Counted from the stretch's first letter, positions 1 to 64,000 are shown. The stretch: 64,000 nucleotides of DNA from an uncultured Candidatus Saccharibacteria bacterium (GCA_947085525.1 CAMTWU010000003.1:25866-89865), one strand, 5' to 3'. Made by a program: numbers and translations. Notes: generated from the sequence alone by a model not told the origin.

Positions 1-382
1 TAATGAATACTGTGTCGTTGACGGTGCAGTAATCTACAGCAACTGGCTTGCCTGTCGCGATAACAGCAACAGCCTCGTCTAGATCTATGGGCAACCCCAA
101 ATCTTTTGCAAAATGATTCAGTGTCCCTAGAGGTAGGATAGCCATCGACGTATTGGTAACAACCGCAATGTTGGCGACAGCGTTTACTGTGCCATCTCCA
201 CCCGCTGCTACGATAATTTTTATTTTATGATTTTGTATCTGCTTTGTTAAACTCTCAATACCCTTGGTTATTTCTAAAAAAAACAACTCACCATCATATT
301 GTTTGAAAGCCTTTTTCAAATCGGCCAGCGATGTTGAGCTACTGCCAGACGATGGATTATATATGACGGCAGTTTTTGGCAT
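1..382 (-). CDS. Lipid/diacylglycerol kinase family protein (DAGK catalytic domain, YegS/BmrU-like). Only the N-terminal part is present; the C-terminus runs off the window.
   Basis: Not in the ORF track because there is no stop in the window. Reverse translation from the ATG at 382-380 reads MPKTAVIYNPSSGSS...KIIVAAGGDGTVNAVANI...AILPLGTLNHFAKDLG. This carries the GGDGT and PxGTxNxFA motifs of the DAGK_cat fold. The ATG shares one base with the TAA of the upstream PAP2 gene. Confidence 0.75.
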   Translation of the reverse strand, partial: MPKTAVIYNPSSGSSSTSLADLKKAFKQYDGELFFLEITKGIESLTKQIQNHKIKIIVAAGGDGTVNAVANIAVVTNTSMAILPLGTLNHFAKDLGLPIDLDEAVAVIATGKPVAVDYCTVNDTVFI

Positions 383-912
383 TATATTTTCAGTAGCTTT
401 ATGATTACTGCCAGGCTAATCGTGCCTAAAAACCAGCCCATCACAACGTCTGATGGAAAGTGTGCACCCAGGTAGACTCGGGATATTCCTACCAATAATA
501 TTATTCCCACTAGCACACCAGGGACAATAATATTCCACGGGTTAGGAAGGTGAACGTATGCCAAATATGCTAGCAGTCCGTAAAGTACCGTTGCTCCAAA
601 CGTATGACCACTAGGGAAGCTATAGCTTTGTATTTTCATACTTTCTACATATATAGTTTCAGGGCGTGTTCGGTGAACGAGGTATTTTATGATCGTATTT
701 CCGCCCATAGCTAGTGTAGTCGCGATCAGCGCGTAGGCGATTCGTTGGTAGCCTTTTATCGATGCACACGTGGCAGATATAACAGCTAGAGTGATGATGA
801 ATGTTGGGTGACCAATAAAGCTAATGGCAGTCACGATAGGTAGTAAGTTAGCTGGCATGTGTTTCACCCAAACAGCTATAGTTTCGTCAAAATTTCGTAA
901 CATTTGATGCAT
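382..912 (-). CDS. PAP2-family phosphatase (phosphatidic acid / undecaprenyl-diphosphate phosphatase type)
   Basis: 176 aa polytopic membrane protein with all three acid-phosphatase motifs: KYLVHRTRP, PSGHT and SRVYLGAHFPSDV. Confidence 0.8.
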   Translation of the reverse strand: MHQMLRNFDETIAVWVKHMPANLLPIVTAISFIGHPTFIITLAVISATCASIKGYQRIAYALIATTLAMGGNTIIKYLVHRTRPETIYVESMKIQSYSFPSGHTFGATVLYGLLAYLAYVHLPNPWNIIVPGVLVGIILLVGISRVYLGAHFPSDVVMGWFLGTISLAVIIKLLKI

Positions 913-965
913 ATTACCAGTATAACAAACAGTGGCTGGCTATGCGGGTGCTACACGTGTAAGCT

Positions 966-1721
966 TTATTCCATACTAGGCATAGTTGCCGGCTCTGACT
1001 GACCAGGTATTATGTATTGGTTTTCACCTAGTTCTTTGACTGGGCTCGGTGCTTTTATCGATACACCACTATATTCAAATGTAGTTACAGTTGTGCCGTC
1101 GCTGGTTTTACGTAACTGATAGTCTTTGTCGTCAAACCAAATTGTTTGTTTTTGGTCTTGTGCGCTAGAGTCTATTACTTCATATTTGAAACACATCAAA
1201 TCACCGCATTTTTCTTTGCCAATTTTCTTGTATGTAGTGGTATTTTTTGCCTCTTCTGTTTCACCTTCTTTTTTGGCTGGTTCTTTGAACTCTACTTTTT
1301 GTTCTTGCGTCTTCTCTTGCTCTGTATCTTTTGCAGTTTGTTTGTACCATACGTCACCAGATTTAGTATAGGTTACTTTTTCGATGGTTATTGTTTCGTA
1401 CGGGCTACCGTTCATATCCATTTTCATATGGCTTTTTTCGCCATCAATTTCAAATACACTTTTGTTACCATCTGCGTCAGTTGTGGTCATCCTGTATTGT
1501 TTGTTTGCTTTCCAGCTAGATAGAAATTTACAGACGTCTTCGTCATCTGACTCACATGGTACATTAGCCACACTGCCACCAATTCCATTAGAGGCTTGGT
1601 CTTTGTTAAGGGCTTTGTACGCACCATATCCGACCGCACCAATCAAAACTACGACGATCACGGCTATTAATATGGTCGAAAAGCCACGTTCGTCTTTATA
1701 CATTTTCAAGTTCATATACAT
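966..1721 (-). CDS. Hypothetical membrane-anchored or secreted protein
   Basis: 251 aa ORF with one N-terminal hydrophobic helix (STILIAVIVVVLIGAVGYGAY) and a Lys/Glu/Thr-rich body. I recognise no domain. The overlapping plus-strand ORFs look like shadow ORFs. Confidence 0.5.
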   Translation of the reverse strand: MYMNLKMYKDERGFSTILIAVIVVVLIGAVGYGAYKALNKDQASNGIGGSVANVPCESDDEDVCKFLSSWKANKQYRMTTTDADGNKSVFEIDGEKSHMKMDMNGSPYETITIEKVTYTKSGDVWYKQTAKDTEQEKTQEQKVEFKEPAKKEGETEEAKNTTTYKKIGKEKCGDLMCFKYEVIDSSAQDQKQTIWFDDKDYQLRKTSDGTTVTTFEYSGVSIKAPSPVKELGENQYIIPGQSEPATMPSME

Positions 1722-1848
1722 TTCCTGCTTATGGTTAGTTAGCTTTATTTTAGTCCCCGTAGAGCTTTGTTGTCAAATCTTAACCAAGCTAACAGCGCTA
1801 CCAATAATATGGTACAATAAAGGTAATTAAACAGATTGGAATCACAAA

Positions 1849-1926
1849 ATGGCAAAGCACAAAAATTGGCACAGCGCTACGCGCAAACGACTTTTGAAGA
1901 AAAAGCTCAAAAAAGCTGCAAAATAA
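1849..1926 (+). CDS. Candidate 25-aa highly basic peptide (ribosomal-protein-like composition)
   Basis: ATG..TAA ORF MAKHKNWHSATRKRLLKKKLKKAAK in an otherwise empty 308-nt gap between two minus-strand genes. The SD is weak (ggaa). It is below the length cutoff of the ORF track. Confidence 0.2.
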   Translation: MAKHKNWHSATRKRLLKKKLKKAAK

Positions 1927-2029
1927 TCTAGACTTGTTTGGTGACTTACTAGCGAACTCATCTTTCATTTCCTTCGGACAGTAATAACCTTGCTCTCGAG
2001 GTATATGTCTAGTGTAGTGACACTTATAC

Positions 2030-2317
2030 TTAGGAATAGATCAGTATACCAATCACTATGATACTTTCCGTTAACATCCATAAAGAGCTTGAAATAATTA
2101 AGGGCGTATTTTTTATTTTTATACCATATGCAAGCCATACCACAGCCGCAATTGCGAATAATAACCATGTAACTAAAGAAATAGCCGTTGTGTCTTTGGT
2201 GGTGAAAATATCTACGATCTGTGGAATTGTGGAAAGGGGTTCAATAATAGCAACAGCTAGAACAAGTTTCTCTAGAATACCGCCATTTTTATTCTTTACT
2301 ACATGTCTGCTCATCAA
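2030..2317 (-). CDS. SemiSWEET / PQ-loop (MtN3-like) three-helix sugar transporter
   Basis: 95 aa with three predicted TM helices. It has the PQ motif (LSTIPQIVDIF), then a TK..T.AISL stretch, WLAYG and a conserved Pro (NTPLI), as in bacterial SemiSWEETs. Confidence 0.65.
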   Translation of the reverse strand: MMSRHVVKNKNGGILEKLVLAVAIIEPLSTIPQIVDIFTTKDTTAISLVTWLLFAIAAVVWLAYGIKIKNTPLIISSSLWMLTESIIVIGILIYS

Positions 2318-2388
2318 CAGTAATCATAACAGATTTTCATAGCATAATATGTTAGTATCTGAATAGATAATCAGGAGGGGAGAACTTT

Positions 2389-2670
2389 ATGTCATTTCAA
2401 GCATATCTAGATAATATAGAAGAAAAAACTGGTAAAACACCGAACGAATTTATTGCTATGGCAAAGGAAAAAGGCTATGACGATCCCACAACAAAATCAG
2501 GAGTAATCGTTGACTGGTTAAAACAAGATTTCGATCTAGGTCGTGGTCATGCAATGGCGCTAGTTCACGTTATCAAAAATGGTGCCAAGATCAGTGATAA
2601 ACATGTTGGTACTGACACTGTGCACAACGATCTATCAAACACTCTAAAACTCGACGGCAAAGATCAATAA
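2389..2670 (+). CDS. DUF4287-family small protein
   Basis: The N-terminus MSFQAYLDNIEEKTGKTPNEFIAMAKEKG is the characteristic DUF4287 opening. A strong SD (aggagggg) lies upstream. Confidence 0.65.
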   Translation: MSFQAYLDNIEEKTGKTPNEFIAMAKEKGYDDPTTKSGVIVDWLKQDFDLGRGHAMALVHVIKNGAKISDKHVGTDTVHNDLSNTLKLDGKDQ

Positions 2671-2671
2671 A

Positions 2672-3052
2672 CTAGTTACTAAGAACAGATAGAATATTAC
2701 CAGCGGGGTCTTTGAACCACGCGATATCTGGTCCACGATTGACGGCTTCGCCGCGTGCAATGGCTTTTTCGTCTTGACCCATTTCTGGATAGCGTTCAAA
2801 CTCGATGCCTTTGCCGACCAGCTCGTCGACAGTTGTATCAATATCGTCAACGACAAAATTTAATACCGTGAAAGTTGCAGGTTCGTGATTGTCCTTTTGA
2901 TACAAAAATATGTTGTAGTCACCCGAAACTGTCAGTTTCAGACCCATCCAATCCTCGTCTACTTTTAGTCCTAAAGTCTCCTCATAAAATTCTTTGGCTT
3001 TTGCTATATCATTAACCGAGTAACCACTAAACGCTGTATTGTCTTTTAACAT
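2672..3052 (-). CDS. VOC / glyoxalase-bleomycin resistance family protein
   Basis: 126 aa with the pattern [20 protein letters not shown]...[12 protein letters not shown] typical of the VOC beta-alpha-beta-beta-beta fold. Confidence 0.7.
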
Positions 3053-3111
3053 TTCACACCTCCCTTTATTTCTATTTTTATTATACTCTCAGTTTTTATA
3101 TAATACTAAGT

Positions 3112-3531
3112 ATGAGCACACTAAAAACAAGACTAAACGATGCTAGTGTAGAGGATTTTATAACTACCTCAACTAGTGGAGTGAAAAGGGATGACAGCTT
3201 TGTCCTATTGGAACTATATTCGAAAGTAACTGGCGAAAAACCAAGAATGTGGGGCACAAGTATCATTGGTTTTGGTTTGTATCACTACAAATCCGAGCGC
3301 AGTAGTCAGGAAGGTGATTGGCCGCTGGCGGCTTTTTCACCTAGAAAGCAAAGTCTAACATTATACGTATCACCTGGATTTAATGGCTACTCTGAATTAT
3401 TAGCTAAATTAGGCAAGCACAAAACCAGCAAAGCATGTTTGTATATCAACAAACTGGCTGATGTTGATATAGAGATACTAGAGCAAATTGTCAAAAAATC
3501 GTATATAGATTCAAAGGAAAAACTAATCTAG
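3112..3531 (+). CDS. DUF1801 (YdhG-like) domain protein
   Basis: 139 aa. The sequence SVEDFI...GEKPRMWGTSIIGFGLYHYK...W...AFSPRKQSLTLY matches the DUF1801 pattern. Confidence 0.65.
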   Translation: MSTLKTRLNDASVEDFITTSTSGVKRDDSFVLLELYSKVTGEKPRMWGTSIIGFGLYHYKSERSSQEGDWPLAAFSPRKQSLTLYVSPGFNGYSELLAKLGKHKTSKACLYINKLADVDIEILEQIVKKSYIDSKEKLI

Positions 3532-3592
3532 CCTAATGTAAATTTGCGAAAATATTGCTATTTATACCATACTATGACATAATATGTATTAA

Positions 3593-5704
3593 ATGAGCAA
3601 AGGTTATAATCTGCCAAGAGCAGAATCTGAATTAGAGGTCGTAGAATCAACATTCGACTACGGTGCTGGTATTCAGAGTTATATCGATGATGCCGAAAAA
3701 AACAATATATTGCGCCCGCATCAGGTAGGTGTATTTAATGATATTCAAGAGTTCATGGCACAGTCCGGAGAACGAAGAGGCTACGTACAATTTCCTACTG
3801 GGACTGGTAAAACCGTTATATTTGTTGAATTATCAAAAGCAATACTAGAGACTGAAAACAAAGAAGGCAAACGACCAAAGATACTAGTTGTCACTCCGAA
3901 AGTTGATTTGGTGCATCAGACAGTTGGTAAAACCAAGAAAAAGGGCTATGGAAAGTTTGCCCCCGACCTAAAGGTTAGTGCATATTTTTCTGATAGTACA
4001 GAAGAAGACAGAAGGTCTTTGCAGAGTTCAGATGTAGTAGTTACCACATATAAATCGATGAACCTCATGACGCAACAAGGCCAATTCGAAGAACGAACGT
4101 CAGAAGAGGTTGAGGCAATGGTACAGGCAAAACTAAAAAAAATTATTCAACAGGACGGTGCATATTTTGGTAGAATTCCAGGAAAGTTTAACACGATGTC
4201 TCAACAGCTGACTAATGCAGAAGGCTTTCTTTTTGGGCAGGATATGCGCAACAAACCCACTAACAAAGCCCTGATTGATCTTTTTGATGTCATCATTCTA
4301 GACGAAGTACACCACGTTATGGGTGAAACAGCAGGGCGGATTGTCGAATCATTGCCACGACACAAGCCAATCATTGGGTTTACGGCGACCCCAGATGCAA
4401 ACCAAAAGCGCAAAGTAGAATCACGTCTGCCACAAAAAATCCATAATTTAGAAGTAAATGAAGCTATTGGTATGGGGCTATTATCACCTATCGTTCCAAT
4501 TGGTGTAAAAAGTAGTGTAGCAATGGCTGGTCATGATATTTTCGATGCAGAAGGTGAATATTTAGATGAAAAAATCAGCCACCTGGCAAGTTCAGCAATA
4601 CGTAACAGTGTGATAGTGAACATGGCCAAGGTGTTGGCGGACGAGAAAATAGGCACAATTGTTAGCAGTCTGCCAGGAGACAGGGCGCTGCATAGCCGAT
4701 TACTTGCACAGCAAATGCGCGCTGCAGGCATCAAGGCTGAAGCTGTACACAAGGATGTTACATCTGTAGAAAGACAACGTATTTACGAAAGTTTTGAGAC
4801 GGGTGAGATCGATGTTCTAACATATGTGGAGGTGCTCGGTGAAGGTTGGGACAGTGAACGCGCAAAAGCTATTATTAATGGACGGCCGACCAGGTCTCTG
4901 ATTATTGCGAAACAACGCCTAGGTAGAATACTTCGTCCCGGCAACTTTGCATTATCTATTGATGTCATTGATAAATATGACAAATTTAATCCACCCCTGC
5001 TTACGAGTGACTTACTTGACGGTTCAGATATCGATCGGGGCCAAATATTTGGTACGCTGACACCTGAACAACAGGAGCAAAAGGATAGAGTTCTATCCGA
5101 GCTTGGTCGTGTAGCAGGCATAGTTCCACACCTACCGGCTGACTACACAAATTTTCACGCAAGCCTCAGCGACTACAGTCCAATTGTCGGTGGTAATATC
5201 GCATCAACTACGGGAAAAAGCTACTCTGTTGCTAAAAGCGTGGTCAGAACTACAAAAGGAATATCGGAAGAAATTTTAGATAAATTATGGGCAGACAGCG
5301 GCCGAAACCCCGATGTTATGGAAGGTGTCTCTGGCTATACAATTCGTCGTGGATACGAGCGGAAAGAATCTGAAAAACTAATTGCGGCAATTCCAGAAAA
5401 TAATCCGGAAAAAGTACTAAAAGAAAAAGATGGCTCTCAGTGGATGTCGTCAGAGGGACTAGTCGTCCTTTTTGGTAATCGTTATCCTAAACTGAATAAA
5501 GTAACAATGGAAAAAATTTTAAATGAAGTTAAAGACCTGCTAGATTGGAAACCGCTTGTATTCCAGGAGCCACCCCATGCAGGTTCATCAACCAGGCCAT
5601 TTGTATATAAAGCCTACAAAGCTGATGACAGTAGTATCGAGATGCTAAATAACCAACTAAGAGACTATTTTATAACCATGGAACAGCTCGAAAATGACAA
5701 GTAA
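3593..5704 (+). CDS. Superfamily-2 DEAD/DEAH (ResIII-type) helicase with a roughly 230-aa C-terminal extension of unknown function
   Basis: 703 aa. Walker A is FPTGTGKT, motif II is LDEVHH, motif III is GFTATP and motif VI is QRLGRILR. I do not recognise the C-terminal third. Confidence 0.8.
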   Translation: MSKGYNLPRAESELEVVESTFDYGAGIQSYIDDAEKNNILRPHQVGVFNDIQEFMAQSGERRGYVQFPTGTGKTVIFVELSKAILETENKEGKRPKILVVTPKVDLVHQTVGKTKKKGYGKFAPDLKVSAYFSDSTEEDRRSLQSSDVVVTTYKSMNLMTQQGQFEERTSEEVEAMVQAKLKKIIQQDGAYFGRIPGKFNTMSQQLTNAEGFLFGQDMRNKPTNKALIDLFDVIILDEVHHVMGETAGRIVESLPRHKPIIGFTATPDANQKRKVESRLPQKIHNLEVNEAIGMGLLSPIVPIGVKSSVAMAGHDIFDAEGEYLDEKISHLASSAIRNSVIVNMAKVLADEKIGTIVSSLPGDRALHSRLLAQQMRAAGIKAEAVHKDVTSVERQRIYESFETGEIDVLTYVEVLGEGWDSERAKAIINGRPTRSLIIAKQRLGRILRPGNFALSIDVIDKYDKFNPPLLTSDLLDGSDIDRGQIFGTLTPEQQEQKDRVLSELGRVAGIVPHLPADYTNFHASLSDYSPIVGGNIASTTGKSYSVAKSVVRTTKGISEEILDKLWADSGRNPDVMEGVSGYTIRRGYERKESEKLIAAIPENNPEKVLKEKDGSQWMSSEGLVVLFGNRYPKLNKVTMEKILNEVKDLLDWKPLVFQEPPHAGSSTRPFVYKAYKADDSSIEMLNNQLRDYFITMEQLENDK

Positions 5705-5785
5705 TTCAAAACAACAAATTTTAGTTGCCAATTATATATAAATATGTTAAAATTAGTCAATAATATGAATGTGGAGACTCAATAA

Positions 5786-7468
5786 ATGTCATTTAATACC
5801 AATGCTGAGAAAATTTCAAGCCAACGCCAACCCGAACTTCTAGCAGAAGTAATTGTTCGTTGTAACGATAGGCTCGATGAACTAGAAGAAGAAAGAAGTT
5901 TCGTTAATCCTGATACAGAATTTGATAGGCAAGAGACTCTTGATTTACTAAACCAAGATTTTGACCTAATACCATTTGAAGATCTGCGAGATTCTTTAAA
6001 AGGAAACGAGTTAGAACATAAAAAGGCAAATCGATCTGTATCTAATGTGGACAAAGAGATCGACCTTGAATCTAGGCGTTTAGATGCTTTAGCTCGATCA
6101 CTTCCAGCTCATGTTCGTGAGCAAGCGATAAAGGCAGCTCAAGCGAAAATTGACGAGTTCAAAGACCGTTTTGAACCCGGACATAGTGAAAGGCATGCAA
6201 GACTAAGTAGCCTCGCTGTGCAAATAGCCCTAACTAGCGACGCAGAGGCACTTTTTAGTCGTGAATGGTATGTAGCTGCAGAAAATAGGCCCGAAGAAGA
6301 AGTATTTACAAGTGATAATCACTGGGATGATGAAGAGGAAACTGAAACTACAGAAGTATCTGTAGATGATGAAGAGCAGGTAGAAGAAGAGCAAGAGCTA
6401 GGTCCATATGCCGAGCTTGCTGATCAGATACCAACCTTGACCGATCGTCTAGAGCGGTCTTATTCGTCGCACCAACATATCTATGGAGAAATCGAAACAG
6501 CGTATACTGTATTGACTCGTATTCTTGATCCAAATTTTGATTTTGATACCGCAACTGACGAAGAAAAAGCAGCATATACACAAGTCAAGGTTGTACTGCC
6601 AAAGTTTATACCTAGTCTCATGAAAAATGGCGAGCTACAACTAGACCACCCATTACTAAAAGTCTATACAACAGAAGATATTGATGATTTGCAACGACGG
6701 TTTAGAGCTTTTTCACCGAAAGACCGCGCTGAATTTGACGGACTAGAGTCTCGTGTTTTACAGACTGCTGAGGTAGCTTTTAATTATCCAGATAGCCAGA
6801 TACCAAAAGATCTTGAAGGGGCCTTAGAACGTATGCATGCTGAAGCACCTAATCGAATTGGGTTGCGATGGGACAAGCTTAACAAATATGCCGATCTTGC
6901 ATCTGATGCAATTCGACAAAAAATGAAAGGTGGAGGCAAGCAAAATCTGTATCTAAAAGAGTATATTTTTGATGCTCGAGATACTAGTGGAACCGAACCA
7001 AACTTTTCATTCATATATCAGTTTATTGCAGACGAATTTGCTCTGGAAGTACATGCGAAACGGCTTGATGTAAAATCTAAAATGACGAATACACGTTTTG
7101 AAAATAACTACCACATCATAACTGAATGGTACAAAGAAGCAAAAGATCTAATAGACCAAGTTCCACGGGAAATATGTTTAGCAAAGAGAAACAGGGGAAG
7201 AGTTGTCACTAGACATGGTGGCAAAGAGCAATTCAACGCATGGTCGGCCGTGCGTTCAATCACCGGTCTGATCGAAGATATCAGCATTCGTCGGAATGGA
7301 ACAGGTGATCCTAAAGTACTGAGACATAAGTCTGTTGAACGCGATTATCAAGGTGCTCTTAATGCCCAGTTTGCATTGGGTCATATGGTAGACGAAATGA
7401 TCGAAAGACTACGCATCCACGGCATTGCTCCTGACTATGTTAGTGAAGACATTACACCTCTGGACTAA
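5786..7468 (+). CDS. Hypothetical acidic protein (560 aa), second gene of the helicase cluster
   Basis: Long uninterrupted ORF with an SD (tggaga) upstream. It contains an acidic tract WDDEEETETTEVSVDDEEQVEEEQE. No motif recognised. Confidence 0.6.
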   Translation: MSFNTNAEKISSQRQPELLAEVIVRCNDRLDELEEERSFVNPDTEFDRQETLDLLNQDFDLIPFEDLRDSLKGNELEHKKANRSVSNVDKEIDLESRRLDALARSLPAHVREQAIKAAQAKIDEFKDRFEPGHSERHARLSSLAVQIALTSDAEALFSREWYVAAENRPEEEVFTSDNHWDDEEETETTEVSVDDEEQVEEEQELGPYAELADQIPTLTDRLERSYSSHQHIYGEIETAYTVLTRILDPNFDFDTATDEEKAAYTQVKVVLPKFIPSLMKNGELQLDHPLLKVYTTEDIDDLQRRFRAFSPKDRAEFDGLESRVLQTAEVAFNYPDSQIPKDLEGALERMHAEAPNRIGLRWDKLNKYADLASDAIRQKMKGGGKQNLYLKEYIFDARDTSGTEPNFSFIYQFIADEFALEVHAKRLDVKSKMTNTRFENNYHIITEWYKEAKDLIDQVPREICLAKRNRGRVVTRHGGKEQFNAWSAVRSITGLIEDISIRRNGTGDPKVLRHKSVERDYQGALNAQFALGHMVDEMIERLRIHGIAPDYVSEDITPLD

Positions 7469-7473
7469 TAACT

Positions 7474-8748
7474 ATGGCTGAAATTTACGACGAAGTAGCT
7501 GGACTGAAACCCTGGAGACCCAATTACACATTTAACGAACCGTTAAATGTTGTTGTTTTTGATAGCTTAGTTTCTCGGTTAAACATGGTAAAAGTACAGC
7601 ATGACAACGATAATATACTATACGCGGGTGCGCACGGCGTTATATATGAATCGGTAGATCCAATAGCAGTTACTGCACGTTCTCAAACACTAGGACTTCA
7701 TCCAATACCACATGTTTTTGAACCAACAAAGGCCGTGGAGGAAGGTGGATTTATTGAAGAAGCGAGAGCTCGTGAACTACAATTAGCTATTACCAGAGCT
7801 TCTATTAAATCGGCTATTGATTCTGAAGTAGCTGAAGATTTTGATAAATCAGTACAGGACATCATCGAATCATTACGCGACGTGAAGATACGGGTACATG
7901 ATAGAGAACTACTACAGGAAAGTGCCGTTTTGCCTCGTCATGATATGTTCAGAGCTTTACTAGAGGCTTCTAAGCAGCACAAAACTATCACAAAGGACAA
8001 GTCAAGCACATTAGCTGGCATGATAAGTAGTGCTGTTGAGCTGGTATATAATCATAAAACCGAAGAACATGATATTTGGCAAAATTCCCCTGCTAGTAGG
8101 AATTTTGCTGAACGGTTTGCAACAAAGCGAAAACCACGAGCAAGAAGAGCTAAAGTAAAAACTACAAATTCAAAAAAGACTAAGCCTGAAAAATATTTAT
8201 CTATACCCCAAACACCAGAAGAAACATTCTTTACTCGAATTCGTCTAAAAGGTGCACCAAATGATTTAGGAAAGCGACGAGAATGGTTGCATGAAAAATA
8301 CATTAAAGAAGGTCTAGAGTTCCCAGAGCATACCGAAGAACAAAAGGTAGCAACGGTTAGAAGTGGCGTTAATGCATACCTAGAAACATATACAAAACAA
8401 AGAGGTCCAAACCAACCGCTAAGCGTACAAATAACAGATTATCTGAGAACTGCTCAAAAAGAAAAAGTGTTCAAAAAAATACTAACAATAGGTAATCTAT
8501 TTGCAGCAAAAATAAATGATTTTAGTAAATATGATGACTCACAGGAAAAGCCTATAAAAGCACCAGGTATTGACTGTAATACAGCATCAATACTTGCATC
8601 ATTTCAAATAATGAGAAGAAAGCTAAGTGGAAAATATGACAACGAAAAAAATGAATCTGAAAGTGCAAAACAGATTGCCGATCTATTAGAGCTATACATA
8701 GCCTCAACCAGTTTTGACTATGATTTCAGTCGAGCAGTACGATTTTAA
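7474..8748 (+). CDS. Hypothetical protein (424 aa) with an internal Lys/Arg tract, third gene of the helicase cluster
   Basis: It starts 6 nt after the preceding stop. The basic tract is KRKPRARRAKVKTTNSKKTKPEK. No domain recognised. Confidence 0.6.
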   Translation: MAEIYDEVAGLKPWRPNYTFNEPLNVVVFDSLVSRLNMVKVQHDNDNILYAGAHGVIYESVDPIAVTARSQTLGLHPIPHVFEPTKAVEEGGFIEEARARELQLAITRASIKSAIDSEVAEDFDKSVQDIIESLRDVKIRVHDRELLQESAVLPRHDMFRALLEASKQHKTITKDKSSTLAGMISSAVELVYNHKTEEHDIWQNSPASRNFAERFATKRKPRARRAKVKTTNSKKTKPEKYLSIPQTPEETFFTRIRLKGAPNDLGKRREWLHEKYIKEGLEFPEHTEEQKVATVRSGVNAYLETYTKQRGPNQPLSVQITDYLRTAQKEKVFKKILTIGNLFAAKINDFSKYDDSQEKPIKAPGIDCNTASILASFQIMRRKLSGKYDNEKNESESAKQIADLLELYIASTSFDYDFSRAVRF

Positions 8749-8890
8749 AAATTGTTAGTTCTAATTTCTCTACATATCCAAAATCAATAATAGCTTCAGC
8801 GAGCTGACTATCTGTACATATAGTCGAAAGAAGTCATATAATTATTGTATAAATTACCAAGCTGTCTGCGATGAGAGTACTACGCTATTT

Positions 8891-8908
8891 TTGGCTGGGG
8901 CGGAGGGA
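8891..8908 (-). repeat. Degenerate duplicate of a tRNA-Gln 3' end (att-like scar)
   Basis: ttggctggggcggaggga matches 16 of 18 nt of ttggctagggtggaggga (8923-8940). The latter is the CCA end, acceptor and T-stem of the adjacent tRNA. Read on the minus strand the copy ends ...CCCCAGCCA, as a canonical tRNA-Gln does. Confidence 0.6.
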
Positions 8909-8923
8909 GTAATCTATTTGTCT

Positions 8924-8997
8924 TGGCTAGGGTGGAGGGATTCGAACCCCCGATCACGGGACCAGAACCCGTTGCCTTACCACTTGGCCACACCCTA
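8924..8997 (-). tRNA. tRNA-Gln (anticodon CUG), CCA encoded
   Basis: The minus strand reads TAGGGTG TG GCCAAGTGGTAAGGC A ACGGG TTCTGGT CCCGT GATC GGGGG TTCGAAT CCCTC CACCCTA G CCA. The cloverleaf is complete. It has the U1-A72 pair and G73 typical of bacterial tRNA-Gln. Confidence 0.9.
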
Positions 8998-9066
8998 TCA
9001 AACCAAGACAAATATATTAATATTTCCCAATAACTCTACTATTTTGCCAGAATTGGGCAAAAAACT

Positions 9067-9651
9067 CTAGTCCGAAGTATCAGTAGGTGGTTTGCTGTGG
9101 GGTAGCGCAACTTTCGCCAAGGAGATGTGTTTGCGTCTAAATCTGCTGTGTATTACTGCTATTTCTTGTCGCTCTTTTTCACCTATTTCCAGAAACGCCA
9201 ATATAGCTTCTCTGTCATCTCCTGGTTCGCCAATAATATAATCAACGAATTTGGCAGCCTTATCCGCATCGAACCTTGTCTGGACATGACTCGCCTCGGC
9301 CGCATGATCCCGTATAGTAGGAGATATTTTGATGATTCGCAGTAATGAACCATTAGGCTGTATTGAAAAACTAATAATTTCATCACAAAAACTACCACCT
9401 AGCCAGTCAATCTTGCTACCCAATTCAGATGTGCGATCTATATCTTCGATACGTATTTGGTTTTCATCTCCGTATGTATTTGCTGGGGTTACATAAAAGT
9501 CTGGATCGAACTTTGCAAGTTCCTCTATGACATCATCAACATGAAAAGCTGCTACTACAAATTGATCAAACCTCCATTTGTCATCAGGTGGCTCAGGCTC
9601 TTTCCTCTCAAGCTTACGAACATTTGGTGGGAGATCAGGTATGTCTGTCAT
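9067..9651 (-). CDS. Hypothetical protein (194 aa)
   Basis: Clean ORF with no recognisable motif. The overlapping ORFs are shorter and compositionally odd. Confidence 0.5.
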   Translation of the reverse strand: MTDIPDLPPNVRKLERKEPEPPDDKWRFDQFVVAAFHVDDVIEELAKFDPDFYVTPANTYGDENQIRIEDIDRTSELGSKIDWLGGSFCDEIISFSIQPNGSLLRIIKISPTIRDHAAEASHVQTRFDADKAAKFVDYIIGEPGDDREAILAFLEIGEKERQEIAVIHSRFRRKHISLAKVALPHSKPPTDTSD

Positions 9652-9687
9652 GTCTTAATTATACTCTCTGGAAAACTTGGTTAAAGT

Positions 9688-10014
9688 TTAGCTAGCGTAC
9701 TTTTTGCCCCAGGTTGTCATAGCTTCGATCGCCGGCAATAGATCGCGACCTTTTTGTTCTAGCTGATATTGATCACCGGCGCAGCCTTCCATAGGTTGAT
9801 GAGAGATGATGCCTGCCTGTTCCAGGTCATCGAGTCGAGCCGATAATGTACGGGGATTGACGCCACCAACTGCACGTTGTATTTGGCAAAAACGTTGAGG
9901 GCTCACACCTAGGACGTATAAAATTTCGGCATTCCATTTGTGGCCAAGTGTATGCGCCGCAGCACTGACTTTGTCGCGGAGTGGGGTTGGAATGGTTGTT
10001 GTGTTCTGATTCAT
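9688..10014 (-). CDS. HxlR-family winged-helix transcriptional regulator
   Basis: 108 aa. The sequence KWNAEILYVLG..PQRFCQIQRAVGGVNPRTLSARLDDLEQAGII is the HxlR signature. It is divergent from an FMN reductase gene, which is the usual arrangement. Confidence 0.85.
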   Translation of the reverse strand: MNQNTTTIPTPLRDKVSAAAHTLGHKWNAEILYVLGVSPQRFCQIQRAVGGVNPRTLSARLDDLEQAGIISHQPMEGCAGDQYQLEQKGRDLLPAIEAMTTWGKKYAS

Positions 10015-10083
10015 TGTGCTATACTTTTTATAGTACTATACATTTTATAGTTTATAACTACATCTTACCACGGAGGGAGAAAC

Positions 10084-10650
10084 ATGGCAAAAATAGCAAT
10101 AATCGTAGGTTCAGTGCGTCCGAACAGAGTCGGTCCAAAAGTCGCAGACTGGTTTTATAAAAAAGCGTCAAAAGTTGAAGGGGTTGAGTTTGAATTAGTA
10201 GATTTGATCGACTACAAATTACCAATACTAGATGAACCATCGCCAGGTGCTCTGACTCACGAGCGTACCAAAAAATGGGCAGCAAAAATTGCTGAATTTG
10301 ATGGGTATGTTTTTGTGACACCAGAATACAACCACGGCATACCAGGGACTTTCAAAAACGCCATAGATTTCTTGAATCCACAGTGGCAACACAAGCCTGT
10401 GAGTTATGTGAGCTACGGTGTGATTGGTGGTCACAGAGCGGTTGAGCAACTTCGTCAAGTTGCTGCCCAGTTCAAAATGTATGATCTACGCGAACAAGTT
10501 TCGGTTGTTTCGCCATGGGAGTTGTTTAACGAAGCTGGTGATCTAGATGGTGATGAAATATATGGCAACAGTGCAGATAGAGTTATACAAGAGATAAGTT
10601 TCTGGGCGAATGAGCTCAAGCCTATTAGAGAAAAGCTTCAAACTGCATAA
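10084..10650 (+). CDS. NAD(P)H-dependent FMN reductase family oxidoreductase
   Basis: MAKIAIIVGSVRPNRVG...FVTPEYNHGIPGTFKNAIDFL is the flavodoxin-like FMN_red pattern. The SD is ggaggga. Confidence 0.85.
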   Translation: MAKIAIIVGSVRPNRVGPKVADWFYKKASKVEGVEFELVDLIDYKLPILDEPSPGALTHERTKKWAAKIAEFDGYVFVTPEYNHGIPGTFKNAIDFLNPQWQHKPVSYVSYGVIGGHRAVEQLRQVAAQFKMYDLREQVSVVSPWELFNEAGDLDGDEIYGNSADRVIQEISFWANELKPIREKLQTA

Positions 10651-10667
10651 AAGCTTGTGCTTTTTGC
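10649..10667 (+). terminator. Intrinsic terminator after the FMN reductase gene; also the left copy of a 19-bp inverted repeat
   Basis: AAAAGC-ttgt-GCTTTTTgc overlaps the TAA stop. Its exact reverse complement recurs at 11233-11251. Confidence 0.6.
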
Positions 10668-10692
10668 CCATATCTGATATCTTGTAAGCATT

Positions 10693-11220
10693 ATGGATTC
10701 AAATACACAAAACACACAACCAGAACAAAAACAAAGCATATGGTCAAAACTATTTGGCGGTAAAAAAGCTGAGCCCGTGGCTCCAACAACAGCTCCTAGC
10801 ACAGACGCGACTACTCCTAGTAGTGTACAGACTGCACCAACATTTCCTAGTACGCCAGCAGTTGATACTACTGCCCCAGTTTCAGAAGAACCAGCAACAA
10901 CTCCATCTTTTGGAGCACCTGCTGCGCCAGTGAGCGAAGAACCATCTCTACCACCTATCAATGATGAAGTTCCAACTTCGCCTGCTTACTTGGATACTCC
11001 AGCATCTATCACCGACACACCTGCAGTTGATGATGTTCCAGCTGACGATGCTAACAAAGTAGACGAAGCATTAAACGCATTACCACCGCTGCCAGTGACT
11101 CCTGATGTACCACCAACACCAAGTGTTGACGAAGTACCTCAACCTCCAGTTGACCCAATGGTAACACCAGTTCCTCCAACTGACGACCAACCTCCAGTTA
11201 GCCCAACAAGCCCTCTGTAG
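10693..11220 (+). CDS. Pro/Thr/Val/Asp-rich low-complexity (probably disordered) protein
   Basis: 175 aa with no TM helix and repeated PVSEEP and (D/T)TPA elements. An antisense shadow ORF is present, so the coding call rests mainly on length and ATG context. Confidence 0.45.
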   Translation: MDSNTQNTQPEQKQSIWSKLFGGKKAEPVAPTTAPSTDATTPSSVQTAPTFPSTPAVDTTAPVSEEPATTPSFGAPAAPVSEEPSLPPINDEVPTSPAYLDTPASITDTPAVDDVPADDANKVDEALNALPPLPVTPDVPPTPSVDEVPQPPVDPMVTPVPPTDDQPPVSPTSPL

Positions 11221-11232
11221 AGCAATATTGTT

Positions 11233-11263
11233 GCAAAAAGCACAAGCTTTTCATAAGCTTGTG
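11233..11263 (+). terminator. Hairpin region after the Pro-rich ORF; right copy of the 19-bp inverted repeat plus a 9-bp stem
   Basis: gcaaaaagcacaagctttt is the reverse complement of 10649-10667. In addition, CACAAGCTT-ttcat-AAGCTTGTG forms a local stem-loop. Confidence 0.5.
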
Positions 11264-11313
11264 GCGTTATAATAGAAGTACACCAATCTTTAACCTTAAA
11301 GAAGGGAGTACAT

Positions 11314-11691
11314 ATGAAGATAGCAACAAAAACACTAGTCAGTTTATTAATTATAACTGTACTAACTCTGAGCAGTAGCGGACTTGCGTCTGCCACAAAC
11401 GGAGATGGCACTCGCCGACAAGCCGCAGTCGAACGAATCACTCGTCGACATGACCGAAAACAAGAAATCACTGCCAGTTTATTAGGAATATCAACTGGTC
11501 AACTTCGCGAAGAGCTCAAAACATCAACTTTTGATCAAGTATTGAAAAAACATGGTTTTAAAACCCGTGAAGATTTCAGTATAGCTCTAGCTGGGAAAAT
11601 AAAGGACGAACTAAAGAAGCGTGGGTGGTCTGACGAAAAGATACAAAAAGTCGTAGATCACAGACTAGCGCGGATGAATGAAAAATACTAA
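11314..11691 (+). CDS. Small secreted protein of unknown function
   Basis: 125 aa with a signal-peptide-like N-terminus MKIATKTLVSLLIITVLTLSSSGLASA. The SD is aagggag. Confidence 0.55.
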   Translation: MKIATKTLVSLLIITVLTLSSSGLASATNGDGTRRQAAVERITRRHDRKQEITASLLGISTGQLREELKTSTFDQVLKKHGFKTREDFSIALAGKIKDELKKRGWSDEKIQKVVDHRLARMNEKY

Positions 11692-11703
11692 TATTAGTAG
11701 TAC

Positions 11704-12177
11704 ATGGATACACTAATACGTTTGATAGCCGATGGCTTGGTGCCAGTAGTTGCTGTGATTGGCGCGTACTATCTGATATTTCAGCTACCTAAACAATCTA
11801 ATCGCCAGCAGGCATATGCTCGGATAGTTATGGCGGGTCTCACTGCACTATTAGCTGCAAAGATCGTCGCGAGTTTTTACCAGCCTGATGCCGCTCGACC
11901 ATTCGTCGAGATGGGCGTTGCCGCCAAAGCAGCCTATTTAGATAACGCTGGCTTTCCATCTGATCACGTGTTGTTTGCTAGTGCAATTGCCTATGCTGTG
12001 TGGTTTGAAACCAAGCGGCGCAATGTTGCAACTATGCTATTTGTGCTAGTTGCTGTGATCGCCCTAGGGCGAGTGTTAGCCCTCGTCCACTCGCCGTTAG
12101 ATGTAGTAGGTGGATTTATCTTCGCCTCATTTGGCGCATTGTGGTACCTGACAAAACCCAAAACAACCAAAACATAG
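11704..12177 (+). CDS. PAP2-family membrane phosphatase (second copy in the window)
   Basis: 157 aa with degenerate PAP2 motifs: DAARPF, GFPSDH and GRVLALVHSPLDVVGG. Confidence 0.65.
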   Translation: MDTLIRLIADGLVPVVAVIGAYYLIFQLPKQSNRQQAYARIVMAGLTALLAAKIVASFYQPDAARPFVEMGVAAKAAYLDNAGFPSDHVLFASAIAYAVWFETKRRNVATMLFVLVAVIALGRVLALVHSPLDVVGGFIFASFGALWYLTKPKTTKT

Positions 12178-12201
12178 CCGTTATTTTGCTACAATAGATA
12201 T

Positions 12202-13269
12202 ATGAATAGTTTGGGACTCATCATAGGGGTAATAGTAATTGCAGTGATCGTGATCGTTGCGGCGATCTATTTTGTTGGTCAAAAAATGTTATTGCAGCTA
12301 GCCACCGCGAATGAAGACAAACGAAAAGGCAGTAAAGAAGAGATCGAGTCGGGTGTCAAAGGGATACTAGCTGACAATCAGAAATTATTAGCTGAAATAA
12401 CCAAAAACCTAGAAAAACAACTAGACAGTAGTCGTCGAGAAGTTGGTGGACTGAAAGAGCAAAATGCTGCGATCCGTGAACAGTTATTAAATACTGCGAA
12501 AATTACCGAAGGACTACAAGTTTCAACTGATGGGTTAAAAAATCTACTGTCGAACAATCGGCTGCGCGGCGAATGGGGCGAGCAAATCGCCGAAGATTTA
12601 TTGTTGGCGGCTGGCTTTGTCGAAAAAGTAAACTTTGTCAAACAAAGCACGACTGCGGCTGGACGACCGGACTTCACTATCTTGCTACCTGACGGATCAA
12701 AACTAAATGTCGATGCCAAGTTCCCCTTTGACGAGTTAATTTCATACCAAAAAGCTACGACTCCGCAGGAACGCAAACAAATCCTCAAGAAATTTTCCGA
12801 CTCGATCAAGACAAAGGTAAAGGAAGTGACCTCAAAAGATTATATAAATCCACAAGACAACACTCTGGATTTTGTAGTGATGTTCATACCGAACGAGATG
12901 ATCTTTAGTTTTATTTATGAAAAACTACCAGAGATAAATGAATATTGTAATCAACGGAAAGTAATCTTGGCTGGTCCGTTCGGTTTCACCGCAGTGCTGC
13001 GGCTCGTCATGCAAGCCTACAAAAACTTTGGTTACGAAAAGAACCTGCAAGAAATATTTGGTCTTGTTTCAAAATTCCAGGACGAATATGTAAAGTTTGG
13101 TGATCATGTGCAGCGACTCGGCACGCAAATAGATACCGCCCAAAAGACATTTCACGAAGTCGAAGGCGTTCGTCACAGGACGCTGTCGAAAGTTGCTGAT
13201 CAAATAGCTAGCAAATCGCAGCTATCGGCTGGAAAGTCTGAGAGCGATAGACTAAAGATTAGTGACTAG
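12202..13269 (+). CDS. rmuC: DNA recombination protein RmuC
   Basis: 355 aa with an N-terminal TM helix and a coiled coil. It then carries the RmuC nuclease core GRPDFTILLPDGSKLNVDAKFP...FVVMFIPNE. Confidence 0.85.
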   Translation: MNSLGLIIGVIVIAVIVIVAAIYFVGQKMLLQLATANEDKRKGSKEEIESGVKGILADNQKLLAEITKNLEKQLDSSRREVGGLKEQNAAIREQLLNTAKITEGLQVSTDGLKNLLSNNRLRGEWGEQIAEDLLLAAGFVEKVNFVKQSTTAAGRPDFTILLPDGSKLNVDAKFPFDELISYQKATTPQERKQILKKFSDSIKTKVKEVTSKDYINPQDNTLDFVVMFIPNEMIFSFIYEKLPEINEYCNQRKVILAGPFGFTAVLRLVMQAYKNFGYEKNLQEIFGLVSKFQDEYVKFGDHVQRLGTQIDTAQKTFHEVEGVRHRTLSKVADQIASKSQLSAGKSESDRLKISD

Positions 13270-13737
13270 TAGGCAAGCGGCAATCAATAACACAGTTGCT
13301 ACAAGTGCAATCACTAGATTATAAGTTCGCAGTATCCATGCAAACGCAAAGTATGCGAGTGCACTGAGTACAGTCAGTAGTAGTAGTTGTATTGGCCACG
13401 CGATTTTGTCTAGAAATGCACCATATATGCCCCACAAACTGATTGTGACAGATACGCCGACTAGCAGAGGTCTGTAAACAGATGCTTGCACCAGCATGAC
13501 AACTGCCAAAATAGCAGCGATGATACTGGCGATATGGAATGACACTTGTGAGCTCTGTGCACAGGTCGATACGTCACTACCGCTACACATAGCAGGCTGC
13601 AAGACAACTTTGTCGATAGCGAGTGTTAGGACGAGAGTCACGATACCAGCAACGATACCAGTCAACAAGATACCCAAAAAAATTCGGCGAGTGAAGTTCG
13701 CAAACGGTGAATCTAGCTGTAGTAAGTCATTATCCAT
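13252..13737 (-). CDS. Hypothetical polytopic membrane protein
   Basis: 161 aa with four hydrophobic helices. It is convergent with rmuC and overlaps it by 18 nt. Confidence 0.5.
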   Translation of the reverse strand: MDNDLLQLDSPFANFTRRIFLGILLTGIVAGIVTLVLTLAIDKVVLQPAMCSGSDVSTCAQSSQVSFHIASIIAAILAVVMLVQASVYRPLLVGVSVTISLWGIYGAFLDKIAWPIQLLLLTVLSALAYFAFAWILRTYNLVIALVATVLLIAACLLVTNL

Positions 13738-13824
13738 ATATATCTATCTCTTTTCTTTCATTATCATAAACTATTTTATATATTTATGCAAGGATATGCT
13801 ACCGTCTGTCTGGCAGAAGATAGA

Positions 13825-13853
13825 TTGACAGGTTATCTATTGCTATGTACAAT
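13825..13853 (+). promoter_or_regulatory. Sigma70-type promoter of the aquaporin gene
   Basis: TTGACA (13825-13830), a 17-nt spacer, then TACAAT (13848-13853). The track ORF's ATG at 13845 lies inside the -10 region, so the true start is 13893. Confidence 0.65.
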
Positions 13854-13892
13854 TGCCTTTATAAAGTAGATAAACGGAAGGATTACCAGATT

Positions 13893-14666
13893 ATGGCAAC
13901 TAAAAAAGCCAGTACAAAGAAAACAACAACTGTAATAAAAAAGGTAGCTAACAACAGTTCATCTAATAGCGCATCCGACATGGTCATGAATACACCAGTA
14001 GGCGCGCTATTTGGCGAGCTGATCGGGACGTTTCTATTAGCTAGTATCGTGATCGCAACGCAAGGTCAGCCGATTTTCGTACTATTTGCACTAGTTGCAA
14101 TCGTACTCACTGTCGGTAACCTATCAGGTGCTCACGTGAACCCGGCAATTACATTTGGTGCATGGGCAACCAAAAAGATTCCTACAGCAAAAGCTGTCGG
14201 TTACATCATTTTCCAGGTTCTAGGTGCAATGCTAGCGTTTGCAGCATTGAACGCACTACTAGGTGGTCAAGCACCAGTAGCAAACCAATTAACTGGTCAG
14301 GCTCAGAAACCAGAACTGTTTGCTGCAACTCAGCTGACAGATGGTAAAGAATGGTACGCATTCTGGGCAAGCCTGCTCGGTATGGCTGTTTTTGCATTTG
14401 CATGGTCAAGTGCTTTCCGAGAAGTAAAGGAACGCTTTACAGCAGCTTACACCGTTGCTGGTGGTTTGTTCCTAGGTTTGATCATTGCAGGCTCAACTGC
14501 AATCTTGAACCCAGCAGTCGCAGTATCTTTGCAGGCATTCACAAACCTCAAAGGCGACAGTGCAGTTTGGTACGCAGTACTCGCACAAGTAATCGCGCCA
14601 CTGCTTGGTGCAGCGCTTGGTTTCTTCCTATACGACTACCTACGTCGTGACGTTGATAGCAAATAA
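13893..14666 (+). CDS. MIP-family channel (aquaporin / glycerol facilitator)
   Basis: Two NPA boxes (SGAHVNPAITFG and ILNPAVAVS) and six TM helices. The start is moved to the ATG preceded by SD ggaagga. Confidence 0.85.
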   Translation: MATKKASTKKTTTVIKKVANNSSSNSASDMVMNTPVGALFGELIGTFLLASIVIATQGQPIFVLFALVAIVLTVGNLSGAHVNPAITFGAWATKKIPTAKAVGYIIFQVLGAMLAFAALNALLGGQAPVANQLTGQAQKPELFAATQLTDGKEWYAFWASLLGMAVFAFAWSSAFREVKERFTAAYTVAGGLFLGLIIAGSTAILNPAVAVSLQAFTNLKGDSAVWYAVLAQVIAPLLGAALGFFLYDYLRRDVDSK

Positions 14667-14686
14667 CAGGTAACATAACCTTTACG

Positions 14687-14717
14687 AAAAACCCGCCTTT
14701 AATCAGGCGGGTTTTTC
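14687..14717 (+). terminator. Rho-independent terminator
   Basis: AAAAACCCGCC-tttaatca-GGCGGGTTTTT lies directly after the aquaporin stop. Confidence 0.85.
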
Positions 14718-14728
14718 GTGCTAAGATA

Positions 14729-14956
14729 ATGGTAATGGCATTATTTGTAAATCGAGAAGAAAAACGTTCGCAGTATCAAGAAAAGATAGCTGCTGATTTA
14801 AAAGGTAAACTTGCGACTCAGGATATAAAAGCCAAAGAAGTCGAGTCAACTATGCTAGAGGATGTTCACCAAACTCGCCTGGCAGGACTGATCATAGGTA
14901 TATTGCTACTGTTGGTATTTATAGCAGTAATTGTCCTGATGTTTAAACTTGGTTAA
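14729..14956 (+). CDS. Small membrane protein (75 aa)
   Basis: Charged N-terminal half and a single C-terminal TM helix (LAGLIIGILLLLVFIAVIVLMF). Confidence 0.45.
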   Translation: MVMALFVNREEKRSQYQEKIAADLKGKLATQDIKAKEVESTMLEDVHQTRLAGLIIGILLLLVFIAVIVLMFKLG

Positions 14957-14977
14957 ACTATAAACACAAGCAATATT

Positions 14978-15844
14978 ATGGATCCACAACACAACGACTC
15001 AACTGATACAAATCAGACCACAACGAAAAATGACGAAATTTTCGTCCTCAAACCAGAACCGAAAGAACCCGTCAGTAAAAAGACTGTATGGCTCACTATT
15101 GGGCTGGCAGTATTAGGTATAGTTGTCTTGATCGTCGTGTTCATGCTTGCAATCATTGGCTTTGCTGGCAGTTTGGCTGATGATTATCGCCAGCTAGCGT
15201 CTGTACAGGTACAAAAAGTTAATGCACCGCTAAAAGACCTAGAACCCAGCAGAGGTTTGAATAACCGTAATATTGAACCTGCGATTAACAAGATATATAT
15301 CAGCAAACAATCACAGCCATCACTAGAAAACACACTGTTTGTTGGTGATCTCAGTAGCAAATATGTCACGGCTAAAAAACAACAGATAAGTACTATTGCC
15401 TATTACAAGGATCTCGATCTCTACACTACACAGCTCGAACAACTCATAAAGTTTGATGACGCCGTAGAAAAAATTAGCGTACAAGAAATCGATGTTGTCT
15501 CAAAAGCTAACCCCAATGATTCTCTGAACCTTCGTTCGGTTGCCGGTAATCACAAAGATTTTGCCGAACAAATAGAAAAAATTCCTACTCCCGCCCAACT
15601 AAAGAAACTGCAAAAAGATCTAGTGAAAAGCTACCAAGCCAGAGCTGATATCTATACGAAGTGGGCTCTCGCTATAGAGTCTGGTGACAAATCGGTCATT
15701 GGAACCTTGCAAACCCAGTTGCAAGTACTCAAGGCCAAGGCAGCGACCCAGGTGACTGACAAAAACCTTGTCGTGTTGTTCACCCCCTCGTATGCAAAAC
15801 TTGCAGCCCAGCAAAAAGCACTCGAAACTGCACTGTCAAACTGA
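14978..15844 (+). CDS. Membrane-anchored hypothetical protein (288 aa)
   Basis: One TM helix (VWLTIGLAVLGIVVLIVVFMLAIIGFAG) followed by a helical, Lys/Gln-rich ectodomain. No known motif. Confidence 0.55.
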   Translation: MDPQHNDSTDTNQTTTKNDEIFVLKPEPKEPVSKKTVWLTIGLAVLGIVVLIVVFMLAIIGFAGSLADDYRQLASVQVQKVNAPLKDLEPSRGLNNRNIEPAINKIYISKQSQPSLENTLFVGDLSSKYVTAKKQQISTIAYYKDLDLYTTQLEQLIKFDDAVEKISVQEIDVVSKANPNDSLNLRSVAGNHKDFAEQIEKIPTPAQLKKLQKDLVKSYQARADIYTKWALAIESGDKSVIGTLQTQLQVLKAKAATQVTDKNLVVLFTPSYAKLAAQQKALETALSN

Positions 15845-15862
15845 TATACTAGCTATCAGTAT

Positions 15863-16873
15863 ATGAGTGTTTCCGTTGATCAAATTCAAAAAAAACTAGC
15901 TCAGGCTATTGCCGAGTCAGCTTCGCCTCGCGAAGTGTTGAGATCAAATGAACTCAAAAATCTATATAGTCAGTTACCGAAATTACCTGCAGATGAACGT
16001 GCAGCCTACGGTCAAAAGATAAATACTCTCAAGAAACATCTAGAAACAGCAGTATCAGAACGAGAAGCAGAGTTGGTATCTGCAGATATCGAACCGATAG
16101 ATGTGACGGCTCCATTTGATTTCAACACTGCGTTGCCTGATTTATTGCCAGCTGAAAACGGTACAATTCACCCTCTCAACACTGAACTGGCTCGGATAAT
16201 AGATATTTTCACCCGCATGGGCTTCAGGGCAGTCGAGTCTCGGCAATTAGATGACGATTATCATATGTTTACTAGCCTCAACTTTCCCGAAAACCATCCG
16301 GCGCGTGATGGTTATGATACATTTCGCACATCCGAAGGACTCATACCTCCAGCTCACACCAGTACTATGCAAAACCGTATATTAAAGGCTGGCAAAAAAG
16401 AGTTAGAAAAAGGTGGTCAAATAGCCGCGATCAGTTATGGCCGTGTCTTCCGTAACGAAGATGTTGATGCGACACACGAGCATACGTTTTATCAAGTCGA
16501 AGGTATTTTTGTGAGTGAAACAGCTAATATGAGCCAAATGCTAGGTACATTGCGTAGCTTTTTCGAAACATATTACGGCCAGCAACTCAAAACCAAAACC
16601 CAACCAGCGTATTTTCCATTTGTCGAACCAGGTCTAGAATTTGCGATCGAGAAACCTGCAGCACTGAACGGCAAGCCAGGCGAATGGCTCGAGATGCTAG
16701 GCTGTGGCATGATACATCCGAACGTTTTGCGTGAGGCAGGTATCGACGGATCAAAATATCGAGGTTTTGCCTGGGGCGGCGGAGTCGAACGTTTAGTCAT
16801 GCTCAAATACGGCATTGAAGATTTGCGTCACTTTGAATCAGGTAAATTAGCATTCTTGAGGAAGTTTGTATGA
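15863..16873 (+). CDS. pheS: Phenylalanine--tRNA ligase alpha subunit
   Basis: 336 aa with class II motifs (HPARD, FRNE..DATH and GxGxERL: AWGGGVERLVMLKYGI). Confidence 0.95.
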   Translation: MSVSVDQIQKKLAQAIAESASPREVLRSNELKNLYSQLPKLPADERAAYGQKINTLKKHLETAVSEREAELVSADIEPIDVTAPFDFNTALPDLLPAENGTIHPLNTELARIIDIFTRMGFRAVESRQLDDDYHMFTSLNFPENHPARDGYDTFRTSEGLIPPAHTSTMQNRILKAGKKELEKGGQIAAISYGRVFRNEDVDATHEHTFYQVEGIFVSETANMSQMLGTLRSFFETYYGQQLKTKTQPAYFPFVEPGLEFAIEKPAALNGKPGEWLEMLGCGMIHPNVLREAGIDGSKYRGFAWGGGVERLVMLKYGIEDLRHFESGKLAFLRKFV

Positions 16874-17337
16874 ATGATATAGCTAAAGCAATTTTGAATA
16901 ATAATAAGTACGCAGTACTATCGACAGTTCGTGAAGATGGCGCACCATGGGCAACGCCTGTTCATATCGCACATGATGATAAAAATGTGTATTGGCTATC
17001 GAATGATGACACAATTCATTCTATCAATCTTGCTCGTGACGATCGTGCGTTTTTGACTATATTTAATTCTCAGCAAAAATCGTCAGATGATGTAGGTGAT
17101 CATGGCGCCTTGTATATTTCAACAAAAGTACGTCGACTAAGTGGTATAGAAGCCGACAAGGCGAGAGCGATCTTCGAGCTCCAGCATCCACAAAATAAAA
17201 GCAGTACACTCGGTGATTGGAGTGTTTTTTGTTCACCAATTGGTGTATTAAACCCAGCGAAGACAAATGACGATCGTGTGTATTACCAACATGTCCAAGA
17301 GGGTACAGAGTCGACATTTTTAAGGAAGTCTTCATGA
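16870..17337 (+). CDS. Pyridoxamine 5'-phosphate oxidase-like (split-barrel FMN-binding) family protein
   Basis: 155 aa. The sequence NNKYAVLSTVREDGAPWATPVHIAHDDKNVYWLS is the PNPOx-like pattern. ATGA overlap with pheS. Confidence 0.65.
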   Translation: MNDIAKAILNNNKYAVLSTVREDGAPWATPVHIAHDDKNVYWLSNDDTIHSINLARDDRAFLTIFNSQQKSSDDVGDHGALYISTKVRRLSGIEADKARAIFELQHPQNKSSTLGDWSVFCSPIGVLNPAKTNDDRVYYQHVQEGTESTFLRKSS

Positions 17338-17792
17338 ACAGTCAACAACGATTCAAATTAATACCCGCAGTCTATTTGATTCTTCGTAATGAAGACAAGG
17401 TTTTATTACTTGAGCGTCAGAATACAGGATATCAAGATGGAATGCGAAGTTTAGTAGCAGGTCATTTAGATGGTGGTGAGCTTGCAACGCAGGCTATGAT
17501 ACGCGAAGCAAAAGAGGAGGCCGGAATAACTATACAACCTGAAGACCTAAAGCTTGCGTACACAACACATAGACTTAGTGGTGATATAGAAAACGAGAGA
17601 ATTGATCTATTTTTTGAATGTTCTCATTGGCAGGGCGAAATACAGAACATGGAGCCAACAAAATGTTCAGACCTTTCATGGTTCTCTATGCAGTCGCTAC
17701 CCGATAACCTTATTGCCCACATCAAGATAGTTTTAAAAGATATCTCGCAAGGAAATAGTTTTTCGGAATACACAGAGGAGCCAACCACATGA
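17334..17792 (+). CDS. NUDIX hydrolase
   Basis: Nudix box GHLDGGELATQAMIREAKEEAGI (Gx5Ex7REUxEExGU). ATGA overlaps at both ends. Confidence 0.85.
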   Translation: MNSQQRFKLIPAVYLILRNEDKVLLLERQNTGYQDGMRSLVAGHLDGGELATQAMIREAKEEAGITIQPEDLKLAYTTHRLSGDIENERIDLFFECSHWQGEIQNMEPTKCSDLSWFSMQSLPDNLIAHIKIVLKDISQGNSFSEYTEEPTT

Positions 17793-20278
17793 TAGTTTCA
17801 CTCAATTGGCTCAAACAATATACCGATATTGATCAACCAATCGACAAGCTTGCGACGTTGATTGGCGCTAGGTTAGTTGAGATCGAGGAAGTCATAGACT
17901 TTGGCAAAAAATATCAAGATATTTTGATCGTCAAAGTTGTATCGGTTGAAAAGCATTCGAATGCTGACAGTTTGAACGTGTGTAAAATCGACGATGGCGG
18001 CAAAGCAAAAGACGTACAGCGGGATAGCGAAGGCTTGGTGCAAGTTGTTTGCGGTGCACCAAATGTTCGAAAGGGTCTGAGCGCAGTATGGTTGCCACCT
18101 GGTAGTACTGTACCTGCTAGTTGTGACGACGACGAGCCATTTGTACTAGGAACTCGTGAACTGCGCGGTATAGTCAGTAACGGCATGCTCGCTAGCCCCA
18201 AAGAACTTGCGCTGGGCGATAGCCACGAAGGGCTACTGGAAATTACCGACAACGCAAAACCTGGTAAAGAGTTCGCCAAAGTATATGAACTAAATGACTA
18301 TCTGCTAGATATCGAAAACAAATCGCTGACTCACCGTCCTGACACATTCGGCGTGATTGGGTTTGCTCGCGAACTTGCGGCTATCCAGGGCAAGAGATTC
18401 CATTCGCCCGACTGGCTAAAAACACCGAAGGTTTCGGTCACGAATATCAATCATCCTGCACCAACAGTAACAATTGACGATAGTGAACTCTCAAACCGCT
18501 ACCAAGCAGTTGTACTAGAAGCCGATACACCGAATCAAAAATCTACAACCCAACTACAATCATACTTGGCTCGTGTCGGTATGCGCCCTATCAACGCAAT
18601 CGTCGATGTGACGAACTATTACATGATGCTGACTGGTCAACCGCTACATGCGTTTGATTACGACAAACTAGCAGCACTAAACGGTGGCAAAATAGACATT
18701 CATGTGCGTGCTGGTAACGGCAAAGAAACTCTAAAGTTACTAGATGGCCGAACTGTGATATTGAGTCGTGAAGACATTGTGATTGCAAATGGCAAAGTAC
18801 CAGTTGCATTGGCAGGCGCGATGGGCGGCAGCGAAACCGAAGTCGACGAAAAGACGACAAAGGTCTTGTTAGAGAGCGCGACGTTCAATCTATACAATCT
18901 ACGTGCTACACAAATGCGCCATGGGATTTTCAGCGAAGCTATCACTCGCTTTACGAAAGGCCAGCCAAGTGAGCTGACTGCGCCAGTACTAGGCCAGGCG
19001 GTTCAAATGCTAGAAAAAGAAGCAGGACTAAAAGCCATTTCAAAAATTGCAGACGACTATCCTGTCAAATACAAACCACTCAAGATTAAAATTACTTCGC
19101 AGAAAATTAATGATATTTTGGGATGTAAACTAACCGAATCTGATATTACAAAAACACTTAAAAATGTTGAATTTGAAGTTGATAAAAACGGGGATAATCT
19201 AGTAATAACTCCACCGTGGTGGCGAGCTGATATTCATATCGACGAGGATATTATCGAAGAAATCGGTCGCATCAATGGGTACGATGCAATCACGCCTAGC
19301 TTGCCGACTCGACCATTCATCGCAACTGACAAAAGCGAACTAGAAGGTTTGAAGCAAAAGCTCCGTACTATATTGGCTCGTGCTGGTGCAAATGATATTT
19401 TGACTTACAGCTTCGTACACGGTGATTTGCTGAGCGCAGTTGGTCAAAAGCCCGAAAATTCCTATGCGATTACAAATGCGATTAGTCCGAAATTGCAATA
19501 TTATCGTCAGACGTTGACACCAAGTCTACTAGAGATCGTACACCCTAATATCAAGGCTGGAACTGATGAGTTTGTACTGTATGAAATCAACAAAACTCAC
19601 AACAAAGTTCACGGTAATGACAAAGAAGGTTTGCCGGGCGAGCTAGAAATGACTGCGCTGGTGTATGCCAACAAAAAATCTGCGCCAGGCTCACCGTTCT
19701 ACATGGTTCGACGCTACCTAGATTTCATCGCACAACAGCTTGGTCTCGTCTTTGAATATTCTGCGATAGACAAAAAGCCGAAATATCCTGTGACTGCTCC
19801 GTTTGATCATGCTCGCAGCGCCTATATAACCGAAAAGAACTCTGGCGTATTCATCGGTATTGTAGGTGAATACCGTCAGCAAGTTATAAAGAATCTGAAA
19901 TTACCAAACACAATAGCTGGCTGCGAACTCGGAACTGAAGATATTCTGAAGGCTGTTATAAAAACAAAGGGTACAGCGTATAGTTCAATCAGTAGGTACC
20001 CTGGTACTACGCAGGATATTACTTTACAGGTTGGACAACAAACCAGCTTTTCGAAGGTATGGAATGCTCTTTTTGATGATGCTTTAAAGGATATTGAGCT
20101 GCAGTGGAGTCTAGAGCCAATAAGTATATACCAATCTGACAACGCAACGACCAAGAACATGACATTCCGTATTTATCTTACTAACCATGAAAAAACGATT
20201 ACCCGTGATGAGGCTAATAAAGTCGTTGCCATCGCAATAGCAAAAGTCAGCAAAAAACTTGGTGCAAAAGTTGTCTAA
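17789..20278 (+). CDS. pheT: Phenylalanine--tRNA ligase beta subunit
   Basis: 829 aa. The N-terminus is MIVSLNWLKQY, followed by tRNA-binding, B3/4, B5 and FDX-ACB-like regions in the canonical order. Confidence 0.95.
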   Translation: MIVSLNWLKQYTDIDQPIDKLATLIGARLVEIEEVIDFGKKYQDILIVKVVSVEKHSNADSLNVCKIDDGGKAKDVQRDSEGLVQVVCGAPNVRKGLSAVWLPPGSTVPASCDDDEPFVLGTRELRGIVSNGMLASPKELALGDSHEGLLEITDNAKPGKEFAKVYELNDYLLDIENKSLTHRPDTFGVIGFARELAAIQGKRFHSPDWLKTPKVSVTNINHPAPTVTIDDSELSNRYQAVVLEADTPNQKSTTQLQSYLARVGMRPINAIVDVTNYYMMLTGQPLHAFDYDKLAALNGGKIDIHVRAGNGKETLKLLDGRTVILSREDIVIANGKVPVALAGAMGGSETEVDEKTTKVLLESATFNLYNLRATQMRHGIFSEAITRFTKGQPSELTAPVLGQAVQMLEKEAGLKAISKIADDYPVKYKPLKIKITSQKINDILGCKLTESDITKTLKNVEFEVDKNGDNLVITPPWWRADIHIDEDIIEEIGRINGYDAITPSLPTRPFIATDKSELEGLKQKLRTILARAGANDILTYSFVHGDLLSAVGQKPENSYAITNAISPKLQYYRQTLTPSLLEIVHPNIKAGTDEFVLYEINKTHNKVHGNDKEGLPGELEMTALVYANKKSAPGSPFYMVRRYLDFIAQQLGLVFEYSAIDKKPKYPVTAPFDHARSAYITEKNSGVFIGIVGEYRQQVIKNLKLPNTIAGCELGTEDILKAVIKTKGTAYSSISRYPGTTQDITLQVGQQTSFSKVWNALFDDALKDIELQWSLEPISIYQSDNATTKNMTFRIYLTNHEKTITRDEANKVVAIAIAKVSKKLGAKVV

Positions 20279-20318
20279 TATAGATATAAACTAAAAATAG
20301 TGTTACTATAATACTCTT

Positions 20319-21330
20319 ATGAACAGAGCTGAAGTGCTACCAATCCGAGAAGATGATGAACCTATTACAGACACTGCAGCTCCTTTAGAGACCGCACAGC
20401 CTCATCTACATCTTGTTGAGGCCGCAGATTCTGATACCCCCGAATCTATGCCTAGCGATGTACAAGAACCTGTTGAGAAGGCAGAAGAATCGGCAGTTGC
20501 TGCTAATGGTTTGAGTATGTATTTACAACAAATAGAAATGAGGAAAACGGCTTATTAAGTAGCGAAGAAGAAGTGGAGATTGCAAAAGAGATCGAGAAAG
20601 GTAGTTTTGATGCTAAAACAGAGTTTGCAGAAAAAAATTTACGACTGGTCGTGAATATGGCAGCAAAGTACACCAAAAAAGGGTTAGATCTAGAAGATTT
20701 AATTCAGGAAGGAAATATAGGACTTATACGAGCCACTGAAAAGTTCGATCATAGAAAAGGCTTTAAGTTTAGTACATATGCAGCATGGTGGATTAGACAA
20801 GCTTTACAGAGAGCAGTTTATGACAAAGGTAACACAATTAGAAAACCTGTACATTTGAGGGATCAATTAAATAAGATCACTAAGGTACGTCGAGAATGGG
20901 AGCGAAAAAATCAAGGTCTTGAACCACTGTATGGGATATAGCAAAAGAGCTAGATAAAGAACCCGAAGAAGTTCAAGCAATACTGGACCACTTTCAGGAC
21001 ACAATCTCACTAGAAAAGCCGTTAGGTGAAGATGATTTTACTGTTATGGATACAGTTAAGGATCAAGATGTAGATATACATGATAAAGCTGAAAGAAAAG
21101 ACAATGCCAAAAATATAAGGAAGCTAATGGAAGCTCGCCTAGATACAAGAGAAATAACTGTGTTAGAAATGAAATATGGTCTCAATGGTTACGATGAGGG
21201 GATAACATTAGTAGAAATTGGCAAAGTGATTGGTGTCACTAGGGAAAGAGTCCGTCAAATTGAAATTGCAGCAATGCAGAAGTTGCGGACTGAAAATAAC
21301 CAGCAAGGCTTATTAGAACAATCACATTAG
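20319..21330 (+). pseudogene. Sigma-70 family (RpoD/SigA-like) factor gene interrupted by two 1-nt frameshifts
   Basis: Region 1.2 (SMYLQQI) is in frame 0 up to the TAA at 20556. [17 protein letters not shown]...[12 protein letters not shown]...[12 protein letters not shown] (region 2) is in the -1 frame up to the TAG at 20939. [14 protein letters not shown]...ITLVEIGKVIGVTRERVRQIE (regions 3 and 4) is in the next -1 frame. The switch windows are 20535-20551 and 20923-20938. Confidence 0.75.
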
Positions 21331-21373
21331 TAAAAATAAGGTATACTGGTATATGTAATTCGAGAGGGGATCA

Positions 21374-21943
21374 ATGGAAAAATCATCAACATCTAAAGCT
21401 CAAAAAATAATAATCTGGTTTATCATTGTTGCAATGACGATCGGGTCTATCGGCGCATATTTTGTGGTGATCATAGCAAACGAAAACCAAAAGCGTGACA
21501 CAGCAAAACAAGCAGAGCTACAAAAGGCGACGCAAAAACAACAAGCAGAGGAGGCAAAAAAAGTGAAGGAACCATTAGACGGATATAGCGCAGAAGCTTT
21601 TGACAAAGCAGGTGTAACAGCACTAAAAGTTGAGACATTGAAAGCAGGTGAGGGTAAAGCAGCCAGTAAAACATCTACAGTTTCAGCGAACTACTTTGGC
21701 TGGACTAGTGATGGCAAGATATTTGATAGTAGCAAAAAAGACGGTGTCACTACACCCGTTAGCTTTCCTCTTAACCAAGTTATATCTGGTTGGACAGAAG
21801 GTTTGAGTGGAATCAAGGAAGGCAGTGTCGTCAAACTAACTATCCCTGGTGCGAAAGCATATGGTGCAAACGGCGCACCGCAAGCTGGTATCGGTCCAAA
21901 CGAACCGCTAGTTTTCATCGTAGAACTAAAAACCGTAAAGTAG
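21374..21943 (+). CDS. Membrane-anchored FKBP-type peptidyl-prolyl cis-trans isomerase
   Basis: N-terminal TM helix followed by the FKBP core: VSANYFGWTSDGKIFDSS...FPLNQVISGWTEGL..IKEGSVVKLTIPGAKAYG. Confidence 0.85.
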   Translation: MEKSSTSKAQKIIIWFIIVAMTIGSIGAYFVVIIANENQKRDTAKQAELQKATQKQQAEEAKKVKEPLDGYSAEAFDKAGVTALKVETLKAGEGKAASKTSTVSANYFGWTSDGKIFDSSKKDGVTTPVSFPLNQVISGWTEGLSGIKEGSVVKLTIPGAKAYGANGAPQAGIGPNEPLVFIVELKTVK

Positions 21944-21944
21944 T

Positions 21945-22664
21945 TTAACTGTCTAAACCAGGCTTGCGGACTACAAAATCATAACCCGCTTCTGGATCAT
22001 CATCTGGCCAGCCAGGATGTTTGATTTTTTCAACCAAATTGAATCCTATTTGCTCGAGGACACTAATATCCATATTCTGACCGTTAGCTACTAGTAAGCC
22101 GCCTGGCTCAAGTACACGAAAAGACTCTAAATATATCAATGTGCGCTGAGAGAGACGGGCATCTTGGGGGTCTAACGTACCATCTGATATTTGAGCCATT
22201 TCTAGTAGCGCGGTATCGAGGTTGCTCACAATTACTGGCAGCAACTCATCCTTTTCATGCTGTGGTAAATTTAAGTAAGAATCGTCTGTATGAGACATAT
22301 ATGACATCATAACCATACCAACAGACGCGTCGTCAAAAGGCATGTCAGTTCCATCAATTTCCAAGTCAATAAGTTGATTTACTTTTCTAATTTCCGGGTC
22401 TGTTGGGTTAATACTGTGGCCGTCATCTTGCACGTTAGAGATAAGTGGCTTAGTAGGTAAACTCAAGCCATCTATAAAGTAGTATCCACCCTTACTTGGT
22501 CCACCTAACTCAATAATAGGGCCCCTGAGGGTTTCTATGTACTTTTCTAAGTCAACATCAGGTACTGTCTCATTATTATTGAGGCTATAAGGTTCTTGCT
22601 CGCAGTACTTCTTTACCATAGAAGGGAAAGGATATTGATATTCCATACTTATACTATAACACAA
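21945..22664 (-). CDS. Hypothetical protein, possibly a degenerate class I SAM-dependent methyltransferase
   Basis: IIELGGPSKGG resembles motif I and RVLEPGGLLV resembles the post-motif-III loop. The support is weak. The start may be the internal MEYQY. Confidence 0.35.
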   Translation of the reverse strand: MCYSISMEYQYPFPSMVKKYCEQEPYSLNNNETVPDVDLEKYIETLRGPIIELGGPSKGGYYFIDGLSLPTKPLISNVQDDGHSINPTDPEIRKVNQLIDLEIDGTDMPFDDASVGMVMMSYMSHTDDSYLNLPQHEKDELLPVIVSNLDTALLEMAQISDGTLDPQDARLSQRTLIYLESFRVLEPGGLLVANGQNMDISVLEQIGFNLVEKIKHPGWPDDDPEAGYDFVVRKPGLDS

Positions 22665-22802
22665 ATATTAGTAAAAGTAAATATTTATTACGAATAAACT
22701 TTCTTTTAGACAAAACTACAACATATAGTGTATTGACCCAATATGCTAACGCTATATATAATGAATGACAAGAACATAGCAAAAACATACATAGGAGATC
22801 AA

Positions 22803-23054
22803 ATGTCCAAAAATATTACTGTCTACACCACCAACGCCTGCGCGTACTGCATGATGGTCAAAAAATACCTCGATAGTAAGGGTGAAAGCTACAATGTCAT
22901 CAATCTCGATGAACAACCCGACCAACGCGATAAAGTTGAAGCTATCAGTGGTGTTAAAACAGTGCCAGTGACAGTGATCCAGGCAGAAAACAGCGAACCG
23001 TCAGTCACAATTGGTTGGAACCCCGGTAAACTCTCAGCAGCTTTGATGGCCTAA
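22803..23054 (+). CDS. Glutaredoxin/NrdH-like small redoxin
   Basis: ITVYTTNACAYCMMVKKYL carries a CxxC site, followed by TVPV. The start is moved to the ATG behind SD aggaga. The gene sits immediately upstream of trxB with a TAATG overlap. Confidence 0.75.
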   Translation: MSKNITVYTTNACAYCMMVKKYLDSKGESYNVINLDEQPDQRDKVEAISGVKTVPVTVIQAENSEPSVTIGWNPGKLSAALMA

Positions 23055-23980
23055 TGTCTGATATCCACCCACTAGTTATGATTGGTGCTGGTCCGTCTGC
23101 TCTCGCAGCGGCGGTGTATACATGTCGCGAGGACATCGACACAACTTTGTATGAAAAGGGCGTCATCGGTGGTCTAGCAGCAATTACCGACCAGGTAGAC
23201 AACTACCCTGGTTTTGCTGAAGGTATCGAAGGCTTGAAGCTAGCTGAACAGCTGCAAGCACAAGCCGAACGCTTCGGCGCCAAGATAGAGTTTGGTGATG
23301 TTCAAAGTATCACGGACGCAGGTGACCACAAAGTTCTAAAAATAGATGGCAATGATGTTTCTGCCAAGGTAGTTTTGATCGCAACTGGCAGTGACTATAA
23401 AAAGATCGGTGTTCCTGGCGAAGCCGAATACTTTGGCCGTGGCGTACATTACTGTGCAACATGTGATGGTGCGTTCTATCGTGACAAGAAACTAATTGTT
23501 GTTGGTGGCGGTAACTCTGCTATCCAGGAGGCGTTGTATTTGACACGATTTACTAGCCATATCGACCTATTAGTTAGATCAACTATCAAAGCCAGTGAAG
23601 TTTTGCAGCATGATTTGGACAAAGCTGTCAGTGACGGTAAAATCACCGTACACCTAAACACCACAACTGACGAAATAGTCGCTAGTGACGGATCTAATGT
23701 TGATAAAGTATTGGCTACAAAAGATAGTGAAAAGATCGAGATTGAGACCGATGGTGTATTCGTATTTGTTGGATTACTGCCAAATACCCAGTTCCTAGCC
23801 GATTCCAAGGTCGAACTAGATGAACAAGGTTTTATAAAGACTGATAACAAATTACAAACAACAATGCCTGGTGTATTTGCCAGTGGCGATGTCCGGTCTG
23901 GCGCAACTATGCAAATAGCCAGCGCAGTTGGCGAAGGCGCAACCGCAGCACTGAATATCCGCGAATATTTAGAATCTTAA
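23054..23980 (+). CDS. trxB: Thioredoxin-disulfide reductase
   Basis: 308 aa with GAGPSALAAAVY (FAD), the redox-active CATCDG, GGGNSAIQEA (NADPH) and GDV. Confidence 0.9.
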   Translation: MSDIHPLVMIGAGPSALAAAVYTCREDIDTTLYEKGVIGGLAAITDQVDNYPGFAEGIEGLKLAEQLQAQAERFGAKIEFGDVQSITDAGDHKVLKIDGNDVSAKVVLIATGSDYKKIGVPGEAEYFGRGVHYCATCDGAFYRDKKLIVVGGGNSAIQEALYLTRFTSHIDLLVRSTIKASEVLQHDLDKAVSDGKITVHLNTTTDEIVASDGSNVDKVLATKDSEKIEIETDGVFVFVGLLPNTQFLADSKVELDEQGFIKTDNKLQTTMPGVFASGDVRSGATMQIASAVGEGATAALNIREYLES

Positions 23981-24954
23981 GCAATAGACTGAGAAAAGTA
24001 TTTTTCGAGTTGTGAAATAATCTTTTTGTCAGCGGTTTCAAGCGCAACTTCACGTGTACCGAACCGCACACCGCTGTAACTAAAGTTATGACTGCCAGTG
24101 ATTACAATTTTTGAACCATCTGACATTGTAAACACGATGAATTTTGCGTGCAAATACTTTGATTTTTTATATGAAGATCGTAGACCGGTTATCAGTTGTG
24201 AGCCCCGGATCAACATGCTGGTGGAAAATGATGTTTGCGAAGGTTGGTTGAAATATACTTTCTCGGCCTTGGCTTTGACATAATCTGCCAGTTCACCTGT
24301 AGGACAATATTGGCTGACGAACAGTATCGATTCGGCTTTTTCTGCCAGGTCTACAGCGCGGTCGTAGATCATTGAATCGCTACGCTTACCACTGTCAATC
24401 ATCATTCGTCCGTAGTCTATTTTTGCTGACAAACCATTGTAATGGGCGGGGCCTTTGTCTGCCTTTATGATTTTCTTTTGTTCGGCCACCAATATGTTTG
24501 CTAACTTTTTGTCAGTAACTTTGAACATATAATCTTGGTTAATTGCGCCTTTGCCATACAAGTTCACACCACCAAAGGCATATACGATGTCATCAACCAC
24601 AGTCCATTTGATATGAGTCACACCAGCAAATGGGTTAATTTTGTGGTTGCCACCGAGCCAAGCAAATTCAACACCCACTTTGATCAAAGTTTCAGTGAAA
24701 GCTGTGACGGCTTTGGAACGCTCAGTTCGTTTCTTTAGAGGCGAAAAATGTCCACCAAACTCGCTATAGGTGAAAGTATCGGCAGCAACGTTTACATCTA
24801 GACCACGCTCGGAGCTTTTGATCAGTACATCCATGAAAGCTTCGGTACGCTCTTCACGAGCGATTGCCAGTGTCATTGTATAGACGCGGAATTTAGCACG
24901 AGTGATCTCGTGAGTCGCGTCTTTGAAATATTCCTCTATAGTCAGTAGTTTCAT
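23977..24954 (-). CDS. Phospholipase D-like (HKD) family protein
   Basis: Two HKD-type motifs: HIKWTVVDD...GGVN and HAKFIVF...GSHNFS. Confidence 0.7.
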   Translation of the reverse strand: MKLLTIEEYFKDATHEITRAKFRVYTMTLAIAREERTEAFMDVLIKSSERGLDVNVAADTFTYSEFGGHFSPLKKRTERSKAVTAFTETLIKVGVEFAWLGGNHKINPFAGVTHIKWTVVDDIVYAFGGVNLYGKGAINQDYMFKVTDKKLANILVAEQKKIIKADKGPAHYNGLSAKIDYGRMMIDSGKRSDSMIYDRAVDLAEKAESILFVSQYCPTGELADYVKAKAEKVYFNQPSQTSFSTSMLIRGSQLITGLRSSYKKSKYLHAKFIVFTMSDGSKIVITGSHNFSYSGVRFGTREVALETADKKIISQLEKYFSQSIA

Positions 24955-25001
24955 GATAAAATTGTACCAATAACGATTATAACGTAAACGGAGAAGACTA
25001 C

Positions 25002-25535
25002 ATGGCAGACTTTAATAAAATACTAGATGCAGGTGATGTTGATGGCGGTGTTATCAACACAGTTGTCGAGATCCCAAAATGGTCAACTCTGAAAATCGAA
25101 TGGAACCGTGGTCTAGGTGTATTTGAGCTAGACCGAGTCGAGCCAAGTATCTTTGCAAAACCAGTTAACTACGGTTTCATCCCGCAAACGTTGGACGAAG
25201 ACGGCGACGAGCTAGACACACTAATCATCACCAACGATCCGATTCCAACAGGTGTATACCTAAAAGGCCGCGTAATAGGCGTCATGCACTTTGTTGATGA
25301 TGGCGAAGTTGACGACAAGATCATCGTTGTACCAGCTGATGATCGCAATACTGGCGATACTATCAAATCTATTGACGACATTCACGAGCAGTGGAAGCAA
25401 AAAGTTGAACACCACTTTAACCACTACAAAGATCTGAAAAAACCTGGCAGTACAAAAGTACAAAGCTGGGGTGATGCAGCTGACGCTCAAAAAGTAATCC
25501 GCGAGTCTATCGAGCGCTGGAAGAACCAGGCCTAA
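25002..25535 (+). CDS. ppa: Inorganic pyrophosphatase (family I)
   Basis: VVEIPKWS..KIEW...YGFIPQTLDEDGDELD...DDKIIVVP are the family I signatures. Confidence 0.9.
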   Translation: MADFNKILDAGDVDGGVINTVVEIPKWSTLKIEWNRGLGVFELDRVEPSIFAKPVNYGFIPQTLDEDGDELDTLIITNDPIPTGVYLKGRVIGVMHFVDDGEVDDKIIVVPADDRNTGDTIKSIDDIHEQWKQKVEHHFNHYKDLKKPGSTKVQSWGDAADAQKVIRESIERWKNQA

Positions 25536-27075
25536 TACTCTTTCGAGCTTTGCGGACTGCTTTGTCACGAATGATCGCACTGGCACTAGTCAAGGTCTCG
25601 ATCAAACCCAGTTGTTTTAGCTGAGAACGTAGTTTGTTTCTGGCATGTACGGTAGTCACTAGATCCATCCAGGCTTGTTTAGGTGAGGATAATTTTCGGG
25701 TAACAACTTCTACTACATCACCGTTATGCAACTTTTTATCGAATGGTGCGATATTACCATTTACTCGGAAACTATAGGCGTGTTTGGCGATGTCGCTATG
25801 TACTAAGTAGGCAAAATCCAGCGGCAAGGCGCCTTCGGGTAGATTATAGATATCGCCTTTTGGCGAATACACGAATATTCTTTGGTCAAATAGATCAACT
25901 TTTAGTTCATCCAGGGCGACCTCGTCTCCTTCACTGAGCTTGTCAGCGACTTCTTGCATTTGTGATATCCACTGCAATTGTGCGGGCAGGGTAGATGTAC
26001 CACGTTTTTTCTTGTAATCTTTAGCCTGTTTTTGCTCGTGGTAATGAAAACTCGCGGCAAGCCCGCGCTCGGCATATTCATGCATCTCCCTAGTTCTAAC
26101 CTGAAACTCAACTACTTGCTTTGTAGGTGTGATAACTGTAGTGTGCAGGCTTTGATAACCATTTGGTTTCGGCGCAGCAATATAATCTTTGATACGTCCT
26201 AGCATTGGTTGGTATGAACTATGTAAAAGACCAAGGACTCGATAGCACGTTTCAGGGTCATCGACAATAATACGTAGCGCAATCAGATCGTAAATATCAT
26301 CTATATTATCATCTGTTTTTGCGAGTTTGCGTTTCAAGCTATAGATGCTCTTTACGCGACCATCCATCTCGTGTTCAATGCCTTGCCGAGTTAGCTCTTC
26401 GGAAAATTCTTTGCGTACGACTGCTAGCTTGCGGTGTGATTTGCCCAAGCGGTCTTTCATGAGCTTGCGCAGTTTCTTAAACTCTCGTGGTTCCATGAAG
26501 CTAAAGGCCAGCTCTTCCATTTGCATACGTAGCCGCCCCATACCTAAGCGGTCTGCCATAGGTGCAAAAACCTCTAGGCTTTCGCGGGCGATCTTGAGCT
26601 GTTTGTCGCGTGGCATGTGCTCGAGTGTCTGCAGGTTGTGCAGACGATCAGCCAGTTTAATGATGATCACTCGGATATCTTGGCCGATGGCGATCAGTAG
26701 TTTTGATAAATTATCACGGGTGGATGGCAAGTAGCTGCCGATGTCGCGCATACCAGCTCTAGCTTGGCCAACCTTGGTGACGCCGTCTACTAAAAATGCG
26801 ACGTCGTGACCAAAAGTTGTCTCGATTTTCTCGAGTGTTAATTCGGTGTCTTCTACGGTGTCGTGCAGTACACCCGCGATCACTGTATCGATATCCATAC
26901 CCCATTCCATCAAGGTATTAGCAACATTGAGCGGGTGTACTATATATCCTTCACCACTGAGACGTTTTTGACCAGCATGAGCCCGCGTCGCAGTATCGAT
27001 AGCCAGCTCGAGCTCAGATATCTCATTTTCATCATAATGAGCTTCGGCATTTTTCAGTAGATCTCGTTTTTTCAT
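25507..27075 (-). CDS. Bifunctional (p)ppGpp synthetase/hydrolase of the RelA/SpoT family, short form ending after the TGS domain
   Basis: HD hydrolase motif (HPLNVA...GVLHDTVEDT), synthetase core (DLIALRIIV...YQSLHT) and a TGS domain (IFVYSPKGDIYNLPEGALPLDFAY). No ACT region is present. Confidence 0.9.
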   Translation of the reverse strand: MKKRDLLKNAEAHYDENEISELELAIDTATRAHAGQKRLSGEGYIVHPLNVANTLMEWGMDIDTVIAGVLHDTVEDTELTLEKIETTFGHDVAFLVDGVTKVGQARAGMRDIGSYLPSTRDNLSKLLIAIGQDIRVIIIKLADRLHNLQTLEHMPRDKQLKIARESLEVFAPMADRLGMGRLRMQMEELAFSFMEPREFKKLRKLMKDRLGKSHRKLAVVRKEFSEELTRQGIEHEMDGRVKSIYSLKRKLAKTDDNIDDIYDLIALRIIVDDPETCYRVLGLLHSSYQPMLGRIKDYIAAPKPNGYQSLHTTVITPTKQVVEFQVRTREMHEYAERGLAASFHYHEQKQAKDYKKKRGTSTLPAQLQWISQMQEVADKLSEGDEVALDELKVDLFDQRIFVYSPKGDIYNLPEGALPLDFAYLVHSDIAKHAYSFRVNGNIAPFDKKLHNGDVVEVVTRKLSSPKQAWMDLVTTVHARNKLRSQLKQLGLIETLTSASAIIRDKAVRKARKSIRPGSSSAR

Positions 27076-27129
27076 AGTTTAATTATACGTTAAAACATGA
27101 AAAAAGAGCGGTAACGCAAGGCCAAAGCC

Positions 27130-27522
27130 TCACGCACCGCTCGACGGTAGGGTCTCTTTCGAGAAAAGTCCATTTTCGTAAAGGTCTACGAAATCTAGGC
27201 GCCCCATACCAACCTCATCCCGCTCTTGACCCATCTTATTTGTGGGTTGCCATCCTTTTTCTGCTAGGATGACAAGTAGGTAGAATGGCAGAATGTCTGA
27301 AGGGAAAAACGTGACATGGAAACACCTAAGAACAAAATACTCAAGCCTACCATGGCGATCTTTGCCAAACATATGAAATTCGCCGTGGTAGTTGTGGCCA
27401 CCTTCGCGAATCGCAATCGACGTTCTTGGGTTTTGATCGTCAGCGATTTCCCTCGCAAGAGAGTCCATCGCATCTTGATCGTATGTTATTTCTTCTGAAG
27501 AGGGCATAAAAAAACCTTTCAC
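27130..27522 (-). CDS. Hypothetical protein (about 125-130 aa)
   Basis: ORF with no recognisable motif. It lies between relA/spoT and gap on the minus strand. Confidence 0.4.
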   Translation of the reverse strand: MKGFFMPSSEEITYDQDAMDSLAREIADDQNPRTSIAIREGGHNYHGEFHMFGKDRHGRLEYFVLRCFHVTFFPSDILPFYLLVILAEKGWQPTNKMGQERDEVGMGRLDFVDLYENGLFSKETLPSSGA

Positions 27523-27644
27523 AGAAAAGTGTTTATTTTTATATATTAATTATAACACAAAATATAATATAAGTCAAGTATTACAATACTTTTACATATG
27601 ATACAATATCTGTAAATAATACTAATGCTTATAGGAGTGGGAAC

Positions 27645-28664
27645 TTGGCGAAAACAAAAGTAGCAATTAACGGTTTCGGTAGAATAGGCCGCAATGCATT
27701 CAAAATTGCATTTGAACGTACAGATTTAGAGATTGTAGCGATCAATGATTTGACTGATACAAAGACATTAGCCCATCTGTTAAAGCACGACAGTTCGTAT
27801 GGTACATATCAGCACGAAGTGAGCTCAGACGATGACCATGTGATCGTTGATGGCCAGCCTATCAAAATTTTGGCTGAAAAAGAACCTAGTAGTTTACCTT
27901 GGGGTGATTTGGGCGTCGAAGTCGTTATTGAATGTACAGGATTTTTCGTCAAACCTGAACTAGCCAAAGCTCATATAGACGGCGGTGGTGCTAAAAAGGT
28001 TGTTATTTCAGCCCCTGCAAAAGGCGATGGTGCAGATACGATCGTACTAGGTGTGAACGAAGATAAAATCGCGACCGCAACTGATGTCGTGTCTAACGCT
28101 AGTTGTACAACAAACTGTATCACCCCTGTTATGGCGGTTCTAGAGAGCAACTTTGGTATCGAAAAAGCCATGATGACAACTGTGCACAGCTACACTTCTG
28201 ATCAACGTCTACAGGATTCTCCGCACAATGACCCGCGTCGAACACGAGCCGCGGCCGCAAACATCATACCTACAAGTACGGGAGCAAGTATCGCAGCTGG
28301 TGAAGCACTTCCGGCAGTGAAAGGTAATTTTGGAGGTCTATCCCTAAGGGTACCTACTCCGGTTGTAAGTCTGAGTGATTTTGTTGTACTGATAAAGCGC
28401 GACACAACTGTTGATGAAATCAAAGAAGTGTTTAAAAAAGCTGCCAAAGAGCCATTTTACCAAGGCATCTTGGCTGTGACAGAAGAAGAACTAGTTTCTA
28501 GCGACTTCAAGGGTAATTCGCACAGCGCGATAGTCGATCTGAACCTGACAAATGTCGTCGGTGGCAACTTGATCAAAGTTGTCGCATGGTATGACAACGA
28601 ATGGGGTTATAGTAACCGATTGGTAGAATTGACAGCAGACATCGGTCGAACGTTGCAGAGCTAA
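27645..28664 (+). CDS. gap: Type I glyceraldehyde-3-phosphate dehydrogenase
   Basis: TTG start behind SD aggagtggg. Diagnostic motifs are INGFGRIGR and the active site SNASCTTNC. Confidence 0.95.
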   Translation: MAKTKVAINGFGRIGRNAFKIAFERTDLEIVAINDLTDTKTLAHLLKHDSSYGTYQHEVSSDDDHVIVDGQPIKILAEKEPSSLPWGDLGVEVVIECTGFFVKPELAKAHIDGGGAKKVVISAPAKGDGADTIVLGVNEDKIATATDVVSNASCTTNCITPVMAVLESNFGIEKAMMTTVHSYTSDQRLQDSPHNDPRRTRAAAANIIPTSTGASIAAGEALPAVKGNFGGLSLRVPTPVVSLSDFVVLIKRDTTVDEIKEVFKKAAKEPFYQGILAVTEEELVSSDFKGNSHSAIVDLNLTNVVGGNLIKVVAWYDNEWGYSNRLVELTADIGRTLQS

Positions 28665-28694
28665 GCCAAAACGCTTATACTAATAGGTAGAATT

Positions 28695-29147
28695 ATGAAG
28701 ATATTTTTGGGTAGTGATCACAATGGATTTCATCTAAAGGAAGATGTGTTTGCTTATTTGGTCAAGCGTGGCCATGAAGTTGAAGATGTTGGTGACGAAG
28801 TTCTAGATAAAGAGGATGATTTTCCAGAGTTTGCCGCCAAAGCTGCTATCAAAGTTTTGGGCAGTGAAATTGAAGATACAAGAGCAATTTTATTATGTGG
28901 TGGTGCCCAAGGTATGAGCATGGCAGCTAATCGATTCGACGGCATCCGTGCTAGCGTTGTCTGGGATGCGCACGAGGCCAAGATCACTCGCAACGATAAT
29001 GACAGTAACATTTTGTGTCTACCAGCTCGCATACTAGATGGCGAGCCAGACGAGTGGAAAGATATAATCGACACATGGCTAACTACGCCGTTTGCCAATG
29101 CAGAGCGGTATCGCCGACGTAATCACCAATTGGATAATCTACGATGA
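28695..29147 (+). CDS. rpiB: Ribose-5-phosphate isomerase B (RpiB/LacAB family)
   Basis: MKIFLGSDHNGFHLKE...LLCGGAQGMSMAANR...NILCLPAR. Confidence 0.9.
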   Translation: MKIFLGSDHNGFHLKEDVFAYLVKRGHEVEDVGDEVLDKEDDFPEFAAKAAIKVLGSEIEDTRAILLCGGAQGMSMAANRFDGIRASVVWDAHEAKITRNDNDSNILCLPARILDGEPDEWKDIIDTWLTTPFANAERYRRRNHQLDNLR

Positions 29148-29812
29148 GTATAGTTGTACCAGCCCTATTAGGCCAAACAAAGGAAGAACTCGATACATTG
29201 TGGTTGCGCGTGCAGCCGTTTGCTAATCGTGTGCATATAGATATGATGGACGGACAATTTGCGCCAGGCAATAGTGCGACTCCGACAGATTTGTCATGGT
29301 CAGAAGGTTGGGAAGTCGATATCCATCTGATGTATCAACAACCCATGGAGCAATTACCGGCGATTGTTGCGATGAACCCAAAGCCAAGTCTGGTTGTGTT
29401 TCACGCTGAAGCTGAAGGTGATCTGTTAGCATTTGCCAAAGGTTTGCAAGATGCAGGTATCAAAGCTGGTGTCGCATTGATGCGCTCAACTGTACCAGAG
29501 GATAAAAAAGACTTGATTGCAGTAGTTAATCACGTGTTGATCTTTAGTGGTGATTTGGGCAAATATGGCGGAAAAGCTAACATGCTACAACTCGAAAAAG
29601 TCCAGCTCATACGTAAATTGAACGAGACAGCTGAAATAGGCTGGGACGGCGGTGCAAATGTTGATAACTCCTATACTCTGGCTCTCGGCGGTATAGACGT
29701 GATCAATGTAGGTAGTGCGCTAGCTAGTGCAGATTACCCGGGCGAAGTATATCGTAAATTTGATTTTGAGGTGCATCGCAAAGATGTGCTAAAGAAGAAA
29801 GCAGAAGAGTAG
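29144..29812 (+). CDS. rpe: Ribulose-phosphate 3-epimerase-like protein
   Basis: 222 aa TIM-barrel pattern with HIDMMDGQFAPG near the N-terminus. It is more divergent than the other operon members. Confidence 0.7.
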   Translation: MSIVVPALLGQTKEELDTLWLRVQPFANRVHIDMMDGQFAPGNSATPTDLSWSEGWEVDIHLMYQQPMEQLPAIVAMNPKPSLVVFHAEAEGDLLAFAKGLQDAGIKAGVALMRSTVPEDKKDLIAVVNHVLIFSGDLGKYGGKANMLQLEKVQLIRKLNETAEIGWDGGANVDNSYTLALGGIDVINVGSALASADYPGEVYRKFDFEVHRKDVLKKKAEE

Positions 29813-29818
29813 GCGATT

Positions 29819-30700
29819 ATGGGTGGGCAACTAACAACCAAGCAACTGGAGCAAAAAGCCGAGACAATCCGCGAGGATATCATCACTATGCTCGAGGAAG
29901 CCGGTTCGGGCCACAGTGCTGGTCCATTAGGGCTTGCTGATATATTTGCTGCACTGTATTTCGATATCCTAAAGATCGATCCTACTAATCCTGATTGGCC
30001 AGAGCGCGACAGACTACTATTATCAAACGGACACTGTGTTCCAGTGCAGTATGCGTCTATGGCGGAAGCAGGATACTTTGATCGCGAGGAATTGATGACC
30101 CTGCGCAAGTTAGGTTCCCGCCTGCAAGGTCACCCCGAGCGCGAAAAATTACCAGGATTAGAAACAACTTCTGGCCCACTGGGGTCTGGGTTATCACAGG
30201 CGGCTGGCATGGCATACGTGATTGAAAAAATCGATAAATTAAAAGACCAATGGGTCTATGTTGTCATGGGCGACGGCGAGTTGGACGAAGGCAATATTTG
30301 GGAAGCAGCAATGTTTGCTGGCAAGAACAAGCTACACAATCTAATTGGTATTATTGATCGCAACAACATCCAGATTGATGGACCAACCGAGACCGTCATG
30401 CCACTGGAAGATCTAAAAGGTAAATGGGAAGCATTTGGTTGGCATGTTCAGGAAATCGATGGAAATAATATCGAGAGCATAATTGACGCTGCTGCCATAG
30501 CTCGCTCTATCACTAACCGACCATCAGTCATAATTGCACACACCATTCCTGGTAAGGGTGTTGATTTCATGGAATATGATTATCACTGGCATGGTTATTT
30601 TGTCAATACCCCTGGCGGTCCACCAAAGAATGAAGTTGCGCGCGAAGCATTGAAAAAGCTACGCAGCCTCAATGGCAAGATCACAGGAGAGCACGAATGA
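29819..30700 (+). CDS. Transketolase, N-terminal (thiamine-diphosphate-binding) subunit
   Basis: SGHSAGPLGLADIFAALY...LSNGH...GSRLQGHPE...GDGELDEGNIWEA. Confidence 0.9.
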   Translation: MGGQLTTKQLEQKAETIREDIITMLEEAGSGHSAGPLGLADIFAALYFDILKIDPTNPDWPERDRLLLSNGHCVPVQYASMAEAGYFDREELMTLRKLGSRLQGHPEREKLPGLETTSGPLGSGLSQAAGMAYVIEKIDKLKDQWVYVVMGDGELDEGNIWEAAMFAGKNKLHNLIGIIDRNNIQIDGPTETVMPLEDLKGKWEAFGWHVQEIDGNNIESIIDAAAIARSITNRPSVIIAHTIPGKGVDFMEYDYHWHGYFVNTPGGPPKNEVAREALKKLRSLNGKITGEHE

Positions 30701-31695
30701 GCAATTATCCATTGAATCCAAAACTACACGACCAAGATGTCGAGCAAGAGCCGATCCGCGCTGGGTTCGGTCGTGGACTCAAGACTGCTGGCGAGCAAAA
30801 TGATCAGATTGTTGCCCTATGCGCTGACCTGACTGACTCGACCCAGATGAACCATTTTCGTGATGCATTTCCTGAACGATTTATCGAAATTGGTGTTGCC
30901 GAGCAAAACCTCGTGACGGTTGCTAGTGGTATGGCTGCAATGGGCAAGATCCCATTCACATCTAGTTATGCTGCATTCAGTCCAGGGCGCAACTGGGAAC
31001 AAATACGGACAACGATATGTCTCAACAATCAGCCCGTCAAAGTAGTTGGCTCGCATGCGGGGGTGAGTGTTGGGCCAGACGGTGCGACTCACCAGATGTT
31101 AGAAGACATTGCCTTGATGCGAGTATTGCCAAATATGGTCGTGATCGCACCTGGTGATTCTGTTGAGGCCGAGAAAGCTACCTTGGCGCTTGCTAGCGAT
31201 AGTCGCCCTGCATATTTACGACTAGCTCGCGAAAAAACACCAGTATTTAGTACCGATGAGTCACCATTCGAGATAGGCAAAGCCTACGTACTGCGTGAAG
31301 GACGCGATATTACGCTACTAGGAACAGGAACGATGACATATCAGCTGCTGGTTGCGGCTGATATATTAGCCCAGGAAGGTATCGAGGCAGAAGTTGTCCA
31401 TGTACCAACGATCAAACCGCTGGATGACGAGACTATACTAGGATCATTACGTAAAACTGGACGGGCGCTAACTGCCGAAGAAGGTCAAAGAAGTGGCGGC
31501 TTCGGCGGAGCGGTATCTGAACTGTTGAGCTCGAAACTACCAATGCCTTTGAAGCGTATCGGTATGAGAGATCGTTTCGGCGAGAGTGGTGAACCGACAG
31601 AACTACTGCAAAAGTTTGAGCTTACCAGCGACGCTATCGTATACAAAGCTCGAACATTTGTTCACAGCATACCGCAATATAAACAGGGATTTTAG
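30697..31695 (+). CDS. Transketolase, C-terminal (pyrimidine-binding) subunit
   Basis: FIEIGVAEQNLVTVASGMA...GPDGATHQMLEDIALMR. ATGA overlap with the N-terminal subunit gene. Confidence 0.9.
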   Translation: MSNYPLNPKLHDQDVEQEPIRAGFGRGLKTAGEQNDQIVALCADLTDSTQMNHFRDAFPERFIEIGVAEQNLVTVASGMAAMGKIPFTSSYAAFSPGRNWEQIRTTICLNNQPVKVVGSHAGVSVGPDGATHQMLEDIALMRVLPNMVVIAPGDSVEAEKATLALASDSRPAYLRLAREKTPVFSTDESPFEIGKAYVLREGRDITLLGTGTMTYQLLVAADILAQEGIEAEVVHVPTIKPLDDETILGSLRKTGRALTAEEGQRSGGFGGAVSELLSSKLPMPLKRIGMRDRFGESGEPTELLQKFELTSDAIVYKARTFVHSIPQYKQGF

Positions 31696-31703
31696 GAGGG
31701 AAT

Positions 31704-32615
31704 ATGGCACTGACAATTAGCGAAATTCGAGATCGTACAACTAGAGCCCGACATCTAATGCAGCGATCCAGACAGCAAAAGTTCGCTGTAGGTGCGTTTA
31801 ATATCGATAATCAAGAAACCTTGATTGCGGTGTCTCGAGCTGCACAAAAGCTCAACTCACCGGTATTGGTAGAAGTTAGTGATGGTGAAGTAAAGGCACT
31901 AGGTCTCGATAATATACGTGATATGGTTGATAACTACCGCGAAGAATACGGTGTCGAGATGTATATCAACCTCGACCATGCACCAACGGTTGAGGCTTGC
32001 AAGCGCGCGATTGATGCTGGCTTTGAGTTTATACATATTGATGTGTCTCAGGCGAATCACGATGCAACGACCGAAGAAATCATCGCCGCAACCAAAGAAG
32101 TCGTCGAGTATGCCAAATTTACTGGCGCACTAGTAGAAAGCGAGCCACATTATTTTGGTGGTAGCTCAAATGTTTACGAAGAGGAAATTGACTACGATGA
32201 AATCAAAAAGACTTTTTCAACCGTTGAAGGTACAAAATCATTCGTAGATGCAACGGGTATCGATACATTTGCCGCAGCTATCGGTAATTTGCATGGTAAA
32301 TATCCTGTACCAAAAGTTCTGGATCTAGAGTTACTGCAACGATTGCGCGACAGTATAGACTGCCAAATATCCTTGCATGGCGGCTCAGGAACTCCACTCA
32401 ATTTCTTTGAACGTGCAGCACAGATAGGTGTTAGCAAGATCAATATTAACAGCGACATGAGATTCGCTTTTCGTGAAACCCTAGAAAAAGTCCTAGCCGA
32501 TAACCCAAAGGAATTTGCGATTGTAAAACTAATGCCAACCGTATATGAAGCTGTCCAAGTAGTAGTCGAAGAAAAAATAAAAGCCTTTGGCAGTGAAGGA
32601 AAGGCAGTTGTCTAA
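31704..32615 (+). CDS. fba: Class II fructose-bisphosphate (ketose-bisphosphate) aldolase
   Basis: FAVGAFNIDNQE...NLDHA...IHIDVS...GNLHG...LHGGSG pattern. Confidence 0.85.
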   Translation: MALTISEIRDRTTRARHLMQRSRQQKFAVGAFNIDNQETLIAVSRAAQKLNSPVLVEVSDGEVKALGLDNIRDMVDNYREEYGVEMYINLDHAPTVEACKRAIDAGFEFIHIDVSQANHDATTEEIIAATKEVVEYAKFTGALVESEPHYFGGSSNVYEEEIDYDEIKKTFSTVEGTKSFVDATGIDTFAAAIGNLHGKYPVPKVLDLELLQRLRDSIDCQISLHGGSGTPLNFFERAAQIGVSKININSDMRFAFRETLEKVLADNPKEFAIVKLMPTVYEAVQVVVEEKIKAFGSEGKAVV

Positions 32616-33576
32616 ACTACCAACTATTCTGGCTATCGGCAAGGCGACACAGGATGTCTTTTTGAAAAGTTCTAAAAATTTTGTAGCTCATAAAAGCAAG
32701 GGTGTTCGCTACGAGCAGTTGCCATTAGGTAAGAAACTAGATCTAGACGAGGTAATATTCGCAACTGGTGGTAACGTGACGAATGCAGCGGTGACTTTTG
32801 CCAGGCAAGGGCTCAATAGTAAATATATGTGGGCGCTTGGCAATGATGTCTCGTCCGAAGCGATCTTGAAAGATCTGGATAACGAAGCGGTAGAAACTTC
32901 TGGAGTTGTGCAGGACGAACAATATCGTGCCAGCTACTCGACAATACTACTAGCGAATGATGGTGAACGAACTATTCTGAATTACAAAGGCACCAAACTG
33001 GCCAGCAACGGCCACCCTTTAGATCTCGACGCTATTGAGCATGCCGATTGGGTATATCTGTCAGCACTGGGCGATATGAAGCTACTAGAAAAAATCGTGA
33101 CGTTAGCCGCGAGGTACGATACAAAAGTCATGCTAAACCCTGCAGGTGCGGAGCTAAAGGAAAAACACAAACTCAGAAGCTTGTTAGACGATGTGGCTAT
33201 TCTAGCGGTTAATAAAGAAGAGGCACAGCAAATAGTCAGCGGCCAAGCGCTAGAAGAATTGTTGCGACATGCAACCAATCTATGTTCGGTTGTGATAATT
33301 TCAGATGGTCCGAATGGTGTGATTGCAACTGATAGCAAAGAAATTGTGCGTGCTGGGATGTACGAAGATGTCCCGGTTATCGACCGGACTGGTGCTGGCG
33401 ATGCATTTGGTTCGGGCTTTTTGAGCCAATGGTCACAGGGCAAGACATTGCAAGAGTCTATTATATTTGCCAGTGCCAATTCTACCTCTGTTGTGACTAA
33501 AATTGGTGCCAAAGAAGGAATATTACATAAGGGCGCCAAATTACACCACATGCCAATCGATACAAAGCCATTTTAA
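32587..33576 (+). CDS. PfkB-family carbohydrate/phosphosugar kinase
   Basis: GGNVTNAAVTFARQG and the C-terminal DRTGAGDAFGSGF motif. The track start is a TTG at 32587. A TTG at 32608 (MSKLPTILAIGKA) behind GAAGGA is an equally plausible start. Confidence 0.8.
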   Translation: MAVKERQLSKLPTILAIGKATQDVFLKSSKNFVAHKSKGVRYEQLPLGKKLDLDEVIFATGGNVTNAAVTFARQGLNSKYMWALGNDVSSEAILKDLDNEAVETSGVVQDEQYRASYSTILLANDGERTILNYKGTKLASNGHPLDLDAIEHADWVYLSALGDMKLLEKIVTLAARYDTKVMLNPAGAELKEKHKLRSLLDDVAILAVNKEEAQQIVSGQALEELLRHATNLCSVVIISDGPNGVIATDSKEIVRAGMYEDVPVIDRTGAGDAFGSGFLSQWSQGKTLQESIIFASANSTSVVTKIGAKEGILHKGAKLHHMPIDTKPF

Positions 33577-33621
33577 TCTGGTATAATCATAAGCATATAT
33601 ATGAGGGTGGATACATAAAAA

Positions 33622-35631
33622 ATGTCAAAATTTCTACGTGATTTATTAGATGCCGAGGAACCACTCTTTGGCTTGAGTCTACGTGATCTAGAAAAAGCCA
33701 GCGGTAAACAAGGTGTTGATGCTAGGTTGATTGCTGATATTACCCAAGAGACTCATCAAGCTATCCGTGAGCTAGGGTTAGATCACAAAAATACCACGGG
33801 CAAAGAATTTTACCAAGCATTGATGGCGCGCGTAGCAAGCGATAACGAACGGGTGACTAAAATTGTTGGCGGAACAGATAGTGATGACGTGCGCCAAATG
33901 GTTCCGCTGCTAGTAGCTGCAGCTAACAAAGTAAAATTCAATCGCAAAGTTTTTGTACTAAAACACGACAAAGCCAAAGATTTGCTGCGACAAATGCCAC
34001 CGAAAAAACTGATGCAACGGCTAGGCTACGATAATATCGAAGATTTATTTGGAGGTGAGAATTTTTCCGAGCTCTATACTGCCCTGCGGTTTTCCGAAGG
34101 CGCAGATTGGCTAAATGAATATAATGAGCTGTTCAAGACTGTCGCGGCTGATGATTACGAAGAGCGTGATATCGAAATTGTTGTGATGGATCATGACAAA
34201 TATGTCGATCTGGCCGAACATTTTGTTGAGAAAAAGCTACATAACGTGACCCATACCAAAGAGCTGGGCGTAATAGTTGTTGTTCCGATGCACGCAAAGC
34301 GCATCAAAGGTCTGACACTCAAAACATTGCCACTACTCTTTCATTACCTGAACGAAGTGAAACTGTATTCGACTTTCTTTAAGCTAAAGTCCAAAACAGC
34401 CAAGCAATTTGGCGAGACTGTGATGGAAACATTGATAGCCGATCCTGCAAAGGCCGCCTCGATCTCGGGCAGGCACGTACACTGGCGAGTTATTCAGCGG
34501 TATTTTGGCAAACTAAAGGACGAGAGTCACCTAGAAGCATTTGAACCACATGTTCAACCCGAGGATCTACATTGGCGCCGTGCCGAGGATCTACTGTATC
34601 AGATAGATCCTGAAATGAAATTTTACAAAAGCCGCGACTGGGTTGGTATGATGTACGATGGCAGTCCCGTGACACTCAATTTTGTCGATATCGCCCTCGG
34701 TTATTCAAATGATATTAGCTACGAAGATCGTTATGTGTATCATTTCCGTGAGAGCTTGTGGAACGAAATATTTGCCCGTTATATGGGTATGCCTAACCTG
34801 AGAGAGCAAGTGCTGAATCAATTAGATAATGATATGATTGCACCCGAAAAGCTCGGTACAGGTAAAAAAAAACGAGCTAAGTCTGCAGAGTCGGAAGCTG
34901 CACCCTACTGCCCAACGGCGTTGATCGAACAAAACAAGCTGAATCATTTGCTGGTTCGCGAAAAGCTAGTCGATGCAGCCGCTGGTAAATTGATAGGTGT
35001 TATAGACGAGTTCGAAAAAGCTTTTGAAGTACTAGGTAAATACCCTAGGACGGTGACTGTATTTGGATCGGCTAGGTTACCTCAAAATCATCCAGCTTGC
35101 AAAGCCGCTTATGAGCTAACCAAGAAAATTGCCCAGGAAGATTATGCGATTGTCACAGGCGGCGGCCACGGCATCATGGAAGCCGCGAATCATGCTGCCT
35201 ATGATATTGGTACTGGATCTGTCGGCCTTAATATCGAATTGCCGACCGAGCAAAGTCTCAACAAATATACGACCGATCATTACACGTTCGAACATTTCTT
35301 TAGCCGCAAGGTCGCATTGACTTTTGACGCTAGCGGATACGTATTTTGCGCAGGAGGTTTCGGGACACTAGATGAGTTATTTGAGATAACTACCCTAGCA
35401 CAAACTGGCATCATACCTCGTGCGCCAATCATTCTATATGGCAGTGACTTTTGGAATCCACTAGCTGACTACATACAACACACACTGAATGAAAAATTTG
35501 GAACTATTGGTCCTGATGATCCCAAGCTGCATATTATTACTGACGATCCATTAGAGATTATTGCTTATATCGAGGCATATGAAAGCGGTCGACCAAGCTT
35601 TGCAAACCACTCGAGCGTACATCCGCTATAA
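33622..35631 (+). CDS. Fusion protein: unknown N-terminal region of about 450 aa plus a C-terminal LOG/TIGR00730 (nucleotide N-ribohydrolase) domain
   Basis: The C-terminal 200 aa carries VTVFGSARL...TGGGHGIMEAAN...GGFGTLDELFE, which are the LOG-family motifs. The N-terminal part has no motif I recognise. Confidence 0.75.
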   Translation: MSKFLRDLLDAEEPLFGLSLRDLEKASGKQGVDARLIADITQETHQAIRELGLDHKNTTGKEFYQALMARVASDNERVTKIVGGTDSDDVRQMVPLLVAAANKVKFNRKVFVLKHDKAKDLLRQMPPKKLMQRLGYDNIEDLFGGENFSELYTALRFSEGADWLNEYNELFKTVAADDYEERDIEIVVMDHDKYVDLAEHFVEKKLHNVTHTKELGVIVVVPMHAKRIKGLTLKTLPLLFHYLNEVKLYSTFFKLKSKTAKQFGETVMETLIADPAKAASISGRHVHWRVIQRYFGKLKDESHLEAFEPHVQPEDLHWRRAEDLLYQIDPEMKFYKSRDWVGMMYDGSPVTLNFVDIALGYSNDISYEDRYVYHFRESLWNEIFARYMGMPNLREQVLNQLDNDMIAPEKLGTGKKKRAKSAESEAAPYCPTALIEQNKLNHLLVREKLVDAAAGKLIGVIDEFEKAFEVLGKYPRTVTVFGSARLPQNHPACKAAYELTKKIAQEDYAIVTGGGHGIMEAANHAAYDIGTGSVGLNIELPTEQSLNKYTTDHYTFEHFFSRKVALTFDASGYVFCAGGFGTLDELFEITTLAQTGIIPRAPIILYGSDFWNPLADYIQHTLNEKFGTIGPDDPKLHIITDDPLEIIAYIEAYESGRPSFANHSSVHPL

Positions 35632-35638
35632 TAGTAGG

Positions 35639-37603
35639 ATGACAAAGTTCAAGTTAGTGACAAAATATCAGCCAACAGGTGATCAGCCTGCTGCTATTGC
35701 TCAATTGATTGATGGACTAGAAAAGGGCGAAAAGGAACAAACACTGCTGGGTGTAACTGGTAGTGGCAAGACGTTTACTATGGCAAATATTATTGCCAAT
35801 CGTCAGACGCCGACATTGGTGCTAGCACATAACAAAACGTTGGCTGCACAGCTGTATAGTGAGTTCAAATCATTTTTCCCTGAAAATGAAGTTCATTATT
35901 TTGTTAGCTACTTTGACTACTACCAACCCGAAGCCTATATAGCCAGCCGCGATGTCTATATCGAAAAAGACAGCAAGATCAACGAAGAGATCGATAAGTT
36001 GCGGCATGCAGCTACTGCTGCACTGCTAACTGGGCGTGATGTGATCATTGTTGCTAGTGTCAGCTGTATTTACGGCATCGGCTCACCAGAAGCCTACAAT
36101 CAAATGTCAGTCACTGTTAAAAAGAGCGAAAGACGTTCGCTAGATAAATTCGTTCGACATTTAACAGATATCCAATATCAACGAAATGATATTGATTTTT
36201 CTCGCGGCACATTTCGTCAACGTGGTGATATCATCGACGTGTTTCCTGCGGGCGGTGACAACGCCTATCGCATAGAGTTCTTTGGTGACGAAGTCGAAAA
36301 TATCAGTGAGATCAATCCACTAACTGGTGAAATTTTGCGCAGGCCCAGCGAAGTACATATCTTCCCGAGCTCGCACTACGTCACGCCAAAGGAAAAGCTA
36401 TCTCATGCTTTGACAGGTATTAAAAAAGAGTTTGAACAGCAGGTGCAACACTTTGAAAAAGCCGGTAAATTCCTAGAAGCCCAACGCCTGACGCAGCGTA
36501 CAAAATACGATATCGAAATGCTAGAAGAAACAGGGTTTGTCAAAGGTATCGAAAACTACAGTCGCTATCTAACCGATCGCGAGCCGGGCGCACAGCCGGC
36601 AACATTGATAGACTATTTCCCTGATGATTGGCTGTTGATGGTCGACGAATCACACATGAGCCTGCCACAGGTACGTGGTATGTATAATGGCGATCGAGCT
36701 CGCAAAGAGACTTTGGTCGAACACGGTTTTCGTATGCCTAGCGCACTCGACAACCGTCCACTACGTTTTGACGAGTTCAATAATCATATCAATCAAGCAA
36801 TCTATGTATCGGCGACCCCGAGCGACTATGAGCTAGAGCATTCACCTCCTCCTGCGCAGCAGGTTATTCGTCCAACTGGACTAGTCGACCCAGTGATCGA
36901 CATTCGTTCCTCTGAAGGCCAAGTTGATGATTTGATTGCCGAGATCCGTGAGCGTATAGAAAAACACCAACGAGTTCTGGTAACAACCCTAACCAAACGT
37001 ATGGCCGAAGATCTGACAGAGCATTTACAAGAACTCGATATCAAAACTGCCTATATTCATAGTGACATTGACACGTTGGAGCGTGGGGATATACTGAAAT
37101 CACTACGACTAGGCGAGTTTGATGTGCTGGTCGGTATTAACTTGCTGCGTGAAGGTTTGGACTTGCCAGAGGTTAGTTTGGTAGCAATCATCGACGCCGA
37201 CAAAGAAGGTTTCCTGCGTAGCGCCAGTGCGCTGATACAAACAATCGGTCGTGCAGCCAGGCATCTAGATGGAAAAGTCATCATGTATGCCGATCACGAA
37301 ACCGATTCTATGAAAAAAGCGATCGGCGAAACCAACCGCCGCCGCAAGATCCAAGAAGACTACAATACCGAGCACAACATCACACCCGAGAGTATCGCCA
37401 AAGAAATTAGCGAAGGCTTGCGGGCGATCATACCAGAAAAAGACAAAGGTCCAACGCTGAAACTAAGCAAGATACCAAAAGATGAATACCCACACCTATT
37501 AAAAGAACTAACAGGTCAAATGGAACTCGCCAGCGCCAACTTAGAATTTGAAAAAGCCGCTGAACTACGTGATTCGATAGAGGAAATAAAAGCAAAAATG
37601 TAA
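35639..37603 (+). CDS. uvrB: Excinuclease ABC subunit B
   Basis: MTKFKLVTKYQPTGDQPAAI...GVTGSGKTFT...C-terminal UVR motif. The start is moved to the ATG at 35639, because the upstream extension overlaps the previous gene. Confidence 0.95.
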   Translation: MTKFKLVTKYQPTGDQPAAIAQLIDGLEKGEKEQTLLGVTGSGKTFTMANIIANRQTPTLVLAHNKTLAAQLYSEFKSFFPENEVHYFVSYFDYYQPEAYIASRDVYIEKDSKINEEIDKLRHAATAALLTGRDVIIVASVSCIYGIGSPEAYNQMSVTVKKSERRSLDKFVRHLTDIQYQRNDIDFSRGTFRQRGDIIDVFPAGGDNAYRIEFFGDEVENISEINPLTGEILRRPSEVHIFPSSHYVTPKEKLSHALTGIKKEFEQQVQHFEKAGKFLEAQRLTQRTKYDIEMLEETGFVKGIENYSRYLTDREPGAQPATLIDYFPDDWLLMVDESHMSLPQVRGMYNGDRARKETLVEHGFRMPSALDNRPLRFDEFNNHINQAIYVSATPSDYELEHSPPPAQQVIRPTGLVDPVIDIRSSEGQVDDLIAEIRERIEKHQRVLVTTLTKRMAEDLTEHLQELDIKTAYIHSDIDTLERGDILKSLRLGEFDVLVGINLLREGLDLPEVSLVAIIDADKEGFLRSASALIQTIGRAARHLDGKVIMYADHETDSMKKAIGETNRRRKIQEDYNTEHNITPESIAKEISEGLRAIIPEKDKGPTLKLSKIPKDEYPHLLKELTGQMELASANLEFEKAAELRDSIEEIKAKM

Positions 37604-37613
37604 AAAAACAGCC

Positions 37614-37649
37614 CCGGTGTCTCAAATTTCTTTCGAGACGAAACACCGG
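37614..37649. terminator. Imperfect hairpin between convergent uvrB and a minus-strand membrane protein gene
   Basis: CCGGTGTCTC...GAGAC-gaa-ACACCGG, preceded by an A run and so usable from either strand. It is not a textbook terminator. Confidence 0.4.
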
Positions 37650-37667
37650 AGCCTTGCGCGGTTTGTT

Positions 37668-38087
37668 TTACGGACCACACCACCGTATGAACTCCTTGCG
37701 CTGCGTGAACTCGCTGGCATCTGTGATCGGAGTTTTGTACTTGACCCCAGCGATGTTCGCGAGCCACTTGCCGTCGTCACGGTTAAGGGTGACGCGACAG
37801 CCAACAGGGTAACCCTGCAAGCTGACCCCAGCCTCTCTGCTGTAAATCATTACAACACCCCGAAAGCCAAGCGCCTGAAGAGCTGCCTTGTCTTTGTCAG
37901 ATTGCTTCTGGTTGCCAGCCTCCTCTGCCGCTATGGCGAATGCCAGTGCAGCTATAAAAGCCAGAGCACCAAGATTGCCAAGCCACTTTGCTCGTTGTTT
38001 GTTCTTCTCAGGATCAGTTCGCAAGCAAAAAACAATGAGCACAATTGCGACTAACACAAAAAAGAGCGCCACATACCACATGTTCAT
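37668..38087 (-). CDS. Hypothetical two-TM membrane protein in a locally GC-elevated segment
   Basis: The start is set at ATGAACATG behind AAGGTGGTG. It has two hydrophobic helices and then a soluble tail of about 70 aa. The antisense 145-aa ORF is rejected. Confidence 0.5.
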   Translation of the reverse strand: MNMWYVALFFVLVAIVLIVFCLRTDPEKNKQRAKWLGNLGALAFIAALAFAIAAEEAGNQKQSDKDKAALQALGFRGVVMIYSREAGVSLQGYPVGCRVTLNRDDGKWLANIAGVKYKTPITDASEFTQRKEFIRWCGP

Positions 38088-38204
38088 CCTCACACCACCT
38101 TTTCGATTGATTTCAAAAATATGAAGATTAGTTTTTATTATGAAAAAATAAATAGTATTTGTCAAGTAGTTACACCTCGGTAATATTTGGTATAATGATC
38201 ATCA

Positions 38205-38495
38205 ATGGCGAGCATCTCAAAAGACGAGGTGATGCATTTAGCATCCCTCAGCAATATTAGTTTGACCGACGACGAAATCGAGTCGTTGCAGGGTGATTTG
38301 GAAAATATCCTGAGTTATGTCAGTACACTTTCAGGTATCAACACCGACGGCGTCGAGCCCACCTATCAGGTTAATGGACTACAGAATATAGATCGACCGG
38401 ACGAAGTTATAGATTATGGAGTCAGCCGTGAAGCGTTGCTGGCAACAGCTCCCGAGCAACTAGACAGTCAAATAAAGGTACCGAAGGTTATTTAA
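38205..38495 (+). CDS. gatC: Asp/Glu-tRNA amidotransferase subunit C
   Basis: 96 aa. The sequence VMHLASLSNISLTDDEIESLQGDLENILSYV is typical of GatC. Confidence 0.9.
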   Translation: MASISKDEVMHLASLSNISLTDDEIESLQGDLENILSYVSTLSGINTDGVEPTYQVNGLQNIDRPDEVIDYGVSREALLATAPEQLDSQIKVPKVI

Positions 38496-39910
38496 TGGCT
38501 AATATTCAAAGCATAGTCGATGCAGTTGCTAGTGGAAATTCTACAGCTGTCCAACAGGTGCGAGATGCAATCGCTAGAGCTAATGATAAATCAGATTTCA
38601 ATGCAATCCTTAGTTTTACCGAGGAGCGAGCACTACAGCGAGCGAATGAAATCGATGAAAAGATAAAAAAAGGCGAAAATGCTGGTCGACTAGCAGGTGT
38701 GCCATTCATTGCCAAAGACAACTTTTTGACATTTGGCTCACCGACTACTGCTGCTAGCAAGATTTTGCAAAACTTTGAAACACCGATCCAGGCTACTGCT
38801 ATCGAAAAGTTAGAGGCCGAGGGCGCAATTTGTATCGGCAAAGCCAACCTAGACGCATTTGCACACGGTGGTAGTACTGAAAACTCTGCCCGTGGTGTAA
38901 CCAAAAATGCTATCGATCAAACACGAGTCGCTGGTGGATCATCTGGTGGCTCTGCAGTCGCAGTTGCACTGGATATTGTTCCATTCACATTAGGCACCGA
39001 CACTGGCGGCTCTATTCGTCAACCAGCTAGCTTTAATGGTGTTGTTGGCGTCAAACCAACCTACGGCACAGTCAGTCGTTTCGGTGTGGTTGCTATGGCT
39101 AGCAGTACCGACGTCATAGGTCCGATTACCAAAAATGTTACTGATGCTGAACTAGTGCTAGATGTCCTAGCTGGTCGTGATGACCGTGACGGTACAACTT
39201 TGCCTGACTTTTTCACACCTAGAGATCAAACTTCAACAAAGCTTCGCATAGGTATCATCAATGACATGTTAGACGACGGTACAGACGCCGAAGTGAGCAG
39301 CGCGATCAAGAAATACGCAAATGATTTAAAAGACAAAGGTCACAATGTTGAAGAACTAGAACTCGGTACAGACTCGAGAATCAGCGACAGCTTGGCAATG
39401 TATTACATCATTGTTCCAGCAGAAATTAGCTCGAACTTGGCTCGTTATGATGGTATACGATACGGAGTACGCGCTGACGAAAAAGAGCTATCAGAGTTGT
39501 ATGGCAAGAGCCGCGACCAAGGTTTTGAGCTAGAAAACAAACGACGTATTTTGATAGGCAGCTACGTGTTATCTAGTGGTTACTACGATGCGTATTACAA
39601 TCAGGCTGCAAAAGCTCGTACATTATTGATTGCAGAATTTAACACATTGTTTGAAAAATACGATGTACTATTGAGCCCTATTGCCCCGACGCCTGCGTTC
39701 AAAATAGGCGAAAATACTGACGATCCTCTGAAAATGTACAAAGCTGATGTTATGACAGTACCAGCTAGTTTAGCTGGTTTGCCAGCGATCAGTGTACCAG
39801 CAGGTACAACCGAGGCAGGATTGCCTGTTGGTGTGCAGTTGATCGGTCAGCAAAAAACTGATGCACAATTGCTAACACTAGCTAAATCTATGGAGGCGAG
39901 TCATGAATAG
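38495..39910 (+). CDS. gatA: Asp/Glu-tRNA amidotransferase subunit A
   Basis: Amidase signature GGSSGGSAVAVA...GTDTGGSIRQPASFNGVVG. Confidence 0.95.
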   Translation: MANIQSIVDAVASGNSTAVQQVRDAIARANDKSDFNAILSFTEERALQRANEIDEKIKKGENAGRLAGVPFIAKDNFLTFGSPTTAASKILQNFETPIQATAIEKLEAEGAICIGKANLDAFAHGGSTENSARGVTKNAIDQTRVAGGSSGGSAVAVALDIVPFTLGTDTGGSIRQPASFNGVVGVKPTYGTVSRFGVVAMASSTDVIGPITKNVTDAELVLDVLAGRDDRDGTTLPDFFTPRDQTSTKLRIGIINDMLDDGTDAEVSSAIKKYANDLKDKGHNVEELELGTDSRISDSLAMYYIIVPAEISSNLARYDGIRYGVRADEKELSELYGKSRDQGFELENKRRILIGSYVLSSGYYDAYYNQAAKARTLLIAEFNTLFEKYDVLLSPIAPTPAFKIGENTDDPLKMYKADVMTVPASLAGLPAISVPAGTTEAGLPVGVQLIGQQKTDAQLLTLAKSMEASHE

Positions 39911-40319
39911 TTTTGTCGTCATCATGGTTATCGGCATTATCATTATAGGTATTATTATGCTGGGCATCATGGCGTCAACTCGTCGAAAAGCTCCTGGGTT
40001 AGACCAGCAAGAATTCCGCAGCAAGTGGCTCAAGATTGAAGCCAGTATCATCGATGACGAAGCCTCATGTCACTTGGCGATTCTAAATGCAGACAAGCTA
40101 CTGGACGCTGCGCTGAAAGCTCGAGGTTTTGCTGGTGAAACTATGGGCGAGCGTATGAAGGCTGCTCGCGGTATGTTTAGTAATAACAACGCCGTATGGG
40201 CAGCACACAAGCTACGCAACCAAATCGCACATGAGTCTGACGTAAATATAAAACCAAAAACTGCTAGGTATGCATTGAAAGCCTTTAAAAAAGGCTTGAA
40301 AGATTTGGGGGCACTATGA
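39903..40319 (+). CDS. Hypothetical N-terminally anchored protein inserted between gatA and gatB
   Basis: 138 aa with a TM helix (FVVIMVIGIIIIGIIMLGIMA) and a helical domain. It overlaps gatA by 8 nt and gatB by 4 nt. Confidence 0.55.
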   Translation: MNSFVVIMVIGIIIIGIIMLGIMASTRRKAPGLDQQEFRSKWLKIEASIIDDEASCHLAILNADKLLDAALKARGFAGETMGERMKAARGMFSNNNAVWAAHKLRNQIAHESDVNIKPKTARYALKAFKKGLKDLGAL

Positions 40320-41737
40320 GCAAACTAGTCCCAACCATCGGTATCGAATGTCACGTACAGTTGGCTACCAAAACCAAATTGTTTAGTGGTGCAAATAACG
40401 ACGCTCGTGATGAGGCGCCAAATAGTGTTGTTTCGCCAATCGATTACGGTCTACCTGGTATGTTGCCTGTGCTCAATCGTGGCGCAGTAGATTTAGCCAT
40501 AAAAGCTGGGTTGGCACTAGGCAGTGAAATTGCACTAACTAGTCGATTTGATCGTAAACATTATTTTTACCCCGATCTACCAAACGGCTATCAAATCACT
40601 CAGCTATACGAACCCATTATCCTGGAAGGCTTGGTGAAGGTTCCGTTGAATGGTGAAACTTTCGAAGTGCGCATACACCACGCGCACCTAGAGGCCGACG
40701 CTGGTAAGCTCACTCACTATGACGACTATAGTTTGGTTGATCTGAACCGTGTTGGCACACCATTGATTGAAATTGTGTCTGAGCCAGATATTCACAGTGC
40801 TCAACAAGCTAGGGCGTATGCACAAGAACTGTATTTGTTAATGACTTATGTTGGTGCAACGCATGGCGATCTGTATCACGGCAATATGCGCTTTGATGTG
40901 AATATTTCTGTCGCGCATGAAGACGGTAGCGAACTAGGTAATCGTGCCGAAGTCAAAAACCTCAATTCGTTCCGTGCGGTTGAAAAAGTTGTGGAGTATG
41001 AGTTCAAACGACAAAGCGAGCTACTAGAAAAAGGCGAAACGATAGAACAAGAAACTCGCGGCTGGGACGATGACAAACAAAAGACATTTAGCCAACGTTC
41101 CAAAGAAAATGCTCCTGATTATCGTTATATGCCTGATCCCGATTTGCCACCGATTGTATTGAAGTCAGAACAAATAGAGGCTGCAAAAACAAGTTTGCCA
41201 GTACTGCCAAATGTGTATCGTGAATCTTGGTCTACGCTCGGTCTCGACACTTCTGTGGTTACAACCCTACTATCAGACCGAAATATAGCGGAACTATTAC
41301 TAGCTACGCAAAAAACCACAGACGACACGACTGCAAAGAGGATAGCTAATTGGTTTGCTAGTGCTGTTGACTCGGATAGTGACCAAAAAGAACTGAGTCT
41401 AGACCAGAAAAAACTGACCAAACTATCGCAAATGGTTGAAGGTAGCGAGCTCAGCTCGACTGCAGCAAAAGAAATATTTAATGTGCTGATTGCTGGCAGT
41501 GATAAGTCACCTCGTGAAATTGCAGTAGAAAAAAACCTCCTTCAGGTTTCTGACGAAAGCGAAATCATCAAAGTCGTTGAGCAAGTACTAGCTGATCCAT
41601 CTGCACAAAAAGCCGTAGAGGATATCAAATCTGGCAATGACAAAGCAATTGGATTTCTAGTCGGACAGGTAATGAAACTCTCTGCTGGCAAAGCTAATCC
41701 AGCCCTAGCCCAAAAACTCATCCGCGAACGTCTGTAA
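40316..41737 (+). CDS. gatB: Asp/Glu-tRNA amidotransferase subunit B
   Basis: PTIGIECHVQL...FDRKHYFYPDLP.GYQITQ...NRVGTPLIEIVSEPD. Confidence 0.95.
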   Translation: MSKLVPTIGIECHVQLATKTKLFSGANNDARDEAPNSVVSPIDYGLPGMLPVLNRGAVDLAIKAGLALGSEIALTSRFDRKHYFYPDLPNGYQITQLYEPIILEGLVKVPLNGETFEVRIHHAHLEADAGKLTHYDDYSLVDLNRVGTPLIEIVSEPDIHSAQQARAYAQELYLLMTYVGATHGDLYHGNMRFDVNISVAHEDGSELGNRAEVKNLNSFRAVEKVVEYEFKRQSELLEKGETIEQETRGWDDDKQKTFSQRSKENAPDYRYMPDPDLPPIVLKSEQIEAAKTSLPVLPNVYRESWSTLGLDTSVVTTLLSDRNIAELLLATQKTTDDTTAKRIANWFASAVDSDSDQKELSLDQKKLTKLSQMVEGSELSSTAAKEIFNVLIAGSDKSPREIAVEKNLLQVSDESEIIKVVEQVLADPSAQKAVEDIKSGNDKAIGFLVGQVMKLSAGKANPALAQKLIRERL

Positions 41738-41821
41738 CCTCAATTAAATACACTGCGCAGATTAGTCTGTGGTGTTATAATAGTCATAGAACAAAAGAAT
41801 AATGCATCATAGGAGCGGTAC

Positions 41822-42073
41822 ATGTCAGATCCAGCGTATATATTAGTCATAATTCTCAGCGTATTTTTAGCAGTTTCATTGCTGTTATCAATCATATTAC
41901 TCGTCATGCTCATTCAATTCGTCAAACGTGTTAATACTGTTGCAGCAAGCGTCCAAGCAACCGCAGAAAATGTCGAAACCGTAGTGAGTGGCGTCAGTAA
42001 AGTCACGTCACCAATGATAATCGCAAAACTTATCATGAAGCAGTTCAATGAAAAAGGAAAGGGGAAGAAATAA
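41822..42073 (+). CDS. Small membrane protein (DUF948-like arrangement upstream of YtxH)
   Basis: 83 aa with an N-terminal TM helix and then a helical segment. SD is aggagcgg. Confidence 0.45.
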   Translation: MSDPAYILVIILSVFLAVSLLLSIILLVMLIQFVKRVNTVAASVQATAENVETVVSGVSKVTSPMIIAKLIMKQFNEKGKGKK

Positions 42074-42381
42074 TGAGTAAAAAATTCGCAGCAGGAGCAT
42101 TAATAGGCGCAATTGCAGGTGCGGTTGCCGGAGTATTAGCAGCCCCAAAGAGTGGTAAAGAAACACGTGAGGATATCAAAAAGAAAGCCGAAGAAGCCAA
42201 GCAGGATACTGTCGATGCATATGAAACAACCAAGGCAGAAGTAAGCAAGCAAACTGCTGATGCCAAAAAACAAGCCGAAGCCAAAGTAAAAGAAGCTAAA
42301 GCTACAGCTGAGGATCTAAAGAAACGTACTGAAAAAGCAGCTGACGCAGCTAAAAAAGAATTCAACAAACCTGCAAAATAG
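42073..42381 (+). CDS. YtxH-domain protein
   Basis: GALIGAIAGAVAGVLAAPKSGKETREDIKKKAEE is the YtxH signature, followed by Lys/Ala/Glu-rich helices. Confidence 0.75.
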   Translation: MSKKFAAGALIGAIAGAVAGVLAAPKSGKETREDIKKKAEEAKQDTVDAYETTKAEVSKQTADAKKQAEAKVKEAKATAEDLKKRTEKAADAAKKEFNKPAK

Positions 42382-42383
42382 AT

Positions 42384-42659
42384 ATGTCAGAAGCTTTAAA
42401 AAACACAAAGGAAAGTATCAAGCGCGATCAGGTCATTGGTGCTCACCGAGAACTTCTAGAGCAACTCTTTGATGACCATTACAAATACAGATGGCGTGTG
42501 TACAAGATGAATTTTGTACGTGGTATATTTTTTGGCGTTGGTTCAGTGATAGGTGCGACAATTATTGTATCTTTTGTTATATGGATACTAACTCTTTTAA
42601 ATGTTCCTGATAATTTCATTGAATCTATAGAGACAAAACAGAGTCAAACAGTACAGTAA
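42384..42659 (+). CDS. Small membrane protein (DUF5665-like)
   Basis: 91 aa. The sequence FVRGIFFGVGSVIGATIIVSFVIWIL resembles the DUF5665 core. This is a low-confidence family call. Confidence 0.45.
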   Translation: MSEALKNTKESIKRDQVIGAHRELLEQLFDDHYKYRWRVYKMNFVRGIFFGVGSVIGATIIVSFVIWILTLLNVPDNFIESIETKQSQTVQ

Positions 42660-42691
42660 AATAAAGGGTGTGAGAGAGGGGTAGAGTAGGT

Positions 42692-45600
42692 GTGAGTAAG
42701 CAAGCGGTACAATTACAGCCGTCTGATTATGTGCATTTGCATAATCACACCCACCATAGCTTGCTCGATGGCATGACGAAAATCGATGCCCTGGTAGAGC
42801 GTGTCAAAATGATGGGCATGGAAGCTGTTGCGATGACTGACCATGGCACATTATCTGGCACGATTGACTTTTACAAAGCCTGTAAAGGCGAGGGTATCAA
42901 GCCGATTATCGGCATGGAAGCCTACATAGCTGCTCGCAAACATACTGACAAAGAAGCCCAGCATGACAAGCCGCGCTATCACCTGATCATCCTCGCGATG
43001 AATAACAAGGGGTATGAGAACCTGATGCGACTTTCAACAATCGCCAATCTGGATGGTATGTACTACAAACCTCGTATTGACCGCGATCTGTTAGAGCAAT
43101 ACAACGAAGGATTAATCATCCTGAGTGGATGTGCCAGTAGCGAAATCGGCGAAGCACTAAAAAATGGCAACTATGAACCTGCCAAAAAGACTGCTCAGTG
43201 GTATAAAAAAATATTTGGCGATCGATATTATCTGGAGATCCAAGACCATGGTGATTGGGAAGACCAGTTAAAGATCAATGCTGGTGTTGAAAAACTATCC
43301 AGGGAGTTGGACATTCCTAGAGTACTAACAGGCGATGCCCACTACTTGAACAAAGATGATTCTCAAGCTCACGAAATTTTATTATGTGTTGGCACAAACG
43401 CCTATTTGTCAGACAAAAACCGTATGAGTCTAGAAGGCTTCCATCTACACGTCCGTGATCCAAATGAAATTATCGAAAAATGGGGTGATCAACCCGAGCT
43501 CATTACGACTAGCAAAGCTATTGCTGATCGCTGTGATGTAGAGATCGAACTCGGTAGTATCTTGATCCCGACATTTCCAACTCCGCCGAAAGAAACCGAA
43601 AAAAGCTATCTACAAAAACTAGTCTATCAAGGGTTGGCATGGCGCTACGGTAATGTTGAGCGTGAAAAAGCGTTGAAAATGACCGTTACTGATGCAAAGA
43701 AAAAGTTGCCTGACAATGTGCTGGAACGTGCCAAGTTTGAACTAAGTGTCATCGACAATATGGGCTTCAATGGTTATTTCTTGATCGTGCAGGACTTTAT
43801 CAACTGGGGTAAAGATCGCGGAATTATTTTTGGTCCCGGTCGTGGTAGTGCGGCTGGCTCGATCATTTCGTATGCCCTGAACACGACAGATCTTGATCCA
43901 ATTCACTACGATTTACTGTTCGAAAGGTTCCTCAACCCAGATCGTATCTCGATGCCTGATATCGATATTGATATTCAAGATACCCGTCGCGATGAAGTGA
44001 TTCAATATTGTATAGATAAATACGGCAGTGACCGCGTGGCGAATATTGTCACCTTTGGAACCATGGCAGCACGGGCGGCAGTACGAGATGTTGCACGTGT
44101 GTTAGAAGTACCATACGCCGAAGCTGATCACTTGGCCAAACTCATTCCACCACCTGTGCAGGGGCGACATATTCCACTGGCAAAAAGCATCCAGGACGAT
44201 CCAGACCTAAAGAACCAATATGAAACAAATGAACGAGCTCACGAAGTAATCGACTTTGCATCTAGACTAGAGGGAACCATACGCTCACATGGTGTACATG
44301 CCGCGGGTGTGGTGATTGCACCAGACGAGTTGGTCAAATTTGCACCACTAGAAATGGCGCAAAAGGGTGTCGTTTCGACCCAGTACCCGATGTTCCCGAT
44401 TGAAGATCTAGGTCTACTCAAAATGGATTTTTTGGGTCTTTCTAACCTGACAACAATCAATAATGCCATGAGGATAGTAAAGAAAGTTTACGGTGAGGAT
44501 ATCGATCTCAACACATTGAAACTTGATGACAAAGAAACCTACGAGCTATTCCAGCGTGGCGACACGACCGGTGTATTTCAGTTAGAATCTGCCGGAATGA
44601 AACGCTATCTCAAGCAACTAAAACCGAGCGTGTTCGATGACATTATTGCCATGGTTGCTTTGTATCGTCCTGGTCCAATGCAGTTTATCGATAGCTTTAT
44701 CAAACGAAAACATGGGAAAGAAAAAATCAGCTACCTGCACCCAAAGATGGAAAATGCCCTGAGCAATACCTACGGGGTTTTGGTGTACCAAGAGCAGTTT
44801 ATGCAGATCAGTAAGGATCTTGCTGGGTTTACTGGTGGTCAAGCCGATACCCTTAGGAAGGCGGTTGGTAAAAAGATCATGACAATGATGAAAAAGATCA
44901 AACCAGAATTTGTCGAGGGTGCGATCAAACATAGCAATGCCGATCGAAAAACGATGGAACTCTTTTGGGATCAGCTAGAAGAATTCGCTAACTATTGTTT
45001 CAACAAATCTCATGCTGCATGTTACGCATTGATCTCGTACTGGACTGCGTATCTCAAAGCCCACTACCCAGATGCTTTTATGGCAGCATTGATGACGAGT
45101 GATCAGGGTGATATTGACCGATTAGCAATCGAAATTGCTGAGGCACAGCATATGGGTATCAAAGTGTTGTCACCAGACGTAAACCTGAGTTTCGTTGAGT
45201 TCTCGGTCGTACCAGGCAAGAACGAAATCCGTTTTGGCTTGGCTGCGGTCAAGGGTGTTGGTGTCGGAGCTGTCGAAGCAATTTTGGAAGCCCGAGAAGC
45301 AGGCCCATTCACCTCACCAGAAGATTTTGCAAAACGTGTACCTGCCAATAAGGTCAATCGTCGAGTTTGGGATTCACTCATCAAATCAGGTGCATTTGAT
45401 TCTATGGCAGATCGATCAGACCTACTGTTCAATCTAGATGTTATTCTAGGCTTTGCTTCAAAACTACAAAAAGAAGCCTTGTCTGGACAAACAGATTTGT
45501 TTGCGAGCTTGGGAGAGACGGTATCTGACGTTATACCGAGCCTCGATCTGAAACCATCACCAACCAAACACAGCGAAAAAGAACGCCTCACCTGGGAGCG

Positions 45601-46312
45601 AGAACTACTCGGTCTATACCTCAGCTCCCATCCGCTCGACCCATACTCGGTCTATCTCAACGAGCAAACAGTTCCTCTAGACCAAGTCACACTCGATGCA
45701 GACGGCAAAGGCTTGACCGTTGGTGGAATCATCAGCACCGTTCGAGCTATCACGACCAAAAATGGCAGCAAGATGGCTTTCCTCAAATTAGAAGATAAAT
45801 TCGGTGAGACAGAAATAATCATTTTTCCGAAACTCTACCAAGAAATTGGCGAACGGCTGCTGCAGGATACTGTTATCAAGGTGAACGGTCGTGTCAATGC
45901 TCGTAACCAAGCTGGTAACTTGCAGGACGAAACAAAAGTTATTGTCGAAAAAATAACCATTGTGTCTCAGGAAGAGCTGGATAACTATCAACCGACAGGA
46001 CAACAGCAAAAAGCTCCCGCAGCCAAAAAAGGCAGCAAAAAAGCTACTAACGAGAAAAAGAAAACTGAAACTGTCGAACCGGTCAGTACTATCCCGACTA
46101 TGTATATTCATATCAAGGACACTAACGACCATGATAGACTACGCGAAATGAAGCGAGAGCTCAGTAGTGTGCCTGGTGAGAATCAAGTTATTTTGGTGCT
46201 AGGCGAAGATAAAGCGTCTGCTATTCGCCTACCTTTTACGACTAATTTGTCAGAAAGTCTGGTCGCAAATATAAAGAGTCTGTACGGATCTGACCAAGTG
46301 GTTGTGAAATAG
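42692..46312 (+). CDS. dnaE: DNA polymerase III alpha subunit
   Basis: 1206 aa with a GTG start. The PHP domain opens FVHLHNHTHHSLLDG, followed by PDIDIDI, the finger and beta-binding regions, and an OB fold. Confidence 0.95.
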   Translation: MSKQAVQLQPSDYVHLHNHTHHSLLDGMTKIDALVERVKMMGMEAVAMTDHGTLSGTIDFYKACKGEGIKPIIGMEAYIAARKHTDKEAQHDKPRYHLIILAMNNKGYENLMRLSTIANLDGMYYKPRIDRDLLEQYNEGLIILSGCASSEIGEALKNGNYEPAKKTAQWYKKIFGDRYYLEIQDHGDWEDQLKINAGVEKLSRELDIPRVLTGDAHYLNKDDSQAHEILLCVGTNAYLSDKNRMSLEGFHLHVRDPNEIIEKWGDQPELITTSKAIADRCDVEIELGSILIPTFPTPPKETEKSYLQKLVYQGLAWRYGNVEREKALKMTVTDAKKKLPDNVLERAKFELSVIDNMGFNGYFLIVQDFINWGKDRGIIFGPGRGSAAGSIISYALNTTDLDPIHYDLLFERFLNPDRISMPDIDIDIQDTRRDEVIQYCIDKYGSDRVANIVTFGTMAARAAVRDVARVLEVPYAEADHLAKLIPPPVQGRHIPLAKSIQDDPDLKNQYETNERAHEVIDFASRLEGTIRSHGVHAAGVVIAPDELVKFAPLEMAQKGVVSTQYPMFPIEDLGLLKMDFLGLSNLTTINNAMRIVKKVYGEDIDLNTLKLDDKETYELFQRGDTTGVFQLESAGMKRYLKQLKPSVFDDIIAMVALYRPGPMQFIDSFIKRKHGKEKISYLHPKMENALSNTYGVLVYQEQFMQISKDLAGFTGGQADTLRKAVGKKIMTMMKKIKPEFVEGAIKHSNADRKTMELFWDQLEEFANYCFNKSHAACYALISYWTAYLKAHYPDAFMAALMTSDQGDIDRLAIEIAEAQHMGIKVLSPDVNLSFVEFSVVPGKNEIRFGLAAVKGVGVGAVEAILEAREAGPFTSPEDFAKRVPANKVNRRVWDSLIKSGAFDSMADRSDLLFNLDVILGFASKLQKEALSGQTDLFASLGETVSDVIPSLDLKPSPTKHSEKERLTWERELLGLYLSSHPLDPYSVYLNEQTVPLDQVTLDADGKGLTVGGIISTVRAITTKNGSKMAFLKLEDKFGETEIIIFPKLYQEIGERLLQDTVIKVNGRVNARNQAGNLQDETKVIVEKITIVSQEELDNYQPTGQQQKAPAAKKGSKKATNEKKKTETVEPVSTIPTMYIHIKDTNDHDRLREMKRELSSVPGENQVILVLGEDKASAIRLPFTTNLSESLVANIKSLYGSDQVVVK

Positions 46313-46340
46313 TTAACGCTAATGGTAAAATTGTAATCAT

Positions 46341-47717
46341 ATGGCACACAGAGGGACTCTAGTGAGGGGTAAGCAGCTGAACAAGTGGTCGGTACTATTA
46401 TTTTTTTCAATAATATTACTAGTGATTTTTAGTTTTGTTAGTTACAAAAATAGTCTATCCTCACATTCGGCACAAAGCCCAGTCAGTAAGGCAGCACAAA
46501 TCTCAGCCAAATCCTTTGGTACAGCATATACCGTTACTAGGGTGCACGCATCAAAAAATACCATTATCATGAATAACCTATGGCGTTCATCTGTGCAACT
46601 AGCGGGTGGAGGTTATAATAACTGCGCTCTCTCTAATGGTAATGTGTATTGTTGGGGCAAAGGAACAAATGGTCAACTAGGAAACAGCGCAAGTAGTAAT
46701 GCTGTGACACCAGTAGCTGTCACAAGAGACATATTAAATGGGCAAAGAATGACTCAAATAGCGGGTGGTGCTAATCATATGTGTGCGATCAACAGTGGAT
46801 TGGCTGCATGTTGGGGGGATAATACTTATGGCCAACTCGGTAACAACAGTGCGACAACTTCGTTCAATACCCCGCAACAAGTAGCTACGTTTGGTCCACT
46901 CCTCACTATTAGTCATATAGCAGCAGGTGCACGGAATAGCTGTGGAATCGCCAGTAATGCGGCGTATTGCTGGGGCGATAATTCATCCGGGGCAGTTGGC
47001 AATAATTCATCTACAAACGTAGCGTCTCCTACTCTCGTTACTGCTTCTGCGGGGTTATTAGGAGGTAAATCGGTTACTCAAATTCAGGTTGGGGGGCTAT
47101 TTGCCTGTGCACTTGCAAACGGTGGTGTGTATTGTTGGGGTAGTAATACTTATGGCCAACTCGGCAACAGCAGTACAACATTGAGCAGGGTGCCTGTCAG
47201 AGTTCTGAATACGGGAGCTTTGCTAAACAAGACGGTTTCACAAATAGCTGTAGGTAACGAGCATGCTTGCGCTATTGCCGACGGCCAGGCCTACTGTTGG
47301 GGTCGCAACAACTACGGTCAGCTAGGTACAGGGAATACGACCAATAGTAGTGTTCCTGTCGAAGTCAGTACTTCTACAGGGTTATTAGGCAAAGTGGTCA
47401 CAAATGTACTTAACGGTGGATATTCTCATACATGTGCTATAGCTGATAGTCAGGCATATTGTTGGGGTCGCAACAATTACGGTCAACTAGGTGATGGCAC
47501 GATAGCCGACAAGACTAGCCCTGTCGCAGTTAATGTTTCTGGAGTGCTGAGTGGTAAAGGTGTGACGCAACTTATCGGCGGTGATTTGTACACATGTAGT
47601 ATTGCAAACGGACGTGCATACTGCTGGGGAGATAACTCCTTTGGCCAGTTAGGTATAAATGCCAACACTCCTGTGAGTACCTCGATACCTTATAGGGTAA
47701 ATGATGGGTATTATTAG
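46341..47717 (+). CDS. Membrane-anchored RCC1-repeat (seven-bladed beta-propeller) protein
   Basis: N-terminal TM helix followed by seven repeats of the type (Y/A)CWG.N.YGQLGN spaced about 50 aa apart. A GTG at 46362 behind AGAGGGA is an alternative start. Confidence 0.8.
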   Translation: MAHRGTLVRGKQLNKWSVLLFFSIILLVIFSFVSYKNSLSSHSAQSPVSKAAQISAKSFGTAYTVTRVHASKNTIIMNNLWRSSVQLAGGGYNNCALSNGNVYCWGKGTNGQLGNSASSNAVTPVAVTRDILNGQRMTQIAGGANHMCAINSGLAACWGDNTYGQLGNNSATTSFNTPQQVATFGPLLTISHIAAGARNSCGIASNAAYCWGDNSSGAVGNNSSTNVASPTLVTASAGLLGGKSVTQIQVGGLFACALANGGVYCWGSNTYGQLGNSSTTLSRVPVRVLNTGALLNKTVSQIAVGNEHACAIADGQAYCWGRNNYGQLGTGNTTNSSVPVEVSTSTGLLGKVVTNVLNGGYSHTCAIADSQAYCWGRNNYGQLGDGTIADKTSPVAVNVSGVLSGKGVTQLIGGDLYTCSIANGRAYCWGDNSFGQLGINANTPVSTSIPYRVNDGYY

Positions 47718-47726
47718 GAAAATAGT

Positions 47727-49373
47727 ATGAATATATTTTTGAATCGAAAACAACATACAAACGGATTCGTACTGCCAACAGTGCTGGTACTCTCGGTAGT
47801 ACTAATGACGCTTGGACTGTCTGTATTCCAACTCACATCCAGTATTGCTCGTTCATTGACTGATCAATATTGGCAAAGACTTTCCAAACAAACTGCGCAG
47901 GCAGGAGTTTCGTATGTCTCAGCCTGTGTAGATCAAGGTTTGAGTCCCAGTACTTGGCCTGCATCTATTACACAAGACAACACATGTTTAGGGGCTTCAT
48001 TGGGGACCCAGGCTAGTGTCTTTACAAATAGTAGTGATACAAACCCGATACCAAATCCGTATAGATCAAATTTTACTATTTATAGACCAACCACTAGTGG
48101 CGACGGTATACCAAAAGCTCGAGTTGTCGGCTCTGTAAATATTCTCAACACAGCAGGGAGTACGATCAAGACATATACATACGAAATGCTTGCTATCGTG
48201 AATGGCCCCACTCAGGCATACACCCAAATAGTAGCAGGATACAAGCACACTTGTGGACTTACTGATGGCAAAGTATATTGTTGGGGTTCAAATGCAGTAG
48301 ACCCTCCGACAAATAACAACACGATCACGGGGCAATTAGGTATAGGTTCGGCAAGTACTAATGTAACAACTCCAAATCTGGTCGGCGGCCTATTATCTGG
48401 CAAATTTGTGACCTCAGTATCTGCGGGTAGGAACTTTACATGTGCCGTAGCTAACGGACAGGTATATTGCTGGGGAGCGAATGGCAGTGGGCAACTCGGT
48501 AATAATAGTACGACATCCAGCGCAGTACCTGTCTCGGCATACACAGGACAGCTGGTAAACAAACGGGTGACTGCGATTAGCGCTGGTACAGACTTTGCCT
48601 GTGCCGTAGCTAACGGACAGGTATATTGTTGGGGGAATGGTGCTAACGGACAGCATGGCAATAGCACAACAAACACTACCAGTACCCCTGATACTGCTGT
48701 CACTGGTATCACGAACGCAGACGCATTATCCGCTGGCGGTAACCATACCTGTGCACTCATGAACGGAACGCCATACTGTTGGGGAGGTGGTGCAAATGGG
48801 CAGCTCGGCAATGGTGCCACGCCAGCTACCCAATCGTCACCTGTAGCAGTAGCTATCGGAGGAGCATTTGTATATAAAATATATGCAAACAATACGTTTA
48901 CCTGCGCCCTTGCACTAACAGGTCTACCATATTGTTGGGGTAACAACAGTAATGGACAATTAGGAACCAATAACACTACTAGTTATGCAACAGCCCAGCC
49001 CGTGAACACAACCAATGTCGTTGGTCTCATTACAGACATGAGCTCATCGAGTTCGTCGGAGTACCACGCATGTCTGATGGCAAACGGCAATGCATTTTGT
49101 TGGGGAACAGGCTCGTCAGGTCAGCTCGGTAACAACGCGACAAGTCAAAACAACCGTCCAGTAGCAGTTGATACCTCAGGACTTTTGCCAACCAACAGAA
49201 CAATTACAAACATTACTACAGGTGGTATTCATACCTGTGCATTGGCCGAAGGTCAGCCTTATTGTTGGGGTAGCGGAGTCGCAGGTTCGTTAGGTAACGG
49301 TGTCGATAATGCATCGTGTGGATGTACTAACTCTCCAAACTCTGTACCAAAGAAAACAATCAACTCTTACTAG
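47727..49373 (+). CDS. PilX-like minor-pilin N-terminus fused to a seven-bladed RCC1-repeat propeller
   Basis: The N-terminus NGFVLPTVLVLSVVLMTLGLSVFQL...SKQTAQAGVSY resembles the PilX_N / pseudopilin hydrophobic segment and its A..AEAG motif. Seven (Y/F)CWG...GQ(L/H)GN or GSLGN blades follow. Confidence 0.7.
   Translation: MNIFLNRKQHTNGFVLPTVLVLSVVLMTLGLSVFQLTSSIARSLTDQYWQRLSKQTAQAGVSYVSACVDQGLSPSTWPASITQDNTCLGASLGTQASVFTNSSDTNPIPNPYRSNFTIYRPTTSGDGIPKARVVGSVNILNTAGSTIKTYTYEMLAIVNGPTQAYTQIVAGYKHTCGLTDGKVYCWGSNAVDPPTNNNTITGQLGIGSASTNVTTPNLVGGLLSGKFVTSVSAGRNFTCAVANGQVYCWGANGSGQLGNNSTTSSAVPVSAYTGQLVNKRVTAISAGTDFACAVANGQVYCWGNGANGQHGNSTTNTTSTPDTAVTGITNADALSAGGNHTCALMNGTPYCWGGGANGQLGNGATPATQSSPVAVAIGGAFVYKIYANNTFTCALALTGLPYCWGNNSNGQLGTNNTTSYATAQPVNTTNVVGLITDMSSSSSSEYHACLMANGNAFCWGTGSSGQLGNNATSQNNRPVAVDTSGLLPTNRTITNITTGGIHTCALAEGQPYCWGSGVAGSLGNGVDNASCGCTNSPNSVPKKTINSY
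48441..48469 (+). repeat. 29-nt perfect direct repeat, copy 1 (copy 2 at 48600-48628)
   Basis: tgtgccgtagctaacggacaggtatattg occurs twice, 159 nt (53 codons, one blade) apart. Each copy encodes CAVANGQVYCW. Confidence 0.9.
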
Positions 49374-49873
49374 GTGTTATAAACCAAACCGTATAGCGCG
49401 ATACCCGCAGCAACGCTGACGTTGAACGATTCTTTTTGCCCTTTCATTGGGATTTCTATCAGTTGATCGCACTTTTGTCGCAGTTCAGTACTGATACCAT
49501 CAACTTCTTCGCCCAGTACCAGGATGATTTTTTCAGGTGGCGTAAAGTCCGACAATTCAATTGCTGATTCATCCTGCTCCAAACCCACAATTTTATAACC
49601 ATGGGCTTTGAAAGCATCTAACGTACTAGCGATATGTGGAACGTGTGAAAATGGCACCGTTTTTTCAGCACCCAACGCCGTCTTTGATATATCTGCTGTT
49701 AATTTCTGCACAATATGAGGTAATCGGGTATCGGACTCAATCTCCGGATACGGTGTATAGCCGCTGAGGTACAGGTGCTGTACGCCGAAACCATCGCACG
49801 TGCGAAAGATCGAGCCCACGTTGTGAGCCGAGCGAACATTGTGCGCTACAACCGAGATTTGTATATCTGCCAT
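49370..49873 (-). CDS. SpoU/TrmH-family RNA 2'-O-methyltransferase
   Basis: The start is set at MADIQISVVAHNVRSAHNVGSIFRTCDGFG. The C-terminal SPOUT knot motif is IPMKGQKESFNVSVAAGIALY. The upstream 49 codons of the track ORF overlap the pilB promoter and start. Confidence 0.8.
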   Translation of the reverse strand: MADIQISVVAHNVRSAHNVGSIFRTCDGFGVQHLYLSGYTPYPEIESDTRLPHIVQKLTADISKTALGAEKTVPFSHVPHIASTLDAFKAHGYKIVGLEQDESAIELSDFTPPEKIILVLGEEVDGISTELRQKCDQLIEIPMKGQKESFNVSVAAGIALYGLVYNT

Positions 49874-49922
49874 AGTGCCAATATACCACAGTTTAATTAG
49901 TGTATAATAAACCGTAAGAACT

Positions 49923-51554
49923 ATGGATACTGACAATAAACAAGCAATTCGTTTTCGCGAAACTGACGAGGATGCTACCCAGAAACGGGCGGCATTAATT
50001 GGTATAGAATACCTAGACACTAGAGGTATTTCGGATGTATCGCCACTACTGACTGATGTGTTGACAGTCGAGCAGATGTATCAAGGTAAATTGATCCCCC
50101 TCAAAAAAGGCAATGATGCCGATCCGTATGTGTATGGTGTCACTAGTGATACCCCACAATCTCTCACGCAAAAGCTCAAAGCCGACTGGCAAGAGAAGGG
50201 TGTAAATACTAAATTCTTGCTCATCAGTAAAGCTGGTTACCGTGAATTTATGCAGCGCTTTGATCCACCAAAGGAAGTTGTCTATGACGATGTCGAAATC
50301 GCCAAGGATGGTGATAGTGACACGATCGAAGCAGTATCGCAAACTCTCGACAGTGTGAGAACTGACGATATTTTGGACTATTTGATTGATCAGGCAGATA
50401 GTTTGGGCGCCAGCGATATCCATATCGAAAACCAGCGCGAGAATGTTCGGGTGCGATTCCGAGTTGATGGGGCATTGCACTCGGTGGCTAATCTGACTCA
50501 CGAAAAATATCGTATTCTCAAAGCATCGCTAGCAACAAAGGCAAATATCTCGACTGCTTCAGCAGATGCTCAGAGTGGCAGTATGCAAAAGCAAGTTATG
50601 GCTAAAGGCGGAACAGTAGATCATTTCCTCAATATGCGTATCGAAACCGTCCCGACAGTATATGGCCAAGATGTGGTAATCCGTCTATTCAACTTTGACG
50701 AGACACTACTGGATCTCAACAATATTGGCGTCAATGAACGCGAACGAGCCCAGATAGATGAGATCGTTTCGCATCCGCGTGGCATGGTGTTGATGGTTGG
50801 TCCAACTGGTTCGGGAAAATCAACCACGCTCTATAGCATGATTAATGCTCTCAACACACCTGATCGCAAAGTCGTTACCCTAGAAGATCCTGTCGAATTC
50901 CGCATACCTGGTGTCAGTCAGATACCAGTCAATACAGGTGGTGGTCAAACTTTTGCCGACAAGTTGCGAGCAGTACTGCGACTAGACCCCGATATCGTCA
51001 TGGTCGGTGAGATTCGTGACAACGACACCGCTCGCACGACTATACAGGCGGCCATCACTGGTCACCTGGTATTATCAACATTTCATGCCGAAACAGCTAG
51101 TGCGGCATTTTCACGTATGATCGATATGATTGGTATTAATCCTATATTCTCAACCGCTATTCGTTTAGTGGTTGGACAACGTTTAGTACGTAAACTAGAC
51201 GAAAACAAAGAAGCCTACACGGCAGACGAGGCTACTAGCAAGTGGATACGAGATGTACTGAGTGATTTACCACCTGTTATAGAAAAACCTAACCTGGACG
51301 GTGAGATTACCTTGTACAAGCCGAAAGTCAGCGATGAATCACCATTTGGATACAAGGGCAGAGTGATTTTGATGGAGCAACTAGTTGTCGACGAAGAAAT
51401 CCAAAAATTCCTACGTGGTGAAATTGCTGATGCACACGCCGAGACTATCGAGAAAGCCGCCAAAGCTCAGGGTATGGTCACGATGATACAATCAGGAGTC
51501 CTGCGAGCACTCTCAGGCGAAACAACCCTCGAAGAAATTCACCGAGTACTTTAG
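49923..51554 (+). CDS. pilB: Type IV pilus / type II secretion assembly ATPase (GspE/PilB family)
   Basis: 543 aa with Walker A GPTGSGKSTT, the Asp box, Walker B DPDIVMVGEIRD and the His box TGHLVLSTFH. Confidence 0.9.
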   Translation: MDTDNKQAIRFRETDEDATQKRAALIGIEYLDTRGISDVSPLLTDVLTVEQMYQGKLIPLKKGNDADPYVYGVTSDTPQSLTQKLKADWQEKGVNTKFLLISKAGYREFMQRFDPPKEVVYDDVEIAKDGDSDTIEAVSQTLDSVRTDDILDYLIDQADSLGASDIHIENQRENVRVRFRVDGALHSVANLTHEKYRILKASLATKANISTASADAQSGSMQKQVMAKGGTVDHFLNMRIETVPTVYGQDVVIRLFNFDETLLDLNNIGVNERERAQIDEIVSHPRGMVLMVGPTGSGKSTTLYSMINALNTPDRKVVTLEDPVEFRIPGVSQIPVNTGGGQTFADKLRAVLRLDPDIVMVGEIRDNDTARTTIQAAITGHLVLSTFHAETASAAFSRMIDMIGINPIFSTAIRLVVGQRLVRKLDENKEAYTADEATSKWIRDVLSDLPPVIEKPNLDGEITLYKPKVSDESPFGYKGRVILMEQLVVDEEIQKFLRGEIADAHAETIEKAAKAQGMVTMIQSGVLRALSGETTLEEIHRVL

Positions 51555-52693
51555 ACAATAATTTTTGCGATAGCTGGGACTAATTGATCATTCATTACTG
51601 ACGGTATAATTTCATCTGGTGTCGGATTTTCGACTAGTTCTGCAATAGCTTGGGCTGCGGCGAGTTTATGCTCATCAGTAATCTGCTGCACATTGTTGTC
51701 TAGTGCGCCACGGAATATTCCAGGAAAGGCCAGGGCATTGTTGACTTGGTTCGGCAGGTCGCTCCGACCTGTCGCTATCACAGCCGCACCTGCAGCTTTT
51801 GCTTCATCGGGCATGATTTCTGGTGTTGGGTTGGCTAGTGCAAATATAATGGGCTGATCGTTCATAGATTTGACCATGTCGGTTGATAGCAATCCTGCGC
51901 GCGATACACCGACAAATATATCAGCCTCACGTATTGCCTCTGTTAAATCACCAGTTTGAGTGCTTGAAATAACGTTTTCATTGATAAGTTTTTGTTTCGT
52001 CTCATTGAGATCCTGGCGCTCATGCGAGATAATACCTTGGCTATCAACAGCCACAATTGTAATATATGGTGCATATAGTTTGACGAGTTTCATAACAGCA
52101 ACACCAGCTGCTCCGACACCACTGAACACAGCTCTAGAAGTATTCAAATTTTTACCAGTTACTTTAGTTGCATTGATGAGTCCTGCCAAAACCACAATTG
52201 CAGTACCATGTTGATCGTCGTGAAATATCGGAATATCTAGCTCAGCTTTTAGTTTTTCTTCTATCTCAAAACACTGTGGTGCCGCAAAATCTTCTAGATT
52301 AATCGCTCCAAAACTCGGTGCAATAGCTTTAATTGCAGCTACAGCTTCATCTGCCGAGTTAATATCTAGTGTAATCGGCACAGAATCAATATTTGCAAAG
52401 TGTTTAAATAACAGTGCTTTACCTTCCATAACAGGCATACTAGCTTTCGGCCCGATATTGCCCAAGCCCAGGACTGATGAGCCATCAGATATGACAGCTA
52501 CTAGATTATTAGTCCAGGTATATTCTTTTAGCTTTGTAGGGTCTTCGGCAATTGCTTTGCTGACCGCTGCCACACCAGGGGTATAATACGCGCTCAATTT
52601 ATCACGCGTTAGTTCCTCGTCGTCACGTAGTTTTGTGGTTATTTTGCCTTTGTATTTTTTGTGTAGTTCTAGCGCCAATTCATCAAAATTCAT
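51551..52693 (-). CDS. NAD(P)-dependent malic enzyme (short form)
   Basis: 380 aa with YTPGVA...GLGNIGP...FHDDQHGTAIV...GVGAAG motifs. It is convergent with pilB and the stop codons overlap. Confidence 0.9.
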   Translation of the reverse strand: MNFDELALELHKKYKGKITTKLRDDEELTRDKLSAYYTPGVAAVSKAIAEDPTKLKEYTWTNNLVAVISDGSSVLGLGNIGPKASMPVMEGKALLFKHFANIDSVPITLDINSADEAVAAIKAIAPSFGAINLEDFAAPQCFEIEEKLKAELDIPIFHDDQHGTAIVVLAGLINATKVTGKNLNTSRAVFSGVGAAGVAVMKLVKLYAPYITIVAVDSQGIISHERQDLNETKQKLINENVISSTQTGDLTEAIREADIFVGVSRAGLLSTDMVKSMNDQPIIFALANPTPEIMPDEAKAAGAAVIATGRSDLPNQVNNALAFPGIFRGALDNNVQQITDEHKLAAAQAIAELVENPTPDEIIPSVMNDQLVPAIAKIIV

Positions 52694-52712
52694 AATCCCA
52701 GTATATCACCTC

Positions 52713-52742
52713 TTGTATATCAGGGGTACTTTGTGGTACAAT
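52713..52742 (+). promoter_or_regulatory. Candidate promoter of rplS
   Basis: TTGTAT, an 18-nt spacer, then TACAAT, with TG two bases upstream of the -10. Confidence 0.45.
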
Positions 52743-52784
52743 TTGTAACTAACTGAGAAATAAAGTTTAAGAGAGATAAAGTAT

Positions 52785-53312
52785 ATGAGTTTTGCATTAA
52801 TCGACAAAGTCAACAAAGCGCAGATGAAGCCGTCTGTTGTTGATGCTCGTAGTGGTGACACAGTCAAAGTCCACCAAAAGATTAAAGAAGGTAACAAAGA
52901 ACGTATCCAGATATTTGAAGGCGTTGTTATCCGTACTGATCGCAAAAACAGCCACACTAGCCGTATCACTGTACGCAAAATCGCCAGTGGTGTTGGTGTC
53001 GAAAAAAGCTTTCTACTACACAGCCCATTAGTCGAAAAAGTCGAAATCGTTCGTCGTTCTAAAGTTCGCCGTAACTACCTCAGCTATTTGCGAGCTCGTA
53101 GCGGTAAGAGTGCTCGCCTAAAAGGTACTGATTTCGACCGCTTGGCAGTTAATGATGTACATGATCCTAAAGCCGAAGCTGAAGCCTTACGTTTGAAAGA
53201 AGAAGCTGCCAAGGCAGCAGCCGAAAAAGCCGAAGCAAAAGCCGCCGAGGAAGCTGAGCTTGCTGCAAAACAAGCAGAAGTCGAAGCTCGTCACAACGAG
53301 ACCAAAGAATAA
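52785..53312 (+). CDS. rplS: 50S ribosomal protein L19 with a C-terminal Ala/Glu/Lys-rich extension of about 60 aa
   Basis: The core GDTVKVHQKIKEGNKERIQIFEGVVI...RKIASGVGVEKSFLLHSP.VEKVEIVRR.KVRR is canonical bL19. Residues from about 115 to 175 are low-complexity (AEAEALRLKEEAAKAAAEKAEAKAAEEAELAAKQAE). Confidence 0.9.
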   Translation: MSFALIDKVNKAQMKPSVVDARSGDTVKVHQKIKEGNKERIQIFEGVVIRTDRKNSHTSRITVRKIASGVGVEKSFLLHSPLVEKVEIVRRSKVRRNYLSYLRARSGKSARLKGTDFDRLAVNDVHDPKAEAEALRLKEEAAKAAAEKAEAKAAEEAELAAKQAEVEARHNETKE

Positions 53313-53330
53313 AGCTCCTACACAAGAAAT

Positions 53331-53358
53331 AAAACCACTCTGTTCTGGGGTGGTTTTT
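53331..53358 (+). terminator. Rho-independent terminator of rplS
   Basis: AAAACCAC-tctgttctgg-GTGGTTTTT. Confidence 0.75.
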
Positions 53359-53380
53359 AGTTTAAAAAAAAAGAAGACCT

Positions 53381-53415
53381 CCCGGGTCGACACCAAATGA
53401 ATGGTGCCGCCCGGG
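53381..53415 (-). terminator. Hairpin plus U-run terminating the 54-codon minus-strand ORF
   Basis: CCCGGG..CACCA / TGGTG..CCCGGG, an imperfect stem of about 13 bp. On the minus strand it is followed by aggtcttc and then a T9 run (plus-strand A run 53364-53372). Confidence 0.5.
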
Positions 53416-53502
53416 TTAGGTCCGTCTTTGTGATCCAACTGCGCCGGAAAAACCGACTAGCCCTCCCGAGCTAGGATCTACAAAGGTGCGCGTCGCTGAG
53501 GA

Positions 53503-53667
53503 TCAGTCCGGGTTGAAGCCGGCGATGCCGCCGGTGGCGGAGTTGGCCTTGGTCGCGTTGCGCGCGTGCGTCGAGGAGGTCGTGCTGATCTGCATTTCGT
53601 TCTCAATTTCGGAGATGTTTCCGAGGGGTGTGCCGCGAGCCGCGGCGAGGGAATGCAGGTGCTTCAT
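53503..53667 (-). CDS. 54-aa ORF with extreme GC3 bias, unknown function (below the cutoff of the ORF track)
   Basis: MKHLHSLAAARGTPLGNISEIENEMQISTTSSTHARNATKANSATGGIAGFNPD. 47 of 54 codons end in G or C. The promoter is near-consensus and there is a downstream hairpin. The SD is weak. Confidence 0.45.
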   Translation of the reverse strand: MKHLHSLAAARGTPLGNISEIENEMQISTTSSTHARNATKANSATGGIAGFNPD

Positions 53668-53732
53668 ATAGATGAACCAACTTTCTCTACTCGTCTTTCA
53701 TTTCCACCAGGTGGTTACCTGATTTACATAGC

Positions 53733-53761
53733 ATAGTATCATATATTAAAAAACTTGTCAA
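53733..53761 (-). promoter_or_regulatory. Near-consensus sigma70 promoter driving the 54-codon ORF
   Basis: On the minus strand: TTGACA (53761-53756), a 17-nt spacer, then TACTAT (53738-53733). Confidence 0.6.
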
Positions 53762-53801
53762 CACTTTTGTCAAACTATTTTGAAACATAAAAATAGGCAA
53801 G

Positions 53802-53848
53802 AAAAAACCTTCGTGACGAGTGGTGCTTTTTAGGGCACCACTCGTCAC
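53802..53848 (-). terminator. Strong intrinsic terminator (perfect 14-bp stem) for a minus-strand transcript
   Basis: GTGACGAGTGGTGC (53813-53826), an 8-nt loop, then GCACCACTCGTCAC (53835-53848). On the minus strand it is followed by gaagg and TTTTTT (plus-strand A6 at 53802-53807). Confidence 0.7.
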
Positions 53849-54121
53849 AGATAACCAGGAGGGAGAAATCAGGTACCCGGAAAGTTACAGGAACTAGGCG
53901 GTCGTGTGATTTCAATTTTTACTGCAGGTACTGCATGCTGCCCTTTTGGGGACTCGTCATCAGTGCGTCCTTGGTTTACTACCCCAATTGAATGCGATGA
54001 ACCATCCAGGGTTCGAACTGCTATCGGGTAGGACTACTGCGCCTTCGTATAAGTTTTTTCTTGCCAGTGTTTGTATTGGTACTTCGAGACCTCTGCATCC
54101 ATGCATGTTTCTCGATTACTC
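53802..54121 (-). ncRNA. Candidate unclassified non-coding transcript of about 320 nt
   Basis: It is bounded by the promoter at 54156-54128 and the 14-bp-stem terminator. Internal hairpins include TCGAGA..TCTCGA, CTACCC..GGGTAG, GAACC..GGTTC and TGCAG-tac-CTGCA. The only ORFs are at most 49 codons and lack an SD. Confidence 0.35.
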
Positions 54122-54127
54122 ACTATC

Positions 54128-54156
54128 AGTATATTCCTCACGCTTACGCTTGTAAA
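54128..54156 (-). promoter_or_regulatory. Sigma70-type promoter of the candidate ncRNA
   Basis: On the minus strand: TTTACA (54156-54151), a 17-nt spacer, then TATACT (54133-54128). Confidence 0.55.
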
Positions 54157-54172
54157 CACTTTTTTGTATGAA

Positions 54173-54199
54173 ATACAAAAAACTACCATTTAGGTAGTT
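54173..54199 (-). terminator. AT-rich hairpin plus U-run ending the rightmost minus-strand unit
   Basis: On the minus strand: AACTACC-taaat-GGTAGTT, then TTTTT. A second hairpin, TTTTTTGTAT-ttc-ATACAAAAAA, abuts it. Confidence 0.5.
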
Positions 54200-54391
54200 T
54201 GAAAGATGTTTCTATAAAAATGAGACAAGGAAATTGTGCTGGTGGACGGTGCGTAAAGCGCCGCCCACCAGCTGCAACATGGATGTCGTCGACACAGGCG
54301 TGGTGTGTTCCTGGTCTCGACGCAATGAGTACGAACAGACGAGTGACAGTCCGTGTCATTGCTTCCATTTGTGCATCGTGTAGTAAGACTA

Positions 54392-54427
54392 CGCCACATG
54401 AGAACTATCCATAGCTCTCATGTGGCG
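54392..54427. repeat. Perfect 12-bp inverted repeat with a 12-nt loop
   Basis: CGCCACATGAGA-actatccatagc-TCTCATGTGGCG. No U-run follows on either strand. Confidence 0.9.
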
Positions 54428-54762
54428 AGTTGACCAGAGGTAGCAACTTCGCTTGTTATTCGTCCTTCTCGGCAGGAACGAACAACGCCTCTGGCACACT
54501 TGTGGGTGAGTGGCTAGCGACCGCCGAAGCGAGAAACGCATTCTTGCGCGGCGCCGCCTCCTCCGCCACGACGGTTCATGCCGCTGCCGCCCTGACAGTG
54601 ACCACGAAAGCCACCGCCATTGCGTCACTTGACCTTTTCGCCAGTCTGGCGATTTGTTCCGCGAATCCCTACCATCGCATCTCCTTGTCTCGATTGAAAA
54701 CGGATGTTCTCAATTATCTTTTATATTAATACGCCTAGGCTCAATAGTCTATAGTAGACGAC

Positions 54763-55689
54763 ATGATAGTTGGAATTGACGAAGTAGGACGGGGTGCATG
54801 GGCAGGGCCACTAGTCGTTGGGGCGGTTGTACTGGGCGGTGCACAGATCGATGGTTTGACCGATAGCAAAAAGCTAACCGCAAAGCGTCGCCGAGAACTG
54901 GCGAGTGAAATCAAAGAAAAAGCTATGGCGATTGGTTTGGGTTGGGTATCAGCTGAGACAATTGACAAGATTGGTTTATCCGAAGCACTAAAAATGGCGA
55001 CCAGACTAGCGGTCAAAGAAATAAATGTTGAGTACGACGAGATCATTATAGATGGCACAATCAAACTACTGGATGATGATAGAGTTACGACAATGAAGCA
55101 AGCTGATTTGTTAGTTCCCAGTGTGTCAGCCGCCAGTATAGTTGCCAAAGTTGCTCGTGACTATTATATGAGTGAAGTTATTCACGCACAACATCCACAG
55201 TACAGCTTTGATCGACATGTTGGCTACGGTACGGCATTGCACTCCACGGCACTGACTGAACATGGGCCGATAGAACTACATCGGCTGAGCTTTACACCCG
55301 TCAAAAAAGCGCTAGGACTCGAAATATCACAACCAGTAAAGGTTGATAAAGTCGTTGAGACCGCAGGTCGTCAGGCAGAGGCTGTAGCTGCACGGTATCT
55401 TGCTAATCAAGGATATGAAATCTTGGCACAAAACTGGCGTACCAAATTATGCGAAATCGATATTGTGGCGCAAAAAGACCAGGTAGTACATTTGGTCGAA
55501 GTAAAATATCGCAAAAAGCAGACTCAAGGTGATGGCTTGCAAGCAATTACTCCTAAAAAATTACGACAAATGAAATTCGCTGCACGTATGTGGCAACATT
55601 GGCACGGATTCACGGGCGGCATGCAGCTGAGCGTCATATCAATGAGCGGCCAACCACCTCAGGTTGATGAATTTTTGGAAAGTATTTAG
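54763..55689 (+). CDS. rnhB: Fusion of ribonuclease HII and a YraN (UPF0102) endonuclease-like domain
   Basis: The N-terminal 190 aa or so is MIVGIDEVGRGAWAGPLVVGAVVL...DSKKL...ASIVAKV.RD (RNase HII). The C-terminal 110 aa or so is GRQAEAVAARYLANQGYEILAQNWR.KLCEIDIVAQK...VHLVEVKYR (YraN). Confidence 0.85.
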   Translation: MIVGIDEVGRGAWAGPLVVGAVVLGGAQIDGLTDSKKLTAKRRRELASEIKEKAMAIGLGWVSAETIDKIGLSEALKMATRLAVKEINVEYDEIIIDGTIKLLDDDRVTTMKQADLLVPSVSAASIVAKVARDYYMSEVIHAQHPQYSFDRHVGYGTALHSTALTEHGPIELHRLSFTPVKKALGLEISQPVKVDKVVETAGRQAEAVAARYLANQGYEILAQNWRTKLCEIDIVAQKDQVVHLVEVKYRKKQTQGDGLQAITPKKLRQMKFAARMWQHWHGFTGGMQLSVISMSGQPPQVDEFLESI

Positions 55690-55793
55690 ACAAGACTCAT
55701 ACATCATTCACTCAGGTCGCTTGCTTGCCAGGGCAATGCAAGACAAGCTCCTCGGGAAACGAGAGCCTTCACGAATAATATATGAGTCTTGTC
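55689..55793. repeat. 105-nt intergenic element closed by a perfect 13-bp inverted repeat, with two internal hairpins
   Basis: GACAAGACTCATA (55689-55701) pairs with TATGAGTCTTGTC (55781-55793). Inside are CTTGCTTGCC..GGCAATGCAAG and CTCCTCG-ggaaa-CGAGAG. The ends coincide with the stops of rnhB-yraN and the Y-family polymerase gene. Confidence 0.8.
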
Positions 55794-57061
55794 TATGACA
55801 AATTACCAAACGCTATCGAGTCACCAGCGATATTTTCGGTGCCAATCATCGTTGCAGGTATCAACGCAAAGTCACCATAACGATCGTTGACACTATTCAT
55901 AGCCCTCGCAATTGCGCTACGATCTGCCAGTGGTCGTCCCGTGAGATTCATCACTAATTGTTCAGGATTAACAGGGTGAAAATCAAAGGTAGTAACAGAC
56001 AGTAGACTGACTAATCCCGCATCTTTCGGTGCATGTGTATCTATAAGGTCACGCGCTGCCCGAAATACGTCTTGTGTTGTGATGAGTTGATGTGGGACAT
56101 GATGAGATTTGTGCCAATAGGGTGAGCGCACATGGCGCAAGCCAACACGTATACCTGTAGCACTGACGTCTCGGCCGCTCAGCCGCCTGGCTATCTTTTG
56201 CGAGAGTTTAAATATGATCGGGTCTAGTTGATCATGAGGTAGTTTTTCTTTCATTGCATACTGATGGCCAATTTGACTGCCAGTTTTCCAATCACGATCA
56301 TCAACTTCCCAGCCTCGTAGACGTAACCACCAATAATAACCCACAATACCACCGAATATAGCTCGCAGTTTCTGTGGATCAGCCTGGGCAAAATCAGACA
56401 CAGTATTGATACCAGCTAGTTGCAGGCGTACGCTGTAGCGTCTATCAATCCCCGGTAGATCTTTCAGGTCTAGCTCGCTAAAAATCTGATCTATATTGTG
56501 ACTATCAATTATATCCAGTCCATCTGGTTTATGCAGTCCCGCGGCTAGTTTAGCCAAAAGCCGATTGGACGCGATACCAACATTGCAACTAACCGCTTCG
56601 CCAACATGCACACGAATTTGGTCTTTGATCTCTCGTCCAATCTGTTCTATTGTTTTGCCGTCACGCAACGCTTTGCTATTGCTTAGGTCGATCACAAACT
56701 CGTCAATACTCTTTGCTGATATTTGATCAGTGTAGTTTTCTAACACCTTGCGAAATAACCGATGAGCCTCACGATATTTTAGTGGATCAACAGTAGTGAT
56801 ATGTATGGTAGGACAGATCTTTTTGGCTTCCCATACGCGTGTTCCGAGTTTTATACCCAAGTATTTTGCTTCATAACTAGCGGCTAATATGATGCCGCCA
56901 GGACTGTCATAGGCGACAATTCCAACCGGCTGACCACGCCAATGGCGCCGAGCTTGCTGTTCTATTGTGGCAAAACATGAATTGAGATCGATGTGCATGA
57001 TAGTAGGGGATGCCTGGTTAACACCTAATTCAATCTTGCTGGCGCTGTGTTTTATTGGCAC
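55793..57061 (-). CDS. Y-family (DinB/UmuC-type) translesion DNA polymerase
   Basis: 422 aa. It shows MHIDLNSCFATIEQ...YEAKYLGIK...SIDEFVIDL, the IMS-family catalytic pattern. Confidence 0.85.
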   Translation of the reverse strand: MPIKHSASKIELGVNQASPTIMHIDLNSCFATIEQQARRHWRGQPVGIVAYDSPGGIILAASYEAKYLGIKLGTRVWEAKKICPTIHITTVDPLKYREAHRLFRKVLENYTDQISAKSIDEFVIDLSNSKALRDGKTIEQIGREIKDQIRVHVGEAVSCNVGIASNRLLAKLAAGLHKPDGLDIIDSHNIDQIFSELDLKDLPGIDRRYSVRLQLAGINTVSDFAQADPQKLRAIFGGIVGYYWWLRLRGWEVDDRDWKTGSQIGHQYAMKEKLPHDQLDPIIFKLSQKIARRLSGRDVSATGIRVGLRHVRSPYWHKSHHVPHQLITTQDVFRAARDLIDTHAPKDAGLVSLLSVTTFDFHPVNPEQLVMNLTGRPLADRSAIARAMNSVNDRYGDFALIPATMIGTENIAGDSIAFGNLS

Positions 57062-57312
57062 GGCTCGATCTCCTCGAGTGTCCAGACTAGGCTATGGCTA
57101 TGAAAGGCTAGTTTCATATACATTGATTGCGCTTCGTCAGTTAATGAAAAGTGGTGAATAGTGTGATAACCATCACGAGTAGTGTGATGAAAATCAACTT
57201 TTCCTAGTTTGTACTGCTTGTGATTCCAGCGTAGCTGAGCAGGGATGAGAGGTGCTATTTTGCCACCAAATACTGCTATGACTGCTATTCGTTCGTTTAT
57301 ATTGAGACTCAC
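57052..57312 (-). CDS. 86-aa hypothetical protein translationally coupled to the Y-family polymerase
   Basis: GTG start behind AAAGGA. Its 3' end overlaps the polymerase start by 10 nt. No motif recognised. Confidence 0.45.
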   Translation of the reverse strand: MSLNINERIAVIAVFGGKIAPLIPAQLRWNHKQYKLGKVDFHHTTRDGYHTIHHFSLTDEAQSMYMKLAFHSHSLVWTLEEIEPCQ

Positions 57313-57453
57313 TTTAATAATCCTTTATCAATTTATAAGGTTTTTACTGCTATGTGACGCTAAGCCAATCAAGGCACGTCGGTAAAGAATTATTAAAGCT
57401 TGTTTGTAAAAATCTGCCGTGGCAAAAGTACAAACACTGCTAACGCTATAATA

Positions 57454-59979
57454 TCAGCGTTTTGCTACTTGTTCAAGTCGTGTGGCAACCTCTACCTTGT
57501 TGCTCTCGATCCACTCAATACGACTCTGGATTTCGCTCAGACCAATGTCGATTGTGCGCTGCAAAGCAATTTCGTCACGCATCGGTACAAAGAATTCACG
57601 AAACTTTTCCAAATATTCACTGCTAGAAAATGCGCTAGCGGTGTAGTAGACAAAATTATCATAGTGATGGTCGTTTTTGTATGATTTTTTGATCCACTGC
57701 CAGTTATTAGCTATCCATTCCCAAGCTTGGGCTCGGATAAATCGATTGCGGATCATGTAGGCGTACCAACCCGTGGCATCTTGTGGTCGAACGATAGACG
57801 AATCGGTGATGAGAGATAGCAATTTCTTGGCGGTTGCAGGGTCTTTTGTACTAGTGAGGCCAACGACGATATCTTGTTGTATGTCACTATTGCTAGTAGT
57901 TTTGTGATATTTTAACAACTCATCAATAACCGCATCACTATTGCTAGAATATTTCACAGCAGTACCTAGTATCATAGAGCGTAATTCACCACTGAGCTCG
58001 GCAATATCGTTGGCTGATTGGTATAACTCTAGCGCTTGGTCTGTTGCTTGCTGGTTTTCGGAATATAGCATCATACCAACTATCGTCGCACGCAGTTTTG
58101 TCTCGTCCTCAGACTCACCATCCTTAGCATGCCAGCCAAGTTTTTTGTATAGAGGTAGTGATACTTTCTCGGCAAACTTTTTTAAGTTCTTTTCTAATGT
58201 TGCATCATCTTCGCTAAAGCGTTTGAGATCAGCAAAACTTAGCCCAATTACGTCCCATACAGGTTGTAAAGTTTCGTTCTTGAATGCGTCCAGTAGATCT
58301 ACTAGTTCGGCAGTTGGTTTCAGTGAGCCTTTCGACAGCAAACTAGCTTCATTGAGTAACTGTAACTTATCAATATCGCTCAGCTTATCGATGTTAGCGA
58401 GTAACCGCGCCGTCAACTCCTGATCATAATCTGTCACAAAATATGATGTGTCGTTTTGGTTGAGCTTGATGTAATCACTTGTTATCTTGCTACTGATTGA
58501 TGGTTGATCCAAAATTTCTGGCAGTGCCGGGTCATTCGCAAAGAGAGGTACTGGCCACTGACGGTCATCTGCACCACCACCAATTTGGAAATGCTTTTGT
58601 TCTAAATTAAGTGTATCGCTAATAAGTGTTGCCTTGATGACTGGATAGCCTGACTGTGTCAACCACGTATCCATAAACGCCTCAATGTCTCTGCCAGATG
58701 TCTCGGCCAGAACTTTCCACAAATCATTGCCGGTAGTGTTGGCGTAGGCGTGGGTTTTAAAGTATTGCTTCAAGCCCTTACGAAATGCATCTTCACCAAT
58801 ATATGAACGGAGCATATTTAGTAAATTACCACCCTTTGCATAGACGATAGATGGATCAAACAGAGTACCAATTTCTTCTGGATCGTTAACTTCAACTTTG
58901 ACGGCCTGCACACCTGGCAGCGCATCTCGTCGTAGGGCTGCCAAGCCTTCATGTGAGGCAAAATCATTCCATACTTTCCAGTCAGGGTACAAGCTATCAG
59001 TGACAAGGTATTGCATCATGTTGGCAAAGCTTTCGTTGAGCCACAGATCATCCCACCAAGCCATAGTGACGAGGTTACCGAACCATTGATGAGAAGTTTC
59101 GTGGCCAATCACAGATGCAATCGTTTGTTTCGTGCTCACGGCAGTTGTGCTGTCAGCTAGTAGGTATGCTTCACGATAGGTCATCAGACCCCAGTTTTCC
59201 ATAGCGGCAGATGAAAAGTCAGGAACGGCTACGTGATCGGCTTTTGGTAGTGGATATGCGGTACCAAAGTAGTCATCAAAAAACTCAATTGAGCCGATAC
59301 CGGTTTTGAGTGCAAATTGCATGCTTTCCGCGCTCTGAGCTGGCGTCGCCCAAATATTCACATCTACACCCGATTTGGTCTTGCCAGATACGCTGTGCAG
59401 CTCACCAATCACAAATGCGAGTAGGTATGGTGACATCTTGGGTGAAGTTTCGAAGCTAGTTGTTAAACGATCATCGGCTGTGTCTTGCTGCTTGATTGGC
59501 ATGTTGCCGAGCACTTGTACACCAGTTTCGGTGTGTAGGGTTACGTCAAAGGTGGCTTTGGCGGCTGGCTCATCAACACATGGCAACAATTCACGAGCAT
59601 AGTGTGATTCTAGCTGGGTAATCAACAATTCTTTTTTCACTCCTTCATGTTCGAAATAGCAAGGGTACAGACCATGCAGTAAATCATTAATCTTGCCTGA
59701 AAACTCCAAAACCACTGTGATATCTGTGTCTACTAATGCACTGGTTGGAGTGATAGTGATCTCATCATTTTCGCCATATGTTACCTCTGCAGGTATCTTA
59801 TTTACCACCGCTTTTTTGATCGTCAGATCATTGCCGTGAAGACGCAATGTTGCGCCCATTTTCAGCTCGCCAGTAATAGTCACTGTTCCGCTAAACACCC
59901 TAGTGATACGTTGGATATCTAAATCGAGGCTGTAGTGGGTGGGTTTGAAGTCGTCATGTAGTCGTCGGAGTTTTGTCAT
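57454..59979 (-). CDS. pepN: M1-family aminopeptidase N
   Basis: GAMEN-type exopeptidase motif (SSAAMENWG) and the zinc site HETSHQWFGNLVT...WLNESFA. The start is set at MTKLRRLHDDFKPTHY (ATG at 59979). The 93 upstream codons of the track ORF run into the nusA leader. Confidence 0.9.
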   Translation of the reverse strand: MTKLRRLHDDFKPTHYSLDLDIQRITRVFSGTVTITGELKMGATLRLHGNDLTIKKAVVNKIPAEVTYGENDEITITPTSALVDTDITVVLEFSGKINDLLHGLYPCYFEHEGVKKELLITQLESHYARELLPCVDEPAAKATFDVTLHTETGVQVLGNMPIKQQDTADDRLTTSFETSPKMSPYLLAFVIGELHSVSGKTKSGVDVNIWATPAQSAESMQFALKTGIGSIEFFDDYFGTAYPLPKADHVAVPDFSSAAMENWGLMTYREAYLLADSTTAVSTKQTIASVIGHETSHQWFGNLVTMAWWDDLWLNESFANMMQYLVTDSLYPDWKVWNDFASHEGLAALRRDALPGVQAVKVEVNDPEEIGTLFDPSIVYAKGGNLLNMLRSYIGEDAFRKGLKQYFKTHAYANTTGNDLWKVLAETSGRDIEAFMDTWLTQSGYPVIKATLISDTLNLEQKHFQIGGGADDRQWPVPLFANDPALPEILDQPSISSKITSDYIKLNQNDTSYFVTDYDQELTARLLANIDKLSDIDKLQLLNEASLLSKGSLKPTAELVDLLDAFKNETLQPVWDVIGLSFADLKRFSEDDATLEKNLKKFAEKVSLPLYKKLGWHAKDGESEDETKLRATIVGMMLYSENQQATDQALELYQSANDIAELSGELRSMILGTAVKYSSNSDAVIDELLKYHKTTSNSDIQQDIVVGLTSTKDPATAKKLLSLITDSSIVRPQDATGWYAYMIRNRFIRAQAWEWIANNWQWIKKSYKNDHHYDNFVYYTASAFSSSEYLEKFREFFVPMRDEIALQRTIDIGLSEIQSRIEWIESNKVEVATRLEQVAKR

Positions 59980-59996
59980 AGATAATATTGTACCAC

Positions 59997-60025
59997 TTGC
60001 GTTAGTGACGAGCGTCGTGTATAGT
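59997..60025 (+). promoter_or_regulatory. Candidate nusA promoter
   Basis: TTGCGT (59997-60002), a 17-nt spacer, then TATAGT (60020-60025). Confidence 0.45.
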
Positions 60026-60038
60026 TGTACACAGTTAA

Positions 60039-60064
60039 CCGGACCTAATTGGCCCGGGTTTTTT
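60039..60064 (+). terminator. Terminator-like leader hairpin (candidate attenuator) upstream of nusA
   Basis: CCGGACC-taatt-GGCCCGG with one A-C mismatch, then g and TTTTTT. A second stem (60075-60108) and AAGGAG (60118-60123) precede the ATG at 60131. Confidence 0.5.
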
Positions 60065-60130
60065 AATAACGGGGCCCCCGAACGAAACCAGCGAAGCGTT
60101 TCGGGTGGGGCTGAGTAAAGGAGAAAAATA

Positions 60131-61255
60131 ATGGATGGAATAGACCTCAAACAACTCACAATGGCAGTTCGTACAATTGCCGAAGAAAAGAATCTACCTG
60201 AAGAAACGGTAGTAGAAGTAATCGAACAAGCAATCGCTGCTGCGTGGCGCCGTGACAATGGTGACCGTGATCAGCTAGTTAAAGCTGTGCTCAATACTAA
60301 TAGTGGCGAAGCAACAATTTCTGTTGGCCGCGAAGTGGTAGAGGAAGTCGAAAACGACATCAATGAAATTAGCCTAGAAGATGCTAAAAAAGTTAAAAAA
60401 GACGCTAAAATTGGCGACTTTATAGAAGAAAAAACTGAAATGGCCACAACTTTCGGTCGCGTTGCTGCGCAGACCGCAAAGCAAGTTGTCTTGCAACGCC
60501 TACGTGAAGCTGAGCGAGAAGTCGTCAGTGCTGCGTTTGAAGACAAAGTTGGCGAAATACTAAACGGTACAGTGCAACGTGTTGAACCACGTGTGGTTCG
60601 TATTGACCTCGGTAACGCAACGGGTATTATTCCTGCTAGCGAACAGATTCAGGGCGAATATTACTCTCCTGGCTCACGAGTTAAAGTGCTACTAAAAGAA
60701 ATCGAACGCGGTAACCGCGGCCCACAACTTATCTTGTCTCGTGCGAGTACTGGTTTTATCAAACTACTATTTGCTAGTGAAGTTCCAGAAATCGAAACAG
60801 GAGCAGTTGAAATCAAGACTATCGCCCGTGAAGCTGGCCGACGTTCCAAGATCGCCGTTGTCTCTAACGTTCCAGGTGTCGATCCAGTCGGTACATTCGT
60901 TGGTAGTCATGGTACACGTATCCAGGCTGTTATGAACGAAGTTGGTGACCAAGAAAAGATCGATATCATTTCGTATAACGAAGATACTCAGAGCTTTATC
61001 AAAGCTGCCCTATCTCCTGCAGAAGTCCAAAAGATCGAGATTGTCAGCGACAAAGAGGGTGACCGACGTGCCAAAGTATTTGTCAACGAAGATCAGCAAT
61101 CAATTGCGATCGGTCGTGGCGGTCAAAACGTACGTCTAGCCTCTCAACTAACTGGCTATGAATTAGACATTGAAACTGCTACCAAACCAGAAGCAAAACC
61201 TCGCAAAAACATCGAAGACTCCCTACTCAACGCCGTAGAAGAAGCTACAGAGTAG
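60131..61255 (+). CDS. nusA: Transcription termination/antitermination factor NusA
   Basis: 374 aa with the N-terminal RNAP-binding domain, an S1 domain (GEILNGTVQRVEPRVVRIDLG) and two KH domains (GxxG: IGRGGQNVRLAS). Confidence 0.95.
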   Translation: MDGIDLKQLTMAVRTIAEEKNLPEETVVEVIEQAIAAAWRRDNGDRDQLVKAVLNTNSGEATISVGREVVEEVENDINEISLEDAKKVKKDAKIGDFIEEKTEMATTFGRVAAQTAKQVVLQRLREAEREVVSAAFEDKVGEILNGTVQRVEPRVVRIDLGNATGIIPASEQIQGEYYSPGSRVKVLLKEIERGNRGPQLILSRASTGFIKLLFASEVPEIETGAVEIKTIAREAGRRSKIAVVSNVPGVDPVGTFVGSHGTRIQAVMNEVGDQEKIDIISYNEDTQSFIKAALSPAEVQKIEIVSDKEGDRRAKVFVNEDQQSIAIGRGGQNVRLASQLTGYELDIETATKPEAKPRKNIEDSLLNAVEEATE

Positions 61256-61257
61256 TA

Positions 61258-61284
61258 TTAGCACTCGGTTGACACGAGTGCTAA
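61258..61284. promoter_or_regulatory. CIRCE operator (HrcA binding site), perfect match to the consensus
   Basis: TTAGCACTC-ggttgacac-GAGTGCTAA equals the consensus TTAGCACTC-N9-GAGTGCTAA. The N9 spacer contains the -35 hexamer of the clpC promoter. Confidence 0.85.
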
Positions 61285-61296
61285 AAAGCGTATAAT
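61269..61296 (+). promoter_or_regulatory. Near-consensus promoter of clpC
   Basis: TTGACA (61269-61274), a 16-nt spacer, then TATAAT (61291-61296). SD ggagg lies upstream of the ATG at 61338. Confidence 0.65.
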
Positions 61297-61337
61297 TTTA
61301 GGTATACACTATACATATTTGGAGGTAGAATATAAGT

Positions 61338-63806
61338 ATGCCAGAAAACTTTCAAGATTTCGCTCAGTATCTTACTGACAACGCGCGAGGGAGCCTGCAA
61401 CAGGCTGAGTTGATTGCGCGCAGTCTCGGCAGTTCATACATCGGGACAGAGCATCTCTTGCTCGGCCTTCTCTCTCAACCTGACTCTGTCGGTGGTAGAA
61501 TATTGCAGGACAACGGTGTGACGCTCGAGCGAGCTCATACTGCCCTCAATCTGACACCACGCTCATTAGTCATTAATGCTGGTGCAACGGGTCTGAGCGA
61601 AACAGCTAAATTGACACTCAAAATGAGTTGGGAAACAGCACAAGAATTTCACCAAGATTACTGTGGAACAGAACATATATTATTTAGTATTTTGTCGCAA
61701 AAAAATGCTCGAGCTACTGTATTGCTGCGTGATATGAGCGTAGATATGCAAGAAGTCTCAGCCGAGCTAGACGATTATTTACGTGATCAAAAAGAAGCGT
61801 TTCATCTAGGCAGTGCAGGTTCAAAAGTCGGCTTCAAGCAGCGTACCAAAAAAGGAATGCTCGATACGTTCGGTATTGACCTAACGGCTCAGGCACACAA
61901 AAACGAGCTTGATCCAGTGATTGGCCGTGATGAACAAATTAACCGCATGATTACTATTTTGTCTCGTCGAACAAAGAACAACCCAGTATTGATCGGTGAT
62001 CCAGGTGTCGGTAAAACTGCCATTGTCGAAGGATTAGCTCAGCGTATTGCTAATGAGCAAGCACCCGAGCACCTACTAGACAAGAGGATCGTTCAACTCG
62101 ATTTACCAGGTATGATTGCTGGTACAAAATATCGTGGTGAGTTCGAAGAGCGCTTAAAGAAAGTCATGAATGAAATTCGTGACAATGCCAATACTATTAT
62201 TTTCGTTGACGAGCTACATCTAATTGTTGGCGCTGGCGCTGCTGAAGGCTCGATGGATGCAGCCAATATCCTCAAGCCAGCACTTGCTCGTGGACAAATA
62301 CGTCTGATTGGTGCAACAACAACCGAGGAGTTCCGTAAACACATCGAAAAAGACGCCGCCCTAGAGCGACGTTTGCAATCTATTATAGTGCCAGAACCAA
62401 AGCTCAAAGACGTTGTCGCAATCCTCAAAGGCCTACGTCACCACTACGAGGAATATCACGGCGTCGAGCTGAGCGACGAAGTCATCGAAGACACCGTCAA
62501 CCTTGCTGACCGTTATGTCAGCGAGCGTTTTATGCCCGACAAAGCAATCGATGTGATCGATGAAGCTGCCAGTAAAGTTCGGGTCAAAAATGGTGTCATT
62601 TTGCCAGAAGCTCGCCGTATCCAACGTGAAATCAATCTGTTAAATGACAAGATGGAAGAAGCCGTGACGAATGAAAACTACGAACGAGCAGCTCTGTGCA
62701 AGACTCGTATTTCACAACTCAGTGAAAAGCTAAACAAGCTACACATTGACGAAAAGCGCGATGCAATTGCACTCACGGCTGATGATGTTGCAGCTGCAAT
62801 CTCAACTATGACCGGTATTCCTGTGAATCGAGTTGTCTCAAAAGAAGCCACCTTGCTACGTAATCTCGAAGGTCATTTGGGTAAATCGGTCATTGGGCAA
62901 AAGGAAGCAATTGTCAAAGTTGCCAAGAGTATTCGCCGTAGCCGTTCGGGTATCACCAGCAAGCGTCGCCCAATCGGTTCGTTTATATTCATGGGTCCTA
63001 CGGGTGTGGGCAAGACTGAACTCGCTAGGGTTTTGGCGCGCGAAGTATTTGGTAGTGAGCAGGCACTCATCAAAATTGATATGAGTGAATTTGGCGAACG
63101 ACATAGCGCTAGTCGCCTAGTTGGTGCGCCAGCAGGTTATGTTGGCTACGATGACGGCGGACAATTGACCGACAAAATACGCCGTCAACCATATAGTGTG
63201 GTGTTATTCGATGAGATCGAAAAAGCCCACTCTGACGTGTTCCAACTATTGCTGCAACTGCTCGAAGATGGACGGTTAACTGACGCAAAAGGCCGCAGTG
63301 TTGATTTTTCTAACAGCATAATCATCCTGACCAGCAACTTGGGCGCAGAGGCTATGCAAAAGGAAGCCAGTCTAGGATTTAAGGCAAAGACGACAAGCGA
63401 TACCAAAAAGCTCGATAACCTTCATCACAAAAACGAAGCAGCAGCCAAGGAAGCCTTGTCTCGTATGATGAAACCCGAGCTGATTAATCGTTTTGATGGC
63501 GTGGTTGTCTTTCACGCATTAACTCGTGGTGAAATTGGCAAAATATTTAATCTGCAGGTAAAAGACCTCAAGGCTCGGCTCAACGCACAGGGTCTCAGTG
63601 TTATTGTCAGCCCACCTGCCAAAAGATGGCTCATCGACAAGGGCTACGATGAATTCAACGGTGCCAGGCCGCTCAGACGAGTTTTGCAAGATGAGCTAGA
63701 GCATATCATCGCTGATGGAATGTTGGGTGGCGAGTTTAATAAAGGCGATGTATTACATGCATCTGTCGCCGATGGCGCACTAAAAGTTGGCGTAAGGGCA
63801 GAATAA
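61338..63806 (+). CDS. clpC: ATP-dependent Clp protease ATP-binding subunit ClpC (class I AAA+)
   Basis: 822 aa with the Clp_N repeat ([11 protein letters not shown] and [11 protein letters not shown]), two Walker A boxes ([13 protein letters not shown] and [12 protein letters not shown]) and a short UVR-like linker ([17 protein letters not shown]) rather than the long ClpB middle domain. Confidence 0.9.
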
Positions 63807-64000
63807 ATGCGCTCTAAACGCATACCTAGCTTTATGTACACGATGTTACTCGCAATAGGTTTTGTCTGGCTATTTTTCAACTATCAACATTTGATTGATC
63901 AGGTTGTCGTATCGCAGTTCAAGCCAAGTGGTGAAGTGAGTAAGGTCGCAGATGAAGTACAGTTTACTGAAAAAGGTAAATTTTTGTACCTAGCAGCACA
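63807..64000 (+). CDS. Hypothetical membrane protein, 5' part only (runs off the window)
   Basis: The ATG lies directly after the clpC TAA. It reads MRSKRIPSFMYTMLLAIGFVWLFFNYQ..., a basic N-terminus plus a TM helix. The frame is open to the window end. Confidence 0.4.
   Translation, partial: MRSKRIPSFMYTMLLAIGFVWLFFNYQHLIDQVVVSQFKPSGEVSKVADEVQFTEKGKFLYLAA

Follow-up and report, generated by a model that had tools for sequence, protein, structure and literature searches.

What does the long spacer between rplS and rnhB in an uncultured Candidatus Saccharibacteria bacterium encode, and does its minus strand carry a structured RNA gene of its own? Saccharibacteria are episymbionts with genomes of less than 1 Mb and very short intergenic regions, and a full-text literature search found no paper on small or non-coding RNAs of this group. 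The genome studied is 764 kb in 11 contigs (96.75% complete), and the window analyzed here is a stretch of 64,000 nucleotides taken from it (G000:C3:25866-89865), from the first letter of which positions are counted. In this window, the rplS–rnhB spacer spans 1450 nt, and on its minus strand lie three units in tandem, each with a promoter at its start and U-runs at its end. The middle one, unit B, is the subject of this study:

52785-53312, plus strand: rplS, one flank of the spacer that holds unit B
promoter at 53761 to about 53380, minus strand: unit C, promoter-to-U-run unit in the spacer
roughly 54121-53786, minus strand: unit B, about 335 nt
about 54751-54173, minus strand: unit A, promoter-to-U-run unit in the spacer
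54763-55689, plus strand: rnhB-yraN fusion gene, the other flank of the spacer

Unit B is very probably a genuine structured non-coding RNA gene. The original prediction of a new structured non-coding RNA under a promoter of its own is supported by covariation, by the absence of a conserved ORF and by the lack of any Rfam match. Its proposal that the unit ends at 53802 has to be revised, as conserved pairing reaches 53796 and a second U-run reaches 53786. With its boundaries corrected to about 54121-53786, unit B is a previously undescribed RNA family of a known general kind. As we picture it, this would be a gene transcribed on its own into a highly structured non-coding RNA and belonging to a single Saccharimonadales (Saccharibacteria) genus.

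The first line of evidence is the organization of the 5′ side of the unit, where the following features were located:

54159..54182, minus strand: A/T-rich palindrome UUUUUUGUAU-UUC-AUACAAAAAA (in DNA, TTTTTTGTAT-TTC-ATACAAAAAA), abutting the -35 hexamer of unit B on its upstream side
54156-54151 and 54133-54128, minus strand: sigma-70-type promoter, TTTACA, a 17-nt spacer and TATACT, with 10/12 consensus matches
54084..54115, minus strand: P0, a 5′ hairpin of UCGAGA...UCUCGA around GCAU-GG-AUGC in the minimum-free-energy (MFE) fold
54066..54083, minus strand: CA-rich single-stranded linker AGUACCAAUACAAACACU, unpaired in the MFE and centroid folds

The promoter lies exactly where it had been predicted (TTTACA-17-TATACT at 54156-54128). 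Its -35 hexamer and 17-nt spacing are invariant in the 11 species loci scanned, among which the -10 hexamer takes the forms TATACT, TACACT, TATAGT and TACTAT. This conserved position and spacing suggest that unit B has a promoter of its own, as a generic small RNA (sRNA) gene should, and a strong conserved sigma-70 promoter would drive it. Transcription is predicted, from the position of the -10 hexamer alone, to start near 54121. The upstream palindrome overlaps the T-run of the unit A terminator hairpin and is kept in all aligned relatives, even in locus L015, where unit A is missing; it could serve as an UP element or as an operator. Within the predicted transcript, a 5′ hairpin folds at the P0 position in every homolog, each time from a different sequence; RNAalifold gave no formal consensus for P0, the two strands of which were offset by one column by MAFFT. 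The linker that follows has the family consensus ACCAAYACAAAMA, and several of its A and C columns are invariant in the alignment of 13 sequences.

The predicted transcript has no sign of being translated. Its longest ATG ORF is short and lacks a Shine-Dalgarno (SD) sequence, as had been noted, and measures 48 aa (54106-53960). The ORFs of 11 homologs differ in place, frame and sequence, which leaves no conserved coding frame, and no conserved small protein was found across these 11 sequences. Similarly, the RNA resembles no class that could be named, in agreement with the original prediction: no Rfam 15 family was found in the spacer at the gathering score, and the search at E<=10 returned noise only (17-21 bits, against gathering scores of 34-100). 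Several classes were examined individually. 6S RNA forms a rod, about 180-200 nt long and opened by a central bubble; its model RF00013 is absent from the spacer and from the whole genome, and the fold of unit B, at about 335 nt, is a multi-branch core instead. RNase P RNA (RF00010) and tmRNA (RF00023) were both located on contig C5 with strong scores, and ARAGORN detected no tmRNA in the window. The RNA of the signal recognition particle (SRP) was rejected on the grounds that RF00169 and RF01854 gave no match, that unit B is confined to one genus and that no SRP54-family protein is detectable.

The SRP searches also gave a result that concerns the genome as a whole, in which they detected no part of the SRP pathway. 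Neither RNA model matched anywhere in this genome, and RF00169 was found in 0 of 41 genomes (this one and 40 related Saccharimonadales). The SRP54 M-domain (PF02978) and GTPase domain (PF00448) were both absent from this genome, and in the 41 genomes the latter gave just short P-loop matches that did not exceed about 22 bits. The same searches detected 12-14 of 14 control genomes with RF00169 and both Pfam models, and 7 of 14 with RF01854. A literature search returned no statement on a missing SRP in these bacteria; one paper mentioned host genes alone.

The second line of evidence is the fold. Downstream of the linker, the following elements were recognized:

54065-54051, minus strand: 5′ strand of P1, GGCAAGAAAAAACUU, conserved and A-rich, pairing with AAGGUUUUUUCUUGCC
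53913..54050, minus strand: variable central domain in the MFE fold
about 53953-54050, minus strand: long irregular hairpin in the central domain
53939-53952, minus strand: small hairpin CCC-CAAAA-GGG
53923-53935, minus strand: small hairpin UGCAG-UAC-CUGCA
53866..53912, minus strand: P3 hairpin, with an outer helix AAAUCA / UGAUUU around an inner stem-loop
53849..53865, minus strand: pyrimidine-rich single strand CUCCCUCCUGGUUAUCU, anti-SD-like, from the fold and the alignment
53813..53848, minus strand: T1, a GC-rich hairpin with a perfect 14-bp stem (53813-53826 / 53835-53848) and an 8-nt loop, abutting the 3′ strand of P1
53811-53796, minus strand: 3′ strand of P1, AAGGUUUUUUCUUGCC, made of the supposed terminator U6 and CUUGCC, the exact complement of GGCAAGAAAAAACUU
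53786..53795, minus strand: second U-run UAUUUUUAUG, 0-3 nt beyond P1, the probable 3′ end

The local stems named in the original prediction appear in the MFE fold. T1 had been singled out as the strongest hairpin in the window; this is roughly right, since a single longer perfect hairpin exists there, of 15 bp at 14684-14719. The original prediction also called for the folding energy to be compared with shuffled controls, and the stretch 54121-53802 does fold more stably than chance (z-score of -2.73, with 0/100 shuffles folding as well). Once the 3′ end is shifted to 53786, which includes the full P1 helix, the z-score becomes -4.51, again with 0/100 shuffles as good. An internal GAGGC/GCCUC pairing drawn by eye was discarded as inconsistent across lineages.

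The fold could be examined in homologs, which were collected by searching for bL19-like proteins and then for contigs encoding near-identical copies; the contigs stem from environmental assemblies, among them groundwater ones such as those of the Hainich wells. This gave 34 copies of unit B, corresponding to 15 distinct sequences, 13 of which were retained from 8 lineages; the two sequences dropped were L186, which has Ns and is otherwise identical to G007, and L196, which is partial. The covariation alignment (A5) comprised 12 sequences, from which the poorly alignable central domain was removed, and the structure tested consisted of P1, P3 and T1. In this structure, 91.0% of the cells were paired, against 43-50% when the 3′ partners were slid by 1-3 columns, and 22 of the 42 pairs had changes on both sides, a number matched by 0/500 shuffles. 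In P1, 95% of the cells were paired and 4 pairs had changes on both sides; the P3 outer helix was 90% paired, with such changes in 4 of 7 pairs and with the variants AUAUCAC/GUGAUAU, AAGGACGAC/GUCAUCCUU and AGAUACCAG/CUGGUAUC; and in T1, 9 of 12 pairs changed on both sides. The central domain aligns poorly between the two subgroups of the family, and in the second subgroup (the G002, L018 and L015 lineages) it forms one long four-segment hairpin with 6 compensatory pairs. P1, P3, T1 and the central domain covary, and the covariation across relatives that had been proposed as a check is found in the first three over a sample of 8 lineages, all of one genus.

Among these helices, P1 is the main new result. 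It comprises 11-17 contiguous bp across homologs (in 12 of 13 sequences by script, and in L175, with 11 bp, by eye; the L175 pairing is included among the 12 rows of the covariation count). Its compensatory variants include GGCAAG/CUUGCC, GACAAG/CUUGUC, GAUAAG/CUUAUC and GACGAG/CUCGUC, and the lengths of its A-run and U-run vary in step between homologs. It would close the core by joining the A-rich 5′ segment to the U-run and the bases just after T1, and inside it would lie the variable central hairpin domain, P3, the short C/U-rich single strand and T1. Scanning for a P1-type helix next to a U-run returned nothing in the long spacers of other genera except one 10-bp match with two G·U pairs; about 1% of shuffled spacers contained one in the same scan.

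Two complementary strands around a core could also be a property of the DNA, such as an inverton, the remains of a mobile element or retron a1/a2 repeats. Indeed, inverted repeats of 14-17 bp flank some 240 bp, P1 flanks the core as a1/a2-type repeats would, and a reverse transcriptase exists elsewhere in the genome. However, P1 carries U·G pairs at two positions, which would turn into A·C mismatches if the other strand were the RNA, so that the pairing makes sense on one RNA strand only and fits the strand transcribed from the promoter. An inverton was rejected on these G·U pairs, on the same orientation of the unit in 34/34 independent contigs and on the lack of a recombinase among its neighbors. 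A retron msr-msd was rejected because no reverse transcriptase is adjacent; the only one in the genome is on contig C1, beside an Avd-like gene, and the neighbors here are rplS and rnhB. Unit B is also single-copy, with no paralogs elsewhere in the genome, and has no match in phage records. We consider a DNA feature of this kind extremely improbable.

The position of P1 bears directly on where the RNA ends. The transcript had been thought to stop at the T1 hairpin followed by U6. The T6 run is present, but it is separated from T1 in this genome by a 4-nt spacer, AAGG; across homologs this spacing is 4-8 nt, and it is 18 nt in L204, in which the first U-run is interrupted (GGCUCUUUCUUGUC) and the P1 helix and second U-run are retained. 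The transcript probably does not end at U6, because U6 is a strand of the covarying P1 and the run is broken in L204. Moreover, the selection on the CUUGCC/GGCAAG pairs implies that the transcript must run beyond U6. A second U-run of 4-8 U follows P1 by 0-3 nt in 13/13 sequences, and in each of them P1 and this run provide the stem and immediate U-run expected of a generic sRNA gene. As P1 covaries, has G·U pairs and always precedes the second U-run, the RNA probably ends near 53786 rather than at U6. P1 and the second U-run would have the geometry of a terminator and T1 would be a structural hairpin stacked on P1, although it is unusual for the two strands of a terminator stem to lie 250 nt apart. 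Unit B offers an unusual case in which to study termination and RNA stability, since a terminator-like U-run is also a strand of a helix spanning 250 nt. By the same pairing, P1 would shield the 3′ end from exonucleases, making for a stable RNA.

The joining of the two ends also raises the possibility of an mRNA with a 5′-3′ fold-back, similar to the type I toxin mRNAs hok and aapA1, in which a tiny or fast-evolving peptide would be encoded and its translation locked by the helix. Long-range 5′-3′ end pairing is a hallmark of these mRNAs (hok tac/fbi and Helicobacter pylori aapA1); the fold-back stabilizes the mRNA and keeps it inert until it is processed. These mRNAs share with unit B a conserved long-range pairing of the 5′ region with the very 3′ end, in transcripts of about 300-400 nt. 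In addition, the 5′ strand of the helix of unit A has AAGGAG and then a start codon in this genome, G001 and L204. In contrast, P1 of unit B has no SD sequence followed by a start, no conserved ORF or toxin ORF accompanies it, and neither a hydrophobic peptide nor an antisense partner is evident. Even the ORFs of unit A share no sequence beyond the closest pair. Such a toxin-like mRNA is highly unlikely.

How widespread is the RNA? With BLAST and nhmmer, only close relatives were seen to have unit B, at the same rplS–rnhB site. A covariance model, R1, built on 130 positions of the unit B 3′ domain, matched 9/9 genomes of the GTDB genus and gave no real match in about 148 other genomes of the same family; two weak family-level matches (L215 and L216) lie inside coding sequence and were dismissed as chance. 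Among 80 species loci, unit B is present in the two closest relatives only, and units A, B and C were found in none of 80 metagenome loci (bL19-seeded, L19 identity <=85%). An identity of 16 nt to G000:C1:53313-53328 is sense-to-sense, inside an ORF and with E=0.22, and was also attributed to chance. Unit B is restricted to one genus. Its presence in every genome of that genus suggests that it is probably under selection and probably abundant.

The gene order rplS-rnhB is maintained across the order, with a spacer of 4-3235 nt in 80 Saccharimonadales species (loci L015-L094). The neighbors of unit B (rplS, rnhB-yraN, malic enzyme and a Y-family polymerase) are housekeeping genes in the same order as in genera without the RNA. 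In many other genera, the spacer measures 500-1100 nt and bears no resemblance to the island of units A, B and C.

The island itself looks, from its sequence, like a tandem array of related RNA genes comprising at least A and B, given the build of unit A and the weak R1 matches to A or C in two relatives. Unit A is built like unit B, with a 5′ hairpin, a long-range helix and a U-run, in a sequence of its own: GAGACAAGGAGAU (54691-54679) pairs with AUUUCCUUGUCUC (54234-54222) and is followed by a U-run. The design of this helix, of 12-15 bp, is also found in G001, L204 and L175. Units A and B have in common the 5′ hairpin, the AGACAAG.../...CUUGUCU ends, a GGGUGG...CCACCC hairpin and a U-run that closes the unit; no U-run follows T1 in unit A. 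The weak R1 matches were to the 3′ end of unit A in G001 (39 bits) and to unit C in G003 (30 bits), and the kinship of unit C is based on this match and on the shared hairpin motif. The number of units is one in L015, two in G007, three here and four in G001, and unit B would be the founding member of the array, with 1-4 copies between species.

Two observations concern the small ORFs of the neighboring units. In unit A, what looks like an SD sequence, AAGGAG, is one strand of its helix, and the lineages do not share the small ORF that follows. In unit C (53381-53761, minus strand), the hairpin GCCGCGGCUCGCGGC lies in a GC-rich ORF of 54 codons and has a compensatory change in G001 (GCCGC-UUUUA-GCGGC); the start of this ORF is not kept in G001 or G007. 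It may be that unit C is, like unit B, an RNA gene and does not encode a peptide.

An array that fills the spacer between two conserved genes, with its minus-strand units heading toward the 3′ end of rplS and in a spacer that is a hotspot of length variation across the order, could act locally through its transcription. It could insulate convergent rplS from divergent rnhB, produce antisense read-through into rplS or cause promoter interference with rnhB. However, internal helices far from either gene covary, which transcription per se would not need, and each unit has its own promoter and U-runs. L015 has a separate bidirectional terminator between unit B and rplS, and about half of the related species manage with a spacer of <250 nt. 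Local action in cis is in our view very unlikely.

Taken together, the best explanation, which we hold tentatively and at a little under an even chance, is a genus-specific, trans-acting non-coding RNA gene, sealed by P1 and set in a tandem array. Unit B would act in trans as a stable, self-sealed RNA, and the exposed C/U-rich stretch or the CA-rich linker would pair with the ribosome-binding regions of mRNAs. C-rich regulatory RNAs of Gram-positive bacteria pair with mRNAs in this manner. Base pairing in trans is the leading candidate mechanism, although we would not call it probable, and a protein-binding or processed structural RNA comes next. The SD-complementary stretch CUCCCUCC pointed out in the original prediction is present within 53849-53865, but what is common to all lineages is just a short YCUC core. 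When all start regions of the genome were scanned, one notable match was found, to the ribosome-binding site of a DUF4287 gene (2389-2670): the C/U strand at 53867-53849 can form 19 bp with 2365-2384, with one G·U pair and one bulge. This match was equaled by 1/150 shuffled seeds, and, as three seeds were tried, its significance is marginal. The complementarity was absent when the orthologous 5′ UTRs of six other species were compared with their own RNAs. The DUF4287 gene is a candidate target in this genome, and the pairing is a lead, not a finding. Against the C-rich, SD-targeting sRNAs of the RsaE/RoxS and LhrC type, unit B has one unpaired C/U stretch and this one 19-bp match, which is not conserved.

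The dimensions of unit B also speak against simple base pairing: at about 335 nt and with a closed core of several helices, it exceeds typical base-pairing sRNAs in size and complexity, so that a role in binding protein or as a scaffold fits equally well. In such a structural role it could act as a scaffold or a sequestering RNA, or belong to a ribonucleoprotein; alternatively, P1 could be a processing stalk, where cleavage by RNase III, as in rRNA precursors, would free a core of about 240 nt from the 5′ leader and 3′ tail. This would account for a large RNA with several covarying helices inside the P1 duplex, and the failure to find a conserved mRNA target points the same way. The GGGUGG...CCACCC motif of T1 and the AGACAAG/CUUGUCU ends of P1 are common to units A, B and C, as expected of a recognition element for a common protein or nuclease. 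However, no gene for a partner protein is linked to the unit, and there is no similarity to a protein-binding RNA of Rfam. We regard a structural or protein-binding role as somewhat unlikely.

Returning to the trans-acting RNA that we favor, several known systems offer partial parallels. Staphylococcus aureus RNAIII is likewise several hundred nucleotides long, has its own promoter and contains many hairpins arranged by long-range helices, and C/U-rich unpaired motifs near its 3′ hairpins pair with SD regions. Unlike RNAIII, with which it has no relation in sequence or in Rfam, unit B has no peptide and a single, weakly conserved C/U motif, its closing helix uses the U-run itself, and it belongs to a single Saccharibacteria genus. 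Listeria LhrC1-5 and Vibrio Qrr1-5 are also adjacent, related RNA genes that have individual promoters and terminators and vary in copy number, and LhrC directs UCCC motifs against ribosome-binding sites. Those RNAs are near-identical and about 100 nt long, whereas the units here measure 330-600 nt and share their architecture, the AGACAAG/CUUGUCU ends and the GGGUGG hairpin. Finally, the pairing over 14-17 bp of the sequences that flank the core is reminiscent of the processing stems of rRNA precursors and of the closing stems of 6S, RNase P and SRP RNAs, but the latter three RNAs are universal or at least broadly distributed and unit B is confined to one genus.

In this small genome, 1.45 kb of 764 kb is devoted to what looks like an array of related, strongly promoted RNA genes without a conserved frame. 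Unit B is a well-supported new RNA family with covariation and is suited to a family model; its narrow distribution limits its immediate impact. One could also imagine, as a rather improbable extension, that the island represents a new class of self-sealing RNAs in which one helix is both terminator stem and protective clamp, and which duplicate and diverge fast in conflict or in the interaction with the host bacterium or phages, through a protein partner or target. If so, 1-4 tandem copies with little kept sequence would fit a role in conflict or interaction rather than in housekeeping regulation.

A last observation concerns the reverse transcriptase of this genome. At G000:C1:1186-2568 (L211), a 361-aa reverse transcriptase is encoded beside a 134-aa protein resembling a four-helix bundle and similar to Avd, and the pair adjoins a GC-rich stretch at the end of the contig. 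Because it lies beside an Avd-like gene, the only reverse transcriptase of the genome appears to be of the diversity-generating retroelement type, and L211 is probably such an element, with both the Avd and the retroelement assignments made by eye.
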